A DNA stretch of 64,000 nucleotides, from positions 3,824 to 67,823 of the forward strand of contig PAVS01000017.1 of the NCBI GenBank assembly GCA_002713145.1, read 5' to 3'. The translations under genes and the position numbers were made by a program. Below, piece by piece: positions 1 to 64,000 of this stretch (its first letter is position 1; each line of letters opens with the position of its first letter). The DNA is from Halobacteriovoraceae bacterium (GTDB lineage Bacteria; Bdellovibrionota; Bacteriovoracia; Bacteriovoracales; Bacteriovoracaceae). The notes under the pieces are model-generated. The model was not told the origin of the DNA, did not search any database, and was given only the letters and a program-made list of their open reading frames with translations.

Positions 1-394
1 CAGTGCTACTTTTTACAATGACATTTTTAAGCATAAAACGAAAAACATAAAGCAAGTTCAGAACTTTTATAAAAGAGACACACTTATCATTACTCTTATC
101 CTTATGCTTATTGCGTTTATTGCTTCCAATAGCGAAGAGCTACTATTATTTGGCCTAAAAATTACATCATGGACAGCAGGATCTCTGCTTGCAGTATTTT
201 TCAGTGTTGTTATATTTAGATTTGCAAAACTGAGAACTTGGAATGTGGTGATGGCCTATATATTTGGTGCCCTCGGTGTTTATGCGAATACATTTCTCAT
301 CGAATGGGATTGGAATTTCAACGTCTATATCGGATTTAGCCTAGGCCTATTGGCCATATACATCACTGAGAAAATCTCAAGTAGAAATCACTGA
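1..394 (+). CDS. 3' end of a polytopic membrane protein, possibly a solute symporter-type transporter; the 5' end lies outside the window
   Basis: The frame of the 104..394 ORF stays open back to base 2 with no stop, so the gene is cut by the window edge. The tail has several helix-length hydrophobic segments ([62 protein letters not shown]). The family is a guess. Confidence 0.4.
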
Positions 395-2121
395 GACTGT
401 TCTGCTAATAACTCTTTGGGTACACCTTTAGGAATCGCCGCTAAGAGTTTTTTCGTGTATTCCTTTTTAGGATTGAGATAAACATCGTTCGCAGGATCAA
501 GCTCGACAAACTCACCTTGATTCATCACAGCCACTTCATCAGAGATAAAGTTAACCACAGAAAGATCGTGAGAGATAAAGATATAAGTGAGGCCAAACTC
601 AGCTTGTAAGTCTAATAAAAGATTGAGAACTTGCGCTTGAACTGACACATCAAGAGCAGAAACTGATTCATCACAAATGATAAACTCAGGGTTCACGGCC
701 AGTGCTCGAGCAATACATATTCTTTGCCTTTGTCCACCGGAGAATTCATGAGGATAGCGGGATAATTGATTACCACTTAGCCCAACTTTTTCCATGAGCC
801 ACTTTGCTTTTTCAATTCGCTCTGATTTATTAGCTCCGATATTATGCAAATTCATGGGTTCAAGTAAAATTTGTCCGATCGTCATTCTCGGATTGAGTGA
901 AGAGTATGGGTCTTGGAAAATGATTTGCATTTTCTTTCTCATATTTCTCAAGCCATCTTTATCAAGAGCTGTCACATCAACGCCATTATATTTCACCTGA
1001 CCACTGGTTGGCTCAATGAGCCTGAGGATAGAGCGACCCAAGGTGGTCTTTCCACATCCCGACTCTCCAACGAGTCCTAGAGTCATCCCCTTTCTGAGTT
1101 TAAAAGAAACTCCGTTCACGGCCCTAAAGTGATCCACCACTCGCCCAAAGATTCCACCTTTAATAGGGAAATGTACATGAAGATCATTCACTTCTAAAAG
1201 AACAGGATTTTTCTCTTCAGTGAACTCAAAAACTTTATCAACTTTAGTCAGTTTTTTTTCTTCAATTTTTATCTCATTTCCTTCTTTATCCATAAAGTCA
1301 CTTACCGTAAGTAAACGCTCAGGATTTTTATCTAAAGCAGGACGACACGCAAGTAAACCTTTCGTGTACGGATGGGTCGCATGAGTAAAGATTTTTTTAC
1401 ATGTATTTTGTTCCACAAGATTAGAACGGTACATGACGACGACATCATCTGCTATATCAGCAATAACTCCAAGGTCATGAGTAATAAAAAGCATACCCAT
1501 TTCATATCTGTCTTGAAGTTCAAACATAAGATCAAGAACTTGTTTTTGAATGGTCACGTCAAGAGCTGTTGTCGGCTCATCGCAGATAAGAAGTTTTGGC
1601 TCACAAGCAATAGCGATTGCGATCATCACTCTTTGCTTTTGCCCTCCACTCATTTCATGAGGATATTTATGAGCAGATCTTGCAGGGTCAGGAATCCCTA
1701 CTTGGTTAAGCAGTTCAACTGATCTCTCCCAGGCTTCTTTTTTATTCATACCTTTGTGAATTATGAGAGACTCTGATATTTGATCACCAACCTTAAAGAC
1801 AGGGTTGAGTGAAGTCATTGGCTCTTGAAAGATCATCGCAATATCGTTTCCGCGAATCTGACGCATTTTAGCTTCGCTAATTTTGGTAAGATCCTTACCA
1901 TCAAACATAATTTGTCCGCCAGAAATGATTCCAGGAGGATTAGGTATCAATCTCATCACAGCAAGAGAAGTAACTGATTTACCAGAGCCCGACTCACCTA
2001 CGAGGCCAACTGTTTTTCCCATGGGTACATCAAATGAAATCCCATTCACGGCACGAACAAGTCCCTCCGGGGTATGAAAATCAACTGTTAAATCTTTGAT
2101 ACTTAATAAAGAATCACTCAT
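388..2121 (-). CDS. Fused double ABC ATPase of a peptide (Opp/Dpp-type) transporter
   Basis: Two complete ABC cassettes are present: Walker A GESGSGKS and GESGCGKT, signatures MSGGQKQR and FSGGQRQR, Walker [13 protein letters not shown] and [12 protein letters not shown]. It is the last gene of a permease/SBP operon. Confidence 0.9.
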
Positions 2122-2124
2122 GCT

Positions 2125-3042
2125 TTATTTTCCTTTAAGCTTAGGATCAAGTGCATCTCTTAATGCATCCCCTAAAATATTAAATGCTAATACAACGATA
2201 AACATGGCAACTGTCGCTCCTGCAAATTGCCACCACACCCCACGGGCCAATTCAAGCTTGGCATCATCAATCATAGTCCCCCAACTCGGTTGACCAGAAA
2301 CACCAATCCCTAAGAAAGATAAAATGACTTCGGCTTTAATAGCTATTTGAAATTGAAGTGAGGTTCTAATAATCACAATATGAGTTACATTGGGAAGAAT
2401 ATGTTTAAACAGACGAGTAAGCTTTCCTACGCCAATTGATTCTGCGGCTTGAACATACTCACGGTTTTTATGTTTCATGACTTCACCACGAATAAGTCGA
2501 CATAAGGCCACCCATGATGTTGCACCAAGAGCAATCCAAATTGAAGTTAAGCCTCGACCTAAAATCAGAGAAAAACTCATAAGAAGCATAATATAAGGAA
2601 TAGAAGAAAAGGTGGTATAAAGCCAGACAATAACTTCATCAACTTTACCACCGTAATAACCAGCGATAGCTCCTAGCCCCACACCGATAGGAATAGCAAT
2701 CAATGATGAAACTAACCCCACACTCATGGCCACTTGAGTTCCATGAATAATCTTAGACATAACAGAGCGGCCGAAGATATCAGTACCCATCCAAAATTCT
2801 GCTGAAGGTGGAGCATAACTTGGTCCCACTTCTTGACTCCAGTCCGCAGCGATTATACCAAAGGCACTTAAGAGCCCTATAACTGAATAGACTGCGACAA
2901 TGATCACTGAGGTCACTGCAACTTTATCTCGGCACAATCTGTACCAAGCATCGGCCCATAAAGAGCGATCTTTTATTTGAACATCTGTGTTTGAACTAGC
3001 TGAATTATCGACACTCATCTCACTTGTTGAACTTGTATTCAT
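2125..3042 (-). CDS. ABC peptide transporter permease (OppC/DppC-like)
   Basis: Polytopic membrane protein with the binding-protein-dependent permease EAA-type loop AAESIGVGKLTRLFKHILPN. Only 3 nt separate it from the downstream ATPase gene. Confidence 0.85.
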   Translation of the reverse strand: MNTSSTSEMSVDNSASSNTDVQIKDRSLWADAWYRLCRDKVAVTSVIIVAVYSVIGLLSAFGIIAADWSQEVGPSYAPPSAEFWMGTDIFGRSVMSKIIHGTQVAMSVGLVSSLIAIPIGVGLGAIAGYYGGKVDEVIVWLYTTFSSIPYIMLLMSFSLILGRGLTSIWIALGATSWVALCRLIRGEVMKHKNREYVQAAESIGVGKLTRLFKHILPNVTHIVIIRTSLQFQIAIKAEVILSFLGIGVSGQPSWGTMIDDAKLELARGVWWQFAGATVAMFIVVLAFNILGDALRDALDPKLKGK

Positions 3043-3049
3043 ATCTATC

Positions 3050-3994
3050 CTATTGCAACTTCACTCTAGGATCAACTACTGTATATATAACATCCTGCAA
3101 TAGTGTAAACAACACATAGGCAATGGCGGTTAATATGGTCATGGCTTTTAAGACCGGAAAATCGGAAGCGTTAATAGCATCTACGATGATGCTTCCCAAT
3201 CCAGGAATAGAGAAAAAACTCTCTAATAATAATGAGCCCATAATTAAAAAAGGAATCTGAACAACAGTGTAAGTGATGATCGGAATCATGGCATTTCTCA
3301 AGACATGCTTGAGCAGGATCACTTTCTCGCTCAAACCCTTGGCCCTCGCAGTCCTAACATAATCTTGGTAAATTTCATCCAAGATCAATGTTCTATAAAA
3401 CCTAATATCCGGTCCAAGAGTTAAAATCACCCAGATCAGAATAGGAAGTGATACGAAGTACATAAAGTTTGGAAAGCCGTATTCATAGCCTGAAATTTCA
3501 AATAATCCCCATTTAAATGCAAGTAAGTGTTGAAACATGAGGATATAGGCCAGGGAAGAGATACTCATCATGGCAATACAGGTAATACGAATCACCAGAT
3601 CAATCCCCTTTCCTCTATAATAAGCAACAATTAAAGCAAAAATGATACTGGTAAAAGTTGATATGATAAAAGCAGGAACAGTGAGAGTTAAAGAAGGGAT
3701 CGCCCCATTGATGATCATCGTGGAAATCTGTTGTTTGGTGGCCCAACTGCGACCAAAATCAAAAGTAAAAGCTGATTTCACCACATCAAAATACTGCATC
3801 AGCAACGACTTATTTAAACCTAGCTGATCTCTTAATTCTGCCATCTGTTCAGCAGAGGCATGTTTTCCCAATAAGATCGCTGTAGGATCTCCTGACACAA
3901 CATTAAAAAGAAAAAAGATAATAAAACAAACACCAAGAAGGACCGGTATCATGTACAAAGCCCTTCTGATAATATAACTCCAAGATGCGTTCAT
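3050..3994 (-). CDS. ABC peptide transporter permease (OppB/DppB-like)
   Basis: Contains the conserved loop ARAKGLSEKVILLKHVLRNAMIP typical of OppB/DppB permeases. It has about 6 hydrophobic helices and sits in operon position. Confidence 0.85.
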   Translation of the reverse strand: MNASWSYIIRRALYMIPVLLGVCFIIFFLFNVVSGDPTAILLGKHASAEQMAELRDQLGLNKSLLMQYFDVVKSAFTFDFGRSWATKQQISTMIINGAIPSLTLTVPAFIISTFTSIIFALIVAYYRGKGIDLVIRITCIAMMSISSLAYILMFQHLLAFKWGLFEISGYEYGFPNFMYFVSLPILIWVILTLGPDIRFYRTLILDEIYQDYVRTARAKGLSEKVILLKHVLRNAMIPIITYTVVQIPFLIMGSLLLESFFSIPGLGSIIVDAINASDFPVLKAMTILTAIAYVLFTLLQDVIYTVVDPRVKLQ

Positions 3995-3997
3995 AAA

Positions 3998-5794
3998 CTA
4001 TTCCGCAGAAGCTGTTTTATCAGCGTCTTGGTTGAGTACACCTGACTTAATCGTCTTTTCTTTTTGTTCCATATCCACATCATAATATTTTGCATGTCCA
4101 TGGTTAAAAGTTGAAAATTTGTAGTTCTTTAACCAAGAGTGTTTTGTAACAAACATGGTTCTATGAACGCCAAAGATAAGAGGAACTTGCTCTGAGACAT
4201 ACTGATTCAGTTTAGCGTATTTCGCTGCACGCTCAGGACTTGGTTGCATATTTTTGGCAGTAACAAATTCTTTATTGAACTTCTCATCATCATAGTTCCC
4301 ACCGTTTGGCCCTGGTGCAGAGTTTGGTCCCCATAATAATTGTAAAAAGTTTTCAGCATCCGGATAATCTCCGAGCCATGCCATACCAAACATTTGAACT
4401 TTTCTATTTTTAACTTTTTGCGTGAGTTGCGGCCAAGTGTTTGGATTAACTTTTATATTAATTCCAATTTTTTTCATGGCAGTTTGAAGAAAGTCGGCCA
4501 TTTGCCTGGCTTGTGAAGTTGAAGTGGTGTCATAAGTAATAGTAGGAAGACCTTTGCCTTCAGGGTAACCAGCTTCTGCTAACATCTTCTTCGCTTTTTC
4601 AAGATCATATTGCATATAAGGATTTTTGTATTTTTTATCATAACCAGCAATTCCTGGGGGAATGATTCCTTGAGCAAGAACTCCAGTGCTATTGTAAAAA
4701 AGCTTGTTGGCTTCAGCATGATCATAAGCCATGGCCATAGCTCTTTTTAATTTCACATTATTTTTAAAAAGTGGGTCATCGTGATTAAAAGCGATATAGG
4801 TAATATCGAGATCTGGAACGGTCTCTAAAACAATACCTTTTTTAGCATAATCCGCAGTGATTCCTTTCCCAGGAACAACAACAGAATTAAAGTTATCTTT
4901 ATCAACTTCAGCGAAATCTAGATTCCCTTTTTTAAAGTTAAGCCATCTGGTTGAAGACTCAGTTTGGATTTCCACTAAAATCTCATCAACAAGAGGAAGC
5001 TTTTTTCCTGCAGGTTTTAAAAGTCCTGCTTCTTTATCTCCTTCTTCACCTTCGGAAGGATAAAAGACATCTCTATAATTAGGATTTTTAACATATTTAA
5101 TAGTATTTGATTGAGCATATGTCCCTGTCATAAACGCACCGGTTCCAACAGGGTTATTTAAAAATTCTTTTCCATACATCTCAACTGCTTCTCTAGGGAC
5201 TGCATAAGTATAAACCATGGCAAGAGAATATAAGAATTGAGGATATTCAGAAGTTAATTTAAATTGAAGAGTGTAATCATCCAGAGCTTTTAGTCCTTCG
5301 ATTTCATCATCATAATTTGCGACTTTACCGTTGTATTTATCTCTCCACTCATTGAGTCCTTTGATACGACCATCCAAAAGCCACCAACCAGTCGAGATAT
5401 TTCTCATATCGGCCATTCTTTTAATAGAGTAAACAAAGTCTGATGCTTTTAGCTCTCGCCCTTTTCCATCTTTAAAACATTTATTGTCATGAAACTTAAC
5501 ACCTTTTTTAATTTTAAAAGTATAAGTCAGACCATCTTCAGAAACCTCTGGCATACTTTCGGCTAAATTAGGTTGAAGGGTATAAGGTCTTTTTAGGTAA
5601 TGATATTCTAAGAGGCCTTCATAAACTCTTGCGATCTCTCTTGAAGAGTAAGTATCTCCTGCATTGACAGGATCAAGCCCTTTAACTTTTGCCATAGTGA
5701 CGACATTCAAAACTTTTTTATCAAAGTTCTGTTTTTTAGTACAACTCACAGCAAAGAGCGTAAGTAATAAAACACATACGTTTAATTTTAACAT
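3998..5794 (-). CDS. Family-5 extracellular solute-binding lipoprotein (OppA/DppA-like)
   Basis: Lipoprotein signal LLLTLFAVSC. The ~600 aa size and sequence style fit peptide/nickel SBPs. It is the first gene of the ABC operon, 3 nt from the permease gene. Confidence 0.85.
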   Translation of the reverse strand: MLKLNVCVLLLTLFAVSCTKKQNFDKKVLNVVTMAKVKGLDPVNAGDTYSSREIARVYEGLLEYHYLKRPYTLQPNLAESMPEVSEDGLTYTFKIKKGVKFHDNKCFKDGKGRELKASDFVYSIKRMADMRNISTGWWLLDGRIKGLNEWRDKYNGKVANYDDEIEGLKALDDYTLQFKLTSEYPQFLYSLAMVYTYAVPREAVEMYGKEFLNNPVGTGAFMTGTYAQSNTIKYVKNPNYRDVFYPSEGEEGDKEAGLLKPAGKKLPLVDEILVEIQTESSTRWLNFKKGNLDFAEVDKDNFNSVVVPGKGITADYAKKGIVLETVPDLDITYIAFNHDDPLFKNNVKLKRAMAMAYDHAEANKLFYNSTGVLAQGIIPPGIAGYDKKYKNPYMQYDLEKAKKMLAEAGYPEGKGLPTITYDTTSTSQARQMADFLQTAMKKIGINIKVNPNTWPQLTQKVKNRKVQMFGMAWLGDYPDAENFLQLLWGPNSAPGPNGGNYDDEKFNKEFVTAKNMQPSPERAAKYAKLNQYVSEQVPLIFGVHRTMFVTKHSWLKNYKFSTFNHGHAKYYDVDMEQKEKTIKSGVLNQDADKTASAE

Positions 5795-5902
5795 CTAAAA
5801 GTCCCCTTTTTAGTATTTTTAAAATTTGTAACCAATCCTAATTTCTTTGACAACTAGTGCAATTTGGCACTGCTATTTACTCAAGTTTTTGGTGTCAAAA
5901 TG

Positions 5903-6487
5903 TCATTTATTAAAACATTTTCTAACAACAAATTCCATTTTATAACTCTGATTTTTTTTTGATTGATACCCTATCACCATTTTCTTAAAATAACCTTCTG
6001 CATCAAGGGCATTAAATGAAAGCTGAGCACTCTGATTTTTATTCGTCGCATACAAAGTGTTCTTTTTAATGGTCCAGTTAAAGTTAAGTTTATTCTCATT
6101 TTGATTTTGAAGCTGAACTAAATCTTGTAGATAATGAACAATGACTTCAGTAAATTTATCCAACTCCATAGGGTCGATATTTTTATTTTCTCTTAAGATT
6201 TTTTGATCAATGGAAGAGTTAAACTTAAATTCCTTATTCTCACTCCAATCGATTTCAAATATCTCTGTGGGATGAAGGGGAAAGTCTAGTTCAAGTGACC
6301 ACTTGTGCTGCTCTCTATCCATCAAACTATCATAGCCAAAAACATACTTGCGGCCATTTACAACTAGTCGACCATTCCCTTCACTATTCATACAAATTTT
6401 TTGGGATTCTTTATTGATATTAGAGCTTAGGGTGTAGGTAGCACACCCTACTAAAAAGATGAGACACGATGTCAGTAGAAGTTTCAT
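5903..6487 (-). CDS. Small lipoprotein, hypothetical (possibly LolB-like by size and context)
   Basis: Lipobox LIFLVGCATY, 194 aa. It lies immediately downstream of a TPR lipoprotein gene, an arrangement seen for lolB in several proteobacteria. No diagnostic motif was recognised. Confidence 0.5.
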   Translation of the reverse strand: MKLLLTSCLIFLVGCATYTLSSNINKESQKICMNSEGNGRLVVNGRKYVFGYDSLMDREQHKWSLELDFPLHPTEIFEIDWSENKEFKFNSSIDQKILRENKNIDPMELDKFTEVIVHYLQDLVQLQNQNENKLNFNWTIKKNTLYATNKNQSAQLSFNALDAEGYFKKMVIGYQSKKNQSYKMEFVVRKCFNK

Positions 6488-6522
6488 TCACATATTCTGT
6501 CTTTAAATGAAATAGATTGCAA

Positions 6523-8394
6523 TTAATTTTGTGGCACTATTTCTTTAAATGATGCAGGGATACGATCCTGTTCTAGCTCTTTAAGGACTGAGTTCAACTC
6601 TGCCACTTCTTTAGTACTTGAAGCTTCCTTGAGGGCTTTTTTGATATAAAATTTTGCCTTAGTAAAATCTTTTTTACTGCTATGAACAACAGCAAGATGC
6701 TTATTAATAGAGACATCGTGAGGAACTGACTTGATAGCCGCATTCAACTCAACGAGGGCCTTATCGATATGACCTCTTTTATAATAATACCAACCAAGTG
6801 AGTCTCTTATATAACCATCTTCAGGACTAAGAGTTATGGCGCGTTGTAAATATTCGTAAGCGTCATCTAATTCAACCCCTCTCTCTACTAATGAGTAACC
6901 CAAGAAATTCCAGGCATGAGCGTTTTTAGGATTGTATTCAATGATTTGTTCTATAATTTCGGTTGATTTGTTAAAAGCTTTCTCTTTTTCATAAAGAGTT
7001 GCAAGATAAAACTTATGATCGTCATTAAACGATTTATTCCCTCTCACCACTTCAAGCACATCAATAGCCTCATCGTTATCATCTAAAGTTTCAAAGTAGC
7101 TGGCCTTAATAACGCTAAACTCCACGGTGAAGGTTTTAAGCTCCTCAATTTTTTGATCTATATAATCAACGAACTTATCATGTTGATCTCCTCTGGATTG
7201 ATCATTATTAAACTCATTTACCGCTAGTTTCGAGAGCATTTGTGCTATTTGCAATGAACTGTCTTGGTAAAGACCACTTTTTTCATCAATCTTGGCAAAG
7301 TACTCAATCGAATTATCATAAGATTTCATTTCTTGGTAAATAGCTCCAAGATAGTAGAGGATCTTGTCATTATCTGGGGCGTGGACCAGTAGATTCTTAA
7401 AGGTCCTAATCGCTTTTTCATATTCTTGGATGTCTGTGTAAAGAATCCCTAGTTTAACTCTAAGATTGAGATTATCTGGTTCATAATCACTAAGCATCTC
7501 AGCATACTGAATAACTTCAGTGAACTCTTCTTGTGTAAACATAAGTTGCACAAGTCTGGAAAGAACCATGGTGTCTTGAGGTTTCGATTTTAAATATTTC
7601 TTATAAGTTTTTTTAGCTTGAGTGAATCGACCGAGTTCTTCATAAATAAGCCCAAGAGCTAAAATTCCTTGAGAAAAGTCAGGCTGAAGCTTAACCGATT
7701 TCTCAAAATACGTTTTAGCGGAAGTGTATTTTTTCGACTCGACAAATATTTTTCCAATATAATAGGAATAGATTCCTTTTCCTTTATTATCCTTTTCACA
7801 TTTTTTTAATAAGGTGATGGCTTTCGACGTTTTTTTCTCTAGAGCATAAGACTTACTAAGAAAGATACATGCTTCTTCACTTTTCGGATGAGCTTTAAGC
7901 ACTGCTTGGTAAGTTTTTCTAGAATCTTGGATTTCCCCTAAGCTTCCATAAACACCGGCAAGAACCAATCCAATTCTTTCATCTTTATTTTTAGAATGAG
8001 CAAAGACCTCTTCTAGTAGAGTTTTTGCTTCCTCTAACTCCCCTGTGCGAATAAGGCTAATAGCATATTTTTGTTTAATAAAATCATCTTTTGGATCCAA
8101 CGATATAAGGTGCTTAAAAATAACATTGGCCGTTTGATAATCTCCTTCCATAATGGCAGCGGAGGCTTTGAGGTACATGTCATTGGCCAAGAACCTCACC
8201 TTATCCGGTCCTTGAGCTTTTGCCGCAATAGATAGCTCTTCTAATCGCTGAGAAACTCTTGCGACAGCTTCTTTATTCATCTGCTCAATTTCAGCATCAC
8301 TGAGATTTTTCTGGGATGACGCTTCTTTTTGGGGTGAACTTGCACACCCTATCAGTATGATTGTGGTGATGAATAAGCTAAACCATTTTGACAT
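6523..8394 (-). CDS. Large TPR-repeat lipoprotein
   Basis: Lipobox IILIGCASS. There are many 34-aa TPR-style repeats with A/Y/L spacing (for example YYLGAIYQEMKSYDNSIEYFAKI and WNFLGYSLVERGVELDDAYEYLQRAITLSP). Confidence 0.8.
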   Translation of the reverse strand: MSKWFSLFITTIILIGCASSPQKEASSQKNLSDAEIEQMNKEAVARVSQRLEELSIAAKAQGPDKVRFLANDMYLKASAAIMEGDYQTANVIFKHLISLDPKDDFIKQKYAISLIRTGELEEAKTLLEEVFAHSKNKDERIGLVLAGVYGSLGEIQDSRKTYQAVLKAHPKSEEACIFLSKSYALEKKTSKAITLLKKCEKDNKGKGIYSYYIGKIFVESKKYTSAKTYFEKSVKLQPDFSQGILALGLIYEELGRFTQAKKTYKKYLKSKPQDTMVLSRLVQLMFTQEEFTEVIQYAEMLSDYEPDNLNLRVKLGILYTDIQEYEKAIRTFKNLLVHAPDNDKILYYLGAIYQEMKSYDNSIEYFAKIDEKSGLYQDSSLQIAQMLSKLAVNEFNNDQSRGDQHDKFVDYIDQKIEELKTFTVEFSVIKASYFETLDDNDEAIDVLEVVRGNKSFNDDHKFYLATLYEKEKAFNKSTEIIEQIIEYNPKNAHAWNFLGYSLVERGVELDDAYEYLQRAITLSPEDGYIRDSLGWYYYKRGHIDKALVELNAAIKSVPHDVSINKHLAVVHSSKKDFTKAKFYIKKALKEASSTKEVAELNSVLKELEQDRIPASFKEIVPQN

Positions 8395-8784
8395 TACTTA
8401 AGTCCTTGAAATTGTTTACAAAACTAGTGAACTAGCTTTTAGGACTTATCGGTCTGGGAAATAATTAATCAATAAATATCTCTTTATATACTCTGCATAA
8501 GCAGAATTTTCCGCGATGATTCATATCACCTAAACTACTGAAAATACTACACACGTAAATAAGAATTTTTTTGCGCAATGAGTAAAAACTACTGGTTTTT
8601 GGACTTTTTTCGCTATATTTCATTTTTTTTGACCAAACGAGTTGACATTTTTCGGTTTTGACATGTATGTAGAGGTCACAAAAAATAGTTGAGCACTGGC
8701 GTTATTTAGTCGCGCCGAAGCAAAACAAAATAAATATAGCATCCGTCTAAAACTGGATGTTTTTAGAAATAGGGGAATACTGAT

Positions 8785-9222
8785 ATGAAAGATGTTAGAA
8801 TTATCAAAAGGTACCAAAACAGAAAACTGTATGACACGTTTCAGTCTTGCTACGTAACACTTGAAGAAATCTCTCAAATTATTAGAGAAGGTAATGAAAT
8901 TCAAGTTATCGACAACAAAACTAAAAATGACATTACTTATATGACTCAGCTTCAACTTCTTGCTGATCAAGAAAGAAAATCTCTTAAGCCTGGGGACACT
9001 GAGCTTTTAAAGAGAGTTATTAGAGCTGAAGAAGGTACTCTAACTGGTTACATCAGAATGTTAGAAGCTCAGCTTAACCTTAACTACCCAACTTCTGTTG
9101 CTAACAATGAAGCTAACGCTCCAATGACAGAAGAGAAAAAAGAAGAAACAAATATGCCTGGTTTTATGAATAACAATGTTAACTTAAATAACGTTGAACC
9201 AAGCTCGACAACTTTAAACTAA
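8785..9222 (+). CDS. phaR: PhaR-like (polyhydroxyalkanoate synthesis repressor family) DNA-binding protein
   Basis: The N-terminus IKRYQNRKLYDTFQSCYVTLEEISQIIREGNEIQVIDNKTKNDIT matches the conserved PhaR N-terminal domain pattern IKKYxNRRLYDTxxSxYVTLxD. An AGGGGA RBS precedes the ATG. Confidence 0.7.
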   Translation: MKDVRIIKRYQNRKLYDTFQSCYVTLEEISQIIREGNEIQVIDNKTKNDITYMTQLQLLADQERKSLKPGDTELLKRVIRAEEGTLTGYIRMLEAQLNLNYPTSVANNEANAPMTEEKKEETNMPGFMNNNVNLNNVEPSSTTLN

Positions 9223-9239
9223 TTTACTAAAATAATAAT

Positions 9240-9854
9240 ATGACAAATATTATTGCAAAGCTCATGGTCATCGCCATGAGCTTTTTATTTTCTACTCCAC
9301 TATTTGCTGATGAGGCCCAAAAAGAAGCGAAAGCTGCTGAAAAAACGGTCGTGACCAGCACTCAAAGAGAAATTCATAAGCACGCTATAGGAATTGGCCT
9401 AGGCCAGACATTTCTTATGGGACAATTTGAATCATTTGGTGATAATGGAATCACAGCTGATCTTCTTTATACCTACACTGCAAGCTACTCTTTTGACCTT
9501 CTAATCAATATTCATCAGTCAACGCATGAATACAGAGAGAAAAAAGTAACGCTTCGAGGCTATTCCATGGGAATAAAAGGGAGATCTTATGAGTTTGATT
9601 CATTTTCTCCTTTTATTTTGGGAGGATTAGGCTTTTACCTACCGCAAATCACAGAGAGTGATGGAGACACCTCAGAGTCAAAGTGGACCTTTGGTTTTAA
9701 CGCTGGTGGGGGTGTTGATCTTCGTCTAAACGACAAAGTTGTGACGGGTCTTTTAGCTCAATTTCACAAGCCTTTCGAGATAAAGCAAGATGAAACAAAA
9801 GATGTCTCAGGTTCTTATTTTAAACTTTTACTAACTGTAATGTATTTGTTTTAA
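9240..9854 (+). CDS. Small outer-membrane beta-barrel protein (OmpW/OmpA-barrel-like)
   Basis: Signal peptide MSFLFSTPLFADE, alternating hydrophobic beta-strand patterns, glycine-rich turns, and a C-terminal aromatic signature TVMYLF. Confidence 0.6.
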   Translation: MTNIIAKLMVIAMSFLFSTPLFADEAQKEAKAAEKTVVTSTQREIHKHAIGIGLGQTFLMGQFESFGDNGITADLLYTYTASYSFDLLINIHQSTHEYREKKVTLRGYSMGIKGRSYEFDSFSPFILGGLGFYLPQITESDGDTSESKWTFGFNAGGGVDLRLNDKVVTGLLAQFHKPFEIKQDETKDVSGSYFKLLLTVMYLF

Positions 9855-9867
9855 TCCTCTCCAGGAT

Positions 9868-10686
9868 ATGGACGCTTACAAAAGACTATATATTGTCACT
9901 GGAAAAGGTGGAGTTGGTAAAACTTTAAATGCTCTAAGCCTAACTTCTTATCTTCAATCCCAAAATAAAAAAGCTAAGCTTGTTTTCTTTTCTAACTCAA
10001 AATTAGACCCTAAAGCAGTTGAATACAGTGAAGTTAAATTATTAGCTGATCAGGCAAATATAGATTATCTGGGACTTGAGCTCATTGAATCTTGCCGACA
10101 ATATATTGCTTTAAAATTAAAGTCTCAAACCATAGCAAGCTGGGTCATCAAAACTCCTTTCTTTAAATCTCTGGTGAATATGATTCCTGGATTTAATTAT
10201 CTTATCTATATGGGGCAAATACTCGATGATCTTAGTTCTGATCCAGATCTCATCTATGTGTTAGACTCCCCTTCTTCTGGTCACGCCTTAACTATGTTTG
10301 AGGCGACTAAAAACTTCAATAAAATTTTTAGCAGTGGTGTTCTTTATAACGACACCCAAAAGATGTTGACCTATTTGAGAATGCCTCATTTTTTAAAAAT
10401 TATTATTCTCACTCTCCCCACTTCTTTGGCCATCAATGAAGCCATGGAACTAAAAGAAAATTTAAATAATTCTGAAAATTTTGATATAGATGTGGTCTGT
10501 AACAACACATTAATGAGCTTTCAATCAGAACAACTTCCTGCCCCCATCAGGCATAAAATTGAAAATGAAGCGAAAGCTCTAGAGCAACACAAGGAAACAA
10601 TTCAACAATGTATTCCATTTTCTTTGGGAAGTAACACCCAAGAACTTATAAAAGATCTGTCTCCTTCGATGACACAGTTAGTTTGA
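9868..10686 (+). CDS. ArsA/Get3-like P-loop ATPase, short paralogue
   Basis: Deviant Walker A GKGGVGKT at the N-terminus and an ArsA-type switch motif VLDSPSSGHALTMF (compare DTAPTGHTLRLL). The usual TDPAH motif was not seen. Confidence 0.7.
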   Translation: MDAYKRLYIVTGKGGVGKTLNALSLTSYLQSQNKKAKLVFFSNSKLDPKAVEYSEVKLLADQANIDYLGLELIESCRQYIALKLKSQTIASWVIKTPFFKSLVNMIPGFNYLIYMGQILDDLSSDPDLIYVLDSPSSGHALTMFEATKNFNKIFSSGVLYNDTQKMLTYLRMPHFLKIIILTLPTSLAINEAMELKENLNNSENFDIDVVCNNTLMSFQSEQLPAPIRHKIENEAKALEQHKETIQQCIPFSLGSNTQELIKDLSPSMTQLV

Positions 10687-11747
10687 TAGGTAATAATTTG
10701 AGTATAACGAGCAAAAAATTTGAGATATTTAGTGGCACTGGTGGAGTGGGAAAAACGACTCTTGCTACTAGCCGCGCTATTGATCTTGCTAATCAAGGGA
10801 TGAGAGTTCTGCTTATTACCATAGCCCCTGCCAAAAGACTTAAAGAGCTAATGGGTCTCAATGATAGCCAAGCCGGAGAGGTCATCACTTTGAATAACCC
10901 TTTTCAAACAGATCAGGATTATTCAATAGATGTACAGCTCATGAATCCTCAAAAAACATTTGAAAGAATTGCGATCGGATCCAAATGCCCTGAAGTTCTT
11001 GATAATCGAATCCTTGAAATTCTCACCCGCCCTTATGGTGGACTCAATGAGATATTGGCTTTAGTAGAACTCAATATGCAAAGTCAGAGCGGCCACTATG
11101 ATACTATCGTTTTAGACACACCTCCGGGGAGTCATTTTTTAGACTTTCTGGATAGTGCCCAGAGAATCAATGTCTTTTTTGACCAATCATTTATAGATAT
11201 TTTTAATGTCGTAGGCAAAAAGCTTGATACGTCATCTTTAAACTTTGGTAAGAGAATCTTCAATAAAATTGTCTCAAGTGGAGTCAAAAAGCTTTTAGGT
11301 TACCTCAATAAAGTGACGGGTGAGAAATTTGTCGAAGAGTTTATAGATGCTATTGTTGCGATTTATAAAACAAAGTCTTCTTTTTTAGATGCTCTTAACT
11401 TAGAAAAAAGACTTAAAAACCAAAAAGAAGCTAATTGGTATCTTGTGACCAGTGTCGAGCAAAGCAAAGTTAAAGAAGCACTCGAGCTCCTTCAACAAAC
11501 AGAAGGTGTCATGAGTGAGCATTCTTACGTTATTATTAATAAATGCCTTGAAGAGACATTAGATAGCTGGGAAATAAGCTCTGAGAGCAAACTTTCAAAC
11601 CTCAAAGAAACACTTATTCAAAAAGAAAAAACTATAAAACATCAATTGAAACCTCATTTTCAAGCAGTTCTAGAATTTCCTGAGATAATAAGTTTATCTC
11701 CTGTTGATCATATAAATGAGCTTGTATTAAATTGGAAAAAAATTTAG
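10683..11747 (+). CDS. ArsA/Get3-like P-loop ATPase, long paralogue
   Basis: P-loop GTGGVGKTT and switch motif VLDTPPGSHFLDFL. Its TTG start overlaps the upstream paralogue's stop by 4 nt, indicating translational coupling. Confidence 0.7.
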   Translation: MIGNNLSITSKKFEIFSGTGGVGKTTLATSRAIDLANQGMRVLLITIAPAKRLKELMGLNDSQAGEVITLNNPFQTDQDYSIDVQLMNPQKTFERIAIGSKCPEVLDNRILEILTRPYGGLNEILALVELNMQSQSGHYDTIVLDTPPGSHFLDFLDSAQRINVFFDQSFIDIFNVVGKKLDTSSLNFGKRIFNKIVSSGVKKLLGYLNKVTGEKFVEEFIDAIVAIYKTKSSFLDALNLEKRLKNQKEANWYLVTSVEQSKVKEALELLQQTEGVMSEHSYVIINKCLEETLDSWEISSESKLSNLKETLIQKEKTIKHQLKPHFQAVLEFPEIISLSPVDHINELVLNWKKI

Positions 11748-11760
11748 GAGATAGAGAAGA

Positions 11761-12804
11761 ATGAAAAATTTTCAAAACACTAACATCATCTCGGCGATAG
11801 GAAATACTCCTATTATCAGACTACAAAGCATAGATAAAGAAGTTGAATCTGAAATCTACGTTAAGCTTGAGTATTTAAACCCTGGTGGGTCTATCAAAGA
11901 TCGTATGGGTGTTTATATGTGCGAAAAAGCTGTTGAAAACGGTGATATTGCACCAGGGGGTACTTTTATTGAATGTACTTCCGGTAATACAGGGGTGGGA
12001 ATTGCTTTATATGCAAATACTCACGGCTATAAATGTATTTTTGTTATGGCCGACAAACAATCAAAAGAAAAAATAGATAGCCTCAAAGCTTTCGGGGCAA
12101 AAGTCATTGTTTGCCCAACCAATGTTGAACCGGAAGACCCAAGAAGTTATTACTCAGTTGCGGCAAGTTTAAAATCTCTCCCCAACTCTTTTCATATCAA
12201 TCAGTATGAAAATATTTATAATTCAGAATGCCACTACCTCCAAACGGCACCTGAAATTTACGAGCAGACAAAGGGTGAATTTGATACATTTATGGCCGCC
12301 GTAGGAACGGGTGGAACGATTTCAGGGATTGGGAAATACTTAAAAGAAAAAATGCCGAAGGTCAAAATTGTAGGTGTTGACTGTAAAGGGTCTATTCTCG
12401 CCCATTATAAAGCGACAGGTGAAATGGGAGAAGCTCATTCCTATGTTCTTGAAGGTATCGGGGAAGACTTTCTCCCTGGTAATGTTCACTTTGATGTCAT
12501 TGATGATTTTGTCGTTGTTGAAGATGAGGAATCATTTCAAATGACGAGACGGTTAGTTAAAGAAGAAGGAGTCTATGCAGGTGGGTCATGTGGAGCTGCT
12601 GTACTTGGTGCCTTGAAGTATGCAAAAAAACTTGATAAGCCTGAGAAAATTCTTCTTGTCCTTCATGATGGAGGCAGTAAGTATGCTTCGAAAATATATA
12701 ATGACGCTTGGATGCTAGAGAAAAATTATCATGTGGACAATTCACAAGATGAAACAGACAAAGCAATATTAGACATAATTAAAGATAACGGGAAATTAGC
12801 ATGA
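11761..12804 (+). CDS. PLP-dependent cystathionine beta-synthase / cysteine synthase family enzyme (no CBS-pair domain)
   Basis: Contains the PLP-lysine motif NPGGSIKDR, plus TSGNTG and VGTGGTISG loops typical of fold-type II CysK/CBS enzymes. Confidence 0.85.
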   Translation: MKNFQNTNIISAIGNTPIIRLQSIDKEVESEIYVKLEYLNPGGSIKDRMGVYMCEKAVENGDIAPGGTFIECTSGNTGVGIALYANTHGYKCIFVMADKQSKEKIDSLKAFGAKVIVCPTNVEPEDPRSYYSVAASLKSLPNSFHINQYENIYNSECHYLQTAPEIYEQTKGEFDTFMAAVGTGGTISGIGKYLKEKMPKVKIVGVDCKGSILAHYKATGEMGEAHSYVLEGIGEDFLPGNVHFDVIDDFVVVEDEESFQMTRRLVKEEGVYAGGSCGAAVLGALKYAKKLDKPEKILLVLHDGGSKYASKIYNDAWMLEKNYHVDNSQDETDKAILDIIKDNGKLA

Positions 12805-13955
12805 AAAATAAGAGCAACAAATTCGCAACCAAAGTCATCCATGCCGGTGGACATCCAGATAAAGAAACAGGAGCGATTATGCCTCCTATTTTTCAAACAT
12901 CGACTTATGTACAAAAGAGCCCTGGAAAACATCAAGGTTATGAATACACTCGAAGCCATAACCCTACACGGACAAGACTAGAAGAAAATTTAGCTGCCCT
13001 TGAAGAAGCCAAATATGCCTTGGTCACAGCTTCCGGGTTAAGCTGCATGAGTCTCATGATGCATGCTCTCCCAGAAGGAAGCACTATCATCAGTGGTGAT
13101 GATGTTTATGGGGGAACTTATAGACTCTTTACAACAGTTTTCAACGAAAGACATCAATACAAATTTATTGATACAACAGACCTTAAATTAGTTGAGAAAC
13201 ATCTTAAAGAAAAACCAGCGATGATTTGGTTAGAAACTCCAACAAATCCATTATTAAAAATTTCTGATATTAAAAAGATTTGTGAACTCGCTAAAAAATA
13301 CAAAGTCATGACTGTTGTTGATAATACGTTTATGTCACCTTACTTCCAAACTCCTCTCGTCTTAGGAGCTGATGTGGTTGTGCATTCACTCACAAAGTAT
13401 ATCAATGGCCACTCTGATGTTGTGGGTGGAGCCATGATGACTAATGATAAAAAGTTTTATGATAAAGTGTGGACCCTACAAAACTCAATTGGCCCTAGTC
13501 AGTCACCTTTTGACTCATGGCTTGTGCTTAGAGGAATTAAAACCCTCGCCGTTCGCATGGAGCAACATCAAAAGAACGCCCTAAAAATTGCGAAGTGGCT
13601 CGAAGAGCATAAAAAAGTCGATAAGGTTATTTATCCCGGGTTGAAATCACATCCCCAACATAAACTTGCAAAAAAGCAAATGAGCGGATTTGGTGGAATG
13701 ATCACTTTCTTCGTGAAGGGCGGTCTCAAAGAATCGAGAAAGTTTCTGGAAACAGTGAAGCTCTTTGCCTTAGCTGAAAGTTTAGGTGGTGTTGAATCCT
13801 TAGTTGATCATCCAGCGATTATGACCCATGCTTCGATTCCTAAGAAAATCAGAGAAGAGTTAGGTATCTTTGATAATCTAATAAGACTTAGTGTTGGAAT
13901 TGAAGACTGTGATGATCTTATAGAAGATCTGGAGAAAGCACTGACCAAAGCTTAA
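12801..13955 (+). CDS. Cystathionine gamma-lyase / gamma-synthase family PLP enzyme
   Basis: Cys/Met-metabolism PLP family: HSLTKYINGHSDVVGG with the PLP lysine, DNTFMSPYFQ, and ESLGGVESL. An ATGA overlap couples it to the upstream gene. Confidence 0.85.
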   Translation: MKNKSNKFATKVIHAGGHPDKETGAIMPPIFQTSTYVQKSPGKHQGYEYTRSHNPTRTRLEENLAALEEAKYALVTASGLSCMSLMMHALPEGSTIISGDDVYGGTYRLFTTVFNERHQYKFIDTTDLKLVEKHLKEKPAMIWLETPTNPLLKISDIKKICELAKKYKVMTVVDNTFMSPYFQTPLVLGADVVVHSLTKYINGHSDVVGGAMMTNDKKFYDKVWTLQNSIGPSQSPFDSWLVLRGIKTLAVRMEQHQKNALKIAKWLEEHKKVDKVIYPGLKSHPQHKLAKKQMSGFGGMITFFVKGGLKESRKFLETVKLFALAESLGGVESLVDHPAIMTHASIPKKIREELGIFDNLIRLSVGIEDCDDLIEDLEKALTKA

Positions 13956-14659
13956 AACTTTGGTCGACTCTCATCTTCTTTTTGATCTGCCTCTTGAGTG
14001 CCCTCTTCTTCAGAAACATCTAGCTTACTAGATTCTGCTTTCTCCTCACTCTTTACTTCCATTTTATGGGGTGAAGACAAATCTTGATGAGAAGACTCTC
14101 TCACTGGGCTTTGTTCTTTTGTTTTTGGCTTGGTTGAAAAAATATTATTTGCTTTCTTAAACTTAGAGAAAAGAACCCCTTCATCTAGGTATTTTTCTAA
14201 TAATAAATAGGTACAATAGGTTTGCCCATGGGCACTTTTTAAATTCTCTCGAGCTCCTTGGGCATAGATAAGGCCATAGTTTTCTAAGTTTTCCTTGAGT
14301 TCCCCCCAGTAAACGCAGAACCTCTGATTATCTTTGCGCTCTCCTTGGCACTCTTCGACTCTTTTATAAAAAGATTCGCTGCCTTTATCTGAAACCTTGA
14401 GGTGAATAGGTTCACGACAAATATCAACCTTCCACGTTTTGTCCAATAACCACTTTAGTTTTAAAAACTTAATCTCAAAAAGACAGCCGTCCTTTTTGAT
14501 ACTTAAATCATTTTTTAAAAGTCCAAAAAAACTTCCACTATTCACTATTTCTGTTTGAAACTTTGCCTCTTTACATTCATTTGAGGTAAAAGTGCTGGCA
14601 TCAGCGAGACTTAATACGCTATATATAAGAATAAAAAAACTAAACCTGAAGCATAACAT
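13952..14659 (-). CDS. Secreted cysteine-containing hypothetical protein with an acidic, disordered C-terminus
   Basis: Signal peptide FFILIYSVLSLADA, 6 Cys in the globular part, and a Ser/Glu/Lys-rich tail. It overlaps the upstream SpoIIE-like gene by 20 nt. Confidence 0.55.
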   Translation of the reverse strand: MLCFRFSFFILIYSVLSLADASTFTSNECKEAKFQTEIVNSGSFFGLLKNDLSIKKDGCLFEIKFLKLKWLLDKTWKVDICREPIHLKVSDKGSESFYKRVEECQGERKDNQRFCVYWGELKENLENYGLIYAQGARENLKSAHGQTYCTYLLLEKYLDEGVLFSKFKKANNIFSTKPKTKEQSPVRESSHQDLSSPHKMEVKSEEKAESSKLDVSEEEGTQEADQKEDESRPKF

Positions 14660-15773
14660 TTTGCTCTACCTCCAAAATTATTGCTGATGCATCTGAATTT
14701 AAAAAACCTTGGTCCGAATCTTTTTTGAGTTGAAAGAAGACCTCGTCTAAAATATCCAACACCTTGACTTTCTTATCACTCACGAGTTGCTCAATCATAA
14801 AATTTGGTGTGAGTTTTTGCCAATTCATCACAAAGCCAGGAGAGCATAGCATAAAGCGCTCCCCTCTCTTCATTTTAAATTCAAAATGTACTTGCTCTGC
14901 ATTCATATGGATTGAATTCTCAGAAGTGAGATTTTTACTCATCTGAGAACTTATAAGTTTAAAGATACCAAAAGCATGACCACTTATTAACATCGTTTTT
15001 GTATCTAAAATGCAAGTCATGACTTGAGCGGTCACATCTTTTTTCTTTGTTTTCGTCAATTCACTCATCTGTGATTGAACTTGGGAGATAAACTCCAACT
15101 CTTCTGCCTTGCCAATAGAAGGCTTGTGCTTTAATTCGGTAAACAACTGTAGGATGGCACTTGAGGCTAAGTACGACGAAGTGTTACTCATCATAATAAA
15201 TACTTTATCCCCAGTTGAAAAAAGGTCAAAAAACTCGCCCCCCATATTTTCACCTGGTGCATATTTTGAGTATATCTTAAAGCCTTGAAATTCTTCTAGG
15301 CGTTTAGGTGCGACTTTTTCATAGGCGTGTTTAACTCTAAAGAGTTGAGACTCAACACCTTCCATCAGCTCTGTTAATTCATGATTCATAGAATAAAGTT
15401 GGGACTTTAAAAAAAGATTATTCTTAATCATGGCATTAATATTATTTAACTGAGTTGTCATAAGTTCTTCAGAGAACTGTGGGCCAACCCAACCTAGAAA
15501 ATTCAAAGGAGGCTTTGTGTTTTGATTTATATCTTGAGTATAAACAAGCACACCAATAGTTTGATTGAGTTTTTCTAAGAGCTCAGGACCCATATCACTC
15601 AATATTTCCTCAGAAACAATCACTAGGTCATCGCTTAAACCAGAAGCCACTTCAAAAGTCGCTAAATCAATTCTTTTACTGCCAGATTCAACTCCTTCAA
15701 GCTGCTCCAACCAGTGAGAAATAGTATCTGTATTGTCCAAAACTATCAATTTTATTCCTTTTAATTCAGGCAC
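14640..15773 (-). CDS. SpoIIE/PP2C-like domain protein with an N-terminal receiver-like region; catalytic residues appear degenerate
   Basis: GGEFFDLF matches the SpoIIE GDFYD motif. The usual DVSGHG and TDG metal-binding motifs read MSNTSSY and CSPGFV instead. Confidence 0.55.
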   Translation of the reverse strand: MPELKGIKLIVLDNTDTISHWLEQLEGVESGSKRIDLATFEVASGLSDDLVIVSEEILSDMGPELLEKLNQTIGVLVYTQDINQNTKPPLNFLGWVGPQFSEELMTTQLNNINAMIKNNLFLKSQLYSMNHELTELMEGVESQLFRVKHAYEKVAPKRLEEFQGFKIYSKYAPGENMGGEFFDLFSTGDKVFIMMSNTSSYLASSAILQLFTELKHKPSIGKAEELEFISQVQSQMSELTKTKKKDVTAQVMTCILDTKTMLISGHAFGIFKLISSQMSKNLTSENSIHMNAEQVHFEFKMKRGERFMLCSPGFVMNWQKLTPNFMIEQLVSDKKVKVLDILDEVFFQLKKDSDQGFLNSDASAIILEVEQNVMLQV

Positions 15774-15838
15774 TTAGCTTACTTAGCCATGAAGACCATT
15801 CTACATTTAAAAATAAGTAAAAACAACCGATCAGTATC

Positions 15839-16615
15839 GTGAAGATAGCTTATCGGAAAAACGAGAGGAATATGGATAAAAAATCATCAGCAAAGATAAT
15901 TAAATTCCCAGAGAAGAAAAAATCATCTGGAACAGAAGCCTCTGTCGTTAATATGGCCCACCGAATTGACCAATTAAAAACTGAAAAGCACCTTATTTGT
16001 GAAATGGCAGCGAGAACGATTTTACAGGCCCTAGACGCAAAAGATAATTATACTTTTAAACATTCCATGCGTGTCTGTTATTTTTCTATGGTCATGGGTC
16101 GAGAATTAAAACTTTCTGATCGAGCTATGTATGACCTACAACTGGCAGCGCTCTTTCATGACATAGGAAAAATTGGAACACCTGATGCTATCTTAAATAA
16201 ACCAGCAAGACTTAATGAGGAAGAGTTTAAGATTATGAAAAACCACCCTCAAAAATCATACGAAATATTGAGTGGGTTTGAAGTTTTTCAAAAAGCGGCT
16301 TTGTACGCTAAACACCATCATGAAAGATATGATGGCCGCGGTTACCCCGATCGCCTCAAAGGGAGCAAAATCCCTCTTTTCTCTAGAATATTACTTATTG
16401 CAGATACTTTTGATGCCATGACTTCCACTCGTGCCTATCGCAAAGGTCTCCCCTATTCAGTTGCCTTTAGAGAACTGATTGAGCTCTCTGGGAGTCAATT
16501 TGATCCAGGACTGGTGAAGCATTTTATTAAAGGAATGAGAAAAGAAGAAAGCAAAAAAGAAAAAGAATTTTTTGTCCCTCTTATGAATCGCTATTTTGAT
16601 AAAAAAGCCGCTTAA
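15839..16615 (+). CDS. HD-GYP domain protein (cyclic-di-GMP phosphodiesterase family)
   Basis: Contains the H..HD motif ALFHDIGK and the HHERYDGRGYP motif. The start may instead be the ATG at 15872, which is preceded by GAGAGGAA. Confidence 0.85.
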   Translation: MKIAYRKNERNMDKKSSAKIIKFPEKKKSSGTEASVVNMAHRIDQLKTEKHLICEMAARTILQALDAKDNYTFKHSMRVCYFSMVMGRELKLSDRAMYDLQLAALFHDIGKIGTPDAILNKPARLNEEEFKIMKNHPQKSYEILSGFEVFQKAALYAKHHHERYDGRGYPDRLKGSKIPLFSRILLIADTFDAMTSTRAYRKGLPYSVAFRELIELSGSQFDPGLVKHFIKGMRKEESKKEKEFFVPLMNRYFDKKAA

Positions 16616-17735
16616 CTTTAGGTAACAACGAGAAATAAAAGAGTCCATACAAGATGATGGCCAGCCAAATCATGGGGCTGCCATTATAAATAGGTAAGCC
16701 TAGAACATAAGCCACCACTAAATAGACGGGAATAAAAAAGTATATAAAGTACAATTTGTGCCCAAGAAAGAATCCCAAACTTTTTCGACCAATATTCGTA
16801 AAAAAAGGAAGAATCACTGGTCTTTCTTTCTTTTCTAAAACGCATGCCAAACAAATAACGCTACTGATAGTAAACCAGACACATAAACTCCCCAGCCTAT
16901 GAAACGCCCAAAAATATTCATGCAGAAATATATCTGCTTTATCAACGGGATATAGGGGAGCCAGATGCATAAAGCTCATGGCGCCTAGAAAACTAAGAGA
17001 ACCTATGAGTTTAAGTTTTTGGATGTCTATCTTGTAATAGATGAGACCAAAGAGATAACCTATAAGCGCTGAGTAAATAAAAACCTCTGCCCTAGCTTCT
17101 AGATCAATAAAGACATTAAAATGTTGGTAAAAATTGACTTGAGCACGCTCAAAAATCTCTCGCCAGGGAGCAAAGAAGTTAACACTGCCAATAAGCAAGG
17201 CCATAATAATGGTGACATATTTCCCACCATAAAAATGACAGGTATTAAAAAAGAAAAGAATCATCATCCACACCATGAGGGCATTAGGAGAAAAGACCTG
17301 GCCAATAGACCTTGAAATCAAAATATTTTCTAGAAAAAAAGCAAAAAACAAAAGAGCAAACCACTTATTATTACGCTTCATCTTCTCTTTGGTTAATTTG
17401 TCGGCTTTCATACCAAGATTAAATAAGGCCAGAGCAATATAGACTTGTGACACCCAAGCGCCAAAGGTTTTCATAAACATATAACTTAAATGATCCATCT
17501 GGAGTTTATTTTGAGCACTTAGATTATAGACAAAGGAAAAGTCTTGAGGAGTGAAGCTATAATGATAATCTAGAAAAAGAAAATTAAAAAAATAATTATA
17601 GTGCTCATACAGAGCTAAGAAAACAAAAAAACCTCTCAAGGTATCGAATGTGACAAGTCTTTTATCTGACAATAAAACCTCGCGCTGGTTTGAAGAGACT
17701 ATGGATGGGAGCTTTATGAATATCAATCGTTTCAA
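16581..17735 (-). CDS. Polytopic membrane protein, DUF1624/acyltransferase-3-like
   Basis: The N-terminal RLVTFDTLRGFFVFLAL resembles the RxxxxDxxRG start of heparan-glucosaminide N-acetyltransferase-like/DUF1624 proteins, and there are about 9 hydrophobic helices. A TTG at 17672 is an alternative start that would overlap the upstream stop by 11 nt. Confidence 0.5.
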   Translation of the reverse strand: MKRLIFIKLPSIVSSNQREVLLSDKRLVTFDTLRGFFVFLALYEHYNYFFNFLFLDYHYSFTPQDFSFVYNLSAQNKLQMDHLSYMFMKTFGAWVSQVYIALALFNLGMKADKLTKEKMKRNNKWFALLFFAFFLENILISRSIGQVFSPNALMVWMMILFFFNTCHFYGGKYVTIIMALLIGSVNFFAPWREIFERAQVNFYQHFNVFIDLEARAEVFIYSALIGYLFGLIYYKIDIQKLKLIGSLSFLGAMSFMHLAPLYPVDKADIFLHEYFWAFHRLGSLCVWFTISSVICLACVLEKKERPVILPFFTNIGRKSLGFFLGHKLYFIYFFIPVYLVVAYVLGLPIYNGSPMIWLAIILYGLFYFSLLPKVKRLFYQNSDS

Positions 17736-19185
17736 GTTTACCAGAAAAATCCCTTAGATTGCTCAAGGTTCTGAGATCAAACAAATCTAAATAAGACTCT
17801 CCTTGTTCCGTTTTTTCAATTCTCTGAAATGAGTTAAAAACAAATGTATCATGGTCACCAATTAAACGTTGAGATGTAAATCCTGCAAACTGTAAACCTT
17901 TAAGGACAATCGCAAGGGGTCTATCATTCCAATGTTCTTGGGCGTAAATAGGGAAATCAAAAACAAATTTTCCCTGCTGTGAAAGCCTCTTCGCCACAAG
18001 TTGATAAAACTCTTTTGTGTAGAGCTTTGATAACTCAAAGCTTGTAGGGTATGGAAAATCCGCTAAAATAAGATCATATTGCTCTTTGTTTGTTTTTAAA
18101 AAATGAATGGCATCGTCAATTATAATACGGGTATTTCCTTCTAATTTTTTTGTATTCACGATTGTATTTAAAAAGGGACCATACTTTGCTGCATCTACTA
18201 TCTTAGCATCTAATTCCACCACAGTAACTCGAGGCTTGGGCTCTAACCTGGATAATTCTCTTGCGACTCCTAAGTCACCTCCACCTAGAATGAGTACATT
18301 TTTAAAATGTTGATTAAAGTATAAATAAGGATAAAGTCCCATTGTTTGATGATAAATGATTTCTGAATGGGAAAAAAATTGAGGTTTATGATTAATGTAC
18401 ATTCCCCATGATCTTTCCTGAGCATAGTGCTGATGAATAGCAGCTGGTACAAAATCAATTTTTTGATAAGGACTTTGTAGACTTAATATCTTCGCTGACT
18501 TTCGACTGTATTCCAGAGCTTGTTTCAGAGTCTTATTCGCGAGATGAAGATAATTTAATTTATAGATATCTTTATGGTTCTCTTTATAAAATTGAATATT
18601 GAACACAAAAAGAGCCGCTAAAATACAAAAAGGAAGTATAAATTTATATATTTTAGTCGAGGAACAAATAAGAAGGAGTATAACAAAAAGAGTATTCATC
18701 AATCCTAAATAATAAAAACTTTTGTATACCTCTATATTTTCTAATCCTATGTAGATGATAAATCCAGCGATTAAGGCTCCCAAATAATTCAAGAACAGTA
18801 CTTTATTTGTTAAATGAGAAAATTCATGCAAATAAAATGGTAATTCAAAGCCAGAAATAAGACCCACGATAAATATGATAACAGAAGCAAATATCGCCCA
18901 ATTCCAATCGTAAAAATTTAATCCAATACTGAGGAGCAGTGGCAAAATAATCAAAATTAAACAAAAAAATGTCTCCATGAATAGAAATAACTTCAGTGGC
19001 TTTTTTAAAAAATGAGCTATAAATGAGCCCAAACCGAGTCCAAGAATAAAGACTGTAGTAATCAAAGTTTGAGCAAAAACCTCCTCTCCAGAAGCGTGGG
19101 CGAAGACCTTGCAAATAAAAGAATAGGTACAAAAAGAAATGCTAGAGCTTAAAACAATGAGGGGTGATATTTTTTTAAATTCCAA
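17662..19185 (-). CDS. Membrane-anchored spermidine-synthase-like (PABS fold) protein
   Basis: The N-terminal ~200 aa are polytopic. The C-terminal methyltransferase-fold motifs are VLILGGGDLGVARELS, VVELDAKIVDAA and DLILADFPYP. The start is a TTG overlapping the upstream gene by 11 nt. Confidence 0.7.
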   Translation of the reverse strand: MEFKKISPLIVLSSSISFCTYSFICKVFAHASGEEVFAQTLITTVFILGLGLGSFIAHFLKKPLKLFLFMETFFCLILIILPLLLSIGLNFYDWNWAIFASVIIFIVGLISGFELPFYLHEFSHLTNKVLFLNYLGALIAGFIIYIGLENIEVYKSFYYLGLMNTLFVILLLICSSTKIYKFILPFCILAALFVFNIQFYKENHKDIYKLNYLHLANKTLKQALEYSRKSAKILSLQSPYQKIDFVPAAIHQHYAQERSWGMYINHKPQFFSHSEIIYHQTMGLYPYLYFNQHFKNVLILGGGDLGVARELSRLEPKPRVTVVELDAKIVDAAKYGPFLNTIVNTKKLEGNTRIIIDDAIHFLKTNKEQYDLILADFPYPTSFELSKLYTKEFYQLVAKRLSQQGKFVFDFPIYAQEHWNDRPLAIVLKGLQFAGFTSQRLIGDHDTFVFNSFQRIEKTEQGESYLDLFDLRTLSNLRDFSGKLETIDIHKAPIHSLFKPARGFIVR

Positions 19186-19801
19186 GATAACCTCTTGCTA
19201 ATAATTGGTTGAAGTCATCAAGGTGAAATAAGATAATTGCAGGAAAAATTAGAAACACAAAGATCCATTTCTTTTTACTCTCATGATAATGAAGGATGAC
19301 GGCCAAAAGAAAATTAAGACCTCCAATAAAGAGTGCTGTTTCCATGAGCCCAAATAACGGAAGAAAAATATAGCCAAACACAAGCCCTGCGAGCCCCATT
19401 CCCAAGTAATCGATACCAAGAGTCTTTAAGGGCTCCTTTGAATGGGCCAAAAACCAAGGAAGTTCTATCCCTGTGAGAAAAGCAATAGTGATTATAAAGA
19501 ACATTAAAAGTGAAAAGCTGATACTCTCATTAAAATTAAAACTCATGACTGGCAATAAAATAATAAAGAGTGACAAACAACTGAGAAGATACTCGACCTT
19601 AAAAAGCTTGATCTTTTTTAGCTTCTGATCATAACACCAAGCACCTATTCCCATAAAAAATATAAAGCAGCTTGTAGTGAGAATATAATGAGTGACGAGA
19701 TCTCCAAATAAGATACTTAGTGTGTGTGAGAGCACAAATTCGTAGCTCATACTCGCAAAAGAAAGTATAAAGATGAATAGGTTCATCATGCTTCTCTTCA
19801 T
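19175..19801 (-). CDS. Polytopic membrane protein resembling the N-terminal membrane module of membrane-bound spermidine synthases
   Basis: 208 aa, about 6-7 hydrophobic helices. MSYEFVLSHTLSILFGD resembles the YE-containing first helix of that module. It overlaps the downstream PABS gene. Confidence 0.55.
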   Translation of the reverse strand: MKRSMMNLFIFILSFASMSYEFVLSHTLSILFGDLVTHYILTTSCFIFFMGIGAWCYDQKLKKIKLFKVEYLLSCLSLFIILLPVMSFNFNESISFSLLMFFIITIAFLTGIELPWFLAHSKEPLKTLGIDYLGMGLAGLVFGYIFLPLFGLMETALFIGGLNFLLAVILHYHESKKKWIFVFLIFPAIILFHLDDFNQLLARGYLGI

Positions 19802-19822
19802 AGAATCCTACTCATTCTGAGA

Positions 19823-21013
19823 TTAAAGCGAAGGTAAGCCCCCACCACAGGAAGGGTTAGTGTAGTCATTGATGCAAGCATCATCACAGTCATCACCATC
19901 TGAGTCATAGGGAAGCTGACAAGATCCACATGAAAAAGCTGGGCATCCTCCACCTTCATCCGATGTGGAACTTCCTCCACTCGAACCAGTGGCCGAGATC
20001 GATCTCTCGCATTGAACGCATGAGTAAACGGGGTATTCTGTATTGGTCGTACGAACACATTTCTTTCCACAAGAACTTGCAGTTGCTTGATTATAGTAAC
20101 CTGAAACAATAATATCATAATCGTTACCATCAGTTGGACACCCCATCGTTCCGGTCAAAGGATTACTAAAAGGCTTACCAGCAGGTCCAGAAGGCATATA
20201 AGCTCCCCCGTAACGACAATAACTAGGAGGGTTCACTGGATTGACGATACAATTTTCAGTGTCTTCATCCCATACATAATCAGAAATTCCATTTCCATCA
20301 AAATCCATTCGCTCACATAAGCTTTGCATGGCGGTGAGGACCGCGTCACCTTCCGCACTAAAACATCTGTCCACTTGATCATTAGGTATAGCAGGTAGTC
20401 CAGCTACCGCGAGTCCAGTTCCCATTTGGGCTTCTAGATCAACGAAGTGGGATATCTCTCTTTCATTATCAGTACAATTGGCACAGTCTCTTTTTGCAAA
20501 AATAAATTCAAGTTGAATTTTTGCATTCTTAACTCTTCTTCCTCCAGCTGGCTCTGGTTCATAAGCAGAAATTCTCGCATCATAAAGCACAACTCTATTA
20601 GCGTTTTTCCCCCAAACTTTTTCTTCTTCAGCTGGCGTTGATGCTCCTTTCTCAGTAAACATCATATCCATATTAACCCCTGTGACAGGGTTAGGTCTTT
20701 GGATCTTTGTGATTTTTTGATAGGTTCCAGAGTCGTCACCCAGAGTTCTGACATTTAAAGCCCCTCCTAAAGTTTCCATCGTCGCTTTACAAATGTCTTG
20801 ATTATAAAATAAGGAGTTAATCATATTTCTTGCATTCATAAGCTCCATATTTCTATTGGCTTCTGTCTGCATATCAACGGAAGATTTTTGCAATTGCATA
20901 AAACCTAAACTAACTGCTCCCAGCATGGCCATGGCCATGACAACTTCAATCATTGATAAACCATATTGATTGAGAGAAAATAGTCTTATGAATGTTAAAT
21001 TTTTCTTATTCAT
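19823..21013 (-). CDS. Type IV pilin-like (class III signal) protein with a large Cys-rich C-terminal region
   Basis: The likely start is MNKKN at 21013. The leader MNKKNLTFIRLFSLNQYG|LSMIEVVMAMAMLGAVSLGF has G-1 and E+5 followed by a hydrophobic helix. About 20 Cys are present, ending CPAFSCGSCQLPYDSDGDDCDDACINDYTNPSCGG. Confidence 0.7.
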   Translation of the reverse strand: MNKKNLTFIRLFSLNQYGLSMIEVVMAMAMLGAVSLGFMQLQKSSVDMQTEANRNMELMNARNMINSLFYNQDICKATMETLGGALNVRTLGDDSGTYQKITKIQRPNPVTGVNMDMMFTEKGASTPAEEEKVWGKNANRVVLYDARISAYEPEPAGGRRVKNAKIQLEFIFAKRDCANCTDNEREISHFVDLEAQMGTGLAVAGLPAIPNDQVDRCFSAEGDAVLTAMQSLCERMDFDGNGISDYVWDEDTENCIVNPVNPPSYCRYGGAYMPSGPAGKPFSNPLTGTMGCPTDGNDYDIIVSGYYNQATASSCGKKCVRTTNTEYPVYSCVQCERSISATGSSGGSSTSDEGGGCPAFSCGSCQLPYDSDGDDCDDACINDYTNPSCGGGLPSL

Positions 21014-21581
21014 TTTTATTTCCCTACAAAGTATTAATTTATATAGCTCACCCATTGTCGAACTTTCACCTAAGCTTCAAAACTATTTTTGGTCAAAGTA
21101 TTTCAAATGGTTACCTAATCATTTTAAAACATCTCACGATTCAAACAAAGAACTAATAAAGCGGCTAAAGCTGAATAAAGAGCTCAAGAGTCCCTATCTT
21201 ATTGAATTTTCTAAGGGAGAGGCGATAGTTTACTTATCCTCTCAGTTTATGAATTTTCCTGAAGTTATTTCTCTATGCCCTACTTCGTTGGCAAAGTCTT
21301 ATAAAGCAAAACAAAAATGCGCTCAGTCTGAAACTATCACTTGGCAAAAACGTGACTGCCCTAAGAAGCTGAAGTTACAAAAGTCTTACTATAATAGATC
21401 AGAGCAAGCGCACTGTTATTATCATAAAAACCAGGTTTTTATTTTTGACCACTTCAAGCCTCATATTTTAAATGAATTAGAGCTCGAAGTGGTTAAAAAA
21501 CATTTAAATGAATTCAATCTCTCTCCTACTCTTATTGGATTTGAACATGACACTAATGAATTAAGCGTTTATTATTATTAA
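20988..21581 (+). CDS. Secreted hypothetical protein (4 Cys)
   Basis: The ATG at 20988 gives the signal-like MNVKFFLFIFISLQSINLYSS. Its 5' end overlaps the divergent pilin-like gene start by 26 nt. No recognisable domain. Confidence 0.45.
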   Translation: MNVKFFLFIFISLQSINLYSSPIVELSPKLQNYFWSKYFKWLPNHFKTSHDSNKELIKRLKLNKELKSPYLIEFSKGEAIVYLSSQFMNFPEVISLCPTSLAKSYKAKQKCAQSETITWQKRDCPKKLKLQKSYYNRSEQAHCYYHKNQVFIFDHFKPHILNELELEVVKKHLNEFNLSPTLIGFEHDTNELSVYYY

Positions 21582-22346
21582 ATGAAAAAAATTTGGAAGA
21601 AGCACAAAGAAACCATTGTTGTTATTGCTATAGGCCTAGGCGTGACTGTGTATTTTTTTTCACAAACCAGAACTTTTCAACAACCTGAACCTGTTCAATC
21701 CTATGTTCCCCCAAAAAGAACACTCAAAAAAAGCTCTGTTAAAAAATCAGACAACAAAACCATAAGCGCTCTTAAAGATTTAGATGAAGCTTCACTCAAA
21801 AACCTCGCAAAAAAAGTCCGAAATATAAAAAAGAAAGAGTCTAAAAATGCTCTTATCCAACAGAAAAAACTTCAAAAGCTGATTGAAATTGAAAAAGCCA
21901 AGCAGGAGATGAGAACAATCAAAGAAAAAGCTGGGGTTCAAGCTTTTGCCCCGGAAGAATACACACCGAGTCCACTACCAAATAAATACAGCACCGTAAA
22001 CGTTGTCCAAGCAAAGCATAAATCAAAAAAAATCACCTTAACAACCCTCGTCTCAGAAGTACCGCTAGATGAAGATGATCAACTGCTGGCGGCCATGACT
22101 TTATTTGGAACACATTCCGATTTTTTTGAGCCGGTAGAAGATCATGGCTTAGAGCACCCTGGAATAGAGGGGCTTCAAGTGCTAAGTATTGAGGGAGATT
22201 ATTCTGCGTATGTGATTCAAGGGGTGAGTAAGTTTACAGGTAAACCCATTTTTTATTCAGTTGATGGAGATGGTGCTGATATTCAAGCTGAAATCTCAAA
22301 ACTAAAACAAGAATTTTCTAAACTCGAAATTACAAAACCAAAATAA
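21582..22346 (+). CDS. Membrane-anchored, lysine-rich hypothetical protein
   Basis: The start abuts the upstream stop (TAAATG). It has an N-terminal anchor IVVIAIGLGVTVYFF, a Lys-rich linker and a C-terminal globular part. Confidence 0.5.
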   Translation: MKKIWKKHKETIVVIAIGLGVTVYFFSQTRTFQQPEPVQSYVPPKRTLKKSSVKKSDNKTISALKDLDEASLKNLAKKVRNIKKKESKNALIQQKKLQKLIEIEKAKQEMRTIKEKAGVQAFAPEEYTPSPLPNKYSTVNVVQAKHKSKKITLTTLVSEVPLDEDDQLLAAMTLFGTHSDFFEPVEDHGLEHPGIEGLQVLSIEGDYSAYVIQGVSKFTGKPIFYSVDGDGADIQAEISKLKQEFSKLEITKPK

Positions 22347-22354
22347 ACTTAAAA

Positions 22355-23869
22355 CTAGCGACAAAAGTTAGTTTCAGCTACAGAATCAATTTTTTCTTGT
22401 TGAAGAAGTGCGCAGTCATATTCATTTTCAAGAAAGGCGACGGGGTAACATTCAAGAGGAATGCCTTCATTTTTATTCCATGAATAGTTCTCACGGCAAG
22501 TTTTATAAGATCCTTTCTCAACACATGCCCAGTGACTTCCTTTGCAGTTGTACACTAACCCCATACCAAGGGCATCATAACTAGGAGGGTCGGTAGGTCT
22601 CGTCACGGCCAGGGTCTTTTGTGCTTTTTGTTCATCTTTAAGTTTTACTTCAAGATCTTCGAGGAGTTTTTTTGTAATTTCACTTGAGATATCAGGTTGA
22701 ATATCTGGCTGTGGAATGATCTCTTCATCCATTAACTCTTCATTAGAATCGTTGAGCGAAATATCACTATCCATAGCATTAGAATCAAGCGTTGTCGGAT
22801 CCTCATTTGAGCTCTCAGTGATCTCATTATTCTCAGCACTCCCCTCCGTCTCTGGTGAAACTTCTGGCGCTGTTAATTGATCCATGTCTAAATCACTGAG
22901 TTGATCATCTGCCACATCTTCATTGGTAACCGTCGTGTTTGAATCATTAATGTCTGTACTCGGAGTCTCTTTGACTTGAGCAGGCTCATCAATCTGGGGC
23001 TTTTCAACTTCTGTATTCTTTAAATCATCAAGATTCATATTTTGATTTTTCGTGATCTGGTCCATTTGCTCGTCGATCTCTTTATCTAACTCAGTGGTCA
23101 CCTCAGCAGGTTCATCAATGACTGGTTCTTCAATCACGGGCTCCTCAATCACAGGTTCTTCTTCTATAATAGGCTCATTCTCAACCTCTACAACTTCTAC
23201 TGGTTGTTCTGGCTTATCTTCAACTTGCTTAGGTGCAACTTCGGGTTGAGTCGGCTTTGCTGGAGGAGCTTTTTTATTTTTAGCTGTATTACTTTTAAAT
23301 TCACTCGGAGGAGGATCTTCCACTAAAAAAACAACGATAAGCCCAATGGCGGCTAATCCGTAGATGATACCTTTTTTAACTTCGATTTTGCGTTTCGGTT
23401 TTTCCCCTTCAAGAACAATATTTGAGGTATCAATTTCTTCAGTGGCATTAGATGAAGCTTTATTTTTTTTCTTAAGAATATTGGCCAGAGCTGGTAATTT
23501 TTTATCTACAAATGTTTTAACTGTCTTCTCAACATTATGAAGACCCGTTTTCTCTTTGACGGGTTTTGGGGCGGCTTTTTTATTGGCCCCCGCACTCTTT
23601 TTAATTTTAGCCACAAGAGAATTAAATTTCTCTTTAATTCCGGAGCCTTCTATAGTGGGTTCAGCATCAAGTTCATCATCTAAGTCTTCATCTTCGTCAA
23701 TTTCATATTCATCATCGAGCTCGTCTTCCACCAGTAGCTCGTCTTGGGCATTGAAACTGACTTGAGATTGAGGTGAGTCTAATAATTGTGCCTCTAATTC
23801 ATCTTCACTGAGAAGAGCATCAAGGTCATTTTCTATAGATTCCGTCCCATCGTACTCTTCGATCTCCAA
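22355..23869 (-). CDS. Highly acidic single-pass membrane protein with Pro/Glu tandem repeats and a C-terminal 6-Cys domain
   Basis: Acidic N-terminus, TM helix GIIYGLAAIGLIVVFLV, EEPVIEEPVIEEPVIDEP repeats, and a C-terminal CKGSHWACVEKGSYKTCRENY...ECYP...DCALL...FCR. The annotated start is a TTG and is uncertain. Confidence 0.6.
   Translation of the reverse strand: MEIEEYDGTESIENDLDALLSEDELEAQLLDSPQSQVSFNAQDELLVEDELDDEYEIDEDEDLDDELDAEPTIEGSGIKEKFNSLVAKIKKSAGANKKAAPKPVKEKTGLHNVEKTVKTFVDKKLPALANILKKKNKASSNATEEIDTSNIVLEGEKPKRKIEVKKGIIYGLAAIGLIVVFLVEDPPPSEFKSNTAKNKKAPPAKPTQPEVAPKQVEDKPEQPVEVVEVENEPIIEEEPVIEEPVIEEPVIDEPAEVTTELDKEIDEQMDQITKNQNMNLDDLKNTEVEKPQIDEPAQVKETPSTDINDSNTTVTNEDVADDQLSDLDMDQLTAPEVSPETEGSAENNEITESSNEDPTTLDSNAMDSDISLNDSNEELMDEEIIPQPDIQPDISSEITKKLLEDLEVKLKDEQKAQKTLAVTRPTDPPSYDALGMGLVYNCKGSHWACVEKGSYKTCRENYSWNKNEGIPLECYPVAFLENEYDCALLQQEKIDSVAETNFCR
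23109..23170 (-). repeat. Imperfect 15-bp in-frame tandem repeat (3 full units plus 1 partial) encoding (E)EPVI units
   Basis: The plus strand reads GGTTCATCAATGACT / GGTTCTTCAATCACG / GGCTCCTCAATCACA / GGTTCTTCTTC... Confidence 0.8.
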
Positions 23870-23941
23870 ATCTTCATCCAGAAGATCATCTTCAATAAAG
23901 TCATCATCTTTTTTATCAGTGATAGCCCACCCCTATTTAAC

Positions 23942-23970
23942 TTGTTATCTATCTATGACATAACTATAAT
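23942..23970 (+). promoter_or_regulatory. Candidate sigma-70-type promoter, TTGTTA-N17-TATAAT
   Basis: TTGTTA lies at 23942-23947, followed by a 17-nt spacer and TATAAT at 23965-23970, upstream of the aldolase-like gene. AT-rich DNA makes chance matches plausible. Confidence 0.35.
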
Positions 23971-24009
23971 AGTATAAACGTGATTCGTTCATTTTCAAAA
24001 GATTTAGTT

Positions 24010-24624
24010 ATGGCCAACACCGCAAATAGTGGAATTATAAAATTTAGATTTAATCTCAAAATGTCGTCCCCCATAAATGAAGAGCATTTTCTTCCTATAG
24101 AGAAGTGGAGAATCATCTTTCATAAAATGAATCTTATTGGGGAATACAAGACTACAAACGTCGGCTTTGGTAATCTCTCTAAGCGACTGCTTGTAGGTGA
24201 AGAACCTTTTGTCATTACCGGAACTCAGACAGGCCATTATCCCAATCTTAATGGAATGCAATACTGTAAAGTCACAAAATGCAATATGACGAAATTGATT
24301 ATTGAAGCGGTAGGACCCATTGCACCTTCCAGTGAGTCCCTTACCCATCATGCGGTTTATTCAAAAAATCCCAAAATTAATTTTGTCTTTCATATTCACC
24401 ACATTCAATTGTGGAACTATATGCTAAAAAATAAATTTCCCAATACTCCAGAAGATATTGATCACAGGTCCCAAGCTATGATTGAAGCTGCCAAAAAATG
24501 CACACAAGAAAATGAGGTAGGGATATTTGCCATCAGTTCTTCAGAAGGAAGTGTCATCGCCTATGGTAAAAATGCGGAGGATGCTGGAAAGCTTATTTTA
24601 GAAACTCTTAAAAAAAGTAGATAA
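24010..24624 (+). CDS. Class II aldolase/adducin-N-terminal-domain family protein
   Basis: GFGNLSKRL, FVITGTQTG, IAPSSESLTHHAVY and FVFHIHH resemble the SGNxSxR / ITPSG / PSSE..H / H.H metal-site pattern of class II aldolase-like enzymes. The start was chosen at ATG 24010; the ORF opens at GTG 23980. Confidence 0.6.
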   Translation: MANTANSGIIKFRFNLKMSSPINEEHFLPIEKWRIIFHKMNLIGEYKTTNVGFGNLSKRLLVGEEPFVITGTQTGHYPNLNGMQYCKVTKCNMTKLIIEAVGPIAPSSESLTHHAVYSKNPKINFVFHIHHIQLWNYMLKNKFPNTPEDIDHRSQAMIEAAKKCTQENEVGIFAISSSEGSVIAYGKNAEDAGKLILETLKKSR

Positions 24625-24735
24625 TTTACATATTTGCCCTATTTATCGGTCAATGGGCCAGGTGACCACCATTCGTCGAGGTTCAACTTATTAAAATCTC
24701 TTTAGATTTCATACATATGTTATTATAATAATCAA

Positions 24736-25857
24736 ATGAAAAAAAACTTAAATAGACGAAAACTCATTCAGTTAGCCGTGAGTGGCTTCCTGGCACAATC
24801 CTGTAAAATACCTGGATTAGGAAGGGATATTTTTAGCTTCTTCGATAAGGGGAAAGAAAAAACATCATCTAAAACTAATGAGTATATTTATTCTGGCTAT
24901 CGCGTAGGTGAACCTTATAAAACAGAAGAAGTTGGGTTGCATATTGGGGGAGTTAATCATTCCTTAAATAAAAAAGTAAAACTAAAAAATGAAATTCACT
25001 CTATTGTTTATTCCCCCCAAGATGATTCTAAACTCTTTATTTCTAAATTAGACAAGTATTCCTACTGTCAACGAGGAGAGGGTGAATTTATAGAGTTCTC
25101 TGCTGTTAAAGATCATTATTTTTACGGTCATGCAGCCTTCGATAATCTTAGAAATGTCATTTATACGACCCAGGCTAAGATCACTAAAAATAGACATGAT
25201 GAAGAACAAGAAAAGAGCCTTGGAAAAATTTTTATTTATTCAGTCGATACCTTAGAAGTCATAGGTGAATTTGAAACCTTTGGCTCCGATCCTCATGATT
25301 TAAAAATTGTTAATGATGAGCTCGTTGTTTGTAATGGCGGAGTCGACTCCAATGTGGCATTTATTAATTTAGAAACAAAGAAATTAGTTAAAAGCTTTCC
25401 CATCAATGAAGAAAATATAAGTTTACGACACTGCGAGATTATAGATAGTGAGAACTTTATCATTGCAAGTCTTTCTAGAAATATCGTTTCTCCTTGTGGA
25501 ATTTATTTATTAAATAAAGATAAAGGCTTTATCCAGTATCGAATGCCAAAAAAGTTGGAAGAAGCCCTCGCTTTAAGACAATTTCTGAGTGTCCTTTACT
25601 ATAACGGTGTTGTTTTTGCGACATGTCCAGCGGCCAATAATGTACTGGCATGGAAACTCACAGGAGAATTCATTGGCGCTCACAGTATAACCTCAGCTAA
25701 TAACCTATCTTACTCCCCTACCTATAAGGGAGTTATTGTGGGAACGGGGCTTTTAGGATCACATGCCCATCTCCTCAAGGTTATTGATCAAAATGTCGTT
25801 GTCTCTAAACTCAATCATTTAAAAGACCTAACGGGATCACATGCAACAATCATCTAA
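24736..25857 (+). CDS. DUF1513-like periplasmic beta-propeller protein with a Tat-type signal
   Basis: Signal RRKLIQLAVSGFLAQSC. The motifs HYFYGHAAF, GSDPHDLKI, LVVCNGGV and ISLRHCE parallel the conserved F-YGHG-F, GxGPHE, VVANGG and LSIRHL blocks of DUF1513. Confidence 0.6.
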   Translation: MKKNLNRRKLIQLAVSGFLAQSCKIPGLGRDIFSFFDKGKEKTSSKTNEYIYSGYRVGEPYKTEEVGLHIGGVNHSLNKKVKLKNEIHSIVYSPQDDSKLFISKLDKYSYCQRGEGEFIEFSAVKDHYFYGHAAFDNLRNVIYTTQAKITKNRHDEEQEKSLGKIFIYSVDTLEVIGEFETFGSDPHDLKIVNDELVVCNGGVDSNVAFINLETKKLVKSFPINEENISLRHCEIIDSENFIIASLSRNIVSPCGIYLLNKDKGFIQYRMPKKLEEALALRQFLSVLYYNGVVFATCPAANNVLAWKLTGEFIGAHSITSANNLSYSPTYKGVIVGTGLLGSHAHLLKVIDQNVVVSKLNHLKDLTGSHATII

Positions 25858-26779
25858 ATTAAATCAATTCGGTTTTAGTATGGTTGAGTCAACTATGGCC
25901 TTAGGCTTTATTGCGATTGTGGTTATGATTTCTCTGTCTATAAATCGTATGAGTAATCAATCTCATATGAAGATGAAAAACTCTGATGAGTTAATTTCAC
26001 TCAATAAAGAAATTAAAAATTTACTCTCAGATACGTCAACTTGTTATTCTAGTCTTTACTCTGCAGGGCAAGATGTAACTGCGGGCTATGATGTCGATGA
26101 AATCCTTGATTCAAGTGGCAATGTTCGTTTTGCTGTTGGAAATACCTATAACTTTCTTGAACTTGAAAGCATGAAGATCGAACCTCCTTCCCTTGGTACA
26201 GCAACTCATATGAATAAGCCAGGAACCGGTTTTCTCACATTAACATCTTCGTGGAAACCTACTAATAAAACGAGTTTTGACCGTTCAGTTCTGAGTCGAC
26301 TGAGAATATGGATGCAGGTTGATAATACTGGAGAGATGCTCAATTGTGGCTCTATAACAATGAATTTGAGTCATTTATGGAGAAGATCATACGTTGATGC
26401 ACGGGACATCATCTATATGGATGGTTCGGTATCAGTGGGAACGGAAAGTACAGACGCAAGCTTCGTCGTGCAAGGAAAAATAAAAGCTACACTCCCAGAC
26501 TTTGGGGATAGTGTCGAGTTAGACCCCGGCGATGTGAATGGATATTACCTCAACTTTCTTAGTGATAAGAAAATGGTCTTTTTTAATCAAGCGACACTCA
26601 GCCTAGCTGAACTTCAAGTAAGAGACCTCGACCTTACAGGTGAGCTCATCAATTATGGTACTCCTCCGGCTTGCAGTCTTGCCACACTTGGAGCCATACG
26701 GGTGAATCCTAGCATAAAACGTCTCCAGTATTGTGGTCGCCATGGGGGAACAGGAAGGTGGTTTACAATTGAAGAATAA
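25841..26779 (+). CDS. Type IV pilin-like protein, paralogue 1 of a tandem trio
   Basis: Leader MQQSSKLNQFG|FSMVESTMALGFIAIVVMISL with G-1 and E+5. It overlaps the DUF1513-like gene by 17 nt. It shares internal and C-terminal motifs with the next two ORFs (see findings). Confidence 0.75.
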   Translation: MQQSSKLNQFGFSMVESTMALGFIAIVVMISLSINRMSNQSHMKMKNSDELISLNKEIKNLLSDTSTCYSSLYSAGQDVTAGYDVDEILDSSGNVRFAVGNTYNFLELESMKIEPPSLGTATHMNKPGTGFLTLTSSWKPTNKTSFDRSVLSRLRIWMQVDNTGEMLNCGSITMNLSHLWRRSYVDARDIIYMDGSVSVGTESTDASFVVQGKIKATLPDFGDSVELDPGDVNGYYLNFLSDKKMVFFNQATLSLAELQVRDLDLTGELINYGTPPACSLATLGAIRVNPSIKRLQYCGRHGGTGRWFTIEE

Positions 26780-27692
26780 AATACTTCACCATTATGGAAT
26801 AAGTTTAGTTCAACTGACAATAGGCATTGCCTTGACAGGAATCATAAGCTCAGTGTTAATGCGCTCTCTGCTCGTTAGCCAAAAAGCAAAAAAAGACTTT
26901 TTGGTCAACCAAGAAGTCAGAGAACTCACCAATAAAATTGCTGTCTGGCTAAGTAATAATAAAGCTTGTGAAAATACGTTTGCGACAATGGATCCTAATG
27001 GAGAAACAGGACTTAAAGTGATCAAGGATCAAGATGGAAATGAAATGTGGAACTCAGATAATGATAAATACGGAACCCTCGGACTTCAAATTGAAGAAAT
27101 GAGTCTTATAGACTTTGCAGGGATGGAAGATGGATCCAATTATGTTCCAGGAGAGATGGGTTCCACAAACTTAATGATCTCTTTTTCAAAAGTAGCTGGT
27201 AGTAATTATGAAGGCAGAGAAGTTCAGTCTAAGATCAGATTATCTATTCTCACTGACAGTGGTTCAGGAGAAATTATTGACTGTTTTACCTCTGAGTCTT
27301 CAGTTGGTTCATTATGGATCAGAAGAGAAGGCACACCTACCGATATTTTATATTTAAATGGGCGCCTAGGTGTTGGAACTGATCCCACCGAAGGACTAGA
27401 TGTAGTAGGAGCTGTTCAAGTTGAAAATATCGCAGGACAAGAGATGAAGCTTGATGTCAACACCACAGAATACGAAATTGAAGTCAATGTTGATAAGCCT
27501 ATCGTTTTACGAAATATTTCTCAGGGGAGACGTGCAGATTTTGATGCTGGGTTCATAAATTACTCAAGGTATTTAAAACTTGGAAATTCTGGAATGAGTT
27601 GCACTAATCCTATTACAGGGACATTACGTTATAATGGCTTTGCCTTACAATACTGCCGAGATGGAGCTTGGAGGACACTCAGTTATGAATAA
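26769..27692 (+). CDS. Type IV pilin-like protein, paralogue 2 (Gln at +5)
   Basis: The TTG at 26769 is preceded by AGGAAGGTGG at 7 nt and gives the leader (M)KNKILHHYG|ISLVQLTIGIALTGIISSVLM. The ORF also opens at GTG 26733 and ATG 26742. It overlaps paralogue 1 by 11 nt. Confidence 0.65.
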   Translation: MKNKILHHYGISLVQLTIGIALTGIISSVLMRSLLVSQKAKKDFLVNQEVRELTNKIAVWLSNNKACENTFATMDPNGETGLKVIKDQDGNEMWNSDNDKYGTLGLQIEEMSLIDFAGMEDGSNYVPGEMGSTNLMISFSKVAGSNYEGREVQSKIRLSILTDSGSGEIIDCFTSESSVGSLWIRREGTPTDILYLNGRLGVGTDPTEGLDVVGAVQVENIAGQEMKLDVNTTEYEIEVNVDKPIVLRNISQGRRADFDAGFINYSRYLKLGNSGMSCTNPITGTLRYNGFALQYCRDGAWRTLSYE

Positions 27693-28989
27693 AGATTTTA
27701 AGCAAAAAGGTATAGGATTTATTCAAGTACTGGTTGGACTTGCAGCAGTAGGTGTCATCGGAACTTATTTAACTCAAACTATCTCCAATGATTATAAATA
27801 TTTTAAAAGTGAAGAGTATAAAAGTGAGATTGATGAATATTTAGGCCAAATGAGTATACTCTTGAGTAATCGAGAGGCGTGCATTAATAGTTTGGCAGGT
27901 AAGTCCGCACTTAATTCATCTGATTTTACTGAACTCAAAGATAATACCAACGCAACTGTTATCAATGACGATTCTCTTTTTGGCGTCACTGGAGTTCAGA
28001 TAGATTCTTTTAAACTTGAAGATCTGCCTGGTATGGATGACGGGGTAAACACAGTGCTTGGAGGATTTGGAACAACTCATTTGGTAGTTAATTTCGCCGT
28101 ACGCCATGGTACTTTTTTTGTTAAATCAAATGTCACGAGAAAATTAAAAATAAATACCAGAGCAAGTGCTACGGGAGAAGTTGATTCAACTTGCTATGCG
28201 GCTCTCTACTCCCCCGCTGGAGCTCAAAACAATCAAGGCACTATTTGGCAAAGACAAGCAGCTGATTCAAATAGTATCCACTATTCAGAAGGAAAGGTTG
28301 GGGCACAAAATCCAACGCCAACGATAGAATTCGATTTATTTGGAAAGCTGCAGATACAGCAAGATGGGCAAAACGAAACTCCTGTCATTATTCCTCCCTA
28401 CGATAAAATGCTCATTGATAGTGTCGCTTCTAATTATCTCTTGAATTTGAGTGCAAATAAGCCGCTTATTTTTAATATAGAATCGGGAGGGCAAGCAACA
28501 CTGGCCGCTCGTATTGCCTCGACAACAGGGGCGATGATTTTAGGAAGTGGTGGAACTTGCAACGCCTCAAGTGAAGGTGCCATCCGCTATGGTACAGCTT
28601 CAAGGAGGGTTGAAGTATGCCGTGGAGGAGTCTGGCGCAGAAAAAAAGTGATCCGTTACTGCTTGGCCTATGACCCAGATAGAAATCCTGATGATACAGC
28701 AGTGAATGAATCTCGTTATAATAATGATGAAGGTGCGACTTTGAGTAACACCATCTATGGTGTTGAGGGAGAGGAGTGTGGACGTCATCAAGTCATTGAT
28801 CCTGACAGTCCCGGAGGAAATTTTAAAGGTACAGATAATAATCTCCACATTGTTCATGGTGATCCTGATGTTCCTAAAAATTTAGGTTCAAGAGATTCCG
28901 ACCAAGTCTTGCGTTTTGATGACTCTGATCACTGGACACCTTGTTATAACACGAGAAACTGTCGCGACTGGATTCCCGCACATCAATAA
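27685..28989 (+). CDS. Type IV pilin-like protein, paralogue 3 (Gln at +5) with an extra C-terminal extension
   Basis: The ATG at 27685 sits in an ATGAATAA overlap with the paralogue 2 stop. The leader is MNKDFKQKG|IGFIQVLVGLAAVGVIG. It shares paralogue motifs and carries a ~110-aa Asp/Asn-rich, Cys-containing tail. Confidence 0.7.
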   Translation: MNKDFKQKGIGFIQVLVGLAAVGVIGTYLTQTISNDYKYFKSEEYKSEIDEYLGQMSILLSNREACINSLAGKSALNSSDFTELKDNTNATVINDDSLFGVTGVQIDSFKLEDLPGMDDGVNTVLGGFGTTHLVVNFAVRHGTFFVKSNVTRKLKINTRASATGEVDSTCYAALYSPAGAQNNQGTIWQRQAADSNSIHYSEGKVGAQNPTPTIEFDLFGKLQIQQDGQNETPVIIPPYDKMLIDSVASNYLLNLSANKPLIFNIESGGQATLAARIASTTGAMILGSGGTCNASSEGAIRYGTASRRVEVCRGGVWRRKKVIRYCLAYDPDRNPDDTAVNESRYNNDEGATLSNTIYGVEGEECGRHQVIDPDSPGGNFKGTDNNLHIVHGDPDVPKNLGSRDSDQVLRFDDSDHWTPCYNTRNCRDWIPAHQ

Positions 28990-29945
28990 TGTTGGGCGAG
29001 TTCATCTAGTTGATCAGAGTTTGATCCTACTAGAAAATACGCCTGAAATTTATTATTTTCTGGAGACAGTGAGAAAACTTGCGAGCTATTTTCAGTTTTT
29101 AATTTTTTGGTCGATAATAAAAAATGAACATACTGCTCATTGGGGAAATATTTTTCTTTAAATCTGTAGGTAAAATAGCCCATACTTTTTCGCATATTAA
29201 TTTCACTTATAGGTTGGAGTTTTACCTGTTCATCCTCTAGATAGTAAAATGAATCGAGAGAGCAAACTCCAGGATAAAACCTAATCAATTGAAAAACTTC
29301 TTTAAGCATTTTTTGATAAAGCTCATGTTGAGATTTGACTGGGTTTTCAGGGGTGATCCGAGTGCCTTTATATTGAAAGCGCCTATCGACAAAGTTTTCA
29401 TAACAGCAAAGAACCTGATTATTTTCTATAAGCGTAGAGAAGTCACTCACTCTGTTTAGCTTCTTTTCTTTAATTAATAAGTGGTTTTTGAGTGCTGATT
29501 CACATTTCGTTTTATCTTGTGGATATTGGTAATGGCCGAGACCTGAAAAAGAGTAAGGAAATTTGTAGATATACCCCTCTTCTAGCTCTCGGGGATGATC
29601 AATCAGTTGCACCTCGTGTTGTATCAGTCCAAGATCTTTAAACTTCAATAAGATGGTCTTAGATTGGAGCTCTTTGACTCTGACATCAACATTATAATTT
29701 TGCCCCCAAGCTTGTACATTTTTTTTATCTTGAGTGGTTTTAAAGGATTTGCCTGTTATTTTCTCAAAGCGATAAGAGAACTCATCATCGTAATTCTTGA
29801 GAGTATATATTTGGTCATCAGGATGCAAATAGTTGATCAGGTATTCAAACTCTTGATTGAGAGCAAGGGACTGAAAAGGTTCAAATGGACTTTCAAATAA
29901 ACTCTTTTCAAAATCAGCATTAAAAAACCAGGTTTTCACTTCCAC
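28983..29945 (-). CDS. ATP-grasp-like hypothetical enzyme
   Basis: YKFPYSFSGLGH, KEKKLNRVSDFS and LQPISEINMRKSMG resemble the K..SG.G, E...R.DFS and E(I/V)N.R..MG layout of ATP-grasp ligases. It overlaps the upstream DUF455 gene by 10 nt. Confidence 0.45.
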   Translation of the reverse strand: MEVKTWFFNADFEKSLFESPFEPFQSLALNQEFEYLINYLHPDDQIYTLKNYDDEFSYRFEKITGKSFKTTQDKKNVQAWGQNYNVDVRVKELQSKTILLKFKDLGLIQHEVQLIDHPRELEEGYIYKFPYSFSGLGHYQYPQDKTKCESALKNHLLIKEKKLNRVSDFSTLIENNQVLCCYENFVDRRFQYKGTRITPENPVKSQHELYQKMLKEVFQLIRFYPGVCSLDSFYYLEDEQVKLQPISEINMRKSMGYFTYRFKEKYFPNEQYVHFLLSTKKLKTENSSQVFSLSPENNKFQAYFLVGSNSDQLDELAQHY

Positions 29946-30748
29946 TCTTTTCTTTGAGTTACAGTAAAGTCATCCTGATAGGATTGGATCCATGAGATGA
30001 ATTCCTGATCAAGTTTAGCCCGCTCTCGAAGACTTGCTTGAAAAAACTGGCCTTTTGATCTGGCCGGGGTGAGGTTTCCCGGTAGATTAGATTGATAATA
30101 TTCAATAAGGGACTTATCCCCTTTTAATCTATTTAAATAGAGAGCTCCGAAACTGACGTGAGAGATCTCCTCTTTTAATACAGTCCCTAGGATTTCACTG
30201 GTTTTAAAATCATCTACTTTTTTAAATTCTTGTTGATAGTGAAAAGCAAAGTCTAGGTTTGCCGCTTCGAATGTTAGTGCCATAACACTGAGATACTGTG
30301 CTGGTGTTTTCAACAGCTTCATCTGCCGCCAAAAATAATCATTGAGGACAAAATCACCAAACTCGAAGCCCAATTCATTCAGCCTTTGCACATAGAGCTT
30401 TAAATGTTTTTGCTCATCTTTCAAGGTGCTCAAGATTCCTTTTTTAAATTGTTTGAGTTCAGGTGTATGATGGGGGTAAATCAACAACGCACAGGCCATC
30501 ATTTCAACTGCCAATAATTCATGATTAGCAAAACTATTGAGCGCCATGGCTTTTTTTTCATCCAAATTAAAATGACCTTTTGGAAATTTCGCATTTTTAG
30601 AGCTCATGGCAATCTGAGCGGATCTTCCTGGACGAGTGGGAACTTCAAGACAATCGAAATCATCAAATTCAATAGAACTAAAGTCTATGGTTTTATCTTC
30701 TAAATTTTTACCAAGTAAAATATTTTGTGCGAGCTGTGAGAGTTTCAT
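29936..30748 (-). CDS. DUF455 ferritin-like (MiaE-related di-iron fold) protein
   Basis: FANHELLAVEMMACALL, LKDEQKHLKLYVQRLNELGFEFGD, LTFEAANLDFAFHY and LKEEISHVSFG match the conserved DUF455 helices, including the E..H pairs. Confidence 0.7.
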   Translation of the reverse strand: MKLSQLAQNILLGKNLEDKTIDFSSIEFDDFDCLEVPTRPGRSAQIAMSSKNAKFPKGHFNLDEKKAMALNSFANHELLAVEMMACALLIYPHHTPELKQFKKGILSTLKDEQKHLKLYVQRLNELGFEFGDFVLNDYFWRQMKLLKTPAQYLSVMALTFEAANLDFAFHYQQEFKKVDDFKTSEILGTVLKEEISHVSFGALYLNRLKGDKSLIEYYQSNLPGNLTPARSKGQFFQASLRERAKLDQEFISWIQSYQDDFTVTQRKEWK

Positions 30749-30756
30749 ACAAAAGG

Positions 30757-33441
30757 CTAGCCTCTTTTAAAGGCATCTGCTTTGGACTTATTTTTTTTGC
30801 CCTTACTTTTTTTCTTCCCTTTAAAATTTCGGTCTTTATTGAACTTCCCTGAACCTTTGTTAGGTCCTTTGCCGGAACTTCTCCCCCCCCCACTCGACTT
30901 TCTTTTATCACCACGACCTTCTTTATTCTTTGTGTTACGGGGTCTCCCACGATGGGAGCGTCTTTCAGCAAAACATGTCTCACAAATATTATATTGATGA
31001 TCATCAGGAAGCTTGCATCCACATGAAGAGCATTTTTTTGAGATTTTCTCTGAAAGCAATTGATTGAGTTTTTCAATGGCCATCGATTTATTTTCATTCA
31101 GTTTTTCTATATCAAAACTAAAATAATTATTATCAAAATGTCTGGCGAGCCACTGATAGAGTTCAACGCATTTAATTGCAGTCTCAAGATAATCAATATC
31201 TTCATTCTCAGTATCGATCTCTTCATTCACAATCATGTTTTTACCTACATAATGATTGAGAATCCACACATAATATTGAACATGCTCCATTAATCCTTGA
31301 TTAACAGGAGCACAGGCAAAGCCAAAAATCTCGGCATCGCTCAAACTATTCATGGTGTCCGCATCTTCTACCATTTCTGCTAACTCAATCATTTCTTTGA
31401 GTTCAACACAATAAAATGGTTTTTCAAACGACATGGTGTTAAAAAGTCTTAAGAATTCAGAGAGCGATAAAGTCTGTAGATTGTTTTCTTCCAGGGCCAA
31501 GTTCACTGAGCGGAAAATTTCAAGGTCCGGACCCACCATGGCCAGTTCTTTTTGATCCAGGTCATGATGAAGTGCTGCTGAGATAGTTTCAAGCCCCTCT
31601 TCGACTTTGGCTAATGTTGTTACATACCCTTCAGGAAATCTTTTATAACGCCCGGCTCTTCCTGCTATTTGTTTTAACTCTGAGTAAGTGAGAGGGTATT
31701 CTTTTCCATCAAAAAATTTTGATATAGCAGAAAAAACTATTCGTTTAATTGGTAAATTCATCCCCATGGCGATCGCATCAGTGGCCACCATGATATCAGT
31801 TTCACCTTCATCAAATTTTCGAGCCTGCTCGCGTCGAACTTCCGGTGACAGTCGTCCATAGACAATGGAAACTTTAAATCCTAAATTTTCGAGATCTCTT
31901 TTATATTTAAGTGCATTACGCCGAGAAAATACGATAAGCGTATCATTTTTATCCATATCAACCAGACGAATTTTTTTATCCATCACACTGAGCTTTGTTT
32001 TACGCTCATAATTATGAACTTCTAACTCATCCCCTGTGAGTTTTAAAATTTGCTCAACAAGTTCATAAACAGAATGATCTCCACAGAGATGGATTTCATC
32101 CGCATTCATATTCACCAGAGCTCTGGTCCATGCCCAGCCTCTTTGAGGATCGGTTATCATCTGTATTTCATCAATAACGACACACTCGAATTCATCATGG
32201 AGCTTGGCCATCTCAATAGTGCTGGAAAAATGAGTGGCCCCTTCCACTTCCACCACTTCTTCTCCTGTAAGTAGAGTGGTTTGGCAGCCTTTATCATTCA
32301 AAGTATCAAAAAGCTCACTGGCCAGCAGCCTTAAGGGAGCCAGATAGCATCCGTTTTTTGCTTGAGAGAGAGCTTCGATAGCATTATAGGTTTTACCCGA
32401 GTTAGTGGGCCCCATATGGTAGATCACTTTTCTTTTTTTCTTGCGAGCATCAGAGTGAATCCAGAATTGACCTAGATAGTCTTTAAGAATCGTAGCTGAA
32501 ATATCTTTTCGCTTAAAGGCAAGGATACTTTTTACTAATTTAAGAAACTCTCTTTTGAGAACATGGGGTGCTTTCCAAAGCCCCACTCCCAATTGGGAAA
32601 AGAAACGATCATATTCATTATCCGTAATTAGATCGGGATGATGTCCTTCTTCGTCCAAAAGTCCGTTAAAAAAAGCGATTAATCGCTGTCTATAAATAAG
32701 GGATAAATCAGAAGTGTGACCAAAGCTTAGTTTAAAATAGTCTTTAATCTGTGAGTCTAGCTTATTAAGGCTTCCTCTTTTGAGTTTATATCTCACTCGT
32801 CCTAAATTTCTTTCAATATTTCTTTTCAGCTTGGAAACACTATCACTGACATAGGCAATATCACGCTCTAAAATAGCTTCTTCTAGGTTCTCAGCAGCCT
32901 TATCAATGAGTTCTTTTTGTTGATTAAAAACAATATCTCTTAGCCTGGCCCGGTAATCAGCGATACATTTTTGACACTGACAACCTAGTTGAGACTGTTT
33001 CAGCTCAAGGGTAAAGCTCTCTGAGAAAATCTGCTCTTGTGAGTTTTTGTGGGCATTAAAGATGCCGGTACACCAATCCTTATAAGAAGCAAGATAGTTG
33101 TCTAATAATAAGGGGTCTATTTGCTGCCCAAAAGGTATAGGAAATTCATTAGCTTCAGGAATAAGATACTCTTCTACAAAACATGTACTAATCAAGTTAT
33201 CTCGACTGGTGATCGACTTAAAAGTACCAAATTCTTTTTCTATCAGAGTTTCGAGAGAAGGTGCGTTTTTAATAAATTCCTGAGTGTAGTTACAGAAATC
33301 TTTTAAAAATTTAAGGATGTATTTTGCTTCTAAAAGAGATCGAAGATTATCAGCTTCATCATCAAGTGTTTTCTTTTGAAAAACACTTCTTGATATTTCT
33401 AAATTCTCTTCGACCTCTTTGAATAAACTATCTAATTTCAA
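30757..33441 (-). CDS. Suv3-like superfamily-2 RNA helicase with an N-terminal extension, C-terminal zinc ribbon and basic tail
   Basis: Walker A GPTNSGKTY, DEIQ box VIDEIQMI, TDAIAMGMNL and QIAGRAGR are as in SUV3/SUPV3L1-type helicases. The C-terminus has CSSCGC..x..CETC followed by an Arg/Lys/Gly-rich tail. Confidence 0.8.
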   Translation of the reverse strand: MKLDSLFKEVEENLEISRSVFQKKTLDDEADNLRSLLEAKYILKFLKDFCNYTQEFIKNAPSLETLIEKEFGTFKSITSRDNLISTCFVEEYLIPEANEFPIPFGQQIDPLLLDNYLASYKDWCTGIFNAHKNSQEQIFSESFTLELKQSQLGCQCQKCIADYRARLRDIVFNQQKELIDKAAENLEEAILERDIAYVSDSVSKLKRNIERNLGRVRYKLKRGSLNKLDSQIKDYFKLSFGHTSDLSLIYRQRLIAFFNGLLDEEGHHPDLITDNEYDRFFSQLGVGLWKAPHVLKREFLKLVKSILAFKRKDISATILKDYLGQFWIHSDARKKKRKVIYHMGPTNSGKTYNAIEALSQAKNGCYLAPLRLLASELFDTLNDKGCQTTLLTGEEVVEVEGATHFSSTIEMAKLHDEFECVVIDEIQMITDPQRGWAWTRALVNMNADEIHLCGDHSVYELVEQILKLTGDELEVHNYERKTKLSVMDKKIRLVDMDKNDTLIVFSRRNALKYKRDLENLGFKVSIVYGRLSPEVRREQARKFDEGETDIMVATDAIAMGMNLPIKRIVFSAISKFFDGKEYPLTYSELKQIAGRAGRYKRFPEGYVTTLAKVEEGLETISAALHHDLDQKELAMVGPDLEIFRSVNLALEENNLQTLSLSEFLRLFNTMSFEKPFYCVELKEMIELAEMVEDADTMNSLSDAEIFGFACAPVNQGLMEHVQYYVWILNHYVGKNMIVNEEIDTENEDIDYLETAIKCVELYQWLARHFDNNYFSFDIEKLNENKSMAIEKLNQLLSEKISKKCSSCGCKLPDDHQYNICETCFAERRSHRGRPRNTKNKEGRGDKRKSSGGGRSSGKGPNKGSGKFNKDRNFKGKKKSKGKKNKSKADAFKRG

Positions 33442-33448
33442 TTAAGTT

Positions 33449-34642
33449 TTATTTCCCCATTTCCACAGCGAATGCAATTCCTAGCCTTGCAAATTTTTCT
33501 GCATGGTCCGCTGTTCCGCCTGACCCAGCTACGTCAATTGTATCGTTTTTGGTATGGATATGACCATTAATATCTTGCATAGTAGATTCAAATGGCATTG
33601 AAGCTGGATACCCTGCATTATGCCAAGAGGCATGGTCTGAACAACCATATCCACACTTAGAGTAACCCCAAGATACACCATCTACGTAAGTATCAATCAA
33701 GCTTCCCATAAATTTCGTTTGAGCTTGATTAGTGAAATCTGTCATAAAAACGATATCGAGGTTTTTTGACCCTTTATGATTAGTCATATCGAGCTGAACG
33801 ACACCGACAACATTTTTTCCTTCACTCTTATATTTATTAGCAATTTCTTTTGAACCTAAAAGTCCTACTTCTTCTGCTGCATAGGCCATAAACTGAATAG
33901 TTCTTTTAGGCTTATAATTTGCATCCGCTAGAACTCTCATGATTTCAGTTATAGTAGAAATTCCAGAAGCGTTATCATCAGCACCCGGTGCTCTGGCACG
34001 ACTACGTCCAAAAAAACCAGCGATTGAATCGGCGTGACCACCGATAACAATAACCTCTTCAGGATGATCGGTTCCCTCAAGAGTTGCAATAACAGAAGGC
34101 TGTGGCCAAGCTGAATGCTTAAAGTATTCAACTTTTGCATCAGTTCTTGAAGCCATTATTTTTTCCCAAGTGGCTTTTACAAAAGCCTGAGAATCAACAC
34201 CCGTCTGGGCTTTATAATATCTGTTATGAAACTGAGATAATTTTAAAATCATATCTCTGATTCCAAATTCACTTACCTGTGAAACCATATTGCGAACAGT
34301 TTCACCTTTCGTAATTGTGTAGTTAAAAAAGTTTGTGCTTTTAGCCGACTTTCTGGTTTGGTGATCAGCTAAAACTCTCAAAGCCTCTTCCTTCGATTCA
34401 TGAACAATGAATCCACCACATCGGTTGAATTTATCATGCATATGCTTTGATAAATAAGGGATTTCTTTTTCATTTACTTTGAGTACTGAAATATCACTAT
34501 TCATCTTGATAGTTGATAGAGATTTCATAGATTTTTGTGAGCTTGAGACTGCGTCTGATCCAATAGTGATATAGATTTCCTTAGCCACTACGGATAAACT
34601 CGCCAAACTCATTAGTAGCGCCATGACGACTATACTTCTCAT
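33449..34642 (-). CDS. Secreted M28-family aminopeptidase (Vibrio/Aeromonas leucyl-aminopeptidase type)
   Basis: The start was chosen at the internal MRSIVVMALLMSLASLSVVAKE signal; the ORF opens at 34753. Metal ligand blocks are VIGGHADS, PGADDNASG and AAEEVGLLGS, with a C-terminal HT.ND. Confidence 0.85.
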   Translation of the reverse strand: MRSIVVMALLMSLASLSVVAKEIYITIGSDAVSSSQKSMKSLSTIKMNSDISVLKVNEKEIPYLSKHMHDKFNRCGGFIVHESKEEALRVLADHQTRKSAKSTNFFNYTITKGETVRNMVSQVSEFGIRDMILKLSQFHNRYYKAQTGVDSQAFVKATWEKIMASRTDAKVEYFKHSAWPQPSVIATLEGTDHPEEVIVIGGHADSIAGFFGRSRARAPGADDNASGISTITEIMRVLADANYKPKRTIQFMAYAAEEVGLLGSKEIANKYKSEGKNVVGVVQLDMTNHKGSKNLDIVFMTDFTNQAQTKFMGSLIDTYVDGVSWGYSKCGYGCSDHASWHNAGYPASMPFESTMQDINGHIHTKNDTIDVAGSGGTADHAEKFARLGIAFAVEMGK

Positions 34643-34753
34643 AACAAGTCCTTTGGTTAGATTTTCATTGCTAAGTAAACCATAGGGATATAAGAGTGAA
34701 AACAAATAATAACTAACATGTTGAATTCCCAATTGAACGTCCGATAAGTCCAT

Positions 34754-35272
34754 ATGAAAAAGAACATACTCGACTTAATTGATACACTTCTAGACAAAAG
34801 TGAGAATAGCCTCAGCTTAAGGGCACTTGAACAAGTTTTAAACTTTGGCATTCCATTCAACACGCCACATAAATTTAAATTCAACGAGATGTCCGAGCAA
34901 AAAACTCGGCTGGAGCTCCCCTTTATTAGGAAAAATAAAAATCATCTCGGTGGCATTCATGCTTGTGCCATAGCCACCCTTGGTGAGTATACCGCTGGAT
35001 TAAGTCTTATAAAATTTATGGGGATCAGTCGCTACCGCTTAATCATGAGTCATCTTGAGGTTGATTACTATAAGCAAGCAAGGGGTAAGGTTTGGGGGGA
35101 AATTCAAATTGAAAGTTCTCTTTTTCAAAATTCACATGCAGAGTTAAATGAAAAAGATAGGGTGGAGATTGAATTGGCCACTCATATACTCAACGAGGAA
35201 AATGAAATCATAGCCTTAGTTAAAACGAAGTGGCAGTTAAAAAATTGGCAAAAAGTCACTTTTAAAGGCTAG
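34754..35272 (+). CDS. Hotdog-fold thioesterase (PaaI/DUF4442-like)
   Basis: NFGIPFN followed by NHLGGIHACAIATLGEYTAG matches the PaaI/YiiD-C-terminal hotdog pattern. 172 aa. Confidence 0.6.
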   Translation: MKKNILDLIDTLLDKSENSLSLRALEQVLNFGIPFNTPHKFKFNEMSEQKTRLELPFIRKNKNHLGGIHACAIATLGEYTAGLSLIKFMGISRYRLIMSHLEVDYYKQARGKVWGEIQIESSLFQNSHAELNEKDRVEIELATHILNEENEIIALVKTKWQLKNWQKVTFKG

Positions 35273-35706
35273 CGATACACACACTCAAAAAGGGCTTGTT
35301 CTACTAGAGGAAGATCTTCCCTGACATCACCTGAAATTTTTATTCTCTCAAGGGGTCGCATAGAGATAACAGGAAGATCAGCGATACTCAATTTATGTTT
35401 GATATACTCTTTAGCCGTTCTCTCATTGCCATCAGTAAAGGGATGAATTTCGATAAACCCCAACCAAAAAATGGCCAATGATTTTATGAGCATTTCTCCA
35501 GCTTCAGAGCGTTGGCATAAAGTAAAAACCGTCTCCATCAGGGTGTCTAATTTTTCTTCTATTTGATCTGGTCCAATATAGAGGACTTGCTTTCCACTTT
35601 TAGTTAAGCAATACATATTTTGTGTGCGAAATAAATTTTGCTCATTATCTATTTTGAGCACAGCTTGATTGAGGAGCTTCAAGCGATTGATTTCTTCTGT
35701 TCTCAT
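35269..35706 (-). CDS. Fic/DOC-family protein with a non-canonical active-site motif
   Basis: HPFTDGNERTAK aligns to the Fic motif HPFx(D/E)GNGRxxR, with Gly to Glu and the last Arg to Lys. The ATG at 35706 is preceded by AGGA at 6 nt; the ORF opens at TTG 35760. Confidence 0.55.
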   Translation of the reverse strand: MRTEEINRLKLLNQAVLKIDNEQNLFRTQNMYCLTKSGKQVLYIGPDQIEEKLDTLMETVFTLCQRSEAGEMLIKSLAIFWLGFIEIHPFTDGNERTAKEYIKHKLSIADLPVISMRPLERIKISGDVREDLPLVEQALFECVYR

Positions 35707-35798
35707 AAAATGTCCTAGATTGTTGCTAACAGTTATAAAGCCTGATGTTTTTAATAACAACCTAAGACATATTATTTGAAAAATTTACTTAATCAATC

Positions 35799-37658
35799 TT
35801 AAGAGAAAATAACAAAAGTTAAAAATGAAAATACATACGCCATGGCCAGAGTATAAGCCCCAAACACCAGCGGCATTTTGTAGCTATTGGTTTCTTTTTT
35901 AAGGACTCCAAACGTAGCGATACATTGGGGAGCAAAAACAAACCACATGAGTAGCGCCAGCAATGTCGCGAGAGAATAATTTTTATTTAAAGTTGAGGTC
36001 AAGCTGGCGAGAAAACTCTCAGACTCAGTGTCCTCCCCCTCAACAGCATAGACTGTTCCCATGGAAGCCACCAGTACTTCTCTGGCAGCAAAACTTGGGA
36101 TAAGGGCGGTGGTAATCTTCCAATCAAAGCCAAGGGGTCTAAAAAGTGGCTCAAAAGTCTTGCCCACTTGGGCAGCATAAGAATAATTGATATCAGGTTC
36201 ACTGGCATTTTCTGGAGCCCCAGGAAAAGTCACCAGCCCCCAAATTATAATAGAAAGAAGAAAAATAACTGTTCCCGCTTTTTTGACAAATATCCATCCC
36301 TTTTGCAGCGCCCCTCTTAAAACAGTCCACACTTTGGGCACGCGATAGGCAGGGAGCTCCATCATCAAATAACTAGGAGAAGTAGGAAGAAATGTTTTCT
36401 TTGCAAAAAAAGCCACTCCAAAAGCCCCTAGAATCCCAAACAAATAAAGACCAAACAGAACTAATCCAGGAAGCTGTAAAAAACCTAGAACAGTAATATT
36501 GGGAATAATCGCTGCAATTAATAAGGTGTAGACAGGTAATCTCGCTGAGCAAGTTGTCAGGGGAGAGATCATCATAGTGATCAATCGCTGAGTTGGGTTT
36601 TCAATAATCCTAGCTGACATAATCCCCGGAATCGCACAGGCATGAGATGAAAGCAGAGGCACAACTGCTTTGCCAGGTAGCCCCAGTCGTCTCATGGTAA
36701 AGTCCAATAAAAAGGCAGCTCGTCCCAAGTAGCCAAAATCTTCTAAAAAATAAATAATGATAAAAAGAAAGATAATATGGGGAAGAAAGACCAGAATCCC
36801 TCCAACACCCGCGATAATTCCATCTACAACTAAACTTTGTAAGTATCCTGCCGGAAGCAAAAGAATCGCTTGAGCTCCTAGCCATTCAAATCCCATCTCT
36901 ATCATTCCCATGAAGGGATCAGACCAAGCAAATAATAATTGAAAGATGACCACAAGAATAGAGAGTAAAAGGATGGGGCCTAAAATAGGATGAAGAACAA
37001 ATGAATCTAATTTTTCAGTGAAAGTATCCGCTTTTATTTTTGTGAGGATGACTTCATCTAATGTTTGTTCTACCAGACTCAATTTTTCTTTTATATATTC
37101 TCTGGTTTTAATTTTTAATTGATAATCACTAGGAGCCTCAAATTTTTGCTCTTCGATTTTAATCATTTTCTCAACAGAGCTCAAAAGCTGAGAGACCCCC
37201 TCCCCTGCAACGGCCACAGTGGGAACAACGGGAGCGCCTCCTAATTTATTAGAAAGAGCTTCCACATCTAAAACTTGGCCTCTTTGGCTTGCGATATCCA
37301 TCATATTAAGGGCCACGACAAATTTCTTACCTAGCTCTTTGAGTTGAAAAGCCAGATACAATGATTTTTTAATATTTGTGGCATCCATAACTAAAACATA
37401 CACATCTGCGGCGTTGGCTTGAGTTTTATTGAAAATATAATCTCGCGTGATTTTTTCATCTAAAGTTGATGCATCGAGGGTGTAGACTCCAGGTAGATCG
37501 ATCACTTCCATATTTTGATTATTAAAAGTGAGCTCCCCTAGTTTTTTTTCCACCGTGATACCTGGGAAATTAGCCACTCTCTGTCTATTTCCAGTTAATG
37601 TATTGAAGAGAGAAGACTTTCCAGAATTGGGAAGTCCAACGAGTGCAATTAATGACAT
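35799..37658 (-). CDS. feoB: Ferrous iron transporter FeoB
   Basis: The N-terminal G-domain has GLPNSGKSSLFN, DLPGVY and NMMD, followed by a large polytopic permease domain. It overlaps feoA by 10 nt. Confidence 0.9.
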   Translation of the reverse strand: MSLIALVGLPNSGKSSLFNTLTGNRQRVANFPGITVEKKLGELTFNNQNMEVIDLPGVYTLDASTLDEKITRDYIFNKTQANAADVYVLVMDATNIKKSLYLAFQLKELGKKFVVALNMMDIASQRGQVLDVEALSNKLGGAPVVPTVAVAGEGVSQLLSSVEKMIKIEEQKFEAPSDYQLKIKTREYIKEKLSLVEQTLDEVILTKIKADTFTEKLDSFVLHPILGPILLLSILVVIFQLLFAWSDPFMGMIEMGFEWLGAQAILLLPAGYLQSLVVDGIIAGVGGILVFLPHIIFLFIIIYFLEDFGYLGRAAFLLDFTMRRLGLPGKAVVPLLSSHACAIPGIMSARIIENPTQRLITMMISPLTTCSARLPVYTLLIAAIIPNITVLGFLQLPGLVLFGLYLFGILGAFGVAFFAKKTFLPTSPSYLMMELPAYRVPKVWTVLRGALQKGWIFVKKAGTVIFLLSIIIWGLVTFPGAPENASEPDINYSYAAQVGKTFEPLFRPLGFDWKITTALIPSFAAREVLVASMGTVYAVEGEDTESESFLASLTSTLNKNYSLATLLALLMWFVFAPQCIATFGVLKKETNSYKMPLVFGAYTLAMAYVFSFLTFVIFS

Positions 37659-37897
37659 GGTCCACCATCTTTATTTACGACTTTTATGAGTTGAGCTTCA
37701 GCCTTAGTAAGGGCCACTTGACTGCCCCCCACGCTAAACAGAATGGGATCACCGAACAGTGGGGCTTTTCTGATGAGCTTTATAGGCATACCAGGATAAA
37801 TACCTAATTTGTAGTAACGGGATACAACATCCTCATCCTGAGAGAGAATTCCCTCGATGATATGCTCATCCCCTTTTTTAAGCTGATTAGAAAACAT
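37649..37897 (-). CDS. feoA: FeoA-family small protein
   Basis: 82 aa, with LGIYPGMPIKLIRKAPLFGDPILF typical of the FeoA SH3-like domain. It lies directly upstream of feoB. Confidence 0.8.
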   Translation of the reverse strand: MFSNQLKKGDEHIIEGILSQDEDVVSRYYKLGIYPGMPIKLIRKAPLFGDPILFSVGGSQVALTKAEAQLIKVVNKDGGPCH

Positions 37898-37967
37898 AAG
37901 CCAACCTGTTTGATATATAAAACTTATAGTCGTTATAACGAACAGAGGGGTTAAAGTCCAGCTTAAT

Positions 37968-40310
37968 CTACATTATGGCGTTATTCTCTAGATTTGAGGA
38001 CCTAGAGAGCTGTGAATGATCCTCATGAGCCTGATCCGCTTCACTGATCTGCAAAATATTTTTTTGGAGATTTTGATGAGCGAAATATAAATCTTGCAGC
38101 GAGCTTATAATTTCACTTTCTTGAGAATGAATCATCTCACTCATATTGATTTTTTCAACTCGACTCAGCTCAGATTGAGAGTATTGAACTTGTGAGAGTT
38201 CATACTCATCATTAATTTGGATAATTTTTTCTTGGCCGCTAGATACAATCATATGAGCTTTACTCATTCCTATCTCGAGACCAGAGACCTTACGGTCTAG
38301 TTCTTCACTTTGACTCATTAAAGATTCAAAAGCCCCGGACAATTTATTCATCTGTCCAACTAGCTTTTGTTCCCCTTTGGACTCGATCACTTTTTTCAAC
38401 TGGGTGATCTCAGAAGCGAGTTTAAGTTTAAGCTCAGCTTGAGTTTTTTTACTCGCCTTCATTTCCGCTTTCATTTCATCAAAACTAGGAAGTGAGTTGG
38501 CCATCTCAAGGGTGGTCGAGCGTAAATTTCTCACCTTTGTGGAACTTGCTTTAAGAGCAGCAATATTAGTGCATATAAGTTCACGACTTCTCTCCAAACT
38601 AGACATAAGTGTTTTAGCTGCCTCCGAGAGCCCAATCACATTGGTTTTGAAGTTTTTCAGCGCCACTTTTATAGTAGAGAGTTCAGCCTTACTTGCATCA
38701 TTGGTGGCATAAATAGAATCTACAATTTGGCCTAGCTTATCATACTCAAACTCTTGTCCTTTGAGTTTAGCGATAAGTTCATTTTCACTGTAGTAAATAT
38801 TCTCGTTGAGGGCGATGAATTTTTCATACACATCTTCAATACCTGCAATTTTAAACTCGTATTCCATCTGCTCGTTGGCCACAAAGTCCCCAGCGATAAT
38901 ACTATCAACACTCTTTTTAACTGGATTAAGGATGCTTTTTGATTGGTCTTTGATGGTTTCTTCTAAATTAGTTAAGTCGTAGAAGTAGAGCATGATCTTG
39001 GTTTCGTCATTGACTTGAATAGGCGAGACAAACATTTCATAAGGCCTAGCCTCAATATCATCATTTGCTTTCATCTGAATTTGATAGATTCCGGCAATAT
39101 TATTTTTAAGAGCTTCCATGATAGGGTCATCGCTCCCAATATTTGTGAGTTTGTTAAGATAGTCCCACGACATGTATTCTTTTTTAATTTCTTCTTTGGT
39201 GATTTGCCAATCGTCACAAAATTGAGCATTGGCCCACATCACTTTGAGGTTTTTATCCAACATGATGCTGGCAAAAGGAAGACTCTCTTGAAAGATTTTT
39301 CCAAAGCTCATTCTCTTCGCTATATAGCTGGCCATGCGGTTTGAATAATTTTTAAAATCTTCATTTGAGTCAGCATAGACACTTGCATCACATTCTAAAA
39401 TTCCCAAAGATAAATAGTTCTCAATATCTTGTTCTAATTTTATTTTAGCGGAACGGAAATACCATCTGTTAAATAAAAAACTCATGAAGAATAACACCGT
39501 GACCAACCCTACGATCCCAAGCATTGCCAACATATACGTTTTACCTAATTCTTGATTTTCAATTTTTCCCATGGTGATTTCTGGGGAGACTTTCGCCAGC
39601 CAATTTTGAACGGAGTTTTCAAAACGCGAAAAGCGAGTATCAAAACGATCTCGAGCCTGAGAGAATTTCGAGAGCATGATCATTTCTGTTTTTAAGTTTT
39701 GAATACGGCTCACTATTTCAGCTTTATCCGCACGAGAGAGCACTGAGTTTTCAGTGATTTTTATCATGCTTTCAAACTCGCGCAATACACCTTTTGAAAG
39801 CGCCCCTAATTTTTCTTTATTAATATGGCCTGAAACTTTTGAAAGAATTCTCTCACTCATACGTGTTAAAGTTCTCCACCTATTCTTTTGAACAAATTGG
39901 TGGAACTTTCCGATTTTCCCTCCAAAGATCATAAGCACTTTATCACTTCGAGTGAACCGTATCAGTTTACTTGCTTCACTTTTAAGTTTCTTAGCATTGG
40001 TTTGAACATCTTCAAACTCTTCTACTTCTAATATTTCGTGAACGCTTGAGAGATCAGCAGTGATACGATCAATTTTATCAATCGCTTTTTTAGGAGTCTC
40101 CACATGAATAAGTTCTTGGATATCTTTTAATGAAGTTTCTTTGCCATAGTTTTCTAAAACAAAACTAGCTTTATGTACATTTTGAATTCTTGAGCCATCG
40201 ATAAAACCTGATTTCCAAAAATAGAAAACCGTGCCTAATGTGACCAGTACTAAAAGAACAAAAGCAGTTTGATAAACTTTGGTAAGTCTTGAGAAGAGTC
40301 TTTCAATCAT
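37968..40310 (-). CDS. Two-TM membrane protein with a PAS-like domain and a long C-terminal coiled coil; no recognisable output domain
   Basis: TM helices VLLVLVTLGTVFYFW and LAMLGIVGLVTVLFFMSFLF. A PAS-like block reads FASIMLDKNLKVMWANAQFCDDWQ...MLYFYDLT. The C-terminal ~300 aa is heptad-rich. Confidence 0.55.
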   Translation of the reverse strand: MIERLFSRLTKVYQTAFVLLVLVTLGTVFYFWKSGFIDGSRIQNVHKASFVLENYGKETSLKDIQELIHVETPKKAIDKIDRITADLSSVHEILEVEEFEDVQTNAKKLKSEASKLIRFTRSDKVLMIFGGKIGKFHQFVQKNRWRTLTRMSERILSKVSGHINKEKLGALSKGVLREFESMIKITENSVLSRADKAEIVSRIQNLKTEMIMLSKFSQARDRFDTRFSRFENSVQNWLAKVSPEITMGKIENQELGKTYMLAMLGIVGLVTVLFFMSFLFNRWYFRSAKIKLEQDIENYLSLGILECDASVYADSNEDFKNYSNRMASYIAKRMSFGKIFQESLPFASIMLDKNLKVMWANAQFCDDWQITKEEIKKEYMSWDYLNKLTNIGSDDPIMEALKNNIAGIYQIQMKANDDIEARPYEMFVSPIQVNDETKIMLYFYDLTNLEETIKDQSKSILNPVKKSVDSIIAGDFVANEQMEYEFKIAGIEDVYEKFIALNENIYYSENELIAKLKGQEFEYDKLGQIVDSIYATNDASKAELSTIKVALKNFKTNVIGLSEAAKTLMSSLERSRELICTNIAALKASSTKVRNLRSTTLEMANSLPSFDEMKAEMKASKKTQAELKLKLASEITQLKKVIESKGEQKLVGQMNKLSGAFESLMSQSEELDRKVSGLEIGMSKAHMIVSSGQEKIIQINDEYELSQVQYSQSELSRVEKINMSEMIHSQESEIISSLQDLYFAHQNLQKNILQISEADQAHEDHSQLSRSSNLENNAIM

Positions 40311-40398
40311 CCTAATTCCTCTTAATTTTTACATCCATGTAGATACCCTAAGGTGATCCTAGTTATTATCTAACACTGAGGACGAAATTTAAAGGAAT

Positions 40399-40423
40399 AA
40401 AAAACCCGACTTAAAAGCCGGGT
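40399..40423 (-). terminator. Rho-independent terminator after fliA
   Basis: The minus strand reads ACCCGGC-TTTTAA-GTCGGGT (7-bp stem with one G-U) followed by TTTTTTATT. It starts 6 nt after the fliA stop. Confidence 0.7.
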
Positions 40424-40429
40424 CTTTAA

Positions 40430-41215
40430 CTAGATAGCTATATCTTCGTGTGATTCGAAATCGTTTTTAAGTTTGGCCTTGAGTTTAAGTATGGCCTGTG
40501 TATGAAGTTGAGACACTCTGGATTCAGTCACATCCAGTACCTGACCAATTTCTTTAAGGTTGAGATCTTCAAAGTAATAAAGGGATAAAACTAATCTTTG
40601 TTTCTCAGGTAATGATTTAATACCATCTCTTATGATTGACTGTGCTCTTTTGTAATTCACAGCAGAAAAAGGATTTGACGATCTTCTATGCTCAAGAAGT
40701 CCCATCATAAGCTTTTTGTCTCCACGACTAAATGTCGTTGAGTCGTCAATATTTAATAGAGACACTGACTTAGACTTGTTGATCATTTCATGGAACTCTT
40801 CCATAGAACACTCAAGCTCTGCGCACATCTCATCATCAGTTGCCGGTCTACCGAATTCTCGCTCTAACTTAGCGTAAGCTTTCTCAAGAGTCTTACTCTT
40901 TTCACGAACTGATCTAGGAACCCAATCTTGTGATCTTAGTTCATCAAGAATTGCCCCTCTTATTCTAAACTCAGCATATGTTTTAAATTTATTATCTCTC
41001 GTTGGGTCGAACTTTGAAATGGCATCCATAAGTCCGATAACACCGCATGAAATTAAATCATCAAGCTCAATATTAGCTGGTAATCTAGCCGCAATTTTCT
41101 GAGCAATGAAGCGAACGAGTGGAGCGTACTCAACGATAATCTCGTCCTTAACCTTAGGATCCATAGTACATCTATAATCTTTGAGGTTTTTTAATTTGGC
41201 GGTTAGTGAAGACAT
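40430..41215 (-). CDS. fliA: Flagellar sigma factor FliA (sigma-28)
   Basis: Group-3 sigma-70 family. Region 2 reads YAPLVRFIAQKIA...DLISCGVIGLMDAISKFD, and region 4.2 reads LNLKEIGQVLDVTESRVSQLHTQAILKLK. It is the last gene of the flagellar export operon. Confidence 0.9.
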   Translation of the reverse strand: MSSLTAKLKNLKDYRCTMDPKVKDEIIVEYAPLVRFIAQKIAARLPANIELDDLISCGVIGLMDAISKFDPTRDNKFKTYAEFRIRGAILDELRSQDWVPRSVREKSKTLEKAYAKLEREFGRPATDDEMCAELECSMEEFHEMINKSKSVSLLNIDDSTTFSRGDKKLMMGLLEHRRSSNPFSAVNYKRAQSIIRDGIKSLPEKQRLVLSLYYFEDLNLKEIGQVLDVTESRVSQLHTQAILKLKAKLKNDFESHEDIAI

Positions 41216-41225
41216 GAGCTACTCC

Positions 41226-42128
41226 TTAAGCGTTTAAGTTATTGAACGTCGTGTTCAACTTCTCCAAAGGAAAGATTTCCGTTGGTACAATTGGTCTGCC
41301 TAACTCTTCGGTTAGCCTTCCCACCACTTTAAGAAAGTTTCGCTGTAGGTCATTTTTGCCGGTTGTATCTAAAAAATACTTATCGAATTTGTTTTGAGAG
41401 ATATCAACTCTCTTCACCCCTCCTAGGATGCGTGTACGGCAACCTAAAAAGTTTTCTACTGTTTCACTTAATGTGCTCACTACTTTTTCAAATTGAGCTG
41501 GAGTTCTATATTTATTAACAAGAAGATGGTTTTCTTTAATACCAAATTTTTGTGAAAGTACTTTTATCAGAGAGTAAGAATCTGTAATGCTGGCCTTATC
41601 TGGAGTCACCACGACCACACGGTAATCGCAATAAGCATTTAAAGTCAGTGATTCTCTTTGAATTCCTGCGGGACAATCAAGAAGAATGAAATCATACTCT
41701 CCTTCATGCTCATTGATAATATCAATAATAAATTCTTCCATTCTCATTTCACGGTCAAACATATCAACATTACCGTTACAAGCAGAAAGAAGGTGAAAGT
41801 TTCCATCTTGATATAGGCATTCTTCAAATGATTTTTCGTTGGTTATAAGTGAGTAGAAATTATTAGTCAGGGGAAGATCAAGTTTAATCGAAGTGTTTGA
41901 TAAATTATAATCGCAATCAATCAGAAGCACTTTAGAGCCTTCCGCTGCAAGCTCTTTGGCAAATTTAAGTGAGATAGAAGTTTTTCCTACTCCACCTTTT
42001 CCACCTGTGATTGAAATCGTTGTTGTTTTGTCTTGTTGTTGTTTTCTTTCTGTGAGTAAGTGATGTACTTGTCGCTGGTAACTTGAATTAAACGAAATCA
42101 GCCAATCGCTTGTCTTTGTCATAAACAT
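41226..42128 (-). CDS. flhG: MinD/ParA-type ATPase FlhG (FleN/YlxH)
   Basis: Deviant Walker A GGKGGVGKTS and LLIDCD, positioned between flhF and fliA. No N-terminal DQAxxLR-type activator motif was seen. Confidence 0.8.
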   Translation of the reverse strand: MFMTKTSDWLISFNSSYQRQVHHLLTERKQQQDKTTTISITGGKGGVGKTSISLKFAKELAAEGSKVLLIDCDYNLSNTSIKLDLPLTNNFYSLITNEKSFEECLYQDGNFHLLSACNGNVDMFDREMRMEEFIIDIINEHEGEYDFILLDCPAGIQRESLTLNAYCDYRVVVVTPDKASITDSYSLIKVLSQKFGIKENHLLVNKYRTPAQFEKVVSTLSETVENFLGCRTRILGGVKRVDISQNKFDKYFLDTTGKNDLQRNFLKVVGRLTEELGRPIVPTEIFPLEKLNTTFNNLNA

Positions 42129-42186
42129 CCTGTTTAAAAAGTCTCAACTTCCTGTTAAGACCGCTCATTAAGTTTTCAATATAAAT

Positions 42187-43650
42187 TTAAAGCTGAAACA
42201 ACCCAGCTAGTATTCTTTCACTCGTTGCCGCTTCAACATCATCAGGTACGACAGGACCTGTGCCAAAAAACTTGAGAGGTTGCTTCTTAAACTCATAGCT
42301 TAAGTTAACCAACGAACCAAAATTTAGGCATTGATCTACATATGAAATTATAACACCGTTAGAAAATTGATCATACTTGGAAAGAATTTTACTGTTGTAA
42401 ACTTCCGCATGTATCGCAGAAATAGTGGTAAGGATTTCTACGTTATCAAATGATCTTCTTAGGGTTTCTATAAATTTTTTCGTCTCATCAACTTGAGAAA
42501 AATTTAATCTCAAATCCACGACGACTGATCTTTTTTCAGTCGTGGCTTTCCGAATCTCACTCATCAGATGGGCAAGAGTGGCCACAACACTTACGTCCAT
42601 ATTAAACATGGTTTTTGTAAAATCAGATTTATAATCAGAAGTTGTATCTCTGAACTGAATCATTTTTATGTCATCTTGAATAACAGAGAGCTTGGTCGCC
42701 ATTGAGGCTTGACCGCAAGAAGTTTCTGAAACCAAAACGGTAATGACAGGTGCCCCCTCTTCTTGTACGCGGGAGAAAAGTGGCATATCAACATTGATTT
42801 GCTCATTAATTTCTCTCAGAGCAAAATCATAGAGCATATCCGCATCATCGAGTTCTTCTCTCGTAAACTCAAAAGATGCTTTTTTAATAATCTCAACAAT
42901 AATGGCTTCCTTGAGAGAAAGCGCTCTTAGTGAATTTCTAAGGGATAAAATACCTCTTGGCTCAGAGTGAGCAGGTGATCCTGACACTTTCTGAGTCAGT
43001 TCATATAATTTTTGTTCTAAGAGTTCAATTTGGTGAGATTGAGTTTTGACTTGGTTTTGTAATTCATGAGAAAGCTCATTGGCATTACGAAGCTTGCTCT
43101 CAATTTCAGCTCGCTCTTCGTGATGATTATCTTCCACAGCTTCCACTGGTCTGCGAGGCGACTCCGTTCTTTGAGCAGTTGGTTTTTCCATAAATTCATC
43201 AAAATTTCTTTTAGAAGTATGCTGTGCTTGCTCTTCTTCTACCGCCAAAAAATCATCAAGTGAAGACATTAATTTATGACTTGCTTTTGAAACAGTGTTC
43301 ACCACTTTGTTAAGACCCATATTGCCATATCCACCATGGCCTGGCCCAGATGTTTCTTCTTTGGGCTGAGTGTTTGTAGAATAATTATCGATCATGTGAT
43401 TGATCGTTGTTGAAGGTGCTTGATAAAATTTCTGTCTCTGGTCTTCATTAAGGACATGATCGACCTTAGCTTTTTTCGTATAGTTTTGTTCTGAAATAGC
43501 TGCGGTAATTTCAACTCTCGACTTTTTAAAAGCTCCTTTAAGCCCTTTATTAGTCAATGTTTTTAGAATAATCGCGTCAGGTCCAAGTTCCCTTTTCACC
43601 ATTTGGAGCGCTTCATCTAAACTTTCACCTTCGAATTTTTGTACATACAT
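42187..43650 (-). CDS. flhF: FlhF homologue with substituted GTPase motifs
   Basis: The N-terminus MYVQKFEGESLDEALQMVKRELGPDAIILK is the conserved FlhF B-domain start. The gene lies between flhA and flhG. The G1, G3 and G4 equivalents read SETSCGQAS, DLRLN and SYVD instead of GPTGVGKTT, DTAGR and TKLD. Confidence 0.75.
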   Translation of the reverse strand: MYVQKFEGESLDEALQMVKRELGPDAIILKTLTNKGLKGAFKKSRVEITAAISEQNYTKKAKVDHVLNEDQRQKFYQAPSTTINHMIDNYSTNTQPKEETSGPGHGGYGNMGLNKVVNTVSKASHKLMSSLDDFLAVEEEQAQHTSKRNFDEFMEKPTAQRTESPRRPVEAVEDNHHEERAEIESKLRNANELSHELQNQVKTQSHQIELLEQKLYELTQKVSGSPAHSEPRGILSLRNSLRALSLKEAIIVEIIKKASFEFTREELDDADMLYDFALREINEQINVDMPLFSRVQEEGAPVITVLVSETSCGQASMATKLSVIQDDIKMIQFRDTTSDYKSDFTKTMFNMDVSVVATLAHLMSEIRKATTEKRSVVVDLRLNFSQVDETKKFIETLRRSFDNVEILTTISAIHAEVYNSKILSKYDQFSNGVIISYVDQCLNFGSLVNLSYEFKKQPLKFFGTGPVVPDDVEAATSERILAGLFQL

Positions 43651-43653
43651 TTT

Positions 43654-45717
43654 CTACACCCTCACCGTCCCTAAGGATCTTATATTAACTTCCGAGCTTA
43701 ACTCGTTATGACTGACAACAATTAAGTTCGGGATAAATTTTTCTGTTAATCTTTTGAAATGTCTTCTGACAACAGGTGAACACAAGACAATCATCTTCTC
43801 ACCCATATTGGTGGCTTCTTCGATGCGCTCGTTAAGACTTGCTAAAATTGTCTGGGTTAATTGCGGATCCAAAGATAACTCCTGCCCTTTTTCAGTCTGA
43901 ATAATGTTTTGGGCAAGTGCTTCTTCTATTGATCGGTCCAAAGTGAATAAGGGAACATCTCCTTGATCACTTTTGACTTTTTCTGTAATTGTTCTATACA
44001 GCGCTTCCCTGGCCATTTCAGTCAGACTATCCGTGTCCTTAATTATTGTACCATGCTCAGCAAGAGATTCAAGAATTGTTCGCATATCTCTAATAGATAC
44101 AGACTCTCTCAATAAATTCTGTAGAACCTTTAGTACAGCCCCGAGAGGTAAAATGTCAGGTACTAAATCATCTACAATCTTAGGGTATTCCTGTTTAAAG
44201 TTATCAAGTACACCCACCAACTCTTGTCTTCCAAATAATTCATGTAAATTACTCTTGAGTATTTCAGTTATATGGGTGGCTATGACAGTTGAGAGATCCA
44301 CGACAGTATAGCCGTTATACTGAGCATCATCTTTAAGATCTTCACTGATCCAAACAGCATCTAAGCCGAAGACTGGTTCAGTGGTTTGTACCCCTTCAAT
44401 TGGCTCAATGACAGTACCTGGATCCATGGCCAAGAAGTGATCACTCATCAGCTCAGCACTGGCCACTTCAATTCCTTTAATGCGAACTGAATAGCCCCCA
44501 GGTTTAAGTTCTAAATTATCGCGAATTCGAATAGAAGGAATGATGATACCCCAATCGGTTACAAATTGTTTTCTTATATGTGAAATTCTTTCTAGTAAAT
44601 CACCATCTTGTTCACTATCTACAATATTCACTAATCCATAACCTACTTCTAGCTCGATCATCTCGAGGTTGAGTAGATCTTCAAGGTTTTCATTAGTATT
44701 TTTCTTCTCCTCAATTGCTTCCATTTTTTCTTGAGCCTGCTCCATCTCTTTTCCACGCTCAATCCTAAACGCTATAAAGGCAAGAGTGGATGAAATCATC
44801 ACAAAAGGAAGAACAGGGAAACCAGGGATAAGAGAAAATAAAAAGATCACACCTGCTGTAATATAAAGCGCTCTTGGGTTTAGTGAAAATTGCTGGGTGA
44901 GTTGGTCGCTTAGCCCTTCATCACTTTGGTTTCGAGTGGCAATAATACCAGCAGCCGTAGAAATAATAAGAGCAGGAATTTGGGCCACAAGTCCATCACC
45001 TACAGTGAGTAGAGTGAAGACTTCAGTTGCTTCTCCAAAGCCCATATCTTTTTGGGCCATACCAATAATAATCCCACCAACGATATTGATGGCGGTAATA
45101 AGAATACCTGCGATAGCATCCCCGCGCACGAATTTACTGGCACCATCCATACTCCCGTAGAAATCAGCTTCTTGGGCAACTTCTTGACGTCGTTGTTTAG
45201 CCTCTACATCGTTGATAAGCCCAGCATTAAGATCGGCATCAATCGCCATTTGCTTACCTGGCATCGCATCGAGTGTGAATCTTGCAGCGACTTCAGCAAC
45301 CCTTCCCGCACCTTTGGTAATAACGATAAAGTTGATGATAACAAAAATGATAAAGATAATGATACCGACGGCGAAGTTACCTCCGACAACATAATCACCA
45401 AACGCTGCAATAATATCCCCAGCGGCAGCATCCTGTTCCCCTCCTCTAATAAGAATATTTCTCGTGGAGGCAATATTCAGTGAAAGCCTAAATAATGTCA
45501 CAACAAGAAGAACGGAAGGAAAAGTTGAGAAGTCTAACGGTTTTTTAATATAAACACTGATCAGAAGTATAGCTATGGAGCCGGCTAAAACCGTGGAGAT
45601 AAAAAGGTCCATGAAAAAAGGACTGACTGGAACAACCATAACCCCTAGGGTAAGAAGTAAACCTACCGCGATAGCGAGGTCTGAATTCTTAGCAAAGTCT
45701 TTAAATTTTCCAAACAT
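43654..45717 (-). CDS. flhA: Flagellar export gate protein FlhA
   Basis: FHIPEP family, with VAEVAARFTLDAMPGKQMAIDADLNAGLI. It has an N-terminal polytopic domain and a large cytoplasmic C-domain; 687 aa. Confidence 0.95.
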   Translation of the reverse strand: MFGKFKDFAKNSDLAIAVGLLLTLGVMVVPVSPFFMDLFISTVLAGSIAILLISVYIKKPLDFSTFPSVLLVVTLFRLSLNIASTRNILIRGGEQDAAAGDIIAAFGDYVVGGNFAVGIIIFIIFVIINFIVITKGAGRVAEVAARFTLDAMPGKQMAIDADLNAGLINDVEAKQRRQEVAQEADFYGSMDGASKFVRGDAIAGILITAINIVGGIIIGMAQKDMGFGEATEVFTLLTVGDGLVAQIPALIISTAAGIIATRNQSDEGLSDQLTQQFSLNPRALYITAGVIFLFSLIPGFPVLPFVMISSTLAFIAFRIERGKEMEQAQEKMEAIEEKKNTNENLEDLLNLEMIELEVGYGLVNIVDSEQDGDLLERISHIRKQFVTDWGIIIPSIRIRDNLELKPGGYSVRIKGIEVASAELMSDHFLAMDPGTVIEPIEGVQTTEPVFGLDAVWISEDLKDDAQYNGYTVVDLSTVIATHITEILKSNLHELFGRQELVGVLDNFKQEYPKIVDDLVPDILPLGAVLKVLQNLLRESVSIRDMRTILESLAEHGTIIKDTDSLTEMAREALYRTITEKVKSDQGDVPLFTLDRSIEEALAQNIIQTEKGQELSLDPQLTQTILASLNERIEEATNMGEKMIVLCSPVVRRHFKRLTEKFIPNLIVVSHNELSSEVNIRSLGTVRV

Positions 45718-45739
45718 ATCTCATCCTTGAGGCACTGTT

Positions 45740-46819
45740 TTAGCCCAGTGCTTTTTTCTTTTTCTTTACTCGATAAACGAAGGCCAAGATCTCTGCAACT
45801 GCTTTGTATAAAGATCGTGGAACACCTTCTCCCACCTTCACTGTTTTATGCAGAGCTCGTGCCAATGGTACATTTTCTACTATCGGGATATCGTGCTCTT
45901 TTGCAATTTCTCTGATTCTTAAAGCCAGATGGTCCTGGCCTTTTCCGATCACCTGAGGGGCGATCATCGTGATATTATCATACCTTACCACAATAGAAAT
46001 ATGGGTGGGGTTAGTAATAATTACATCCGCAGTAGGAATATCTGCAATCATTCGCTTCTGAGACATCTCTCTTTGAATGCTTCTGATTTTTTGCTTGACC
46101 TCAGGATTCCCGTCTTTTTCTTTTGATTCTTCTTTAACTTGTTGCTTAGTCATTCTGAGTTTTTGCTTATACAAGTATTTCTCCCAAGCAAAGTCAGCGA
46201 TAGCCACGATAATGAGACCAATAAGAATGGCGAAAGCCAATTTAAAAGCAAAGTTTTTTCCATGCCCAAAAGCTTGAGCGGCATCGAGATGAAGATAGCC
46301 AGTAAAAGAGAGTAAATTATCACTCATAATATAAAAAGTGATTGAGAGCACAAGACTGAACTTAAAAATTCCTTTGACAACTTCACCCAGTGATTTTTTA
46401 CTAAAAAGTTTTTTGACCCCTTGGGTGGGGTTAATGCGGTTAAATTTCAGCTGCAATACTTCTGGAGCATACACAAGCCCTACCTGCATAACTTGAGCGA
46501 TAAAACCTAAAATAAAAGAAACAAAAAAGACAGGACCAATACATTTACCTGCAGCAATCATTGTCTCAGTCAGGATTCTTTGACTCAGCTCTTCGGTATA
46601 AGCTTTCTTAAAATCCAGCGCATAAAGCCATTCCATATACTCATGGATCACTTCAAAAATAAATAAACTGGAGAGAATCAACGTTGTGAATGTCCCTGTC
46701 AAAATAAGCACACTGTTGAGCTCTTTTGAGGAGGCAACATCACCTTTCTTCCTAGCTTCGTCTATACGATGCTGGGAAGGTTCTTCGGTTTTTTCTCCTG
46801 AGTCTGAATCATCAGCCAC
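45740..46819 (-). CDS. flhB: Flagellar export switch protein FlhB
   Basis: N-terminal GEKTEEPSQHRIDEARKKG, four TM helices, and the NPTH autocleavage site (ITNPTHISIV). Confidence 0.95.
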   Translation of the reverse strand: MADDSDSGEKTEEPSQHRIDEARKKGDVASSKELNSVLILTGTFTTLILSSLFIFEVIHEYMEWLYALDFKKAYTEELSQRILTETMIAAGKCIGPVFFVSFILGFIAQVMQVGLVYAPEVLQLKFNRINPTQGVKKLFSKKSLGEVVKGIFKFSLVLSITFYIMSDNLLSFTGYLHLDAAQAFGHGKNFAFKLAFAILIGLIIVAIADFAWEKYLYKQKLRMTKQQVKEESKEKDGNPEVKQKIRSIQREMSQKRMIADIPTADVIITNPTHISIVVRYDNITMIAPQVIGKGQDHLALRIREIAKEHDIPIVENVPLARALHKTVKVGEGVPRSLYKAVAEILAFVYRVKKKKKALG

Positions 46820-46830
46820 GTTTTAGTCTC

Positions 46831-47610
46831 CTATATGACAAACTGGAACCACTCGCCCAGTCTCTCAACGTACATTTTGTATGCGACTTGGAAAAACTCT
46901 TCCGAAATCGCAAAAAAGACAACCAACCCTACTCCAATATTCACAACGAAACTTACCATCAAGATATTCATCTGAGGAATAGTTCTGGCGACAATACCCA
47001 TCACCATATTGAGAAGTAGATTGGTAAATAATATAGGTGTCGCAAGCAAGAAAGCTGCTTGAAAAACACCTTTAAAAAATTCGTGATAAAAAATATGTAT
47101 CTGCGCAAACTTTCCAAGGTCTGCTGCGGTGATACTAAAAAATGAATTGAGCACTCCTTTAAACATAGGAAGGAGGGCTCCCGTTTGAATAATCATAATA
47201 AGCACTGTCCACTGAATAATTTTTTCAAAGGGACCTACTTGTGCTGAAAATGTCGGATCAAAATAGCTTACAGAGGTAAAGCCCATCTGCTGAGTCATAA
47301 TCGTCCCTGCTGCTGCAAACAACTGCATGATGGTTTTGACGAGAAAACCAATAAAAAGTCCGACAATAGTATGAAAAATAGTGAGATACCAAAATTGATC
47401 CATCCCCACAGTTAAAACTTCTTTCACCATCGCTGCTTCGACAATGGGAAAAAAAGCATAACTTATGATCAATGACATTAAAATTTTAACCATGACAGGA
47501 ACACTGGTGTTATCAAAAATAGGAATTTGGAAAAGTATCGCCACCCATCTGGTAAATGTTAACCAGAACGCTATAAAAACGGGATAATCGACGATACTTA
47601 CATTGATCAT
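46831..47610 (-). CDS. fliR: Flagellar export apparatus protein FliR
   Basis: 259-aa polytopic protein between fliQ and flhB. It overlaps fliQ by 4 nt. Confidence 0.85.
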   Translation of the reverse strand: MINVSIVDYPVFIAFWLTFTRWVAILFQIPIFDNTSVPVMVKILMSLIISYAFFPIVEAAMVKEVLTVGMDQFWYLTIFHTIVGLFIGFLVKTIMQLFAAAGTIMTQQMGFTSVSYFDPTFSAQVGPFEKIIQWTVLIMIIQTGALLPMFKGVLNSFFSITAADLGKFAQIHIFYHEFFKGVFQAAFLLATPILFTNLLLNMVMGIVARTIPQMNILMVSFVVNIGVGLVVFFAISEEFFQVAYKMYVERLGEWFQFVI

Positions 47611-47885
47611 CTCTGCATCACCATCTGGGGAATATTAGCGTAGAGGTCATGGGTAAATGAAGTAAGAGTTTCCATCATCCATGGGCTTAAAAAAACCAAT
47701 GCCATAACAATAACTAATATTTTGGGAATAAAAGATAGAGTTTGCTCATTGATTTGAGTAACGGCTTGAAAAAGAGAAACCATAATACCGATGACTAAGG
47801 CCCCTAAAAGCATCGGAGCTGCTAACATAAGTGTTATTTTCACTGCTTGATTTGTTACTTCTACAACATAACCTGTATCCATCAC
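47607..47885 (-). CDS. fliQ: Flagellar export apparatus protein FliQ
   Basis: 92 aa with two TM helices. LLGALVIGIMVSLFQAVTQINEQTLSFIPK matches the FliQ/SctS pattern. Confidence 0.9.
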   Translation of the reverse strand: MMDTGYVVEVTNQAVKITLMLAAPMLLGALVIGIMVSLFQAVTQINEQTLSFIPKILVIVMALVFLSPWMMETLTSFTHDLYANIPQMVMQR

Positions 47886-47893
47886 AAACTCCT

Positions 47894-48658
47894 TTAATTA
47901 AAAGATCTAAGAATTGAACCGGTCACTAATTGCCATCCGTCCACTAGGACAAAAAGCAAAAGCTTAAACGGCATTGATATAATGACTGGTGGAAGCATCA
48001 TCATCCCCATTGCCATGAGAACGGAAGCCACAACCATATCTAAAATTAAAAATGGTATATAAAGTAAAAAGCCGATTTGAAACGCTGTCTTTAATTCACT
48101 AATAATAAAAGCTGGGATCAAAAAGTGCAGAGGCACATCATCGATGGTTTGAGGAGCTTGCTTTCCTGTCACATCATAAAAAAGACCAATATCAGCTTTT
48201 CTCACTTGAGATTGCATAAAACCTCTTAGCTCAAACTCTATTCCATCAAGAGCTTCAGTGGTTGTGATTGTTTTATTCATATAAGGCTGAATGGTATTAT
48301 TATAAATATTTTGTCCCGTAGGCATCATAACAAAAAGAGATAAGAACAAAGCAAAACCAATAAGCAATTGATTGGGTGGCATACTTTGAGTACCAATGGC
48401 CTGTCGCATGAAAGAGAGGACAACGATAATTCTCGTAAACGAGGTACAAAGAATAATAAATGCCGGTGCAAGCGAGAGCATGGTAAACAAAGCAAGAACT
48501 TGCATGGTATCCACAAGATCTGTCCCCTGTCCGAAGTTCACACTTAAGCCAGGAAGATTAACATTATTTGCTTGAGCAAACACAGATGAAGAAATCATCG
48601 AAAGAACAAGAGCAAAGAGAATTTTAATCATGAATGGTTTTCTCATCTTTTTCAACAT
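47894..48658 (-). CDS. fliP: Flagellar export apparatus protein FliP
   Basis: Signal peptide plus the conserved blocks LSLAPAFIILCTSFTRIIVVLSF and ELKTAFQIGFLLYIPFLILDMVVASVLMAMGMMMLPP. Confidence 0.95.
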   Translation of the reverse strand: MLKKMRKPFMIKILFALVLSMISSSVFAQANNVNLPGLSVNFGQGTDLVDTMQVLALFTMLSLAPAFIILCTSFTRIIVVLSFMRQAIGTQSMPPNQLLIGFALFLSLFVMMPTGQNIYNNTIQPYMNKTITTTEALDGIEFELRGFMQSQVRKADIGLFYDVTGKQAPQTIDDVPLHFLIPAFIISELKTAFQIGFLLYIPFLILDMVVASVLMAMGMMMLPPVIISMPFKLLLFVLVDGWQLVTGSILRSFN

Positions 48659-48664
48659 TGTTTC

Positions 48665-49771
48665 CTATTGCAAAGGTTTAAGGTCTTTAACTTTCTTTTT
48701 TATTTGATCTGAAAATTTCACTTTATCTTTGATAGGCTCATAACTAGAAAGAGCCGCTTTGGCATTTGACTGAGTGATATCTTCTTTTAGTTTTATTTTT
48801 GAATCGATGGTTTCATCTTCGTCTGCCAGAGTAAGTTTGCTGTCAAAATTGTGACCCGAAAGAGCTTTCTCTCCAGCTTTAAAAAGCCCTGCTGCATCTT
48901 TGATCTCTGAGATAGGATGAATTCCTTGATCTGTATTACTGACTAAAAAGACCTGATTATGGGCTTTGATCAACATAAGGCTCTTTTTGGGAGCGATATA
49001 TGTTTGTGAAACAACTGTAATCTGATCTGTGTTATTCAAAAATCCAAGTTTCCCTTTTTTGATCACACCCTTTTTCATAAGAGTAATGACTCCATAAAAT
49101 AAAAGGAGAACAACTCCAAGAAAAGCCACAAACTTCCCACCATATTCAATCAGAGAAAAGTCACCTTTTTTGCTTTGTCCTAAAAGTCTAGGGCCATTGG
49201 TTGCTGCCAGTTTTGTGTTCACCTTATCTTGTGCTGTCTTCGCATCTACTGCTTTTTCTGCAGGCTTCTCTACTTTCAGCAGTTGATTGAGATAATTCTC
49301 ATCTAAGTTTTCTTTTTTAACAGTTTCTTTTTTTGGCTGAGTAATTTTTCTATATTTTGGAGCTTTCGCCATCTTCACTGCCACTCGAGGAAAAGAGAGA
49401 TCAATTTTATTATCTCTAAAGGTAAGATTGACGTAATCTTTTTTAGCCTGAGCATTAAAAGGAAGAGTGATTTTAATTTTTGAATCAGACTTAGTCGTTT
49501 GATAAGCCTTCAGGCTAGTATCTCTTAACTTTGAAGAGAAACTAACCGAACGCTCTATAGTATTACTCACCTCTGAGTTAGGTATAATGACTTGAATCGT
49601 TTTTCCTACGACAGACATCTCTGGTTGTGATCTCATTTGACCATCATACTGAATAGAAACTGTTCCTCGATGAGCAGTCTTTTTAAAGTCTAATCCTTTA
49701 ATGGTGACCTTTGCTTGAGAACTAAAACTCATGAGTAATGTTAATGTCGTAAGTAAAACTAAGTTTTTCAT
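48665..49771 (-). CDS. fliO: Enlarged FliO-like protein with an N-terminal signal peptide and an AMIN-like periplasmic domain
   Basis: It occupies the fliO slot between fliN and fliP. It has one TM helix (FVAFLGVVLLLFYGVITL) followed by the FliO-like ITVVSQTYIAPKKSLMLIKAHNQVFLVSNTDQGI. The start was chosen at MKNLVLL (49771); the ORF opens at 49810, inside fliN. Confidence 0.6.
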   Translation of the reverse strand: MKNLVLLTTLTLLMSFSSQAKVTIKGLDFKKTAHRGTVSIQYDGQMRSQPEMSVVGKTIQVIIPNSEVSNTIERSVSFSSKLRDTSLKAYQTTKSDSKIKITLPFNAQAKKDYVNLTFRDNKIDLSFPRVAVKMAKAPKYRKITQPKKETVKKENLDENYLNQLLKVEKPAEKAVDAKTAQDKVNTKLAATNGPRLLGQSKKGDFSLIEYGGKFVAFLGVVLLLFYGVITLMKKGVIKKGKLGFLNNTDQITVVSQTYIAPKKSLMLIKAHNQVFLVSNTDQGIHPISEIKDAAGLFKAGEKALSGHNFDSKLTLADEDETIDSKIKLKEDITQSNAKAALSSYEPIKDKVKFSDQIKKKVKDLKPLQ

Positions 49772-49784
49772 ATTGCCTCTATTT

Positions 49785-50165
49785 TTATTTAAGTGTTTCA
49801 ATTCTCTCAAGGGGGCTGATGATATCAGTCAGTCTGATTCCGAATTTTTCATTCACAACCACCACTTCACCTCTTGCAACAAGTTTGCCATTTACGAGAA
49901 CTTCCAGGGGCTCACCTGCAAGCTTGTCCAGCTCTAAAACTGAACCTTGTCCTAATTGAAGTAAATCTTTAATAACCACTTGAGCTCTTCCTAGCTCCAC
50001 ACTTACTTTAAGTGGAATATCCAAAATAAAGTCTAGGTTTTGAACTTTGAGCTTATTAAGAGCGTCGTCACCTGTTTTAATCTGGTCAGCAAGAGATGCA
50101 ATCGCATCTTGTTGATTCTGATCCATTGGAGTTACATTTGATTGATCTTGATTGTTCTCTTCCAT
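49785..50165 (-). CDS. fliN: Flagellar motor switch protein FliN
   Basis: SpoA domain: VELGRAQVVIKDLLQLGQGSVLELDKLAGEPLEVLVNGKLVARGEVVVVNEKFGIRLTDI. Confidence 0.9.
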   Translation of the reverse strand: MEENNQDQSNVTPMDQNQQDAIASLADQIKTGDDALNKLKVQNLDFILDIPLKVSVELGRAQVVIKDLLQLGQGSVLELDKLAGEPLEVLVNGKLVARGEVVVVNEKFGIRLTDIISPLERIETLK

Positions 50166-50169
50166 CTCG

Positions 50170-51162
50170 TTATCCTTTGACTCTTTTTGTAATTTGTACG
50201 GCCCTATTGCCTTTATATTCTCCAGCTAAGCAGAAAAGTTTTTTTACACCTTCTATCTCAATAGCAAGCTCTCCTGAGACCTCTTGATTAATCGGGATAA
50301 TATCCCCGACCTCTAGGCTGACAAGATCCCCTACTGTCATTTGAGTGTCACCTAACTTAACGACAGCTTCTGTTTCGGCTGTATTCACATGGTCATTCAT
50401 TGACATCGTCCAAAGTGAATCAACCACATCATTTTCAGATTGATAACTTGAACTTAGTTTTTGCTTAATGGGTTCAATCGTTGAATAAGGGATAACCACC
50501 ATGATGGTTCCGGAAGCCGATTCAAACTCAACTTCAAAAGTTGTCGTGATAATAACATCACTTGGAGGGACAACACCTACGAATTGTGGGTTGATTTCGG
50601 TACGGCTATACTGAGCATCAATTTTATGAACAGGTGCCCAAGCTTCTTCTAAATCTGTGATGGCCATATCCATGACTCTTTTCATGAATGATAGCTCTAT
50701 GGAAGTAAATTCTTTTCCTTCAATTTTTGTAAAAGGTCTATCCGTTCCCCCAAAATAAGAATCAATGATAGCGTAAGCTAATTTTGATTCAAATACGAGA
50801 AGGGCTGGACCTCTGAGTTCATTAAAGCGCATGATACACATACAACTTGGAATCGGAAGAGTGTTAACAAATTCTCCGAACTTAAGAAGATCAGTAGAGA
50901 TCATAGAAATAGTTGAAATTTTTCTTAGTGAATTAGAGAGTGAGACTCTAAAAGATCTAATGAATCTTTCATAGATGATTTCAAGTATAGGCATTCGCCC
51001 ACGGATAACCCTATCTTGATTGGTTAAATCATAGGGCTGAATATTTTCGGATTCATCATCTTCGAAGTCATCGATAAAATCACTGTCAACACCACTCTCA
51101 TCTTCATCGTTTACAGCGCTTAAGAGTGCATCAACTTCATCTTGACTTAAAACCTGTGCCAT
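50170..51162 (-). CDS. fliM: Flagellar motor switch protein FliM
   Basis: N-terminal LSQDEVDALL motif, a middle FliM domain, and a C-terminal SpoA-like domain. It lies 4 nt upstream of fliN. Confidence 0.9.
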   Translation of the reverse strand: MAQVLSQDEVDALLSAVNDEDESGVDSDFIDDFEDDESENIQPYDLTNQDRVIRGRMPILEIIYERFIRSFRVSLSNSLRKISTISMISTDLLKFGEFVNTLPIPSCMCIMRFNELRGPALLVFESKLAYAIIDSYFGGTDRPFTKIEGKEFTSIELSFMKRVMDMAITDLEEAWAPVHKIDAQYSRTEINPQFVGVVPPSDVIITTTFEVEFESASGTIMVVIPYSTIEPIKQKLSSSYQSENDVVDSLWTMSMNDHVNTAETEAVVKLGDTQMTVGDLVSLEVGDIIPINQEVSGELAIEIEGVKKLFCLAGEYKGNRAVQITKRVKG

Positions 51163-51253
51163 TTTCGTCCCCTCCTGGGCTTGTTTAAAACTTACATCCT
51201 ATAAGTTTTTGTATGTCTCATTGCCAGATTAACTAGCATAGCTCTAATGAGCG

Positions 51254-51811
51254 CTAGTTAATCTGAAAACCAATATAAAATACGTCGATAACCTTAGCGT
51301 CAATTAAAAAAGAGTTTACCGCGGATTTTATTTGTTCTTTTAAATATAATTTTCCATCACGCTTGAGAATATCCTCAGGCCTTTTGGAATTTAAAATACT
51401 GATAATGGTGTCTCTAATCTGTGGCTTTCTAGCTTCCACCTCTGATAGCTCAGAGCTTTCATCCATTTTTAAAACAGCATTTAATCTTACATATCTTCTT
51501 GGACCGTCCCCTTGAGCAAGGTTCACTGTAAAGGTCTTCAGGTCCACTAAATTTTCTTTTGAAATGGTTTCAGTCGCTTCATTCTCTGCCATATGCTCAG
51601 GAGTTTGATCCTGTCCTGCTAGAAGCTTTGTTAAATCAGGCCTGTTCTTTTCCATTTCCATAAATTTATATTGAAAATAGGCTACTGTACCAAGCGCGGC
51701 CATATTCAAAATTAAAAGTAATGCGACAAGGGGATTTTTTCCGGAAGCAGCAGGTGCGGCTTTTGCAGATTCTGCACCACCTGTATTTTCTTCTGTATTA
51801 TCTTCGGCCAT
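51254..51811 (-). CDS. fliL: Flagellar basal-body-associated protein FliL
   Basis: Single TM helix (LVALLLILNMAALGTVAYF), then FTVNLAQGDGPRRYVRLNAVLK and the IDAKVIDVFYIGFQIN ending typical of FliL. It is the first gene of the operon. Confidence 0.8.
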   Translation of the reverse strand: MAEDNTEENTGGAESAKAAPAASGKNPLVALLLILNMAALGTVAYFQYKFMEMEKNRPDLTKLLAGQDQTPEHMAENEATETISKENLVDLKTFTVNLAQGDGPRRYVRLNAVLKMDESSELSEVEARKPQIRDTIISILNSKRPEDILKRDGKLYLKEQIKSAVNSFLIDAKVIDVFYIGFQIN

Positions 51812-51864
51812 TAAAAACTCCTGTTATCGACCCGGCTGAAATCCTATCAACCGCATATGTCAAA

Positions 51865-51893
51865 ATTATACCTGTCAATTGCGCGCAAATCAA
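51865..51893 (-). promoter_or_regulatory. Candidate sigma-70-type promoter of the fliL-fliA operon, TTGATT-N17-TATAAT
   Basis: The minus strand has TTGATT (51893-51888), a 17-nt spacer and TATAAT (51870-51865), about 50 nt upstream of the fliL ATG, which has a CAGGAG RBS. Confidence 0.45.
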
Positions 51894-51988
51894 GACTATC
51901 CCTTCCGGTTTAGTAATTATTGCCCACATTTTTACATGTTATCGTCAAAGCTCTGACAGTTAGTTAAATAAAATTCAATTAAAATTGA

Positions 51989-52423
51989 TTAGGAAAGGAA
52001 AATTTTGCCGATTAGATAGAGCCACATCACTAATAGCACCAGAGTACTTGAGCCAAATGCTCGCATACGTTGAATAATATTATTACTCCCTAAATGAATA
52101 AGAGAGTGAATCAAGCGTAAGAAAACAAAAAGCCAAGCCAGAACGACCATAGGCCAAGTCACAAGCTTTAACGTCAAAATAAGGAGTCCAGTTATCAGGA
52201 AAAGCAGAGGGATTTGAAAGAGATTATTGAAATGATTACTGCAAATAACCATAGGCTCTGGCAAATTCGCTTTATCCATCTGATAGGAAGAAAAATATTT
52301 AAAGGGGACTTCTTTCGATTTAATTGCGGCCACCCTTCTTCTAAACATAATAAAGAGAACCACCGGATAAAAACTTAATTGAGCAAAAACCGCAAGAACA
52401 AACAACTTATCTACAAAATTCAT
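51989..52423 (-). CDS. MAPEG-family-like small membrane protein
   Basis: 144 aa with 4 hydrophobic helices. The layout, with a basic loop after helix 1 (FRRRVAAIKSKE) and NHFNNLFQ, resembles MAPEG proteins. Weak call. Confidence 0.45.
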   Translation of the reverse strand: MNFVDKLFVLAVFAQLSFYPVVLFIMFRRRVAAIKSKEVPFKYFSSYQMDKANLPEPMVICSNHFNNLFQIPLLFLITGLLILTLKLVTWPMVVLAWLFVFLRLIHSLIHLGSNNIIQRMRAFGSSTLVLLVMWLYLIGKIFLS

Positions 52424-52437
52424 TTAACCCCATTTAT

Positions 52438-52465
52438 AAAAAAAAGGGGAAGCCTAAGCCTCCCC
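52438..52465 (-). terminator. Rho-independent terminator after the HU gene
   Basis: The minus strand reads GGGGAGGC-TTAG-GCTTCCCC (8-bp stem with one G-U) followed by T8. Confidence 0.75.
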
Positions 52466-52491
52466 TATATGTAATTAACTTAAAAAAGTTA

Positions 52492-52770
52492 TTAGAACAT
52501 TTCTTTCCAAGCTTTACCTGGCTTAAATTTTGGAAGAGTCTTAGCTTTGATCTTGATCTTCTCACCAGTTGCTGGGTTAACACCCATTCTAGCTGCTCTT
52601 CTTGTTTTAGTAAAAGTACCGAAACCTACTAGAGAAACATCGTCACCTTTCTTAACAGCTTTCTTGATAGTTTCAAGAGTAGTGTTGATGAAAGCATCAG
52701 CATCTTTCTTTGTAATGTGGTTTAATTCTTTAGACTTTAAAATTGCTTCTACAAGCTCTTTTCTGTTCAT
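52492..52770 (-). CDS. hup: HU-family nucleoid-associated DNA-binding protein
   Basis: 92 aa: MNRKELVEAI..., GFGTFTKTRRAARMGVNPATGEKIKIKA, and the beta-arm with Pro. Flanked by a terminator. Confidence 0.9.
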   Translation of the reverse strand: MNRKELVEAILKSKELNHITKKDADAFINTTLETIKKAVKKGDDVSLVGFGTFTKTRRAARMGVNPATGEKIKIKAKTLPKFKPGKAWKEMF

Positions 52771-52936
52771 GACATCTCCTAAACATCAGTGTTAATAATA
52801 CTATAGGAAAATGATTGCGAAGTTTTTTAATAATGGCAAACTTTTTTTACTAAAAAATGTATTTTTTTGTTCACAGGTCAAATCTTGAAAAAAAGCTCCT
52901 GCAAGGGCTTGCCATAAATCATAAATTAGATTAGGC

Positions 52937-52967
52937 AAAAAAAAAGCCTGAAGAATACTTCAGGCTT
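52937..52967 (-). terminator. Rho-independent terminator after the DsbA-like gene
   Basis: The minus strand reads AAGCCTGAAG-TATT-CTTCAGGCTT followed by T9. Confidence 0.8.
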
Positions 52968-52989
52968 CTCACTAAAAATATCAAATGAA

Positions 52990-53775
52990 TTAAAGTGTTA
53001 ACTTATTTCTTTTCTTAAGCTCTTCAATAATCATATCAAAATGTGAAGGAGGATAAGCACCTTTGACAGGAATACCATTTAATAAAAATCCTGGTGTCCC
53101 TCTAAAGCCAAACTTCTCAGCTTCTTTAAGATCAGCTTCAATTCTCGCTTTAACTTTTGGAGAATCCAAATCTTTTTGAAGCTTACTCATATTCGCCCCA
53201 ATCTTCTTAGCCACACTTTTAAAAAACTTCTCTCCAAGTTTAATTTTATCGAAGTCCTCAAAAAGAGCATCATGAAATTTAGAAGCAAGTTCATTCGATT
53301 GTAATCTGAGGGCTTCATAATATTGGGCTGCCGGCATAGCATTAGGGTGAAAACTTAAAGGAAGATGCTTGTAAACAAAACGGATCTTTCCATCATATTT
53401 TTCTAAGAGCGCTTGAACTGTTTGGTAACCTCTTTTACAAAAGGGACACTCAAAATCTGAATACTCAACAAGAGTAAGAGGAGCATCTTTAGGCCCGCGA
53501 ATATTTTCTTCTTCTCTTATTTCTGGAACAAGAGGCTTCTTGAAACTTTCCTCAAACTTAGCTTTCTCCTCATCTTCTCTCTTTTTTCTATCCCCTTCCT
53601 GAGCAGATTTAACCGCATTGTTAAGTGCTTCAATAAACTCAGTTGGGTTTTCTTTAATAACATCAGTCACTAACTCTGGGTTTTCCTTGAGCATTTTACC
53701 AAGCTGTTTTTTATCAGGTGCACACGCAACAAGCATGACCATTGAGAGGGTAAGTAATAACATTTTTCCTAACAT
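52990..53775 (-). CDS. DsbA-family thiol:disulfide oxidoreductase lipoprotein
   Basis: Lipobox LSMVMLVACA. It has the thioredoxin-fold active site FECPFCKR and the GTPGFLLNG cis-Pro loop region. Confidence 0.8.
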   Translation of the reverse strand: MLGKMLLLTLSMVMLVACAPDKKQLGKMLKENPELVTDVIKENPTEFIEALNNAVKSAQEGDRKKREDEEKAKFEESFKKPLVPEIREEENIRGPKDAPLTLVEYSDFECPFCKRGYQTVQALLEKYDGKIRFVYKHLPLSFHPNAMPAAQYYEALRLQSNELASKFHDALFEDFDKIKLGEKFFKSVAKKIGANMSKLQKDLDSPKVKARIEADLKEAEKFGFRGTPGFLLNGIPVKGAYPPSHFDMIIEELKKRNKLTL

Positions 53776-53813
53776 AATTTTTCCTTTTTCATTTTTGTTT
53801 GTAGTATTTTACT

Positions 53814-54749
53814 TTATTTTCGATTTTTTTCACATACTCTTTCAGTGTAATCTAAATATTTATTAAGAGCACGACTATGAGGTCTAATCTGTGCATAGCC
53901 TATTAAGTGTACCCTAGCATTATAGTTTCCCTTCATAAAAGCTCGCATGGTAGCAAAGAAACCAAAGACAGCTCCAGCAACTTTACCGTAGAGATGAAAC
54001 GCCAATAAGATATAACCGAGTGTGAGACTCAACATCGCAAAATAGTTTATAGAGTTTAAGAGTTCTTTTTGGTTATTTAGAAAATAAGCTAAATTGGGTC
54101 CGGGAGTATCTAATGTTTTCAAAGCCAAATCGACAATTCGGTCGTGGATCTCTGTGGTCATAAAGGCAACAAAACTCACTCCAATTAACGCGACTATACC
54201 TGTAAAAAGAAGAAAGTGTGCAAAGAAAACTTTTTCAAATCTAGGACCTCTTATGCCTGTAAAATTTTTGGGGATCACTGTGGTTGAAAGTTCTTTATGA
54301 TCATGACAATGATCAAGGTAGCGAAAAAAGAATTCACTAAAACGTGTTAATAATTTGTAATCTGAAAATAAATCGGGATTATATTCAGCATTTTCTCCCT
54401 CAGTTCTTTTTTGGCAATAGTCCCCGATAATTTCAAAAGGTCGAATGAGAATTTTTCCGACATAGACACCACTAAAAAAGAGGACAATCACGAAAGCGAA
54501 AAGATATGGGAGTTGTTGGTAGAAAATTGAAAGCGCATTATCGAAAAAGGCTTCTTTGAACTCTGGAGTAGAGAAAAAACCATAAGACTCGAAATAGACA
54601 TTATTAATCGAAATAACCACCCAAGTGACGTAGTAAACGAAAATACAGCAAACGATAAAGATTAAAGCAAACTTCAATCCACAGGAGAGAAGAAACTTAG
54701 AGTCTTCTTCTTGAAATACATTTTTGAGCCGTAAACCTTTAAAATTCAT
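53814..54749 (-). CDS. Four-TM hypothetical membrane protein with two HAMP-like juxtamembrane segments
   Basis: There are two pairs of TM helices, each followed by an amphipathic segment (GKILIRPFEIIGDYCQK and GKVAGAVFGFFATMRAFMKGNYNARVHL). The start was chosen at ATG 54749; the ORF opens at TTG 54785. No good RBS precedes either. Confidence 0.45.
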   Translation of the reverse strand: MNFKGLRLKNVFQEEDSKFLLSCGLKFALIFIVCCIFVYYVTWVVISINNVYFESYGFFSTPEFKEAFFDNALSIFYQQLPYLFAFVIVLFFSGVYVGKILIRPFEIIGDYCQKRTEGENAEYNPDLFSDYKLLTRFSEFFFRYLDHCHDHKELSTTVIPKNFTGIRGPRFEKVFFAHFLLFTGIVALIGVSFVAFMTTEIHDRIVDLALKTLDTPGPNLAYFLNNQKELLNSINYFAMLSLTLGYILLAFHLYGKVAGAVFGFFATMRAFMKGNYNARVHLIGYAQIRPHSRALNKYLDYTERVCEKNRK

Positions 54750-54936
54750 ATATTTATATTGTCTTATAAAGCCCACAAATCTCAAGAGAGGGTAAGGATT
54801 GCCAAAAATTTTGACCAGCTTTGAACTATGGCATTTTTACACACCCAGGAGTTTAGACTTGAGATCCTGACCCGGTGTGTTATTTTTATCTCACAAGGAC
54901 ATGAAAATGTCTAAGTACTCTCTCCCTCTCTCAATT

Positions 54937-54970
54937 GCGCAAGAACTAACTCCTCTTGCGCTTTTTTTTT
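54937..54970 (+). terminator. Strong plus-strand intrinsic terminator with no plus-strand gene upstream
   Basis: GCGCAAGA (54937-44), a 9-nt loop, TCTTGCGC (54954-61), then T9 (54962-70). On the minus strand the hairpin is followed by AATTGAGAG, which is not U-rich. Confidence 0.65.
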
Positions 54971-54977
54971 CTCATTT

Positions 54978-55754
54978 TTAAAATAACGGTAGGTCTTTTT
55001 TAGGATGGCTATCAAAGAATTTAATAATCCCTTTGGTCATACTTTTTGCGTAAGCATCGAGATAGCGATCAGAATTAATCACTTTCATCTCATCGTCATT
55101 TGTCATAAAGCCACCTTCAATGAGAATGCCCGGTCTTTTCGAAAGGGCCAGCACATAAAATAAGCTCGGCTTTACTTCACGATTACGCATTTTAAATTTC
55201 TTTCCAATATCTTTTTCTAAATAGCTATGCACATGATTGGCCAGCTTCTTAGAAGACACGACTGTTTTATCAATGACTAAATCAATAAGGATTTGATTGA
55301 TAATTTTATCCTCACCTTTGAGATCTTTATTTTCAATATCCTCCATCTTTTTAACAGCTTTATCATTATGATTTCCTAAAAAATAGGTCTCGAAACCTCT
55401 GGACTTTTTGTCGTGAGCAGCATTGAAATGAATACTGATAAAAATATCCGCTTTAACTGTTTCGGCCATATCCGCCCGCTCTTGCAGGGAAACCTTTCTA
55501 TCTATACTTCGAGTTAAGTAAACTGTGTAATAAGGATCTAAGTTTTTTTTCAACTTTCTGGCCAGTCTTAGGGAGAGATTTTTTTCGAAGATTTTGTGAT
55601 GATAAGTTTTGCCCTTGGAGTTTTTCATTTTGACAGTGGCCACAGCCCCAAGCTCTTCTCCTCCATGACCAGGATCAATTAAAATGACAAAGCTATAAGC
55701 TTCAAAAGATACAACAATAAATACTATCAGAGTCAGCCATTTCATGAATATCAA
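54978..55754 (-). CDS. N-acetylmuramoyl-L-alanine amidase (Amidase_3 family)
   Basis: Signal peptide, then ILIDPGHGGEELGA, FISIHFNA and LIEGGFMTN blocks typical of AmiA/B/C-type amidases. Confidence 0.85.
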   Translation of the reverse strand: MIFMKWLTLIVFIVVSFEAYSFVILIDPGHGGEELGAVATVKMKNSKGKTYHHKIFEKNLSLRLARKLKKNLDPYYTVYLTRSIDRKVSLQERADMAETVKADIFISIHFNAAHDKKSRGFETYFLGNHNDKAVKKMEDIENKDLKGEDKIINQILIDLVIDKTVVSSKKLANHVHSYLEKDIGKKFKMRNREVKPSLFYVLALSKRPGILIEGGFMTNDDEMKVINSDRYLDAYAKSMTKGIIKFFDSHPKKDLPLF

Positions 55755-56884
55755 TATACTTTTTTAATTTTTAATTGGGGAAAATAATGAGCGAGTATTT
55801 GTTTATAAGAATAACCTTGCAGAGCTAATTCCTTAGCCCCAAATTGGCACATTCCTACCCCATGTCCGTAACCAGATCCAATCACAGTATAAGAGTCTTT
55901 AGACTTGGCCATGATGAAATAATTAGAGGGTAGGTATTTTCTCCCCAGCAAGGATCTCAGCTTAGATTTCTTGATCACGGTCAGGTTGTCATTCACATAC
56001 ATTTTTACTTGAGAAGATTTTAAATGATCATCAAGCACTCTTATGTCAGTGCGATTGGCATTTACTCCCGCGAGTTTACCTAAAGTGGAAATCAATTTTC
56101 TTTTAGGGAGTTTAATCGTCCAATTCTTTTTTCCATGTTCATGACAAAAAGGACAATTGACCGTTTGATAACCTTCCACTGAATTAGACCACACTTGTTC
56201 TGGAAGCCTTGTTTTCCCCCCACATTTGGAATGAAAAAAGACGGGGACAAGCTGACCTGACGAATTGGCCAGAACTTCACCGGCAGTCGAGTTCGCTGCA
56301 GTATTAGTTTCTGTCGTCGCATCAAAAAATGTTCCATTCACTTGGTGATATTCAGAATTTTCTAAATCATAATTGGTATTAAAACCTTTATTTTTGGAAA
56401 CTTGATTGGATTTTATTTTATAAAGAGCATAAGAGCGGGCGGCAACAGCTTGGGCCTTAAGAGCTTCTATCGGCCAGCTAGACTCCATCTCTTTAGCGAG
56501 TAAGGTAGAGAGATAATCATCAAGAGCGGTTTCATTAATCACATCGCAACCATTATAATTCTCAGAAGTTTGAATATGGATAAGGCCTTTAAATTTATCT
56601 TTCCCAAAATTGAGAGTCTGGGCAGGAGAATTAAAACTCGCGATCTTGATCGGTCTTTGATTCCTTAAATTTTTATTTGATTTACAGTTAAAGCGAATTT
56701 TCTTATGTCCAGGATAAGAAATTGCTTTTTGAGTGATATGAATTTTTTTTTCTAAATCAACTCCACTGATTTCCACCACAGAGTTTTTATCCGAAATTCT
56801 AACTTTAATAGTGGGAGATTTTGCTTGGGCCAATGCGAGAGTTGAAATTTGCCATCCTAGAATTATGATAAAAATCTTATTCAT
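55751..56884 (-). CDS. SpoIID/LytB-domain protein (lytic transglycosylase-type amidase enhancer family)
   Basis: EALKAQAVAARSYAL, FFHSKCGGKT and GYGHGVGMCQFGA are the conserved SpoIID blocks. It overlaps the amidase gene by 4 nt. Confidence 0.85.
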   Translation of the reverse strand: MNKIFIIILGWQISTLALAQAKSPTIKVRISDKNSVVEISGVDLEKKIHITQKAISYPGHKKIRFNCKSNKNLRNQRPIKIASFNSPAQTLNFGKDKFKGLIHIQTSENYNGCDVINETALDDYLSTLLAKEMESSWPIEALKAQAVAARSYALYKIKSNQVSKNKGFNTNYDLENSEYHQVNGTFFDATTETNTAANSTAGEVLANSSGQLVPVFFHSKCGGKTRLPEQVWSNSVEGYQTVNCPFCHEHGKKNWTIKLPKRKLISTLGKLAGVNANRTDIRVLDDHLKSSQVKMYVNDNLTVIKKSKLRSLLGRKYLPSNYFIMAKSKDSYTVIGSGYGHGVGMCQFGAKELALQGYSYKQILAHYFPQLKIKKVY

Positions 56885-56965
56885 TAGCTTCCTGCTATAT
56901 ACGCAATATTATTCTTTTAAGTTAAATTTTAATGCTAAAGGTTAATTATGACAAATTTAACTCGC

Positions 56966-57814
56966 TTAGAATTTTTGCATCAATTTTTGCATATCTTCCC
57001 AAGCTGTTTTCTTCATATTGGGAGCAATGTTAAGCAGCTTAGGAGAAAACAAGGGCATCAATGCAGCCGTATATAGTATAGCATCCTGTTGGGTAAAATT
57101 AAGCTGGAAAAGTTGACCGTGGTGGTTTCTTAACTTCTTATCATTTCCTATAAAAAATGAGGTGGATTGAGCTCCCAGGGTGACGATGAAATCCGGTTGA
57201 AAAACACTTAACTCTCCAAAAAGCAGTGATTCATAACTTGTTTCATTTTCTTCATCACTTAAAGCAGACATGAGCACTTGGTTCTCCCCCAGCCCCATGG
57301 CCTGGACCATTTTGGCAAAAAGTTGGCTGACTTGATGATCAAAGCATAGGTGATATTGAGTTTGCTCTTCACTTTCCATTTGAGAGTTATCAAGATAGCT
57401 ATCTGAGACGAAGATGACTTTTATATTTTCAGGCTCTTTATCTTTATAATGGAGGTGGGTGAAGCTTTCACCGAGAAGACTTTGAGCACGCTCCCTCAGT
57501 TGCTCTTGATTCATTTTTTCAAGCTCAAAACTCAAATCAAGAGACTTTTGCTTGACCTCTCCTCCTTGAAAGCTAATTTTATCTTGTTCAACCAGCTTTT
57601 CCTGAGCATACCCAGCAAAAGACTCAAGTACTTCTTTCTTCTCAGTCACAGGTTTCTCATCAGTGCTCTTAAGAATGACTTCATCTTTGGGTGCAGAATT
57701 TTCTCCCTGAACTATTGACGGCTCAAGGTATGACCAAGAGGTCTTAAAAGGCGCATACATCGGTCTTTCAGAGCTTTTGAGGTTTTGCAAGGCATCAATA
57801 TACAGTTTTTTCAT
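56966..57814 (-). CDS. Protein with a C-terminal uracil-DNA-glycosylase-superfamily-like domain (family-4-like, catalytic motifs not conserved)
   Basis: The C-terminal half aligns by eye to family-4 UDG: VIFVSDSYL vs F(V/I)GEAPG, FAKMVQAMGL, PDFIVTLGAQS, and LFSPKLLNIAPNMKKTAWEDM vs HPSxLLRxPxxKxxAWxDL. The N-terminal ~130 aa is unassigned. Confidence 0.4.
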   Translation of the reverse strand: MKKLYIDALQNLKSSERPMYAPFKTSWSYLEPSIVQGENSAPKDEVILKSTDEKPVTEKKEVLESFAGYAQEKLVEQDKISFQGGEVKQKSLDLSFELEKMNQEQLRERAQSLLGESFTHLHYKDKEPENIKVIFVSDSYLDNSQMESEEQTQYHLCFDHQVSQLFAKMVQAMGLGENQVLMSALSDEENETSYESLLFGELSVFQPDFIVTLGAQSTSFFIGNDKKLRNHHGQLFQLNFTQQDAILYTAALMPLFSPKLLNIAPNMKKTAWEDMQKLMQKF

Positions 57815-57933
57815 GCTCTTGATTTAACACATTTTGAAAGTAATTTCCTAGTTTTTATTTCAAGCTCTCTTTTTTTAAGAGATTTCCCGAGTTCCCGAAA
57901 AGTTAAGTAGTTCTCATCTTGGGAGGAAGTAAT

Positions 57934-58146
57934 ATGGCTAAAGATGTTGATTTTAGATTTGAGCGGTTTGAGGAATATTGGGGAACAGCTGAGGATGTAA
58001 AGAAAACCATAGGTGAATGCAAAATCTGTGGATCTAAACTCCTTTTAAGTCACCTGCCTGACTACAAGAACCTATTGGTTCAAGAAACTGCACGTTGTAT
58101 CGATTGTGGAGACGGTACACGAAAACTTATCCACGTATTAAATTAA
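57934..58146 (+). CDS. Small zinc-ribbon hypothetical protein
   Basis: The ATG at 57934 is preceded by GGGAGGAAG. The 70-aa product has CKICG...CIDCG (a CxxC pair). Confidence 0.5.
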   Translation: MAKDVDFRFERFEEYWGTAEDVKKTIGECKICGSKLLLSHLPDYKNLLVQETARCIDCGDGTRKLIHVLN

Positions 58147-60074
58147 TCTTCTCTATCGGCATGCAAGAACTCAAACACGGCTCTTGCATGCTTTGGGGAC
58201 AATCCTAGAAAATTCGCTAGATCATTTTGATTCATATCACTAAGCTCATCAAGGCTTAAGGTATTGTTACGAAGAATATCTTTTTTAATGGGCGCTGGTA
58301 GACCTTTAATTTCATCCACCCATGAAGTGATAACTCTTTTTTTCTCTGCCTTATGGTGGAGTCTTCTGGAAAATCTGTGAGCTTCATCTCGCATGTGAAC
58401 GACAATTTTCATAAGGCTGGGACATTTATTGAGAATATAAGGATTGGAGCGCCCGGGAATAATGAGTCTTTCATCTGAGTTTTTAATTTCTGATCTCTGA
58501 AAACCTGCCCCACTTATATCTTTTGCTTTAGCGATACCAACCACCGGTACAAAAATGTCTAATTCATCTAAAACTGCTTTGGCACTACTGACTTGTCCCT
58601 TACCACCATCCACAATAAAGACATCAGGAAGATCCCCTCGTTTAAGTCGGCGAGAAAAAACTTCTTTCATCATGGCAAAATCGTTATTACCTTCCGGGAG
58701 CTCTTCTAAATGATAATGACGATAGTTTTGCTTATCCGGCTTCCCTTCATAAAATGTAATACGTGCGGCAGTGGGAGATTTTCCCTGCCAAATCGCGATA
58801 TCATAACACTCTAATGTGCGAGGCCTGTCTTTGAGTTTAAGCAGTTCTTTTAAGCGATTAAGTCCGATGTAAACACTGTCCGCATTTTCTGCGCGCACAC
58901 GGCCACTTTCTTTTGCGTGCTCGAGTGCCGCTTTAACTAGAGGTTGATATTTTTTAGTCTCCCCTTGCACTTTAAATTTCAAATGAGGATAAATCTCTTC
59001 TAAGGCCCCTTGAAAATGAGCGGCTTCTGTTTTTTCTAAGTGAGTTACAATTTTATCCGGCATCACATCTTCTGCATCTGAATAGTATTGAATGAGAGCT
59101 CCCACAATACCTTCGACTTGATCATCTAAAAAATCATCTTTTAAAAAGTGAAAGTTTTTCTGACCGAGGAGATTTCCCGCTCGGATGAGATAAAGGCTGA
59201 TATCTATTTCTTCTTTTCCTATATAAAAAGCAATCACATCAGTATTTTTATCACCAAGATTTTCAACAGACTGGTCAAAAGATTTATTCCCAAATGCTTC
59301 TAGCTCCCCGATAAAATCTCTGAGATTAGCTGCTTGTTCAAAAAGCTCATGTTCAGCAAAACGATGCATTCTCTCTCTGAGGATCTCCATTGTTTTTTCA
59401 AATTTTTTACGGGAACCAAATATGTTTAAGGCGTTCTCTAAATCCTCTTTATATTTTTTCTTGGAGATAAGTCCCACACAAGGTCCACTACATTGCTTCA
59501 TTTGATATAAAATACAGGGAGTTTCTCTGTTCCTGAACTCATGAAGAGAGCAATCTCTTAAACTAAAAGACTTGGTGATAATGCGCATAATGCTAGAGAT
59601 ATTTGATCCTACCGGAAAGGGTCCAAATAATTCCACACCTGCTTTCCTTTTCGGCCTTCTCACATATTCGAGTTTAGGGAAATCTTGATTATAATCGACT
59701 TTTACGTAGGGATAGGATTTATCATCTTTGAGTCTAATATTGTATTTAGGCCGGTGCTCCTTAATCAGATTATTTTCCAACACATAAGATTCGGCTTCGG
59801 AATTGGTCAAAAGAAAATCAAATTGGTGGATATGACCCACTAAGATGAGTGTCTTAGGGGCTTTGGATGATTTATCAAAATAGCTTTTCACTCTCTTTTT
59901 GAGGTTTTTGGCCTTACCCACATAGAGAATAGCACCTAGTTTATCTTTCATCAGATAGCAGCCGGCACTATTGGGTAAAGTGTTTGCCTTGCGCAAGAGT
60001 TCATCCTTGCGTTTTCGGAGCTTTACGTCTTGAGCTTCATTAGATACAATAGGTTTGTTTTTTTTATCGGCCAT
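58143..60074 (-). CDS. uvrC: Excinuclease ABC subunit C (UvrC)
   Basis: It has the GIY-YIG N-terminus (GCYLMKDKLGAILYVGKAKNLKKRV), a Cys-containing linker, the UvrC middle and endonuclease domains, and a C-terminal helix-hairpin-helix region. 643 aa. Confidence 0.95.
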   Translation of the reverse strand: MADKKNKPIVSNEAQDVKLRKRKDELLRKANTLPNSAGCYLMKDKLGAILYVGKAKNLKKRVKSYFDKSSKAPKTLILVGHIHQFDFLLTNSEAESYVLENNLIKEHRPKYNIRLKDDKSYPYVKVDYNQDFPKLEYVRRPKRKAGVELFGPFPVGSNISSIMRIITKSFSLRDCSLHEFRNRETPCILYQMKQCSGPCVGLISKKKYKEDLENALNIFGSRKKFEKTMEILRERMHRFAEHELFEQAANLRDFIGELEAFGNKSFDQSVENLGDKNTDVIAFYIGKEEIDISLYLIRAGNLLGQKNFHFLKDDFLDDQVEGIVGALIQYYSDAEDVMPDKIVTHLEKTEAAHFQGALEEIYPHLKFKVQGETKKYQPLVKAALEHAKESGRVRAENADSVYIGLNRLKELLKLKDRPRTLECYDIAIWQGKSPTAARITFYEGKPDKQNYRHYHLEELPEGNNDFAMMKEVFSRRLKRGDLPDVFIVDGGKGQVSSAKAVLDELDIFVPVVGIAKAKDISGAGFQRSEIKNSDERLIIPGRSNPYILNKCPSLMKIVVHMRDEAHRFSRRLHHKAEKKRVITSWVDEIKGLPAPIKKDILRNNTLSLDELSDMNQNDLANFLGLSPKHARAVFEFLHADRED

Positions 60075-60108
60075 ATACTTAGATTATAAAATCTCAAAAA
60101 GGAATACC

Positions 60109-60522
60109 ATGTCAACATTCACTGCTGGGAAGGAAGTTCTCTCATATTGTGGAAAGTGTAAACTTGCACTTGGACATACTATCGTGGTTATGAAAGACCC
60201 GCAAACAATTGGAAAAGTTAAATGTAACACTTGCGGGGCAGTACATATGTACAAAGATCCCGCGACTAAAACGAAGAAAGTTAAATCCAAAACCACTTCT
60301 ACTCGCAAGAGCAAAAAGTCCGTTTCAGTGGGACAACTCTGGATGGAAGAGATGGGTAAAGCCAGTGGTAAAGCAGAGCCTTATTCTATTCGCAGTAAAT
60401 TTGTTGTAGGTGATATTATTGATCATAAAAAATTTGGTCCGGGAATTGTTCAGGCCCTTATTGAAGATAAGATCGAAGTCCTCTTTCAACATGAACTTAA
60501 ACTTCTTGTTCACGGAAAATAA
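60109..60522 (+). CDS. Zinc-ribbon protein with a basic linker and a small C-terminal beta domain (DUF3553-like?)
   Basis: Start chosen at ATG 60109 (MSTFTAGKEV). It has CGKC...CNTCG, a Lys/Thr/Ser-rich linker, and a C-terminal FVVGDIIDHKKFGPGIVQAL...IEVLF. Confidence 0.45.
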   Translation: MSTFTAGKEVLSYCGKCKLALGHTIVVMKDPQTIGKVKCNTCGAVHMYKDPATKTKKVKSKTTSTRKSKKSVSVGQLWMEEMGKASGKAEPYSIRSKFVVGDIIDHKKFGPGIVQALIEDKIEVLFQHELKLLVHGK

Positions 60523-60527
60523 TCCAT

Positions 60528-60557
60528 AAAAAAAGGGAGCCTTCGCTCCCTTATATT
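60528..60557. terminator. Bidirectional intrinsic terminator between convergent genes
   Basis: A7, then GGGAGC-CTTC-GCTCCC, then TTATATTCTC. On the minus strand the hairpin is followed by T7, which serves the glycine-rich gene. On the plus strand it is followed by a moderately U-rich tract. Confidence 0.7.
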
Positions 60558-60578
60558 CTCGTTTCATTATAGATTTTT

Positions 60579-61511
60579 TTAAAATCCACCGCCGAAGCCA
60601 AAACCTAGATTAACTCCCAGGTTAAAGGGTGAATATCCAGCATTGTATCCACCGCCGCCGAAACCGCCGTAGCCACCGTAACCGCCGCCGCCACCAGCGT
60701 AGCCTGCGTAATTCATCTGAGCTTGCCCCACTTGATTAGCGAGAGCCGCTTGTTGGTAATAGCTTCCAGCTTGTAGTGAAGCCTGGTTAGACATATGTGA
60801 GTTTTGAACCGCCCAAAAACCATTTTGACCATTCACACTATTATTCCAATATGACCCACCTTGTGGGAAACCTGCTTGACCATTCCAGCCACCAAAGCCA
60901 CCGTTTCCACCATAGTATCCACCGTAGCCGCCATTATAAGGGTAACCACCAAAGCCACCTTTACCGCCACCAAGACCAAAGCCTATATTAAGACCTCCGC
61001 CGTAGCCAGGCATGCCAAAGCCTCCACCTCCGAAGCCTCCATAACCAGCCCCTGGACAAGGAGCTTGAATACACATCACCCCTCCATTTCCGAAGCCGCC
61101 GTTACCAAAGCCACCGAAACCGCCATATCCTGGTGCAGGCATGCTAGTACCGAAACCACCATACCCTGGCATTCCAAATCCTCCAGCTCCAGGCATTCCA
61201 CCTCCAAAGCCAGTATTAAGTCCAACTCCAACTCCGAAACCACCACCTGGCATTCCAAAGCCACCGCCTCCCATTCCAGGGAAGCCACCCATTCCAAATC
61301 CTCCACCATAAGGTCCTGCTAATCCTCCATAAGGATTTCCAAAACCTGCCGAGGCATTAAAGTATGGATTATATCCTAGACCTGGCCCGTACATGCCCCC
61401 TAAGAAACCTCCGGTGTATCCACCTGAAGTCCATGGGTTTCCGAAACCGCCATATCCGTTTCCAAAATAACCATTCCCAAATCCAGCATAGCCACCAAGA
61501 CCATAACCATT
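60579..61511 (-). repeat. Glycine-codon-rich low-complexity coding repeat region
   Basis: Degenerate reiteration of GGN-TTY/TAY-GGN units produces spurious ORFs in other frames on both strands (60797, 60861, 61076, 61400). Confidence 0.8.
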
Positions 61512-62636
61512 GCACTCCGGTGGTATAACCTCTCTATCTGGTAATTCATTGCCTGAAATATATCCATATGTGGCGTCCACATAATGAGTTTGCATCATTC
61601 GACATTGCTCAAAACCAGTAGCTGCTGCCCCGGCCCAAGCTTCATTGGAACCTAGATAAGCATTGGCCCAAGCTTTTTGTCCCATATACCCCATGACTGG
61701 AGGAAGGACAGCGCCTGCCACTTCAGCGACCCCACCGAGAATTCCTCCCCAGTCGGTTCCTGATTTTTGTTCACGGTAGCGAACCTGACAGTCAGCACAG
61801 TTAACGATATCTCCTGTGCGAGTCATGATCACGCCATATCTAGCTCCTAAACATTGGTTTAAATCTCTATCTGAACTACAAGCAGCGAGCATATCTTCAA
61901 CGGATAAACCACCTCGAATACTCACTCGTGGACCTCCATCAACATAAACTCTGCGAGAACCATTCCCCTGATCGATATCGTTACCTACGACCCAATCAAT
62001 ATCCGACCCTCTCACTTCTGCTCTTCTACATTTACTTTTTAAATTGCCATTAGAATCTAAACAGATTCTTTGATATTCAGAACCACCCACAGTGATTAAA
62101 TTACCATCAACATAAATTTGATCCCCTCTTCTAAAAGGACCTAGATCTATATAAAAGCCTCCGCCAGATCCGCCGGAAACTCCACCTGATCCCCCGCCAG
62201 GACCACCTTCCCAGCCTTCACGATCAGCTCTTCGGCCGAGTTCAATAAGTCTTTCTCTCTCTTCAGCATCACCGATTATTTCTCTCTCCGCTTGGTCAGC
62301 AATTTGCTCTGTTGTTTGCAACTGAACACATTCTCTTTTCCAAGCACCAACATAAGCTCCACTTGAGCCTCGTTGTAATTCAATTCCTTCGGCGATACTC
62401 ACACCTTCATCAACATTCGCCGTGGCATAAACACAACGAACACGAATACATCTTTCCGTTTCTGAGGTTGATATATGTTCTCTTTCTGAAGTGTTACCGG
62501 GTTGTCTTAAACAAGCGGCCATTAAATCATTAACCGCGCTATCAACCCTCTGGTCCGCATTTTCGGCAAGTGCTAGACTTGGAATTGCTCCCATGAGCAA
62601 TAGTAACGTTAGAGTTTTTGAACGAATTCCCATCAT
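60579..62636 (-). CDS. Secreted protein with a Cys-rich N-terminal domain and a ~310-aa Gly/aromatic low-complexity C-terminal region
   Basis: Signal peptide LLLLMGAIPSLALAEN, with 12 Cys in residues 40-375. Residues ~376-685 are GGFG/GYGG/GMPG repeats ending LGVNLGFGFGGGF. An AGGTGA RBS lies 5 nt before the ATG, and the coding GC content is conspicuously higher than neighbouring DNA. Confidence 0.75.
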   Translation of the reverse strand: MMGIRSKTLTLLLLMGAIPSLALAENADQRVDSAVNDLMAACLRQPGNTSEREHISTSETERCIRVRCVYATANVDEGVSIAEGIELQRGSSGAYVGAWKRECVQLQTTEQIADQAEREIIGDAEERERLIELGRRADREGWEGGPGGGSGGVSGGSGGGFYIDLGPFRRGDQIYVDGNLITVGGSEYQRICLDSNGNLKSKCRRAEVRGSDIDWVVGNDIDQGNGSRRVYVDGGPRVSIRGGLSVEDMLAACSSDRDLNQCLGARYGVIMTRTGDIVNCADCQVRYREQKSGTDWGGILGGVAEVAGAVLPPVMGYMGQKAWANAYLGSNEAWAGAAATGFEQCRMMQTHYVDATYGYISGNELPDREVIPPECNGYGLGGYAGFGNGYFGNGYGGFGNPWTSGGYTGGFLGGMYGPGLGYNPYFNASAGFGNPYGGLAGPYGGGFGMGGFPGMGGGGFGMPGGGFGVGVGLNTGFGGGMPGAGGFGMPGYGGFGTSMPAPGYGGFGGFGNGGFGNGGVMCIQAPCPGAGYGGFGGGGFGMPGYGGGLNIGFGLGGGKGGFGGYPYNGGYGGYYGGNGGFGGWNGQAGFPQGGSYWNNSVNGQNGFWAVQNSHMSNQASLQAGSYYQQAALANQVGQAQMNYAGYAGGGGGYGGYGGFGGGGYNAGYSPFNLGVNLGFGFGGGF

Positions 62637-62724
62637 AATTTCACCTAAGTTTATGGTTTAATCCCATCTACATTATAAACTATTAAATAAATGCCTTTGA
62701 GTCGGAAAAATCCTCCTCTTGGGT

Positions 62725-62752
62725 TTGTCGGCTAAAATCACGAATAACTTTA
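62725..62752 (-). promoter_or_regulatory. Candidate sigma-28 (FliA)-type promoter, TAAAGTTA-N12-GCCGACAA
   Basis: The minus strand reads TAAAGTTA (62752-45), a 12-nt spacer and GCCGACAA (62732-25), compared with the enteric consensus TAAAGTTT-N11-GCCGATAA. It lies about 90 nt upstream of the glycine-rich protein ATG. Confidence 0.45.
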
Positions 62753-62795
62753 ATAAATACGCTTAAATAATTGATTTTATAGAATTGATGAGCAA

Positions 62796-62822
62796 TAAAA
62801 AAGGACCTCAAATGGGGTCCTT
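62796..62822 (-). terminator. Rho-independent terminator after the 62862..63329 gene
   Basis: The minus strand reads AAGGACC-CCATTTGA-GGTCCTT followed by TTTTATT. Confidence 0.6.
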
Positions 62823-62861
62823 TCTCTTTATAATAATATAATAATGAAAATTTGAAGCTAA

Positions 62862-63329
62862 TTACTGAGCAGCGTGCTCAGGTCTTTCTGTTCTAGGATT
62901 AAATTTCTTCATATTGCGCACAAGAAATTCCACTAACTCATCATCTGATCCATAAACATCATCCACAAGATCAGAGTTCAGTAAAAAATCTCTCACTCTA
63001 TTAGCAACATTATGAAGGGACTCAACCATATAAAGTCCACCAAGAGACTCACCTTGATAAGATTTGATGATCTCTTTACGAGCGTGGTTAAACATTTCCG
63101 TTTCGGTAATGTCTTCTGGAATATCTTCTAAACCAAACTTCTCTTCTACCTCTTCAATAGCTTGATCACGAATATCTTCATCCGTTGAGAAAGCAACTCC
63201 AAGTTCTGTGGCCAAAGCATCAATAAGATCAGCTCTTTTGTCTACCTGATATTCAATTACATTATCTTGTTTTAAATGATTAACAGTATGTGTGGCCAAT
63301 GAGATCAGCGTGCTAAAATCAGTTCTCAT
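62862..63329 (-). CDS. Acidic cytoplasmic hypothetical protein (DUF507-like?)
   Basis: 155 aa, helical and Asp/Glu-rich (DEDIRDQAIEEVEEKFGLEDIPEDITETE). It has its own terminator. The family assignment is not secure. Confidence 0.5.
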   Translation of the reverse strand: MRTDFSTLISLATHTVNHLKQDNVIEYQVDKRADLIDALATELGVAFSTDEDIRDQAIEEVEEKFGLEDIPEDITETEMFNHARKEIIKSYQGESLGGLYMVESLHNVANRVRDFLLNSDLVDDVYGSDDELVEFLVRNMKKFNPRTERPEHAAQ

Positions 63330-63432
63330 AATCTTTATGTCCTTATGTTTAAAATCTCAATATATTAATTCCACTGTAGTCTACATCATGTATTTATATT
63401 AGCTCAAGCTAAATTATGGATAATTTAGGAGA

Positions 63433-64000
63433 TTATTTGCGCATAAATTTGCGAATGACTTTGATCACGAGACTTCTTTCTCCAAACAAAATGGCAAAGA
63501 AGAAGTAACTCGCAGCAACAACAAAAAGATATCCGGCCAGGAGCAGACAACGCTCAGCAAAGCTATGACTCATAAAATCAAACTGCTGCTTTAAATAGAA
63601 AGCAAGTCCAGATGTAATAAAGAGACTCAGTAAAATTTTAAAAACTCTTAAGTTAATATAAGTGTTCACCGCTAATTGAATATCTTTTTTAAGAATCAAT
63701 CCCTGCATAAATGAGTTAAGCATAATAGATAATGTCGTTCCCAGAGCCAGAATCTCAAATCCGTACTCGGGAGCGAGGGTCACGCAAAAAACAATATTAA
63801 AAGCCACACTTCCCATAGAACAGAGAACCGGAATTTTTTCGCGATCAATAGTGTAGAAGGTAGGAACAAAGATTTTGTAAATACTATAAAAAGGAAGGCC
63901 CAAAGCATACCAACGAAGGGCTTTAGCAGTTTGCTCAGTGGAAAAATGAGAAAATTGTCCCCTTTCAAAAATAACATTAATCATTTCATCACTAAAAATA
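63433..64000 (-). CDS. murJ: Lipid II flippase MurJ (MviN), C-terminal part; the 5' end lies outside the window
   Basis: The frame is open to base 64000. FERGQFSHFSTEQTAKALRWYALGLPFYSIYKIFVPTFYTIDREKIP matches the conserved MurJ ERGAF...T..TA.AL..Y..GL......K.L...FYA..D.K.P block. Confidence 0.8.
   Translation of the reverse strand, partial: IFSDEMINVIFERGQFSHFSTEQTAKALRWYALGLPFYSIYKIFVPTFYTIDREKIPVLCSMGSVAFNIVFCVTLAPEYGFEILALGTTLSIMLNSFMQGLILKKDIQLAVNTYINLRVFKILLSLFITSGLAFYLKQQFDFMSHSFAERCLLLAGYLFVVAASYFFFAILFGERSLVIKVIRKFMRK

Follow-up and report, generated by a model that had tools for sequence, protein, structure and literature searches.

The DUF455 ferritin-like protein and ATP-grasp ligase genes described here are lost or moved together as a unit, whereas the Suv3-type helicase gene that precedes them is a family-specific, separable neighbour and not an obligate component of the pair. 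In the predatory Bacteriovoracaceae/Halobacteriovoraceae (family f1, to which the analysed DNA belongs), the pair lies directly downstream of this helicase. We see about an even chance that the pair is an oxidise-and-ligate unit with a separable helicase and a target leaning toward RNA or translation. DUF455 is widespread, and its obligate coupling to the ligase in several lineages, together with its RNA and translation neighbours, offers a testable starting point for determining its function.

Gene organization and the DUF455–ATP-grasp pair

The genes occupy the minus strand of a 64,000-nucleotide stretch of Halobacteriovoraceae DNA, referred to as the window, in which the following features were assigned:

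33449..34753, minus strand: M28-family aminopeptidase, LapA-like (434 aa; Pfam Peptidase_M28, E 1.6e-38)
30757..33441, minus strand: Suv3-type helicase (894 aa, TTG start)
32458..33441, minus strand: helicase N-terminal domain, approximately residues 1-328, all-helical (AF2 model, pLDDT 90.4)
32965..33051, minus strand: invariant His131 and Cys154-x-Cys156-x2-Cys159 of the N-terminal domain (invariant alignment columns)
31042..32457, minus strand: Suv3-type SF2 helicase core, comprising DEXQ-box RecA1, RecA2 and a helical C-terminal region
30973..31032, minus strand: C-terminal CxxC...CxxC, putative zinc ribbon, residues 804-823 (sequence reading)
30757..30972, minus strand: Arg/Lys/Gly/Ser-rich basic tail of the helicase, with stop codon (sequence reading)
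29936..30748, minus strand: DUF455 ferritin-like protein (270 aa; PF04305, E 7.6e-43; putative di-iron site)
28983..29945, minus strand: third ORF, ATP-grasp ligase (320 aa, GTG start; overlaps the DUF455 stop codon)

The four genes are packed as a sequence-only reading of the window had described them, with the M28 peptidase as a co-directional upstream neighbour ending 7 nt from the helicase start, an 8-nt gap between helicase and DUF455, and a 10-nt overlap between DUF455 and the third ORF. The peptidase scored 238.5 bits against the NCBIfam LapA model, under the 600-bit cut-off. No intrinsic-terminator-like site was found between the four genes, and a promoter and terminator scan gave signal no higher than shuffles. 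The genes share one strand, short or negative spacers and the lack of an internal terminator, as expected of an operon, and judging by this layout the M28, helicase, DUF455 and ligase genes are probably co-transcribed in this genome. The DUF455 and ATP-grasp genes are translationally coupled in the window. The Atlas record begins the third protein at residue 3, which would reduce the overlap to 4 nt; the 'ME' start of the protein is common to homologues.

The association of DUF455 with the ligase was then followed in a phylum sample of 201 Bdellovibrionota genomes and in metagenome loci. A genome contig search placed DUF455 directly upstream of the ATP-grasp gene, abutting or overlapping it, in all 37 Bacteriovoracia-type loci, and in loci with both ORFs called the spacing was -14 to 0 nt (the exceptions being L036, at -47 nt, and the fragmented L038). 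A single open frame of 647-917 aa covers both domains in 13 genomes from families f5, f14 and f16 of the 201-genome sample, and a single ORF matched both profiles in 28 of 80 metagenome loci. DUF455 is N-terminal and the ligase C-terminal in these fusions, and at the junction the DUF455 C-terminus passes directly into the conserved F-F-N-x-x-x-E motif at the ligase N-terminus. Structural neighbours in the Atlas included Verrucomicrobiota clusters of 592 and 661 aa, in which every member (100%) carries DUF455. The window pair matches the fusion proteins in its two domains and their order, but the domains are encoded by separate, overlapping genes, and a Suv3-type helicase gene precedes them, an organization seen in one family only. 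In genome G162 both genes of the pair are missing, whereas the helicase and the Aldolase_II gene downstream are retained. DUF455 itself occurs in 105 of the 201 genomes, and it stands alone in family f8, where 18 of 20 genomes have DUF455 and none of the 20 has the ligase. No DUF455 lay beside the distant homologues of the ligase in Chlamydiae and Bacteroidales (0/17 loci).

Predicted activities of the two enzymes

The second ORF scored 147.3 bits against DUF455 (PF04305; cut-off 34.3). Its assignment to the ferritin-like di-iron proteins, suggested earlier, is supported by retention of the full ligand pattern (E77/E82, E112-x2-H115, E161, E194-x2-H197), and these residues are invariant in all 14 aligned sequences, fused and stand-alone forms included. 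DUF455 shares the four-helix-bundle family and the E...ExxH...E...ExxH pattern with the tRNA hydroxylase MiaE, AurF, aldehyde-deformylating oxygenase and BioE, but PF04305 was the sole match at E<=0.01, with neither MiaE nor any other ferritin-clan model reaching this threshold. Aldehyde decarbonylase 4kvs gave a weak sequence match (E 0.085). Taken together, the residue pattern indicates that the DUF455 protein is probably a di-iron, O2-using enzyme. The literature searched yielded no described function for any DUF455 member. In PMC12915131, BioE is described as a ferritin-like oxygenase whose reaction is the cleavage of long acyl chains. As leads only, feature look-alikes of DUF455 in the Atlas comprised AurF-like and phenol-hydroxylase-like clusters (scores 0.77-0.80).

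Neither Pfam nor NCBIfam had a family matching the third protein at E<=0.01, and a sequence profile of 13 homologues found no match among PDB chains. Structure prediction nonetheless returned the ATP-grasp fold that had been proposed from its motif layout (AF2 pLDDT 91.7, pTM 0.90), and a Foldseek search with this model gave at least 500 PDB matches at E<=0.001, of which all those listed were ATP-grasp enzymes (E 1.2e-11 to 8ynd and 4.2e-11 to 7r8q). On its predicted structure, the protein is an ATP-grasp ligase of an unnamed family. It has the same three-domain fold as the Streptomyces 'ATP-grasp peptide ligase' 8ynd and S. aureus SAOUHSC_02373 (7r8p/7r8q), which we take to be the Asp-Met ligase LdmS, with probability 1.00 and a TM by query of 0.62-0.68, yet at only 13-15% identity. 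The conserved Lys, Gly-rich loop and E-x-N-x-R metal/phosphate motif are shared with ATP-grasp amino-acid/peptide ligases, whereas the N-terminal F-F-N-x-D-x-E motif and the coupling or fusion to DUF455 set the ligase here apart from 8ynd and 7r8p/7r8q. Across 80 sequences there is no variation at G135, D231, E248, N250 or R252, and conservation at K128, S134 and E160 is at least 90%; the conserved Lys, Gly-rich loop and Glu/Asn residues are presumably ATP and Mg2+ ligands. Both DUF455 and the ligase look catalytically intact from these residues.

Neighbouring genes and the possible target of the pair

Under the oxidise-and-ligate reading, the ligase would form an acyl-phosphate to activate a carboxylate for coupling to an amine, and the DUF455 di-iron enzyme would act on the same substrate; because the two are coupled here and fused elsewhere, they most likely work in consecutive steps. 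For the target we lean toward a nucleoside in RNA or a protein associated with translation, and away from a free metabolite, because DUF455, with or without the ligase, is found beside different RNA and translation genes in different lineages. Outside family f1, YebC/TACO1 flanks DUF455 in 18 of 29 genome loci (divergent in f8, f12 and f27, convergent in f14) and an S4 plus PseudoU_synth_2 gene, encoding an rRNA pseudouridine synthase, flanks it in 7 of 29, with both neighbours on the opposite strand and both counts inflated by kinship. PMC11990639 and PMC12234827 describe YebC as a factor in the translation of proline-rich stretches. In locus L202, a DEAD-box/DbpA helicase gene lies 16 nt upstream of the fused gene on the same strand, with an ABC-F gene convergent downstream; L198, whose fusion is 67% identical to that of L202, has the same ABC-F gene and a different, divergent SF2 helicase. 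YebC was found in one, a helicase in two and ABC-F in two of the 28 fused metagenome loci, the remainder having nitroreductase, HAD, enolase-type, transporter and other genes, so that most neighbours are unrelated to RNA. Beyond a few families, the evidence from neighbouring genes is thin. As DUF455 stands beside various RNA and translation genes across lineages, an RNA- or translation-linked role is plausible, if unproven. The RNA-modification role put forward in the sequence-only reading stays a suggestion, one that gains some independent support from the YebC, pseudouridine synthase, DEAD-box and ABC-F neighbours.

These neighbours could instead reflect inherited synteny or chance, with the pair being a small-molecule system (for example, for an oxidised amino-acid conjugate or short peptide) that has no link to RNA. 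The closest ligase structures among the matches listed are amino-acid/peptide ligases (8ynd, 7r8p/7r8q) and PurK-type, most genes around the fusions have metabolic or unrelated roles, L092 has a second, GSH-S/RimK-like ATP-grasp gene upstream, and the non-RNA flanks M28 and Aldolase_II are equally conserved in the family. Even so, we consider a small-molecule system somewhat unlikely, as the YebC adjacency recurs in two orientations and four families, two helicase families adjoin the pair in unrelated lineages (beyond chance by our judgement), and no gene for transport, regulation or biosynthesis repeatedly accompanies the pair.

Returning to an RNA or translation target, a more specific proposal is that the pair carries out an undescribed two-step modification of the translation apparatus, in which an amino-acid-type group would be added and oxidised on an rRNA or tRNA nucleoside, a translation factor or a ribosomal protein, with the Suv3-type helicase of Bacteriovoracaceae as RNA-handling partner. 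This would explain the location of the pair beside YebC, Uup-like ABC-F, rRNA pseudouridine synthase and two unrelated RNA helicases, but in such detail the proposal is improbable.

The Suv3-type helicase

The three-gene linkage noted in the window is conserved beyond this genome but is confined to one family. Helicase, DUF455 and ligase occur in order on one contig and strand in 33 of 35 f1 genomes, and in 31 of these 33 the end of the DEXQ domain lies 1079-1514 nt from the DUF455 start, indicating direct adjacency. The helicase was also upstream of DUF455 in 32 metagenome loci, three with an insert. In a separate set of 32 loci, an opposite-strand ORF without a Pfam family stands between helicase and DUF455 in 12 (ten ORFs of 431-548 aa and two of about 190-205 aa), and co-transcription is therefore not required. 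A Suv3 helicase (E<=1e-10) was present in all 35 f1 genomes and in one of the 165 other genomes in the phylum sample, where it is unlinked. On this distribution, the helicase and the pair seem to have become adjacent once in evolution. An M28 homologue lies upstream of the helicase in 24 loci of that 32-locus set, and downstream of the ligase an Aldolase_II gene is found repeatedly (Pfam-confirmed in L007 and L039), as it is after the helicase region in L095 (also Pfam-confirmed); because these unrelated flanks are conserved too, conserved adjacency is weak evidence of shared function. At the Aldolase_II position in metagenome loci, an opposite-strand ORF of 205-228 aa recurs.

The helicase had also been proposed as a member of the module, and this was not supported in that form, as only DUF455 and the ligase are fused or coupled across lineages. 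That all three form one RNA machine, with the helicase presenting or remodelling RNA that the pair modifies, is improbable: the genes are tight and co-directional in most family genomes and uninterrupted in 20/32 loci, the linkage persists where the M28 neighbour is gone, in L029, L033, L035, L037 and L045, and a second, unrelated RNA helicase (DEAD-box, DbpA domain) adjoins the fused gene in L202, but the Suv3 helicase is limited, apart from the single unlinked copy, to one family of the phylum sample, the pair and the fusions occur without it in 13 genomes from three families, an opposite-strand gene breaks the linkage as described above, G162 has the helicase without the pair, in G201 no helicase lies within 9 kb upstream of the pair and an unlinked one is present elsewhere in the genome, and we know of no ATP-grasp enzyme that acts on RNA.

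Membership of the helicase in the Suv3 family was confirmed by phmmer (human SUPV3L1, E 9.3e-75; yeast Suv3, E 5.1e-72), and GPTNSGKTY, VIDEIQM and QIAGRAGR are all present in its translation. DEXQc_Suv3 (PF22527) matched residues 329-478 at E 8.5e-63 (211 bits, cut-off 27) and Helicase_C (PF00271) matched at E 2.6e-15 (57.1 bits); SUV3_C (PF12513) reached 21.7 bits, under its 27-bit cut-off, and the yeast Suv3 alignment spans residues 330-786, thereby reaching into the helical region at the C-terminus. As a bacterial Suv3 relative with a 328-aa extra domain, present in every sampled f1 genome, the protein bears on bacterial RNA decay and on Suv3 ancestry.

The same DEXQ-box SF2 core, with GPTNSGKT, DEIQ and QIAGRAGR, is found in Suv3/SUPV3L1 (PDB 3rc3, 7w1r, 9vc8; yeast 6f4a), but the bacterial helicase differs at both ends. 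The N-terminal extension of about 330 aa is real, being aligned in 27/27 homologues, and the human Suv3 alignment begins at residue 326. This all-helical domain is specific to this helicase lineage: a Foldseek search of the PDB with its model gave no significant match (best E 0.49), VIA-align matched only a helical hairpin (best Z 9.9), and neither returned a Suv3 chain. Its invariant H/C-x-C-x2-C residues, His131, Cys154, Cys156 and Cys159, form a possible zinc site. At the opposite end, the helicase adds a putative zinc ribbon and a long basic tail. The CxxC...CxxC motif is CSSC...CETC, at residues 804-823, and occurs in most homologues, being missing from the same L029, L033, L035, L037 and L045 clade. 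The Arg/Lys/Gly-rich tail follows this motif as had been reported, and basic tails of variable sequence are present in all 35 helicase homologues compared.

DUF455 and the ATP-grasp ligase as one unit

The DUF455 protein and the ligase form one unit, coupled or fused, in which both enzymes keep their catalytic residues. In the window, their genes lie at the end of a minus-strand cluster:

33449..34753, minus strand, M28 peptidase (Pfam Peptidase_M28, 1.6e-38)
30757..33441, minus strand, helicase, 894 aa (DEXQc_Suv3, 8.5e-63, residues 329-478, plus Helicase_C)
29936..30748, minus strand, DUF455 protein, 270 aa (Pfam DUF455, 7.6e-43)
28983..29945, minus strand, third protein (the ligase), 320 aa, without a Pfam or NCBIfam family

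The tight packing described in the sequence-only reading is borne out by the ORF coordinates, with spacers of 7 nt (M28/helicase) and 8 nt (helicase/DUF455) and a 10-nt overlap between DUF455 and the third ORF. A promoter and terminator scan found no intergenic terminator-like sites in the cluster, its counts being not above those of shuffled sequences. Three consecutive overlapping ORFs without a Pfam family (25841-28989, plus strand; 312, 319 and 451 aa) converge on the ligase gene, and we take their hydrophobic N-terminal segments to resemble type IV pilin-like leaders.

That the third protein has an ATP-grasp layout had been proposed from its motifs. Its AlphaFold model, built with 13 close homologues as input (pLDDT 91.7, pTM 0.90), matched ATP-grasp enzymes in every Foldseek hit listed, so the concern that 28983..29945 might lack this fold falls away at the level of a predicted structure. 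The top match was 8ynd, a Streptomyces "ATP-grasp peptide ligase" (E 1.2e-11, TM by query 0.67), followed by SAOUHSC_02373 (7r8q, E 4.2e-11, TM 0.68) and then by PurK, PurT, PylC and biotin carboxylase. An exhaustive HMMER search gave 251 representative clusters of homologues at E ≤ 0.001. When 80 of these were aligned, G135, D231, E248, N250 and R252 were invariant and K128, S134 and E160 were conserved in at least 90%, which fits the ATP and Mg2+ binding pattern of ATP-grasp enzymes. The di-iron ligand pattern E77/E82, E112xxH115, E161, E194xxH197 was likewise invariant in all 14 aligned DUF455 sequences, drawn from separate, fused and stand-alone forms, in keeping with the earlier placement of DUF455 as a putative ferritin-like di-iron protein.

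DUF455 lies directly upstream of the ligase in 37/37 Bacteriovoracia-type loci of the genome-contig scan, with a spacing of -14 to 0 nt where both ORFs were called; the exceptions are locus L036 (-47) and the fragmented L038. In the latter, from one MAG, DUF455 and the ligase are present only as fragments (L038:9175-10920; ORFs of 137 and 103 aa), which may reflect gene decay or errors in the assembly. Across a 201-genome sample of the phylum (Bdellovibrionota), DUF455 was found in 105 genomes and the ligase profile in 54. The two share one open frame of 647-917 aa in 13 genomes (G025, G046, G049, G056, G080, G091, G100, G117, G155, G159, G171, G177 and G187) from three families other than the window's own (f1; Bacteriovoracaceae/Halobacteriovoraceae by record titles). 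At the fusion junction, the DUF455 C-terminus leads straight into the conserved F-F-N-x-x-x-E motif of the ligase N-terminus. A single ORF also matched both profiles in 28 of 80 metagenome loci found with the DUF455 profile, near-duplicates such as L182/L183, L170/L171 and L189/L190 included, and Verrucomicrobiota clusters of 592 aa and 661 aa in the Atlas carry DUF455 in all members. The 80-sequence ligase profile had no matches among proteins of 679-2000 aa, a size range that leaves out fusions shorter than 679 aa.

Second full-length ligase copies occur away from the cluster at G042:C8:53651-54634 (E 8e-56) and G178:C15:44758-45810 (E 1.3e-51); a second strong DUF455 match was not found in either genome. 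Distant homologues from Chlamydiae and Bacteroidales were treated as a different branch of the ligase family, and none had DUF455 beside it in the 17 of 20 selected loci checked by Pfam (L065, L067 and L082 not included). In all four Chlamydiae-labelled loci L040, L041, L047 and L049, the gene immediately after the distant ATP-grasp gene is of the EPSP_synthase family (MurA/AroA-like), with a D-Ala-D-Ala ligase (Ddl) gene nearby in two and no DUF455. In the Bacteroidales-labelled termite-gut and gut loci L043, L048, L051, L056, L060, L062 and L078, also without DUF455, it follows an ABC-transporter ATPase or GNAT gene, the ABC gene being one gene further upstream in L051 and L078.

The Suv3-type helicase and its linkage to the pair

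Judged by its sequence, the helicase is a genuine Suv3-family member. All of the motifs first quoted for it were found in the translation, and phmmer against PDB chains matched human SUPV3L1 (E 9.3e-75) and yeast Suv3 (E 5.1e-72, spanning helicase residues 330-786). The N-terminal extension noticed at the outset is a separate domain of about 328 residues that aligned in 27/27 homologues, with His131, Cys154, Cys156 and Cys159 invariant and a predicted structure that is all-helical (pLDDT 90.4). It had been called an extension without a nameable family and stays so: Foldseek against the PDB gave no significant match (best E 0.49), and a wide VIA-align search reached a best Z of 9.9 on helical hairpins only, the noise level for helical models. 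The C-terminal CxxC...CxxC motif reads CSSC...CETC at residues 804-823; this putative zinc ribbon is present in most homologues and missing in one clade (L029, L033, L035, L037 and L045), and the Arg/Lys/Gly tail is matched by basic tails in all homologues. The helicase C-terminal end was considered as a substrate of the ligase, and the idea was dropped because the "...AFKRG" ending and the presence of the pair are uncorrelated: eight loci keep the pair without this ending (L019, L029, L033, L035, L037, L045, L046 and L055), and the L096 helicase has a related ending, yet the pair was not found there.

The Suv3 domain (E ≤ 1e-10) was found in G000, the window's own assembly, and in 35/35 f1 genomes of the phylum sample. 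Cultured members of this family (Halobacteriovorax, Bacteriovorax) are predators of bacteria and not human pathogens. The three-gene linkage is conserved beyond this genome, with helicase, DUF455 and ligase in this order on the same contig and strand in 33 of the 35, 31 of them with direct helicase-DUF455 adjacency by spacing; the helicase also lies upstream of DUF455 in 32 metagenome loci. Outside f1, the domain occurs in only 1/165 genomes (G017), as an unlinked 533-aa form, and it is absent from all 13 fusion-bearing genomes. No gene separates helicase and DUF455 in 20/32 genome-contig loci, and in the other 12 an opposite-strand ORF without a Pfam family lies between them, including in the window's closest relatives and in G042, of the same genus. 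The two parts are also separable. In G162 (98% complete, 3 contigs), the helicase and, downstream, the Aldolase_II gene are retained and both pair genes are missing; no pair was found in G174, whose helicase lies at the end of a contig; and G201 has the pair without a helicase in the 9 kb upstream, the helicase being elsewhere in the genome. Synteny around the cluster is generally stable, as the unrelated M28 gene is conserved in 24/32 loci and the Aldolase_II gene likewise. Given this distribution and separability, the helicase-pair adjacency looks like a single ancient event that was retained, not repeated recruitment.

The inserted ORF, of 430-560 aa, belongs to one subclade (L007:7510-9156, minus strand, with counterparts in L008, L010, L012-L014, L017, L019, L028 and L038, and also in L126, L128 and L133). 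L095 carries a longer, 703-aa ORF at this position, and the pair is missing there.

A further copy of the cluster lies on contig C1 of the window's own assembly. The contig that holds the window, C20 (85,177 bp), is collinear with and inverted relative to G000:C1:186376-255191 (69 kb; 66-81% nucleotide identity) over almost all of its length, and matches no other contig. Either two related organisms are mixed in the assembly, or this is a very large old duplication. Given the collinearity and a contamination estimate of 8.28%, the C1 "second copy" may belong to another, related organism and not be a paralogous duplication, and it served here only as an additional relative. In the window, a DUF4442/thioesterase-like gene (34754-35272, plus strand) and a small Fic-domain gene (35269-35760, minus strand) lie between M28 and FeoB; in the C1 copy, the DUF4442 gene and FeoB are present and the Fic gene is absent.

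Other neighbours of DUF455 and the possible target of the pair

Outside f1, 29 genome loci were surveyed for neighbours of DUF455. YebC/TACO1 flanks it in 18 and an S4 plus PseudoU_synth_2 gene in 7, counts made without lineage correction. By family, YebC flanks DUF455 in 10/10 fetched f8 loci (by coordinates, in at least 17 of 18 DUF455-bearing f8 genomes), 3/5 checked f12 loci and 1/1 f27 locus, always divergently, and in 4/6 f14 loci, where YebC and the fused gene converge; the adjacency in G079 was also taken from coordinates. YebC was next to DUF455 in 0/7 loci of f5, f16 and f25, and in f1 it is located elsewhere in the genome. In Bdellovibrio-like genomes, the DUF455 that neighbours yebC is a stand-alone form. 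YebC is reported to be a translation factor that acts on proline-rich stretches (PMC11990639, PMC12234827), and TACO1 is reported to have the same role in mitochondria (PMC11381339). Among the 28 fused metagenome loci, YebC is beside the fused gene in one (L197). In L202, the fused gene is preceded, at a distance of 16 nt, by a DEAD-box/DbpA helicase gene in the same orientation and followed by an ABC-F gene; in L198, with a fusion 67% identical to that of L202, the same ABC-F gene occurs with a different, divergent SF2 helicase, and in L169 GreA is divergent beside the fused gene.

This RNA/translation neighbourhood is a real but modest hint, since kin share neighbourhoods, most neighbours are on the opposite strand and the counts take no account of lineage. 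Our tentative preference, held at a little under even, is for a target of the pair that belongs to RNA or translation, whether or not the helicase is involved. From what is known of the two families, the ligase would form an acyl-phosphate and then an amide, and the DUF455 di-iron centre would use O2 for hydroxylation or another oxidation of the ligase's substrate, or of its product. The remaining neighbours of the fused metagenome genes are unrelated to RNA (nitroreductase, HAD, enolase-type, thioesterase, transporters). We consider it less likely that the pair acts on a free metabolite. The strict proposal of the sequence-only reading, in which helicase, DUF455 and ligase together make up an RNA processing or modification module, is improbable: the conserved order in f1 speaks for the helicase as a part, whereas its restriction to that family, the interrupted loci and its separability in G162 and G201 speak against it.

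An EpmA/EpmC-like role for the pair in EF-P modification was also dropped. G000 has one EF-P and a 318-aa frame that matches EpmA/GenX at 272 bits, slightly short of the cut-off of 286.9, and EF-P lysylation thus seems already provided for.

Literature searches found no function described for DUF455 or for its pairing with a ligase, many "DUF455" text matches being DUF4553 or DUF4559, and on ferritin-like/ATP-grasp/diiron fusions nothing relevant except BioE. BioE and DUF455 are likened by description only; the BioE paper mentions neither Pfam nor a DUF. The components of the pair and the helicase belong to known superfamilies; what is new is the split DUF455/ligase form that follows a Suv3-type helicase across a single bacterial family, the helicase N-terminal domain without an assigned family, and the recurring YebC and helicase neighbourhood of DUF455.

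In g40, a genus of f14, the gene for the DUF455-ligase fusion comes after a VWA_CoxE gene (L091:5361-9101, L109:4136-7924, L111:5826-8991 and L087:7404-11265), which in L091 is preceded by an AAA_5 (MoxR-like) gene. We take this layout to recall chaperone pairs that insert metal cofactors.

Follow-up and report, generated by a model that had tools for sequence, protein, structure and literature searches.

An FlhF orthologue with all five GTPase motifs replaced is a candidate lineage-wide pseudo-GTPase in Bacteriovoracia

The 64-kb window analysed here (the whole stretch of DNA under study) carries a flagellar gene cluster in the order flhB-flhA-ORF-flhG-fliA, with the ORF in question lying between flhA and flhG and upstream of fliA, the position expected of an flhF orthologue. 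The coordinates of the genes and of the features discussed below are collected in Table 1. The initial annotation had named the ORF an FlhF homologue and described its reading frame as intact. Both statements hold: the frame is open from its ATG over 487 residues, and the N-terminal FliG-interaction domain (FID), an NG fold recognized by Foldseek (8r9r, 2px3, 2px0) and the flhA-flhF-flhG-fliA synteny agree on its identity. The best homologues of the protein come from Halobacteriovoraceae and Bacteriovoracaceae MAGs (55–66% identity), and the host is a relative of Halobacteriovorax and Bacteriovorax. Rfam and tRNA scans of the whole window returned no RNA genes.

Table 1 Features of the flhF locus in the 64-kb window.
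Feature	Position	Strand	Details
flhF orthologue (candidate pseudo-GTPase), all five G motifs degenerate	42187..43650	-	487 aa, ATG start, frame open
flhA, directly upstream of flhF	43654..45717	-	FHIPEP E 7e-268; TIGR01398 E 8e-266
flhG (FleN/MinD-type ATPase), downstream of flhF	41226..42128	-	Pfam AAA_31, CbiA, ParA
fliA (sigma-28), downstream of flhG	40430..41215	-	TIGR02479 E 1e-80
FID, N-terminal, residues 1-55	43486..43650	-	AF2, TIGR03499, family entropy
Linker motifs GYGNMGLNK...SLDDFL, B-domain	43246..43335	-	Family-specific, within otherwise disordered linker
N domain, helical bundle, residues about 226-298	42757..42975	-	AF2 and hhalign to canonical FlhF
G-domain fold, residues 299-487	42190..42756	-	AF2 and Foldseek
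Former G1/P-loop LVSETSCGQAS	42703..42735	-	Opposite LVGPTGVGKTT
Former G2 region RDTTSDYKSD	42622..42651	-	Opposite LDxYKVAAxDQL
Former G3 VVVDLRLNF	42499..42525	-	Opposite LIDTAGRSQ
Former G4 VIISYVDQC	42328..42354	-	Opposite LILSKLDEA
Former G5/closing loop FFGTGPVVPDDVE	42232..42270	-	Opposite YFTTGQRVPEDIE
FlhG N-terminal motif KTSDWLISFNS	42084..42116	-	Occupies place of DQAxxLR GTPase-enhancer helix
FlhG deviant Walker A GGKGGVGKT	41979..42002	-	Intact

Aligned with hhalign to a profile of 14 canonical FlhFs, the protein matches end to end over 451 columns with a probability of 100% and an E-value of 1.8e-47. The FID (defined in PMC11236974) is present as three β-strands and a helix within the first 44–55 residues; AF2 predicts a β-α-β-β order (strands 2–8, 27–32 and 46–52, helix 11–21) at a pLDDT of about 83, and residues 1–80 align confidently to the canonical FID in hhalign. 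This domain is the most conserved part of the degenerate FlhF (family entropy 0.44 bits) and carries the N-terminal match to TIGR03499 (E 1e-14); its sole PDB sequence match is the FlhF FID structure 9en1, a weak hit at E 0.53. The C-terminus adopts a predicted SRP-type NG fold with pLDDT mostly above 85, comprising N-domain helices at 232–298 (87–93) and a G domain of alternating β-strands and α-helices (mostly 82–92). The best Foldseek match to this model is S. putrefaciens FlhF 8r9r (E 3.7e-11, target-normalised TM 0.71), followed by B. subtilis FlhF 2px3/2px0 (TM 0.70) and then by FtsY and Ffh. Foldseek gave 104 PDB matches with E ≤ 0.001, and the 50 listed are without exception NG domains of FlhF, FtsY, Ffh or SRP54.

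Domain order (FID, disordered B linker, N, G), NG fold (TM 0.70–0.71), gene position and end-to-end profile homology are thus all shared with the canonical FlhFs of B. subtilis (2PX0/2PX3), S. putrefaciens (8R9R; FID 9EN1), Vibrio, Pseudomonas and Campylobacter. In contrast to them, the protein of the window has all of G1–G5 replaced, carries two extra conserved linker motifs, is accompanied by an FlhG without DQAxxLR, and falls below the family thresholds: it scores 55.2 bits against the curated TIGR03499 cut-off of 174.15, and 22.4 bits against the gathering score of 22.7 for Pfam SRP54 (PF00448), where the match covers the C-terminal half of the model (positions 99–195 of 196). A PDB search with the single sequence recovered no FlhF, only chance matches at E > 0.07, and one with the full-length family profile was dominated by coiled-coil matches of the helical linker to haemagglutinin HA2, so structure prediction with Foldseek and hhalign were used instead. 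The ORF is an FlhF orthologue by descent in the class Bacteriovoracia (Halobacteriovorax, Bacteriovorax, Peredibacter and relatives), and it has kept the three-part FlhF architecture of FID, disordered linker and SRP-type NG fold.

In the alignments, all five nucleotide-contacting motifs of FlhF are replaced. Substitutions in G1, G3 and G4 had been reported in the initial annotation; they held both in hhalign and in a MAFFT L-INS-i alignment of 23 degenerate and 16 canonical sequences, which gave the same register for the degenerate motifs, and G2 and G5 proved to be substituted too. Against canonical FlhFs, the motif peptides stand opposite GPTGVGKTT, IDTAGRSQ, SKLDEA and TTGQxVPEDIE. The G1 peptide LVSETSCGQAS had been read correctly, but its placement at 42703..42729 covers SETSCGQAS only, the full peptide spanning 42703..42735; the G3 and G4 peptides VDLRLN and ISYVDQ lie within VVVDLRLNF and VIISYVDQC, respectively.

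The P-loop pattern GxxGxGK[ST] is absent from G1, where canonical GPTGVGKTT has become SETSCGQAS with changes of Lys to Gln, Pro to Glu and two Gly to Ser. Across 120 family members these columns are nearly invariant (S308 in 119, E/D309, G313 and Q314 in all 120, S316 in 110). The D-T-x-R type G2 I-box (LDxYKVAAxDQL in the nearest canonical relatives) is not found either; RDTTSDYKSD aligns there, and the former G2 is hypervariable in the family, with column entropies of 2.6–3.6 bits against a G-domain mean of 1.32. At G3, DTAGR has become DLRLN, which keeps the Asp alone and loses Thr, Gly and Arg (D379 and K/R381 each 120/120). At G4, SKLDE has become SYVDQ: the Lys of [TS]KxD is gone, the Asp is kept, and an invariant Cys has been gained (D439 and C441 each 120/120). 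At G5, the TxGQ signature is lost as TTGQ becomes GTGP; position 466, where the Gln is replaced, is Pro in 57, Ala in 39 and Gln in 8 of the 120 members, and G465, P469, D471 and E473 are invariant. A scan of the whole protein for GK, GK[ST], [AG]x4GK[ST], [NT]KxD and DxxG found none of them, which leaves no intact P-loop elsewhere in the chain. We infer from these replacements that the degenerate FlhF neither binds nor hydrolyses GTP.

The same substitutions recur throughout the class. The loop S-[ED]-x3-G-Q-[ST]-[ST], or a near variant of it, is present in every ORF recovered, 79 in total from the 80 Bacteriovoracia species genomes fetched, and the same loop is also found in about 100 protein clusters at 50% identity. 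An exhaustive search gave 118 long representatives, of which 100 have no P-loop Lys, 2 are degenerate yet retain a Lys and 16 are canonical, the last appearing only below about 115 bits. Intermediate sequences include P0181, which reads GGPGSGTSS, and P0212, P0222, P0197, P0168 and P0267. The dN/dS ratio across 12 close pairs is 0.03–0.07 for the whole gene and 0.007–0.05 for the G domain, in keeping with the suggestion in the initial annotation that the gene is retained. Within the G domain, the loops of the former G1, G4 and G5 rank among the best-conserved segments (0.89, 0.85 and 0.57 bits, respectively, against the mean of 1.32). The replacement of the motifs is therefore fixed across Bacteriovoracia and under strong purifying selection. 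A GTPase fold kept under selection with its G motifs lost is one mark of a pseudo-GTPase, next to a lack of hydrolysis and, for class I, of nucleotide binding; the first of these marks is what the degenerate FlhF displays.

The closest canonical relatives are the FlhFs of sister Bdellovibrionota (Bdellovibrionia and Oligoflexia MAGs; P0248, P0238, P0289, P0374 and others), which share about 28–33% identity with the degenerate protein (E 1e-21 to 1e-27), the same synteny and a very similar FID. They keep GPTGVGKT, DT[TA]GR, SKLDE and TTGQ: GxxGxGKT occurs in 112 of 112 such sequences, nearly all of which also have SKLDE and TTGQ. The two linker motifs separate the groups in the opposite direction, with Y[GA]x[LIMV]GLN[KR] in 117 and SLDDFL in 101 of the 120 family members and neither in any of the 112 canonical Bdellovibrionota FlhFs.

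An flhG-type ORF with GKGGVGK[ST] lies directly downstream of the degenerate flhF at 78 of 80 related loci. The FlhG of the window has a MinD-type ATPase core with a deviant Walker A motif (GGKGGVGKTS), and its best PDB matches are FleN 5j1j (E 1.3e-21) and FlhG 4rz2 (E 1e-16). In characterized systems, the Gln of the FlhG DQAxxLR helix is a co-catalytic residue for GTP hydrolysis by FlhF (PMC12826062). DQAxxLR is absent from all 78 Bacteriovoracia FlhGs, which instead share an N-terminal x-x-W-L (76 by pattern, L053 and L066 by eye) within the consensus K-T-S-E-W-L-x-S-F; the window FlhG reads KTSDWLISF. Sister lineages keep DQAxxLR where flhG adjoins a canonical flhF, as seen in all three readable cases (DQADTLR, DQAATLR and DQAQQLR), and it is missing from all four FlhGs adjoining divergent or intermediate FlhFs. 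At the level of sequence, the partner FlhG has thus lost DQAxxLR, gained a different conserved motif in the same place and kept its own ATPase motifs.

Taken alone, the unusual motifs might be ascribed to sequencing or assembly error or to a decaying pseudogene. The reading frame is intact, however, the same substitutions occur in each of the 79 ORFs obtained from 80 independent species genomes and in the roughly 100 clusters at 50% identity, and dN/dS is 0.007–0.07; the class-wide recurrence, the clusters and the low dN/dS together refute this explanation, whose chance of being right is negligible. It is also improbable that the ORF is a degenerate paralogue, with the GTP-dependent work falling to another FlhF, a canonical one, at a different site in the genome. 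The sequence covered leaves some room for this: it comprises 64 kb of the host genome and, in the relatives, flanks of no more than 10 kb to either side. Against it, the ORF sits at every locus where the flhF orthologue belongs, between flhA and flhG, and has the best-conserved FID, and the FlhG next to it is without the DQAxxLR activator on which a canonical FlhF would depend. The 64-kb window, moreover, holds no second SRP-type P-loop, its five GxxGxGK[ST] sites belonging to FlhG, two ArsA-like ATPases and a 578-residue frame with two (388..2121), and those canonical FlhFs of the exhaustive search that bear a name fall with Bdellovibrionota outside Bacteriovoracia.

A more substantial alternative is that FlhF still binds a nucleotide or related ligand (GTP or GDP in a non-canonical manner, ATP or (p)ppGpp) and acts as a hydrolysis-dead, ligand-regulated switch, either as a class II pseudo-GTPase or with altered specificity. 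In favor of this, conservation within the G domain peaks at the loops of the former G1, G4 and G5, no family member departs from G313, Q314, D379, D439 or G465, and (p)ppGpp is a known ligand of SRP GTPases (PDB 7o9f, 7o9g and 7o9h are among the fold matches). Three residues of the type that contacts nucleotide or Mg are also kept: the Mg-bridging Asp of G3 (D379), the guanine-specifying Asp of G4 (D439) and a hydroxyl behind the Gly-X of the P-loop, where about 80% of members have Ser or Thr at position 315, following G-Q, and S316 comes next. Together with the unusually conserved pocket loops, they would be in keeping with continued binding of some ligand in the pocket. On the other hand, essentially every member carries Gln instead of the P-loop Lys, Ser replaces two of the loop's three glycines, and the place expected for the phosphates is taken by an acidic residue (E/D309, 120/120). 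Also missing are the Gly and Arg of G3, the Lys of G4 and the Gln of G5; the G2 region is hypervariable, and FlhG lacks the helix with the co-catalytic Gln. On balance, we consider ligand binding unlikely.

We favor, with a probability of about 0.7, the reading that Bacteriovoracia FlhF is a lineage-wide pseudo-GTPase orthologue acting as a nucleotide-independent scaffold. As such a scaffold, FlhF would still be a tether, its FID recruiting FliG, and through FliG also FliF, to the pole, with the NG fold serving as a nucleotide-independent docking module. On/off control by GTP-dependent dimerisation and FlhG-stimulated hydrolysis would have given way to a direct, non-catalytic contact between FlhG and FlhF. 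By analogy with B. subtilis, we propose that this contact involves the remodelled N-terminal helix of FlhG and the remodelled NG surface of FlhF; it might be gated by the ATP cycle of FlhG, and the two new linker motifs of FlhF may also contribute to control. The fuller version of this idea has the GTP switch removed from both FlhF (no pocket) and FlhG (no co-catalytic Gln) and replaced by a new protein-protein contact among three elements, namely the S-E-W-L-x-S-F helix of FlhG, the remodelled and strongly conserved loops of the former G motifs, and the new linker motifs; we give it even odds.

Two further elements were considered as parts of such a replacement and rejected. A salt bridge between E309 of the P-loop and K/R381 of the former G3, filling the phosphate site, is unsupported: both positions are charge-invariant in the close family, but in deeper representatives the basic 381 is often Asn, Asp, Glu or His while the acidic 309 stays. 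Nor is the long helix 178–223 a family-specific gain that could substitute for GTP-dependent dimerisation as a new coiled-coil dimerisation element, since its conserved part (204–218) aligns with a helix of canonical FlhF.

Current models place a GTP-dependent FlhF homodimer, dissolved by the DQAxxLR helix of FlhG, at the center of flagellar placement and number (PMC12826062, PMC11236974), and recent work names the G domain, with its motifs G1–G5, as the part of FlhF that is conserved (PMC12713375). Polar localisation of FlhF and its stable binding of FliG reportedly require GTP binding in Pseudomonas and Vibrio (PMC12713375), so a GTP-free FlhF must accomplish both differently. Binding of the FlhF NG domain to HubP is nucleotide-independent (PMC12826062, PMC11236974). 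FlhF mutants engineered in the P-loop or GTPase site of P. aeruginosa, V. alginolyticus, C. jejuni and S. oneidensis are laboratory equivalents of a loss of GTP binding or hydrolysis; in these species, some FlhF functions survive the loss of hydrolysis, and loss of GTP binding impairs FlhF localisation or FliG binding (PMC12713375). Unlike these mutations, the loss in Bacteriovoracia is natural, complete and ancient, and it goes together with changes at the N-terminus of FlhG and in the FlhF linker that look compensatory.

Pseudo-GTPases such as CENP-M, the p190RhoGAP pseudoGTPase domains, AAGAB and degenerate septins likewise keep their fold under selection after losing the G motifs and are presumed to serve as protein-protein interaction modules (PMC5593906, PMC12490416 and PMC10731463). 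Whereas the known examples are mostly eukaryotic TRAFAC or Ras-like folds, the Bacteriovoracia FlhF is a bacterial SIMIBI/SRP-type NG domain and has an activator protein, FlhG, that has degenerated with it. No relevant report of FlhF as a pseudo-GTPase or pseudoenzyme, or of FlhF in Bdellovibrionota or bacteriovora-named taxa, was found in the searchable literature. To our knowledge, joint degeneration of enzyme and activator would here be seen for the first time in an SRP-type (SIMIBI) pseudo-GTPase.

Most of these Bacteriovoracia FlhFs are labelled 'hypothetical protein' by the NCBI pipeline because they score below the FlhF model cut-off, and flagellar gene inventories of Bacteriovoracia predators are consequently under-annotated. 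A natural, class-wide FlhF without its motifs, paired with an FlhG without its activator helix, is a ready-made separation-of-function experiment: it tells which of the FlhF tasks (FliG recruitment, pole targeting and coupling to FlhG) the scaffold can do by itself and points to concrete, mutable replacement elements. Bacteriovoracia are fast-swimming, polarly monotrichous predators. With an FlhF that has no GTP-binding motifs and an FlhG that has no hydrolysis trigger, they appear to position the polar flagellum independently of the GTP switch held to be central to the FlhF system. If this is true, the GTP cycle of FlhF would not be intrinsically required for polar, numerically controlled flagellation and would instead be an evolutionarily replaceable regulatory layer over a scaffold.

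The open reading frame under study is an intact frame of 487 residues in a flagellar export/regulation block with the gene order fliL, fliM, fliO, fliP, fliQ, fliR, flhB, flhA, flhF ORF, flhG, fliA, and it holds the flhA-flhF-flhG-fliA slot both in the window and in the related loci that were fetched. Curated models score it weakly: TIGR03499 (FlhF) gives 55 bits against a cut-off of 174, driven by the N-terminus, and Pfam SRP54 aligns through the C-terminal half of the model only, at 22.4 bits against a gathering score of 22.7. Sequence searches of the PDB with the protein returned no useful match or were swamped by coiled-coil noise. Nevertheless, when a profile of 24 members of its family, the motif-less FlhF relatives of Bacteriovoracia, is compared with one built from 14 canonical FlhFs, hhalign aligns the two from end to end (451 columns, probability 100%, E = 1.8e-47). 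The AlphaFold2 model displays a confident N-terminal β-α-β-β domain (residues 1-55), a disordered linker (residues 91-179) and a confident SRP-type NG domain with pLDDT mostly above 85. Its best structural match in the PDB is S. putrefaciens FlhF (8r9r; E = 3.7e-11, TM 0.71), followed by B. subtilis FlhF (2px3/2px0, TM 0.70) and then the NG domains of FtsY and Ffh. A PDB sequence search with residues 1-67 yields a single weak match, 9en1, an entry for the FliG-interaction domain (FID). This domain, known from a crystal structure of the S. putrefaciens protein (PMC11236974), is the counterpart of the N-terminal domain here. Profile alignment, structure and synteny are three independent lines that identify the ORF as an FlhF ortholog with its FID and NG fold kept, bearing out the initial annotation despite the weak curated-model scores.

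Features of the window and peptides of its FlhF ortholog
Feature	Position	Strand	Remarks
ArsA/Get3-like ATPases	9868..11747	(+)	two adjoining genes
Protein after fliA	37968..40310	(-)	780 aa
fliA	40430..41215		flagellar block
flhG	41226..42128	(-)	FleN/FlhG-type MinD ATPase; flagellar block
flhF ortholog	42187..43650	(-)	intact ORF
FFGTGPVVPDDVE	42232..42270		FlhF peptide cited in the initial annotation
Former G5			GTGPVVPDDVE; canonical TTGQxVPEDIE
Former G4, VIISYVDQC	42328..42354		SYVDQC; canonical SKLDEA
Former G3, VVVDLRLNF	42499..42525		VDLRLNF; canonical IDTAGRSQ
Former G2			RDTTSDYKSD; canonical LDxYKVAAxDQL
Former G1, LVSETSCGQAS	42703..42735		canonical LVGPTGVGKTT
Linker motifs Y[GA]x[LIMV]GLN[KR] + SLDDFL	43246..43335	(-)	FlhF residues 106-135
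flhA	43654..45717		flagellar block
fliO	48665..49810	(-)	381 aa
Gly/Phe/Tyr-rich protein	60579..62636	(-)	685 aa

The substitutions of G1, G3 and G4 read from the sequence alone are confirmed in the register given by hhalign, which MAFFT L-INS-i reproduces with 23 degenerate and 16 canonical sequences, and both alignments show that G2 and G5 are lost as well. All quoted peptides were located in the translated ORF; LVSETSCGQAS itself stands, while its earlier range of 42703..42729 spans only 9 of the 11 residues. The canonical nucleotide-contacting residues are lost, and the survivors are the G3 and G4 aspartates (D379 and D439), the last P-loop glycine (G313) and the hydroxyl residue that follows. 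The whole protein contains no GK dipeptide, [AG]x4GK[ST], [NT]KxD or DxxG, which excludes an intact P-loop elsewhere in it. The protein is thus FlhF by descent but fails the G1-G5 features and the curated model thresholds of SRP-type GTPases, and we therefore class it with the pseudo-GTPases, as a variant FlhF, rather than among the FlhF GTPases.

This state is fixed across the class. Of 852 relatives retrieved from the protein database, the 120 best are 42-66% identical, nearly all full length and derived from Bacteriovoracaceae and Halobacteriovoraceae metagenome-assembled genomes (MAGs); the closest FlhF match is 66% identical among metagenomes and 58% among the species genomes. Among these 120, the former P-loop follows the consensus L-[ILV]-S-[ED]-x-[SA]-x-G-Q-[ST]-S, with S308 in 119, E/D309, G313 and Q314 in all and S316 in 110. 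A scan of one genome per species gave 80 loci, all from Bacteriovoracia, including Halobacteriovorax marinus, Peredibacter sp., MAGs labeled Bacteriovorax stolpii, and Bacteriovorax sp. BSW11_IV and DB6_IX; the check for the substitutions in related genomes found the degenerate loop or a near variant in 79/79 FlhF ORFs recovered from them. When 1.84 billion cluster representatives were searched exhaustively with HMMER, all 115 matches below 1e-30 are degenerate and canonical FlhFs start at E ~1e-27 and weaker; 118 long representatives comprise 100 without the P-loop lysine, 2 otherwise degenerate with lysine and 16 canonical.

Across 12 close pairs, whole-gene dN/dS lies between 0.03 and 0.07 and that of the G domain between 0.007 and 0.05, marking purifying selection on a retained ORF. 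Together with the 79 species loci and the ~100 lysine-less representatives, these ratios refute a sequencing error or a pseudogene. Column entropy in the family is 0.89, 0.85 and 0.57 bits at the former G1, G4 and G5, against 1.32 for the G domain; conservation is highest in the FID (0.44 bits), and the former G2 region is hypervariable (~3 bits). The pocket of Bacteriovoracia FlhF has been remodeled and afterwards kept constant; it was not given up to drift. In the B-domain linker, which is disordered apart from them, lie two short conserved motifs, Y[GA]x[LIMV]GLN[KR] (117/120 members) and SLDDFL (101/120), neither of which occurs in the 112 canonical Bdellovibrionota FlhFs; both may be new interaction sites.

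Those 112 are the nearest canonical relatives and, wherever named, belong to Bdellovibrionota, Bdellovibrionales, Bdellovibrionia or Oligoflexia. Every one retains GxxGxGKT (GPTGVGKT in 109), and nearly all keep SKLDE and TTGQ, which places the motif loss on the Bacteriovoracia stem. A small number of deeply branching representatives resemble intermediate states, with the P-loops GGPGSGTSS (P0181), GAPGSGVSS (P0212), GGFGSGQST (P0222), SGHNVGKTQ (P0197) and SEYSSGKSA (P0168). The first three, at loci L087-L089, are partly glycine-rich and lysine-less, and these loci could serve to order the evolutionary steps. Other HMMER representatives combine an intact P-loop with a decayed G3 (P0243 DTPSPS, P0251 DTAAIG, P0253 DTVAVS, P0262 DTSGLS, P0265 DTPGYS, P0259 DLNHFN and P0267 DFPGLT), a pattern suggesting that catalytic constraint is relaxed more widely within the clade; of these, P0243, P0251, P0253, P0259 and P0267 likewise resemble intermediates.

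The partner FlhG has changed as well. Canonical FlhG carries an N-terminal enhancer helix, DQAxxLR, whose glutamine is co-catalytic for GTP hydrolysis by FlhF (PMC12826062, PMC11236974). In the window FlhG, the deviant Walker A motif is intact and the core resembles FleN/FlhG, but the N-terminus reads M-F-M-T-K-T-S-D-W-L-I-S-F-N-S. DQAxxLR is found in 0/78 FlhGs of related Bacteriovoracia loci, and all 78 instead share K-T-S-E-W-L-x-S-F, with essentially invariant Trp and Leu, in most loci 24-33 residues upstream of Walker A, the position of the enhancer helix. The three FlhGs found adjoining canonical Bdellovibrionota FlhFs read MDQADTLR, DQAATLR and DQAQQLR. None of four FlhGs beside intermediate or divergent FlhFs has DQAxxLR: one (L087, with P0181) already carries T-x-D-W-L, one (L088, with P0212) has no N-terminal extension, that of L089 (with P0222) has an unrelated N-terminus, and that of L090, beside P0267, also lacks the motif. 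Among the indirect lines of evidence, this two-sided loss speaks most strongly for the absence of any GTPase reaction left to activate. Two sister Bdellovibrionota loci display the reciprocal pattern: beside a canonical FlhF, the FlhGs at L086:5487-6398 and L083:7528-8355 keep DQAxxLR and have degenerate Walker A motifs (SGRSGVGRS and SNRLGAGKS), so that there the pseudo-NTPase looks like FlhG, not FlhF. Some sister lineages lack flhG at the expected place: at L081, L082 and L085, fliA directly follows canonical flhF.

Elsewhere in the window, FliO is unusually long, its domain covering residues 252-307 only behind a large N-terminal extension. For the protein directly downstream of fliA, the sole family signal is a set of weak PAS-domain hits below threshold (residues 342-450). 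At L087 and L089, too, fliA is followed by long proteins that match nothing in Pfam, so the position may be conserved. The Gly/Phe/Tyr-rich product combines a signal-peptide-like N-terminus with a low-complexity C-terminal half of GGFGxGG repeats, has no Pfam match, and accounts for a local GC rise (0.46 versus a background of ~0.37). The two ArsA/Get3-like ATPases, whose P-loops read GKGGVGKT and GTGGVGKT, have no relation to the flagellar cluster. A scan of the whole 64-kb window found no tRNA gene and no Rfam family at the gathering threshold.

We place the probability that the window protein is a catalytically dead FlhF ortholog at about 85%; that it binds no guanine nucleotide at all is probable, though held with less assurance. 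A ligand might still be bound in a non-canonical mode; in favor of this, the pocket loops are conserved and D379, D439 and the Ser/Thr are kept. It is nevertheless unlikely: the P-loop Lys has become Gln and the loop contains an acidic residue, G3 has lost its Gly and Arg, G4 its Lys and G5 its Gln, G2 is hypervariable, and FlhG is altered. A canonical paralog encoded elsewhere in the genome is very improbable given the synteny of the ORF in the loci fetched, and the FlhG without DQAxxLR also speaks against such a protein being its unseen partner.

A catalytically dead FlhF in Bacteriovoracia would act as a nucleotide-independent scaffold, in which the FID would still recruit FliG, and with it FliF and the MS-ring, to the pole, and the NG fold would be a docking module. 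NG-HubP binding is already nucleotide-independent in Shewanella (PMC11236974). Control of number and timing would have moved to the ATP cycle of FlhG, and we tentatively propose that the N-terminal helix of FlhG exerts it by contacting the NG domain, and possibly the linker motifs, non-catalytically.

Full-text searches combining FlhF with pseudo-GTPase/pseudoenzyme, Bdellovibrio, Bdellovibrionota or any "bacteriovora" word returned nothing relevant, and a motif-less FlhF is absent from a 2025 review on how FlhF-FlhG has diversified (PMC12826062); within the searchable literature, such a protein appears unreported. A 2025 primary paper still regards the G1-G5-bearing G domain as what is conserved in FlhF, and reports that localization and FliG binding require GTP binding in other species (PMC12713375). 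Family members P0008, P0032, P0036, P0047 and P0082 are labeled "hypothetical protein" by NCBI because their TIGR03499 scores are sub-threshold, and FlhF by JGI; flagellar inventories of Bacteriovoracia may therefore miss flhF. The finding is of interest for flagellar placement and for the evolution of SRP/SIMIBI NTPases.

Follow-up and report, generated by a model that had tools for sequence, protein, structure and literature searches.

A gene conserved across the Bacteriovoracaceae and Halobacteriovoraceae encodes a predicted exported protein with a long, nearly charge-free tail of glycine and aromatic residues. We judge it about equally likely that the product is, or is not, an exported structural protein of the envelope or cell surface with a self-associating disordered tail resembling abductin or nucleoporin FG domains. 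The gene lies in a 64-kb window (the whole stretch of Halobacteriovoraceae DNA analyzed, 64,000 nucleotides), where the 685-codon reading frame named in the original prediction was recovered on the minus strand, with an ATG start codon (Table 1). Here, the Gly-rich-tail gene and protein mean this gene at 60579..62636, its product, and their family members. The gene is real and conserved, and its architecture is far beyond chance: more than 60 genomes carry intact homologues built in the same way.

Predators of the Bdellovibrio type attract interest as living antibiotics, and molecular work has dealt almost entirely with Bdellovibrio itself. The Gly-rich-tail gene is close to a signature gene of the marine Halobacteriovorax/Bacteriovorax group, the other major predator lineage. 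Its tail is among the most extreme charge-free glycine/aromatic polymers seen in bacterial exported proteins, and its core (about 170 aa, four invariant Cys, no relative in Pfam, NCBIfam, or PDB) deserves a family entry. Our literature search found no paper on the family.

Table 1. Features of the Gly-rich-tail gene and its flanks, in the direction of transcription; residues are those of the window copy
Feature	Window position	Strand	Basis
Intrinsic terminator of the upstream 155-aa acidic-protein gene	62800..62823	-	Hairpin AAAGGACC..GGTCCTTT plus T-run
Sigma-28 (FliA) type promoter, TTAAAG-N-GCCGACAA	62725..62753	-	Motif conserved in family
Conserved leader element of ~45 nt (GGAGGATTTTTCCGACTCAAAGGCATTTATTTAATAGTTTATAAT), between -10 box and ribosome-binding site	62672..62716	-	Orthologue alignment
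Ribosome-binding site, AGGTGA	62641..62646	-	AGGTG conserved in orthologues
Coding sequence, 685 aa plus stop	60579..62636	-	ORF reading
Predicted Sec signal peptide, residues 1-24, ALA|E cleavage	62565..62636	-	Read from sequence
Lineage-specific N-terminal extension, residues 25-210 (up to 240)	62007..62564	-	AlphaFold2, alignment
Family-defining core, residues about 245-418	61383..61904	-	Profile A2, alignment
Predicted ~66-residue Gly/Ala-rich helix, residues 296-362	61551..61751	-	Two AlphaFold2 runs
Near-invariant Gly/aromatic block, residues 375-418	61383..61514	-	Lowest entropy in family alignment
Variable charge-free Gly/Phe/Tyr/Met/Pro low-complexity region, residues 419-590	60867..61382	-	AlphaFold2, composition
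CIQAPCPG paired-Cys motif, residues 522-529	61050..61073	-	Recurs in some relatives
SYWNN motif plus Gln/Asn-rich helix, residues 595-646	60699..60854	-	AlphaFold2, family consensus
Gly/Tyr stretch plus C-terminal alternating hydrophobic/Gly strand motif (..YSPFNLGVNLGFGFGGGF), residues 647-685	60582..60698	-	Family consensus
Intrinsic terminator of the gene, 27 nt past the stop codon	60533..60552	-	Sequence reading

Distribution and locus

A profile of the family core (A2) matched 140 cluster representatives, all of them unnamed proteins; the named relatives among these matches all belong to Bacteriovoracaceae or Halobacteriovorax. The window copy scored 2.7e-82 against this profile and has every invariant residue. 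The core was present in 63 of 68 Bacteriovoracaceae/Halobacteriovoraceae genomes, including one matching H. marinus SJ (homologue at about 561.9-563.5 kb, directly behind murJ), and in none of 233 other Bdellovibrionota genomes; seven of eight genomes of the same genus have the gene. Another cultured member is found in Bacteriovorax sp. DB6_IX (EQC44119.1). Homologues are intact reading frames of 540 to 860 aa with the order of blocks unchanged, and orthologues in close relatives, where frameshifts or losses would have counted against the original prediction, are likewise intact.

The gene follows murJ and a gene for a 155-aa acidic protein, and it is convergent with a zinc-ribbon gene, after which comes uvrC. 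Of the 20 related loci with both a copy and sufficient flanking DNA (L002 to L021), 18 keep this order; the H. marinus SJ-matching genome (L022) shows part of it, and a second, short copy (L024) lacks it. We considered and rejected a functional connection with the acidic protein, as that protein also occurs in Bdellovibrionota families lacking the Gly-rich-tail gene and a terminator separates the two genes. A further copy on contig C1 of the same assembly was considered as a paralogue; the entire window is colinear with that contig at about 70% identity, so the C1 copy is the orthologue of another, related genome that the assembly also contains.

The glycine-rich region had also been described as the most GC-rich part of the window, and positions 61001-62000 are indeed its top kilobase (0.499; runner-up, 0.431). 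Tandem Repeats Finder (TRF) detected short arrays only in the tail DNA, whose longest exact direct repeat is 17 nt, and recent tandem-repeat expansion was rejected as the origin of the tail.

Restriction to an obligate predator lineage and a promoter of the attack-phase type (see below) would suit a prey-directed factor, released from the predator or exposed on its surface, that sticks to prey, threads its uncharged glycine-rich chain through prey porins in the manner of colicin translocation domains, or inserts a Gly-zipper-like helix into the prey membrane. So would the fast evolution of the extension and tail (30 to 60% identity, against 75 to 86% for neighboring genes), as for interaction surfaces, and the small-xxx-small motifs in the long helix of the core. 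Colicins bind outer-membrane porins through glycine-rich disordered regions, and T-even phages do so through polyglycine-rich gp38 adhesins. However, the Gly-rich-tail gene usually occurs once per genome, at a housekeeping locus that stays the same, and shows neither a diversification cassette nor expansion into paralogues, and no secretion system, immunity gene, or chaperone adjoins it. Searches by sequence and by fold linked the protein to no colicin, gp38, or pore-forming toxin, and its conservation peaks in the Gly/aromatic block rather than in a receptor-binding tip. We consider a prey-directed role unlikely.

Cysteine-bearing front part and predicted export

The protein looks secreted, as had been proposed: a predicted Sec signal peptide (MMGIRSKTLTLLLLMGAIPSLALA|EN) ends in an AXA cleavage site and has no lipobox, and signal-peptide-like N termini occur throughout the family. 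The 12 Cys counted previously in residues 1 to 375 are at positions 42, 63, 68, 103, 192, 203, 253, 262, 280, 283, 345, and 375, and two more (522 and 527) lie within the tail motif MCIQAPCPG. Overall, a build of Cys-rich folded front half plus low-complexity tail is supported; the boundary drawn between a head (1 to 375) and a tail (376 to 685) is unnatural. Residues 25 to 240 form a lineage-specific extension, the core spans about 245 to 418, and no other stretch of the protein is as well conserved as the first 43 residues assigned to the tail (375 to 418).

AlphaFold2 modeled the extension with pLDDT 75 to 95 at residues 31 to 140 and 161 to 210. It predicts an alpha/beta domain bearing C42/C63/C68/C103, which are invariant among 15 close relatives, then the G/S spacer recognized earlier (GGPGGGSGGVSGGSGGG, residues 144 to 160) and a small beta domain (161 to 210) with C192/C203. 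Short family members lack the extension, which gave no fold match in Foldseek.

The core combines C253-C262, a C280xxC283 motif, the long helix, C345, C375, and the Gly/aromatic block; its family signature is C-x8-C, CxxC, a long Gly/Ala-rich helix, and C...C-N-G. All 105 aligned sequences keep C280, C283, C345, and C375, and 99% keep C262. The block has the consensus CNGYxLGGxAG..GNGxGGFGNPWxxxGYxxGFxGGMxGP (family signature, GNGxGGFGNPWxxAGYSPGFxGGMxGP), with G385 and G406 invariant and N376, G389, G396, G397, Y407, G417, and P418 at least 90% conserved.

None of these parts matched a characterized family, including the front part when searched alone, as the original prediction had advised. 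Pfam and NCBIfam gave no match for the whole protein, its N-terminal 376 aa, or seven relatives, and over the same set no Pfam glycine-zipper family (Gly-zipper_Omp, Gly-zipper_OmpA, YMGG, Rick_17kDa_Anti) was matched at E<=1. The core profile had no match among PDB sequences at E<=10, and Foldseek with the full AlphaFold2 model found no credible fold (best E values, 0.18 in PDB and 0.046 in BFVD).

The long helix was a single helix in both AlphaFold2 runs (pLDDT 74 to 91), and its first third is hydrophobic (ILGGVAEVAGAVLPPVMGYMG). If that start were a membrane anchor, the tail would be cytoplasmic, and the protein could then be a bitopic inner-membrane protein with a cleaved signal peptide, a periplasmic, Cys-paired N-terminal part, a span at residues 299 to 322, and a condensate-forming Gly/aromatic tail in the cytoplasm; it may, for example, be a membrane-tethered polar organizer at the flagellated pole. 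A hydrophobic segment of 20 to 24 residues is conserved in all members, and the short members are acidic before it and Lys-rich after it, which fits an N-out/C-in topology. One member is annotated as a putative membrane protein, weak Pfam noise matches on the segment are to transmembrane families, and a sigma-28 promoter is compatible with a link to the pole or flagellum. However, the best 19-residue Kyte-Doolittle hydropathy has a median of only 1.28 and reaches at least 1.6, a classical transmembrane value, in just 9 of 105 sequences, and a conserved Glu and a Pro-Pro lie inside the segment. The K/R bias is inconsistent, changing sides from one subfamily to another (43 upstream versus 41 downstream), the subfamily of the window copy has an Arg-rich stretch on what would be the periplasmic side, and AlphaFold2 extends the helix by about 40 further, amphipathic residues. 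Furthermore, the invariant C345 and C375 and the even-numbered tail Cys all lie past the segment, so disulfides outside the cytoplasm are the better explanation. On these sequence properties a transmembrane helix is unlikely, and we rate the bitopic arrangement as a whole as unlikely.

The Gly-rich tail

Residues 376 to 685 had been described as glycine- and aromatic-rich, and their composition agrees (41% G, 9% Y, 9% F, 8% N). K559 is the sole charged residue in these 310 aa, which contain 14 GGFG units, 4 GMPG units, and 21 FG plus 13 YG dipeptides, with a median aromatic spacing of 4. Among 75 family tails, medians are 244 aa, 34% G, 14% aromatic residues, 14% N+Q, and two charged residues per tail (0.9%). 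Composition is conserved across these members and sequence is not: the partner residues of glycine differ by lineage (F/Y, M/P/Y, N/W, Q/F, or I/V), and relatives carry units of the GGMGGMYPG type. The window copy has the family's tail features, namely the charge-free Gly-rich tail, the Gln/Asn helix, and a C-terminal Y-S-P-x-N-x-G...G-F-G-F.

Two interruptions of the tail noticed earlier, MCIQAPCPG and a Gln/Asn-rich patch, proved to be real, conserved family motifs and not accidents. Variants of the former in some relatives read (M/T)C(I/F)(Q/T)APCPG and CMCISAPCxCG. Cys occurs in 17 of the 75 tails, and in all 17 its number is even (2, 4, or 8); together with the four invariant Cys of the core, these even counts fit disulfides formed in an oxidizing compartment. 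The patch belongs to a stretch with the consensus ..SYWN..G....Q.S...NQQA....SYYQQAALQNQ, within which AlphaFold2 predicts a helix at residues 608 to 646 (pLDDT 69 to 76).

Much of the rest of the tail is predicted to be disordered, with pLDDT below 50 at residues 417 to 609 and 645 to 685 and about 33 over the variable region (419 to 590); polyglycine-II or cross-beta assemblies would score low pLDDT too. The latter point leaves room for a fiber subunit, of functional-amyloid or polyglycine-II type, in which Gly/Asn/aromatic strands stack into an ordered extracellular homo-oligomer. Candidate strands are LNIGFGLGG, VGVGLNTGFGG, and NLGVNLGFGF; x-N-x-G-x-G-x-G motifs recur in the protein and are more regular in relatives (e.g., GGGINIGLGGGLGG in the genome matching H. 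marinus SJ), and Gln and Asn are abundant. However, no curli, Fap, or TasA-type accessory gene is found near the gene, similarity in Pfam and PDB is absent, and neither the tail sequence nor its dominant partner residues are conserved, which would be unusual for a specific amyloid core. We regard an ordered fiber as very improbable.

In composition the tail resembles disordered cohesive polymers. Like the cohesive FG domains of nucleoporins (GLFG type, Nup98/Nup100) and FUS-like G/Y prion-like domains, it is uncharged, rich in N, Q, and G, dense in FG and YG, and predicted to be disordered, and its composition is kept while its sequence drifts. This likeness is one of composition only: the Gly-rich-tail protein would be extracytoplasmic, has a far higher glycine content, and has no transport-receptor context. 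Aromatic residues in FG domains are about 15 to 20 residues apart, compared with about 4 here.

Abductin, the elastomer of molluscan hinge ligaments, starts with a short N-terminal part that contains Cys/Tyr; the Gly-dominated region behind it is almost charge-free, has little secondary structure, and carries Phe/Met at short regular spacing. Its consensus is GGFGGMGGGX, and its elastomer model is a random coil (PMC13052691). The protein described here likewise has a Gly-dominated, near-charge-free region with GGFG and GMPG units behind a Cys-bearing N-terminal part. Again, the likeness is compositional, with no sequence homology to abductin or other eukaryotic glycine-rich structural proteins in Pfam or PDB. 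In contrast to abductin, the protein is bacterial and much larger, its repeats are degenerate (no DNA repeat exceeds 17 nt), and both its 170-aa disulfide/helix core and its C terminus are conserved, with a Gln/Asn helix in addition.

The aromatic C terminus (GVNLGFGFGGGF) had been likened to an outer-membrane-targeting signature. Its aromatic end is real and conserved: F, Y, or W is the last residue in 45 of 75 members, several members carry one or two extra residues, and the consensus is GYAPYSPxN(M/L)GxSLxxG(W/F)GFGF. As in the beta-signal of BAM substrates, the terminal Phe is preceded by alternating hydrophobic and small residues (read backwards, F-G-G-G-F-G-F-G-L-N-V-G-L; family consensus, ..N-M-G-L-S-L-S-A-G-W-G-F-G-F), and F685, F681, F679, and L677 fit beta-signal positions, where an aromatic end and hydrophobic residues at -3, -5, -7, and -9 are expected. 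Unlike in BAM substrates, the residue at -3 is Gly, and no beta-barrel lies upstream in the AlphaFold2 model made with 86 sequences; outer-membrane protein families in Pfam and NCBIfam gave no match. A porin-type outer-membrane signal is thus unproven, since the aromatic end comes without any predicted barrel. The idea of a shared sorting tag was rejected, as a hidden Markov model of the last 90 residues matched only this protein and its C1 counterpart among 4,129 ORFs.

Promoter and expression

Of 19 family members, 14 have a motif of the sigma-28 type, TAA[AG]-N15-17-CCGA[ACT]A, with a -35 TAAA and a (G)CCGATAA-like -10 box, at a distance of 71 to 154 nt before the start codon; 0.005 occurrences per 250 nt are expected by chance. 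Compared with the enteric consensus, the window copy has one extra base of spacing. Flagellin genes of the same genome have similar motifs, fliA itself is in the window (40430-41215), and the motif precedes 34 ORFs in the genome, mostly with signal-peptide-like N termini. From the conservation of this motif we infer regulation by FliA.

In Bdellovibrio, attack-phase promoters read TTAAG-N16-CCGATA, and two thirds of those mapped are of the FliA type, with cell-surface proteins among the targets (PMC3627812). The promoter type of the Gly-rich-tail gene is common to the FliA-dependent attack-phase surface proteins of B. bacteriovorus (Karunker et al. 2013, PMC3627812): the window copy has TTAAAG-N17-CCGACA, and three orthologues have exactly TTAAG-N16-CCGACA. 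In both cases the proteins are predicted to be exported and uncharacterized and the hosts are predatory; the family described here differs in being absent from Bdellovibrionaceae. Because a sigma-28 type promoter recurs in most members, expression in attack phase is probable. We found no transcriptome paper for the Bacteriovoracaceae/Halobacteriovoraceae lineage in the literature.

A promoter of this kind is compatible with an attack-phase role in the envelope or at the surface, without pointing specifically to the flagellar sheath. The original prediction's suggestion of a sheath component can be framed as a late (class III-like) flagellar gene for a sheath- or basal-body-associated part of the sheathed polar flagellum, in keeping with the flagellin-like promoter, the predicted export, and the large flagellar cluster in the window (with flhF, flhG, and fliA). 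However, the gene stands outside and away from the flagellar operons, between murJ and uvrC; Bdellovibrionaceae have sheathed flagella yet lack the family (0 of 233 non-family genomes); and many non-flagellar exported proteins of this genome also follow sigma-28 motifs. This makes a flagellar component improbable.

The upstream terminator isolates the gene as its own transcription unit, and with its own predicted promoter and terminators it reads as monocistronic. The leader element is conserved at nine orthologous loci and, in the whole assembly, occurs only at this gene and its C1 counterpart; given this one-gene occurrence, no RNAalifold structure, and no Rfam match, a structured RNA or regulon-wide motif found no support.

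Proposed role

In the arrangement that we infer, which covers export, disulfides, attack-phase expression, oligomerization, a material-like role of the tail, and localization, FliA (sigma-28) would drive the gene in a family restricted to Bacteriovoracaceae/Halobacteriovoraceae predators, and the product would be exported by Sec to the envelope or cell surface. After removal of the signal peptide, its Cys pairs would be oxidized in the periplasm. Self-association could proceed through the long Gly/Ala-rich helix and the Gln/Asn-rich helix; the isolated 66- and 39-residue helices of the monomer models suggest oligomeric packing. Between the two helices would lie the near-invariant Gly/aromatic block and then the variable, uncharged disordered region, acting as a cohesive, entropic-spring-like polymer, as abductin or cohesive FG domains do. 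The alternating aromatic strand at the C terminus may dock to the outer membrane or to a partner.

If the tail is elastic or gel-like outside the cytoplasm, bacterial envelopes would have a material of a new kind, and the tail would be a convergent counterpart of abductin or FG domains. A bolder reading, and a long shot, is that a disulfide-anchored, uncharged Gly/aromatic polymer in the attack-phase envelope of Bacteriovoracia, as the counterpart of an elastomer or FG hydrogel, eases the squeeze through the entry pore in the prey wall and plugs it; if true, the protein would provide envelope compressibility or sealing for this narrow pore. The homologue in H. marinus SJ belongs to a cultured member and is usable for knockout work, and a protein identical to that of the window is encoded on four Tara Oceans contigs.

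Protein family and predicted architecture

The Gly-rich exported protein gene comprises 685 open codons, with an ATG at 62636 and an AGGTGA ribosome-binding site six bases before the start codon. All features first described for the protein are present, including a classical Sec signal peptide predicted from the sequence (MMGIRSKTLTLLLLMGAIPSLALA, followed by EN), a Cys-containing head, a G/S spacer, a Gly-rich tail, and MCIQAPCPG. Twelve Cys lie within residues 1-375 and two more within MCIQAPCPG. Gly makes up 41% of the tail beginning at residue 376, with Phe and Tyr at 9% each and Asn at 8%; K559 is the only charged residue of the tail, which contains 21 FG and 13 YG dipeptides and has a median aromatic spacing of four residues. 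The gene had also been described as the most GC-rich stretch of the window, and the kilobase with the highest GC (0.499) does cover part of it. No DNA tandem array was found in the tail-encoding region, where TRF gives short arrays only and exact direct repeats reach 17 nt at most.

The protein is a family member and not an orphan: a word-based homology search with residues 25-375 returned eight relatives, 421-677 aa long, among them one entered as “hypothetical protein, Bacteriovoracaceae bacterium.” Whole-genome searches recovered intact orthologues of 573-678 aa from seven of eight same-genus genomes and from several other genera. A 178-position profile of the core domain (approximately residues 245-418), scanned against 1.84 billion representatives, matched 140 proteins at E<1e-3, 94 of them at E<1e-10. 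These span ~210-aa minimal forms, consisting of signal peptide, core, and a short Gly-rich stretch, to forms of >800 aa with larger N-terminal extensions; named relatives are exclusively Bacteriovoracaceae, Halobacteriovorax, or Bacteriovorax, labeled only “hypothetical” or “putative membrane protein.” Among 301 Bdellovibrionota genomes scanned, the core was detected in 63 of 68 from the window's family, most with one copy, and in 0 of 233 from other families of the phylum. A 539-aa member is encoded on a 3,435,933-bp chromosome matching H. marinus SJ in size.

Block order is fixed in a 15-sequence alignment: signal peptide; variable, Cys-paired N-terminal extension; strongly conserved core; variable Gly-rich region; optional (M/T)C(I/F)(Q/T)APCPG motif; conserved ..SYWN.. 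motif with the Gln/Asn block SYYQQAALQNQ; and the C-terminus GYAPYSPxNMGxSLxxGWGFGF. Across 105 sequences, C280, C283, C345, C375, G385, and G406 are invariant, and C262 is conserved in 99%. No stretch of the protein is better conserved than residues 375-418 (CNGYxLGGxAG..GNGxGGFGNPWxxxGYxxGFxGGMxGP); therefore, the first part of the tail described as low-complexity is a specific conserved motif.

AlphaFold2 modeling of the full-length protein with 86 homologues (mean pLDDT, 57) gave the segments listed in the table, and a second run (residues 239-432, 105 homologues) again predicted one 66-residue helix. Foldseek comparison of the model with PDB and BFVD yielded no credible match, nor did any PDB sequence match the core profile.

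Positions of features in the window, in the protein, and on other contigs of the assembly (G000)
Feature	Position	Strand	Detail
fliA	40430-41215	-	just downstream of flhG
Zinc-ribbon gene	60106-60522	+	convergent
Terminator of the Gly-rich protein gene	60552-60533	-	
Gly-rich protein gene	60579..62636	-	685 aa
Highest-GC kilobase	61001-62000		GC 0.499
Leader element	62716-62672	-	GGAGGATTTTTCCGACTCAAAGGCATTTATTTAATAGTTTATAAT
Sigma-28-type promoter	62752-62725	-	TAAAGTTA-N12-GCCGACAA
Upstream terminator	62823-62800	-	
Acidic-protein gene	62862-63329	-	155 aa
Alpha/beta domain	residues 27-140		pLDDT 75-89
G/S spacer	residues 144-160		
Small beta domain	residues 161-210		pLDDT 78-95
Single long helix	residues 296-362		pLDDT 82-91
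Unstructured region	residues 417-609		pLDDT about 33
Helix spanning Gln/Asn block	residues 608-646		pLDDT 69-76
C-terminus, unstructured	residues 645-685		pLDDT <50
Orthologue	C1:196412-198376		654 aa
Extra ORF	C1:195882-196331	+	149 aa
Exported protein	C4:150600-152744	-	714 aa

Location and character of the tail

The aromatic C-terminus had been likened to an outer-membrane targeting signature. The pattern holds, as hydrophobic residues alternate with Gly up to a final Phe in the manner of an outer-membrane beta-signal, and the last residue is F, Y, or W in 45 of 75 family members, but AlphaFold2 predicted no beta-barrel, and the protein does not classify as a beta-barrel outer membrane protein. 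The C-terminus is possibly a docking strand or part of an oligomeric barrel; its module was not found in other proteins of the assembly.

A bitopic arrangement, in which the long helix anchors the protein in the membrane through its hydrophobic first third and the tail is cytoplasmic, is unlikely. Median hydropathy of the best 19-residue stretch is 1.28, with only 9 of 105 sequences reaching 1.6, the segment holds a conserved Glu and Pro-Pro, the direction of the K/R bias differs between subfamilies (43 upstream versus 41 downstream), and invariant Cys follow the segment. The last point, together with tail Cys that are even in number in all 17 of the 75 members having them, is consistent with disulfides and so with a tail outside the cytoplasm.

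Over 75 members, the post-core region has a median of 244 aa (range, 103 to 487), 34% Gly, 14% aromatic residues, 14% Asn+Gln, and a median of two charged residues (0.9%). This composition is kept while lineages differ in their partner residues (F/Y here; M/P/Y, N/W, Q/F, or I/V elsewhere), so selection acts on composition (uncharged, Gly plus hydrophobic/aromatic) and not on sequence, a pattern typical of disordered regions that are material-like or cohesive. In composition, the region comes closest to cohesive FG or prion-like domains and to abductin, a random-coil elastomer (consensus GGFGGMGGGX) that has a small Cys/Tyr N-domain (PMC13052691); it is homologous to neither. That the protein forms an ordered amyloid or PGII fibre is very improbable.

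Promoter, leader, and locus

Phylogenetic footprinting of the sigma-28-type promoter found TAA[AG]-N15-17-CCGA[ACT]A in 14 of 19 family members, drawn from at least seven genera, at 71-154 nt before the start codon, compared to 0.005 per 250 nt expected from genome-wide density; loci L017 and L026, read by eye, are one base off. The eight flagellin genes in the assembly have similar TAA(A/G)-N-(G/T)(C/T)CGA(A/T)A pairs, and fliA itself lies within the window. Mapping in B. bacteriovorus placed TTAAG-N16-CCGATA at 92 of 140 attack-phase promoters, the targets of which include flagella and also cell-surface and many uncharacterised proteins (PMC3627812). The strict motif TAAA-N15-17-CCGA[AT]A[AT] precedes 34 ORFs in the whole assembly, most with signal-peptide or lipoprotein-like N-termini, one being a 2221-aa lipoprotein. 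This set of ORFs suggests that in this lineage, too, FliA regulates the attack phase broadly. For the Gly-rich protein, we infer FliA-controlled expression in the attack phase and not a strictly flagellar role. That it is a flagellum or sheath component is quite unlikely.

In the best-supported reading, in which our confidence is about even, the protein is an attack-phase, Sec-exported, disulfide-bonded structural protein of the envelope or surface, the assembly of which would be driven by its helices and the uncharged Gly/aromatic region of which would supply a cohesive or elastic phase. The observation behind the original prediction is confirmed, and its interpretation is supported in part only. 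A role as a prey-directed adhesin or threading factor is unlikely.

A leader of ~45 nt, situated between the -10 box and the ribosome-binding site, is nearly invariant in nine orthologues and, in the assembly, unique to this gene. Its small dyad changes symmetrically (CGGAA..TTCCG in some orthologues, GGGAA..TTCCC in others); RNAalifold gave no consensus structure for the leader, and Rfam gave no match. This element could be a 5' stabilising hairpin or operator.

The gene is monocistronic, with a 225-nt intergenic region upstream. Of 20 related loci holding a copy and sufficient flanking DNA (L002-L021), 18 have murJ and the acidic-protein gene upstream on the same strand, then the Gly-rich protein gene, the convergent zinc-ribbon gene, and uvrC. 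Only the upstream half, murJ and the acidic-protein gene, is retained at L022 (the genome matching H. marinus SJ), and L024, a second short copy at another site in one genome, lacks all of these neighbors. Because the neighbors are far better conserved across loci (75-86% identity) than the Gly-rich protein (30-60%) and the acidic protein is also found in Bdellovibrionota families lacking the Gly-rich protein, we conclude that the gene was inserted at this site in the family ancestor and has no functional tie to its neighbors. The acidic protein is cytoplasmic, and its copies in the searched genomes and loci share 56-86% identity across the family; the zinc-ribbon neighbor is a 137-155-aa CxxC...CxxC protein with a DUF3553-like C-terminus. 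Neither matched a Pfam or NCBIfam family above threshold.

A second genome in the assembly

The window (1-64000) is colinear throughout with G000:C1:194000-254300, on another contig of the assembly, at about 66-81% nucleotide identity; therefore, the assembly, with 8.3% contamination, contains two related genomes. The gene's counterpart on C1 is an orthologue, not a paralogue. An identical copy of the window's protein occurs on four Tara Oceans (PRJEB1788) contigs. On C1, an extra ORF between the acidic-protein gene and the orthologue resembles the Cys-paired N-terminal extension of the family in detached form, and no sigma-28 motif lies directly upstream of the orthologue. Outside the window, contig C4 encodes an exported protein with a Cys-containing globular N-terminal part, a charged helical middle, and a charge-poor Q/G/M/F tail with a final GGTPFNF, which is similar to the Gly-rich protein in general design and unrelated in sequence.
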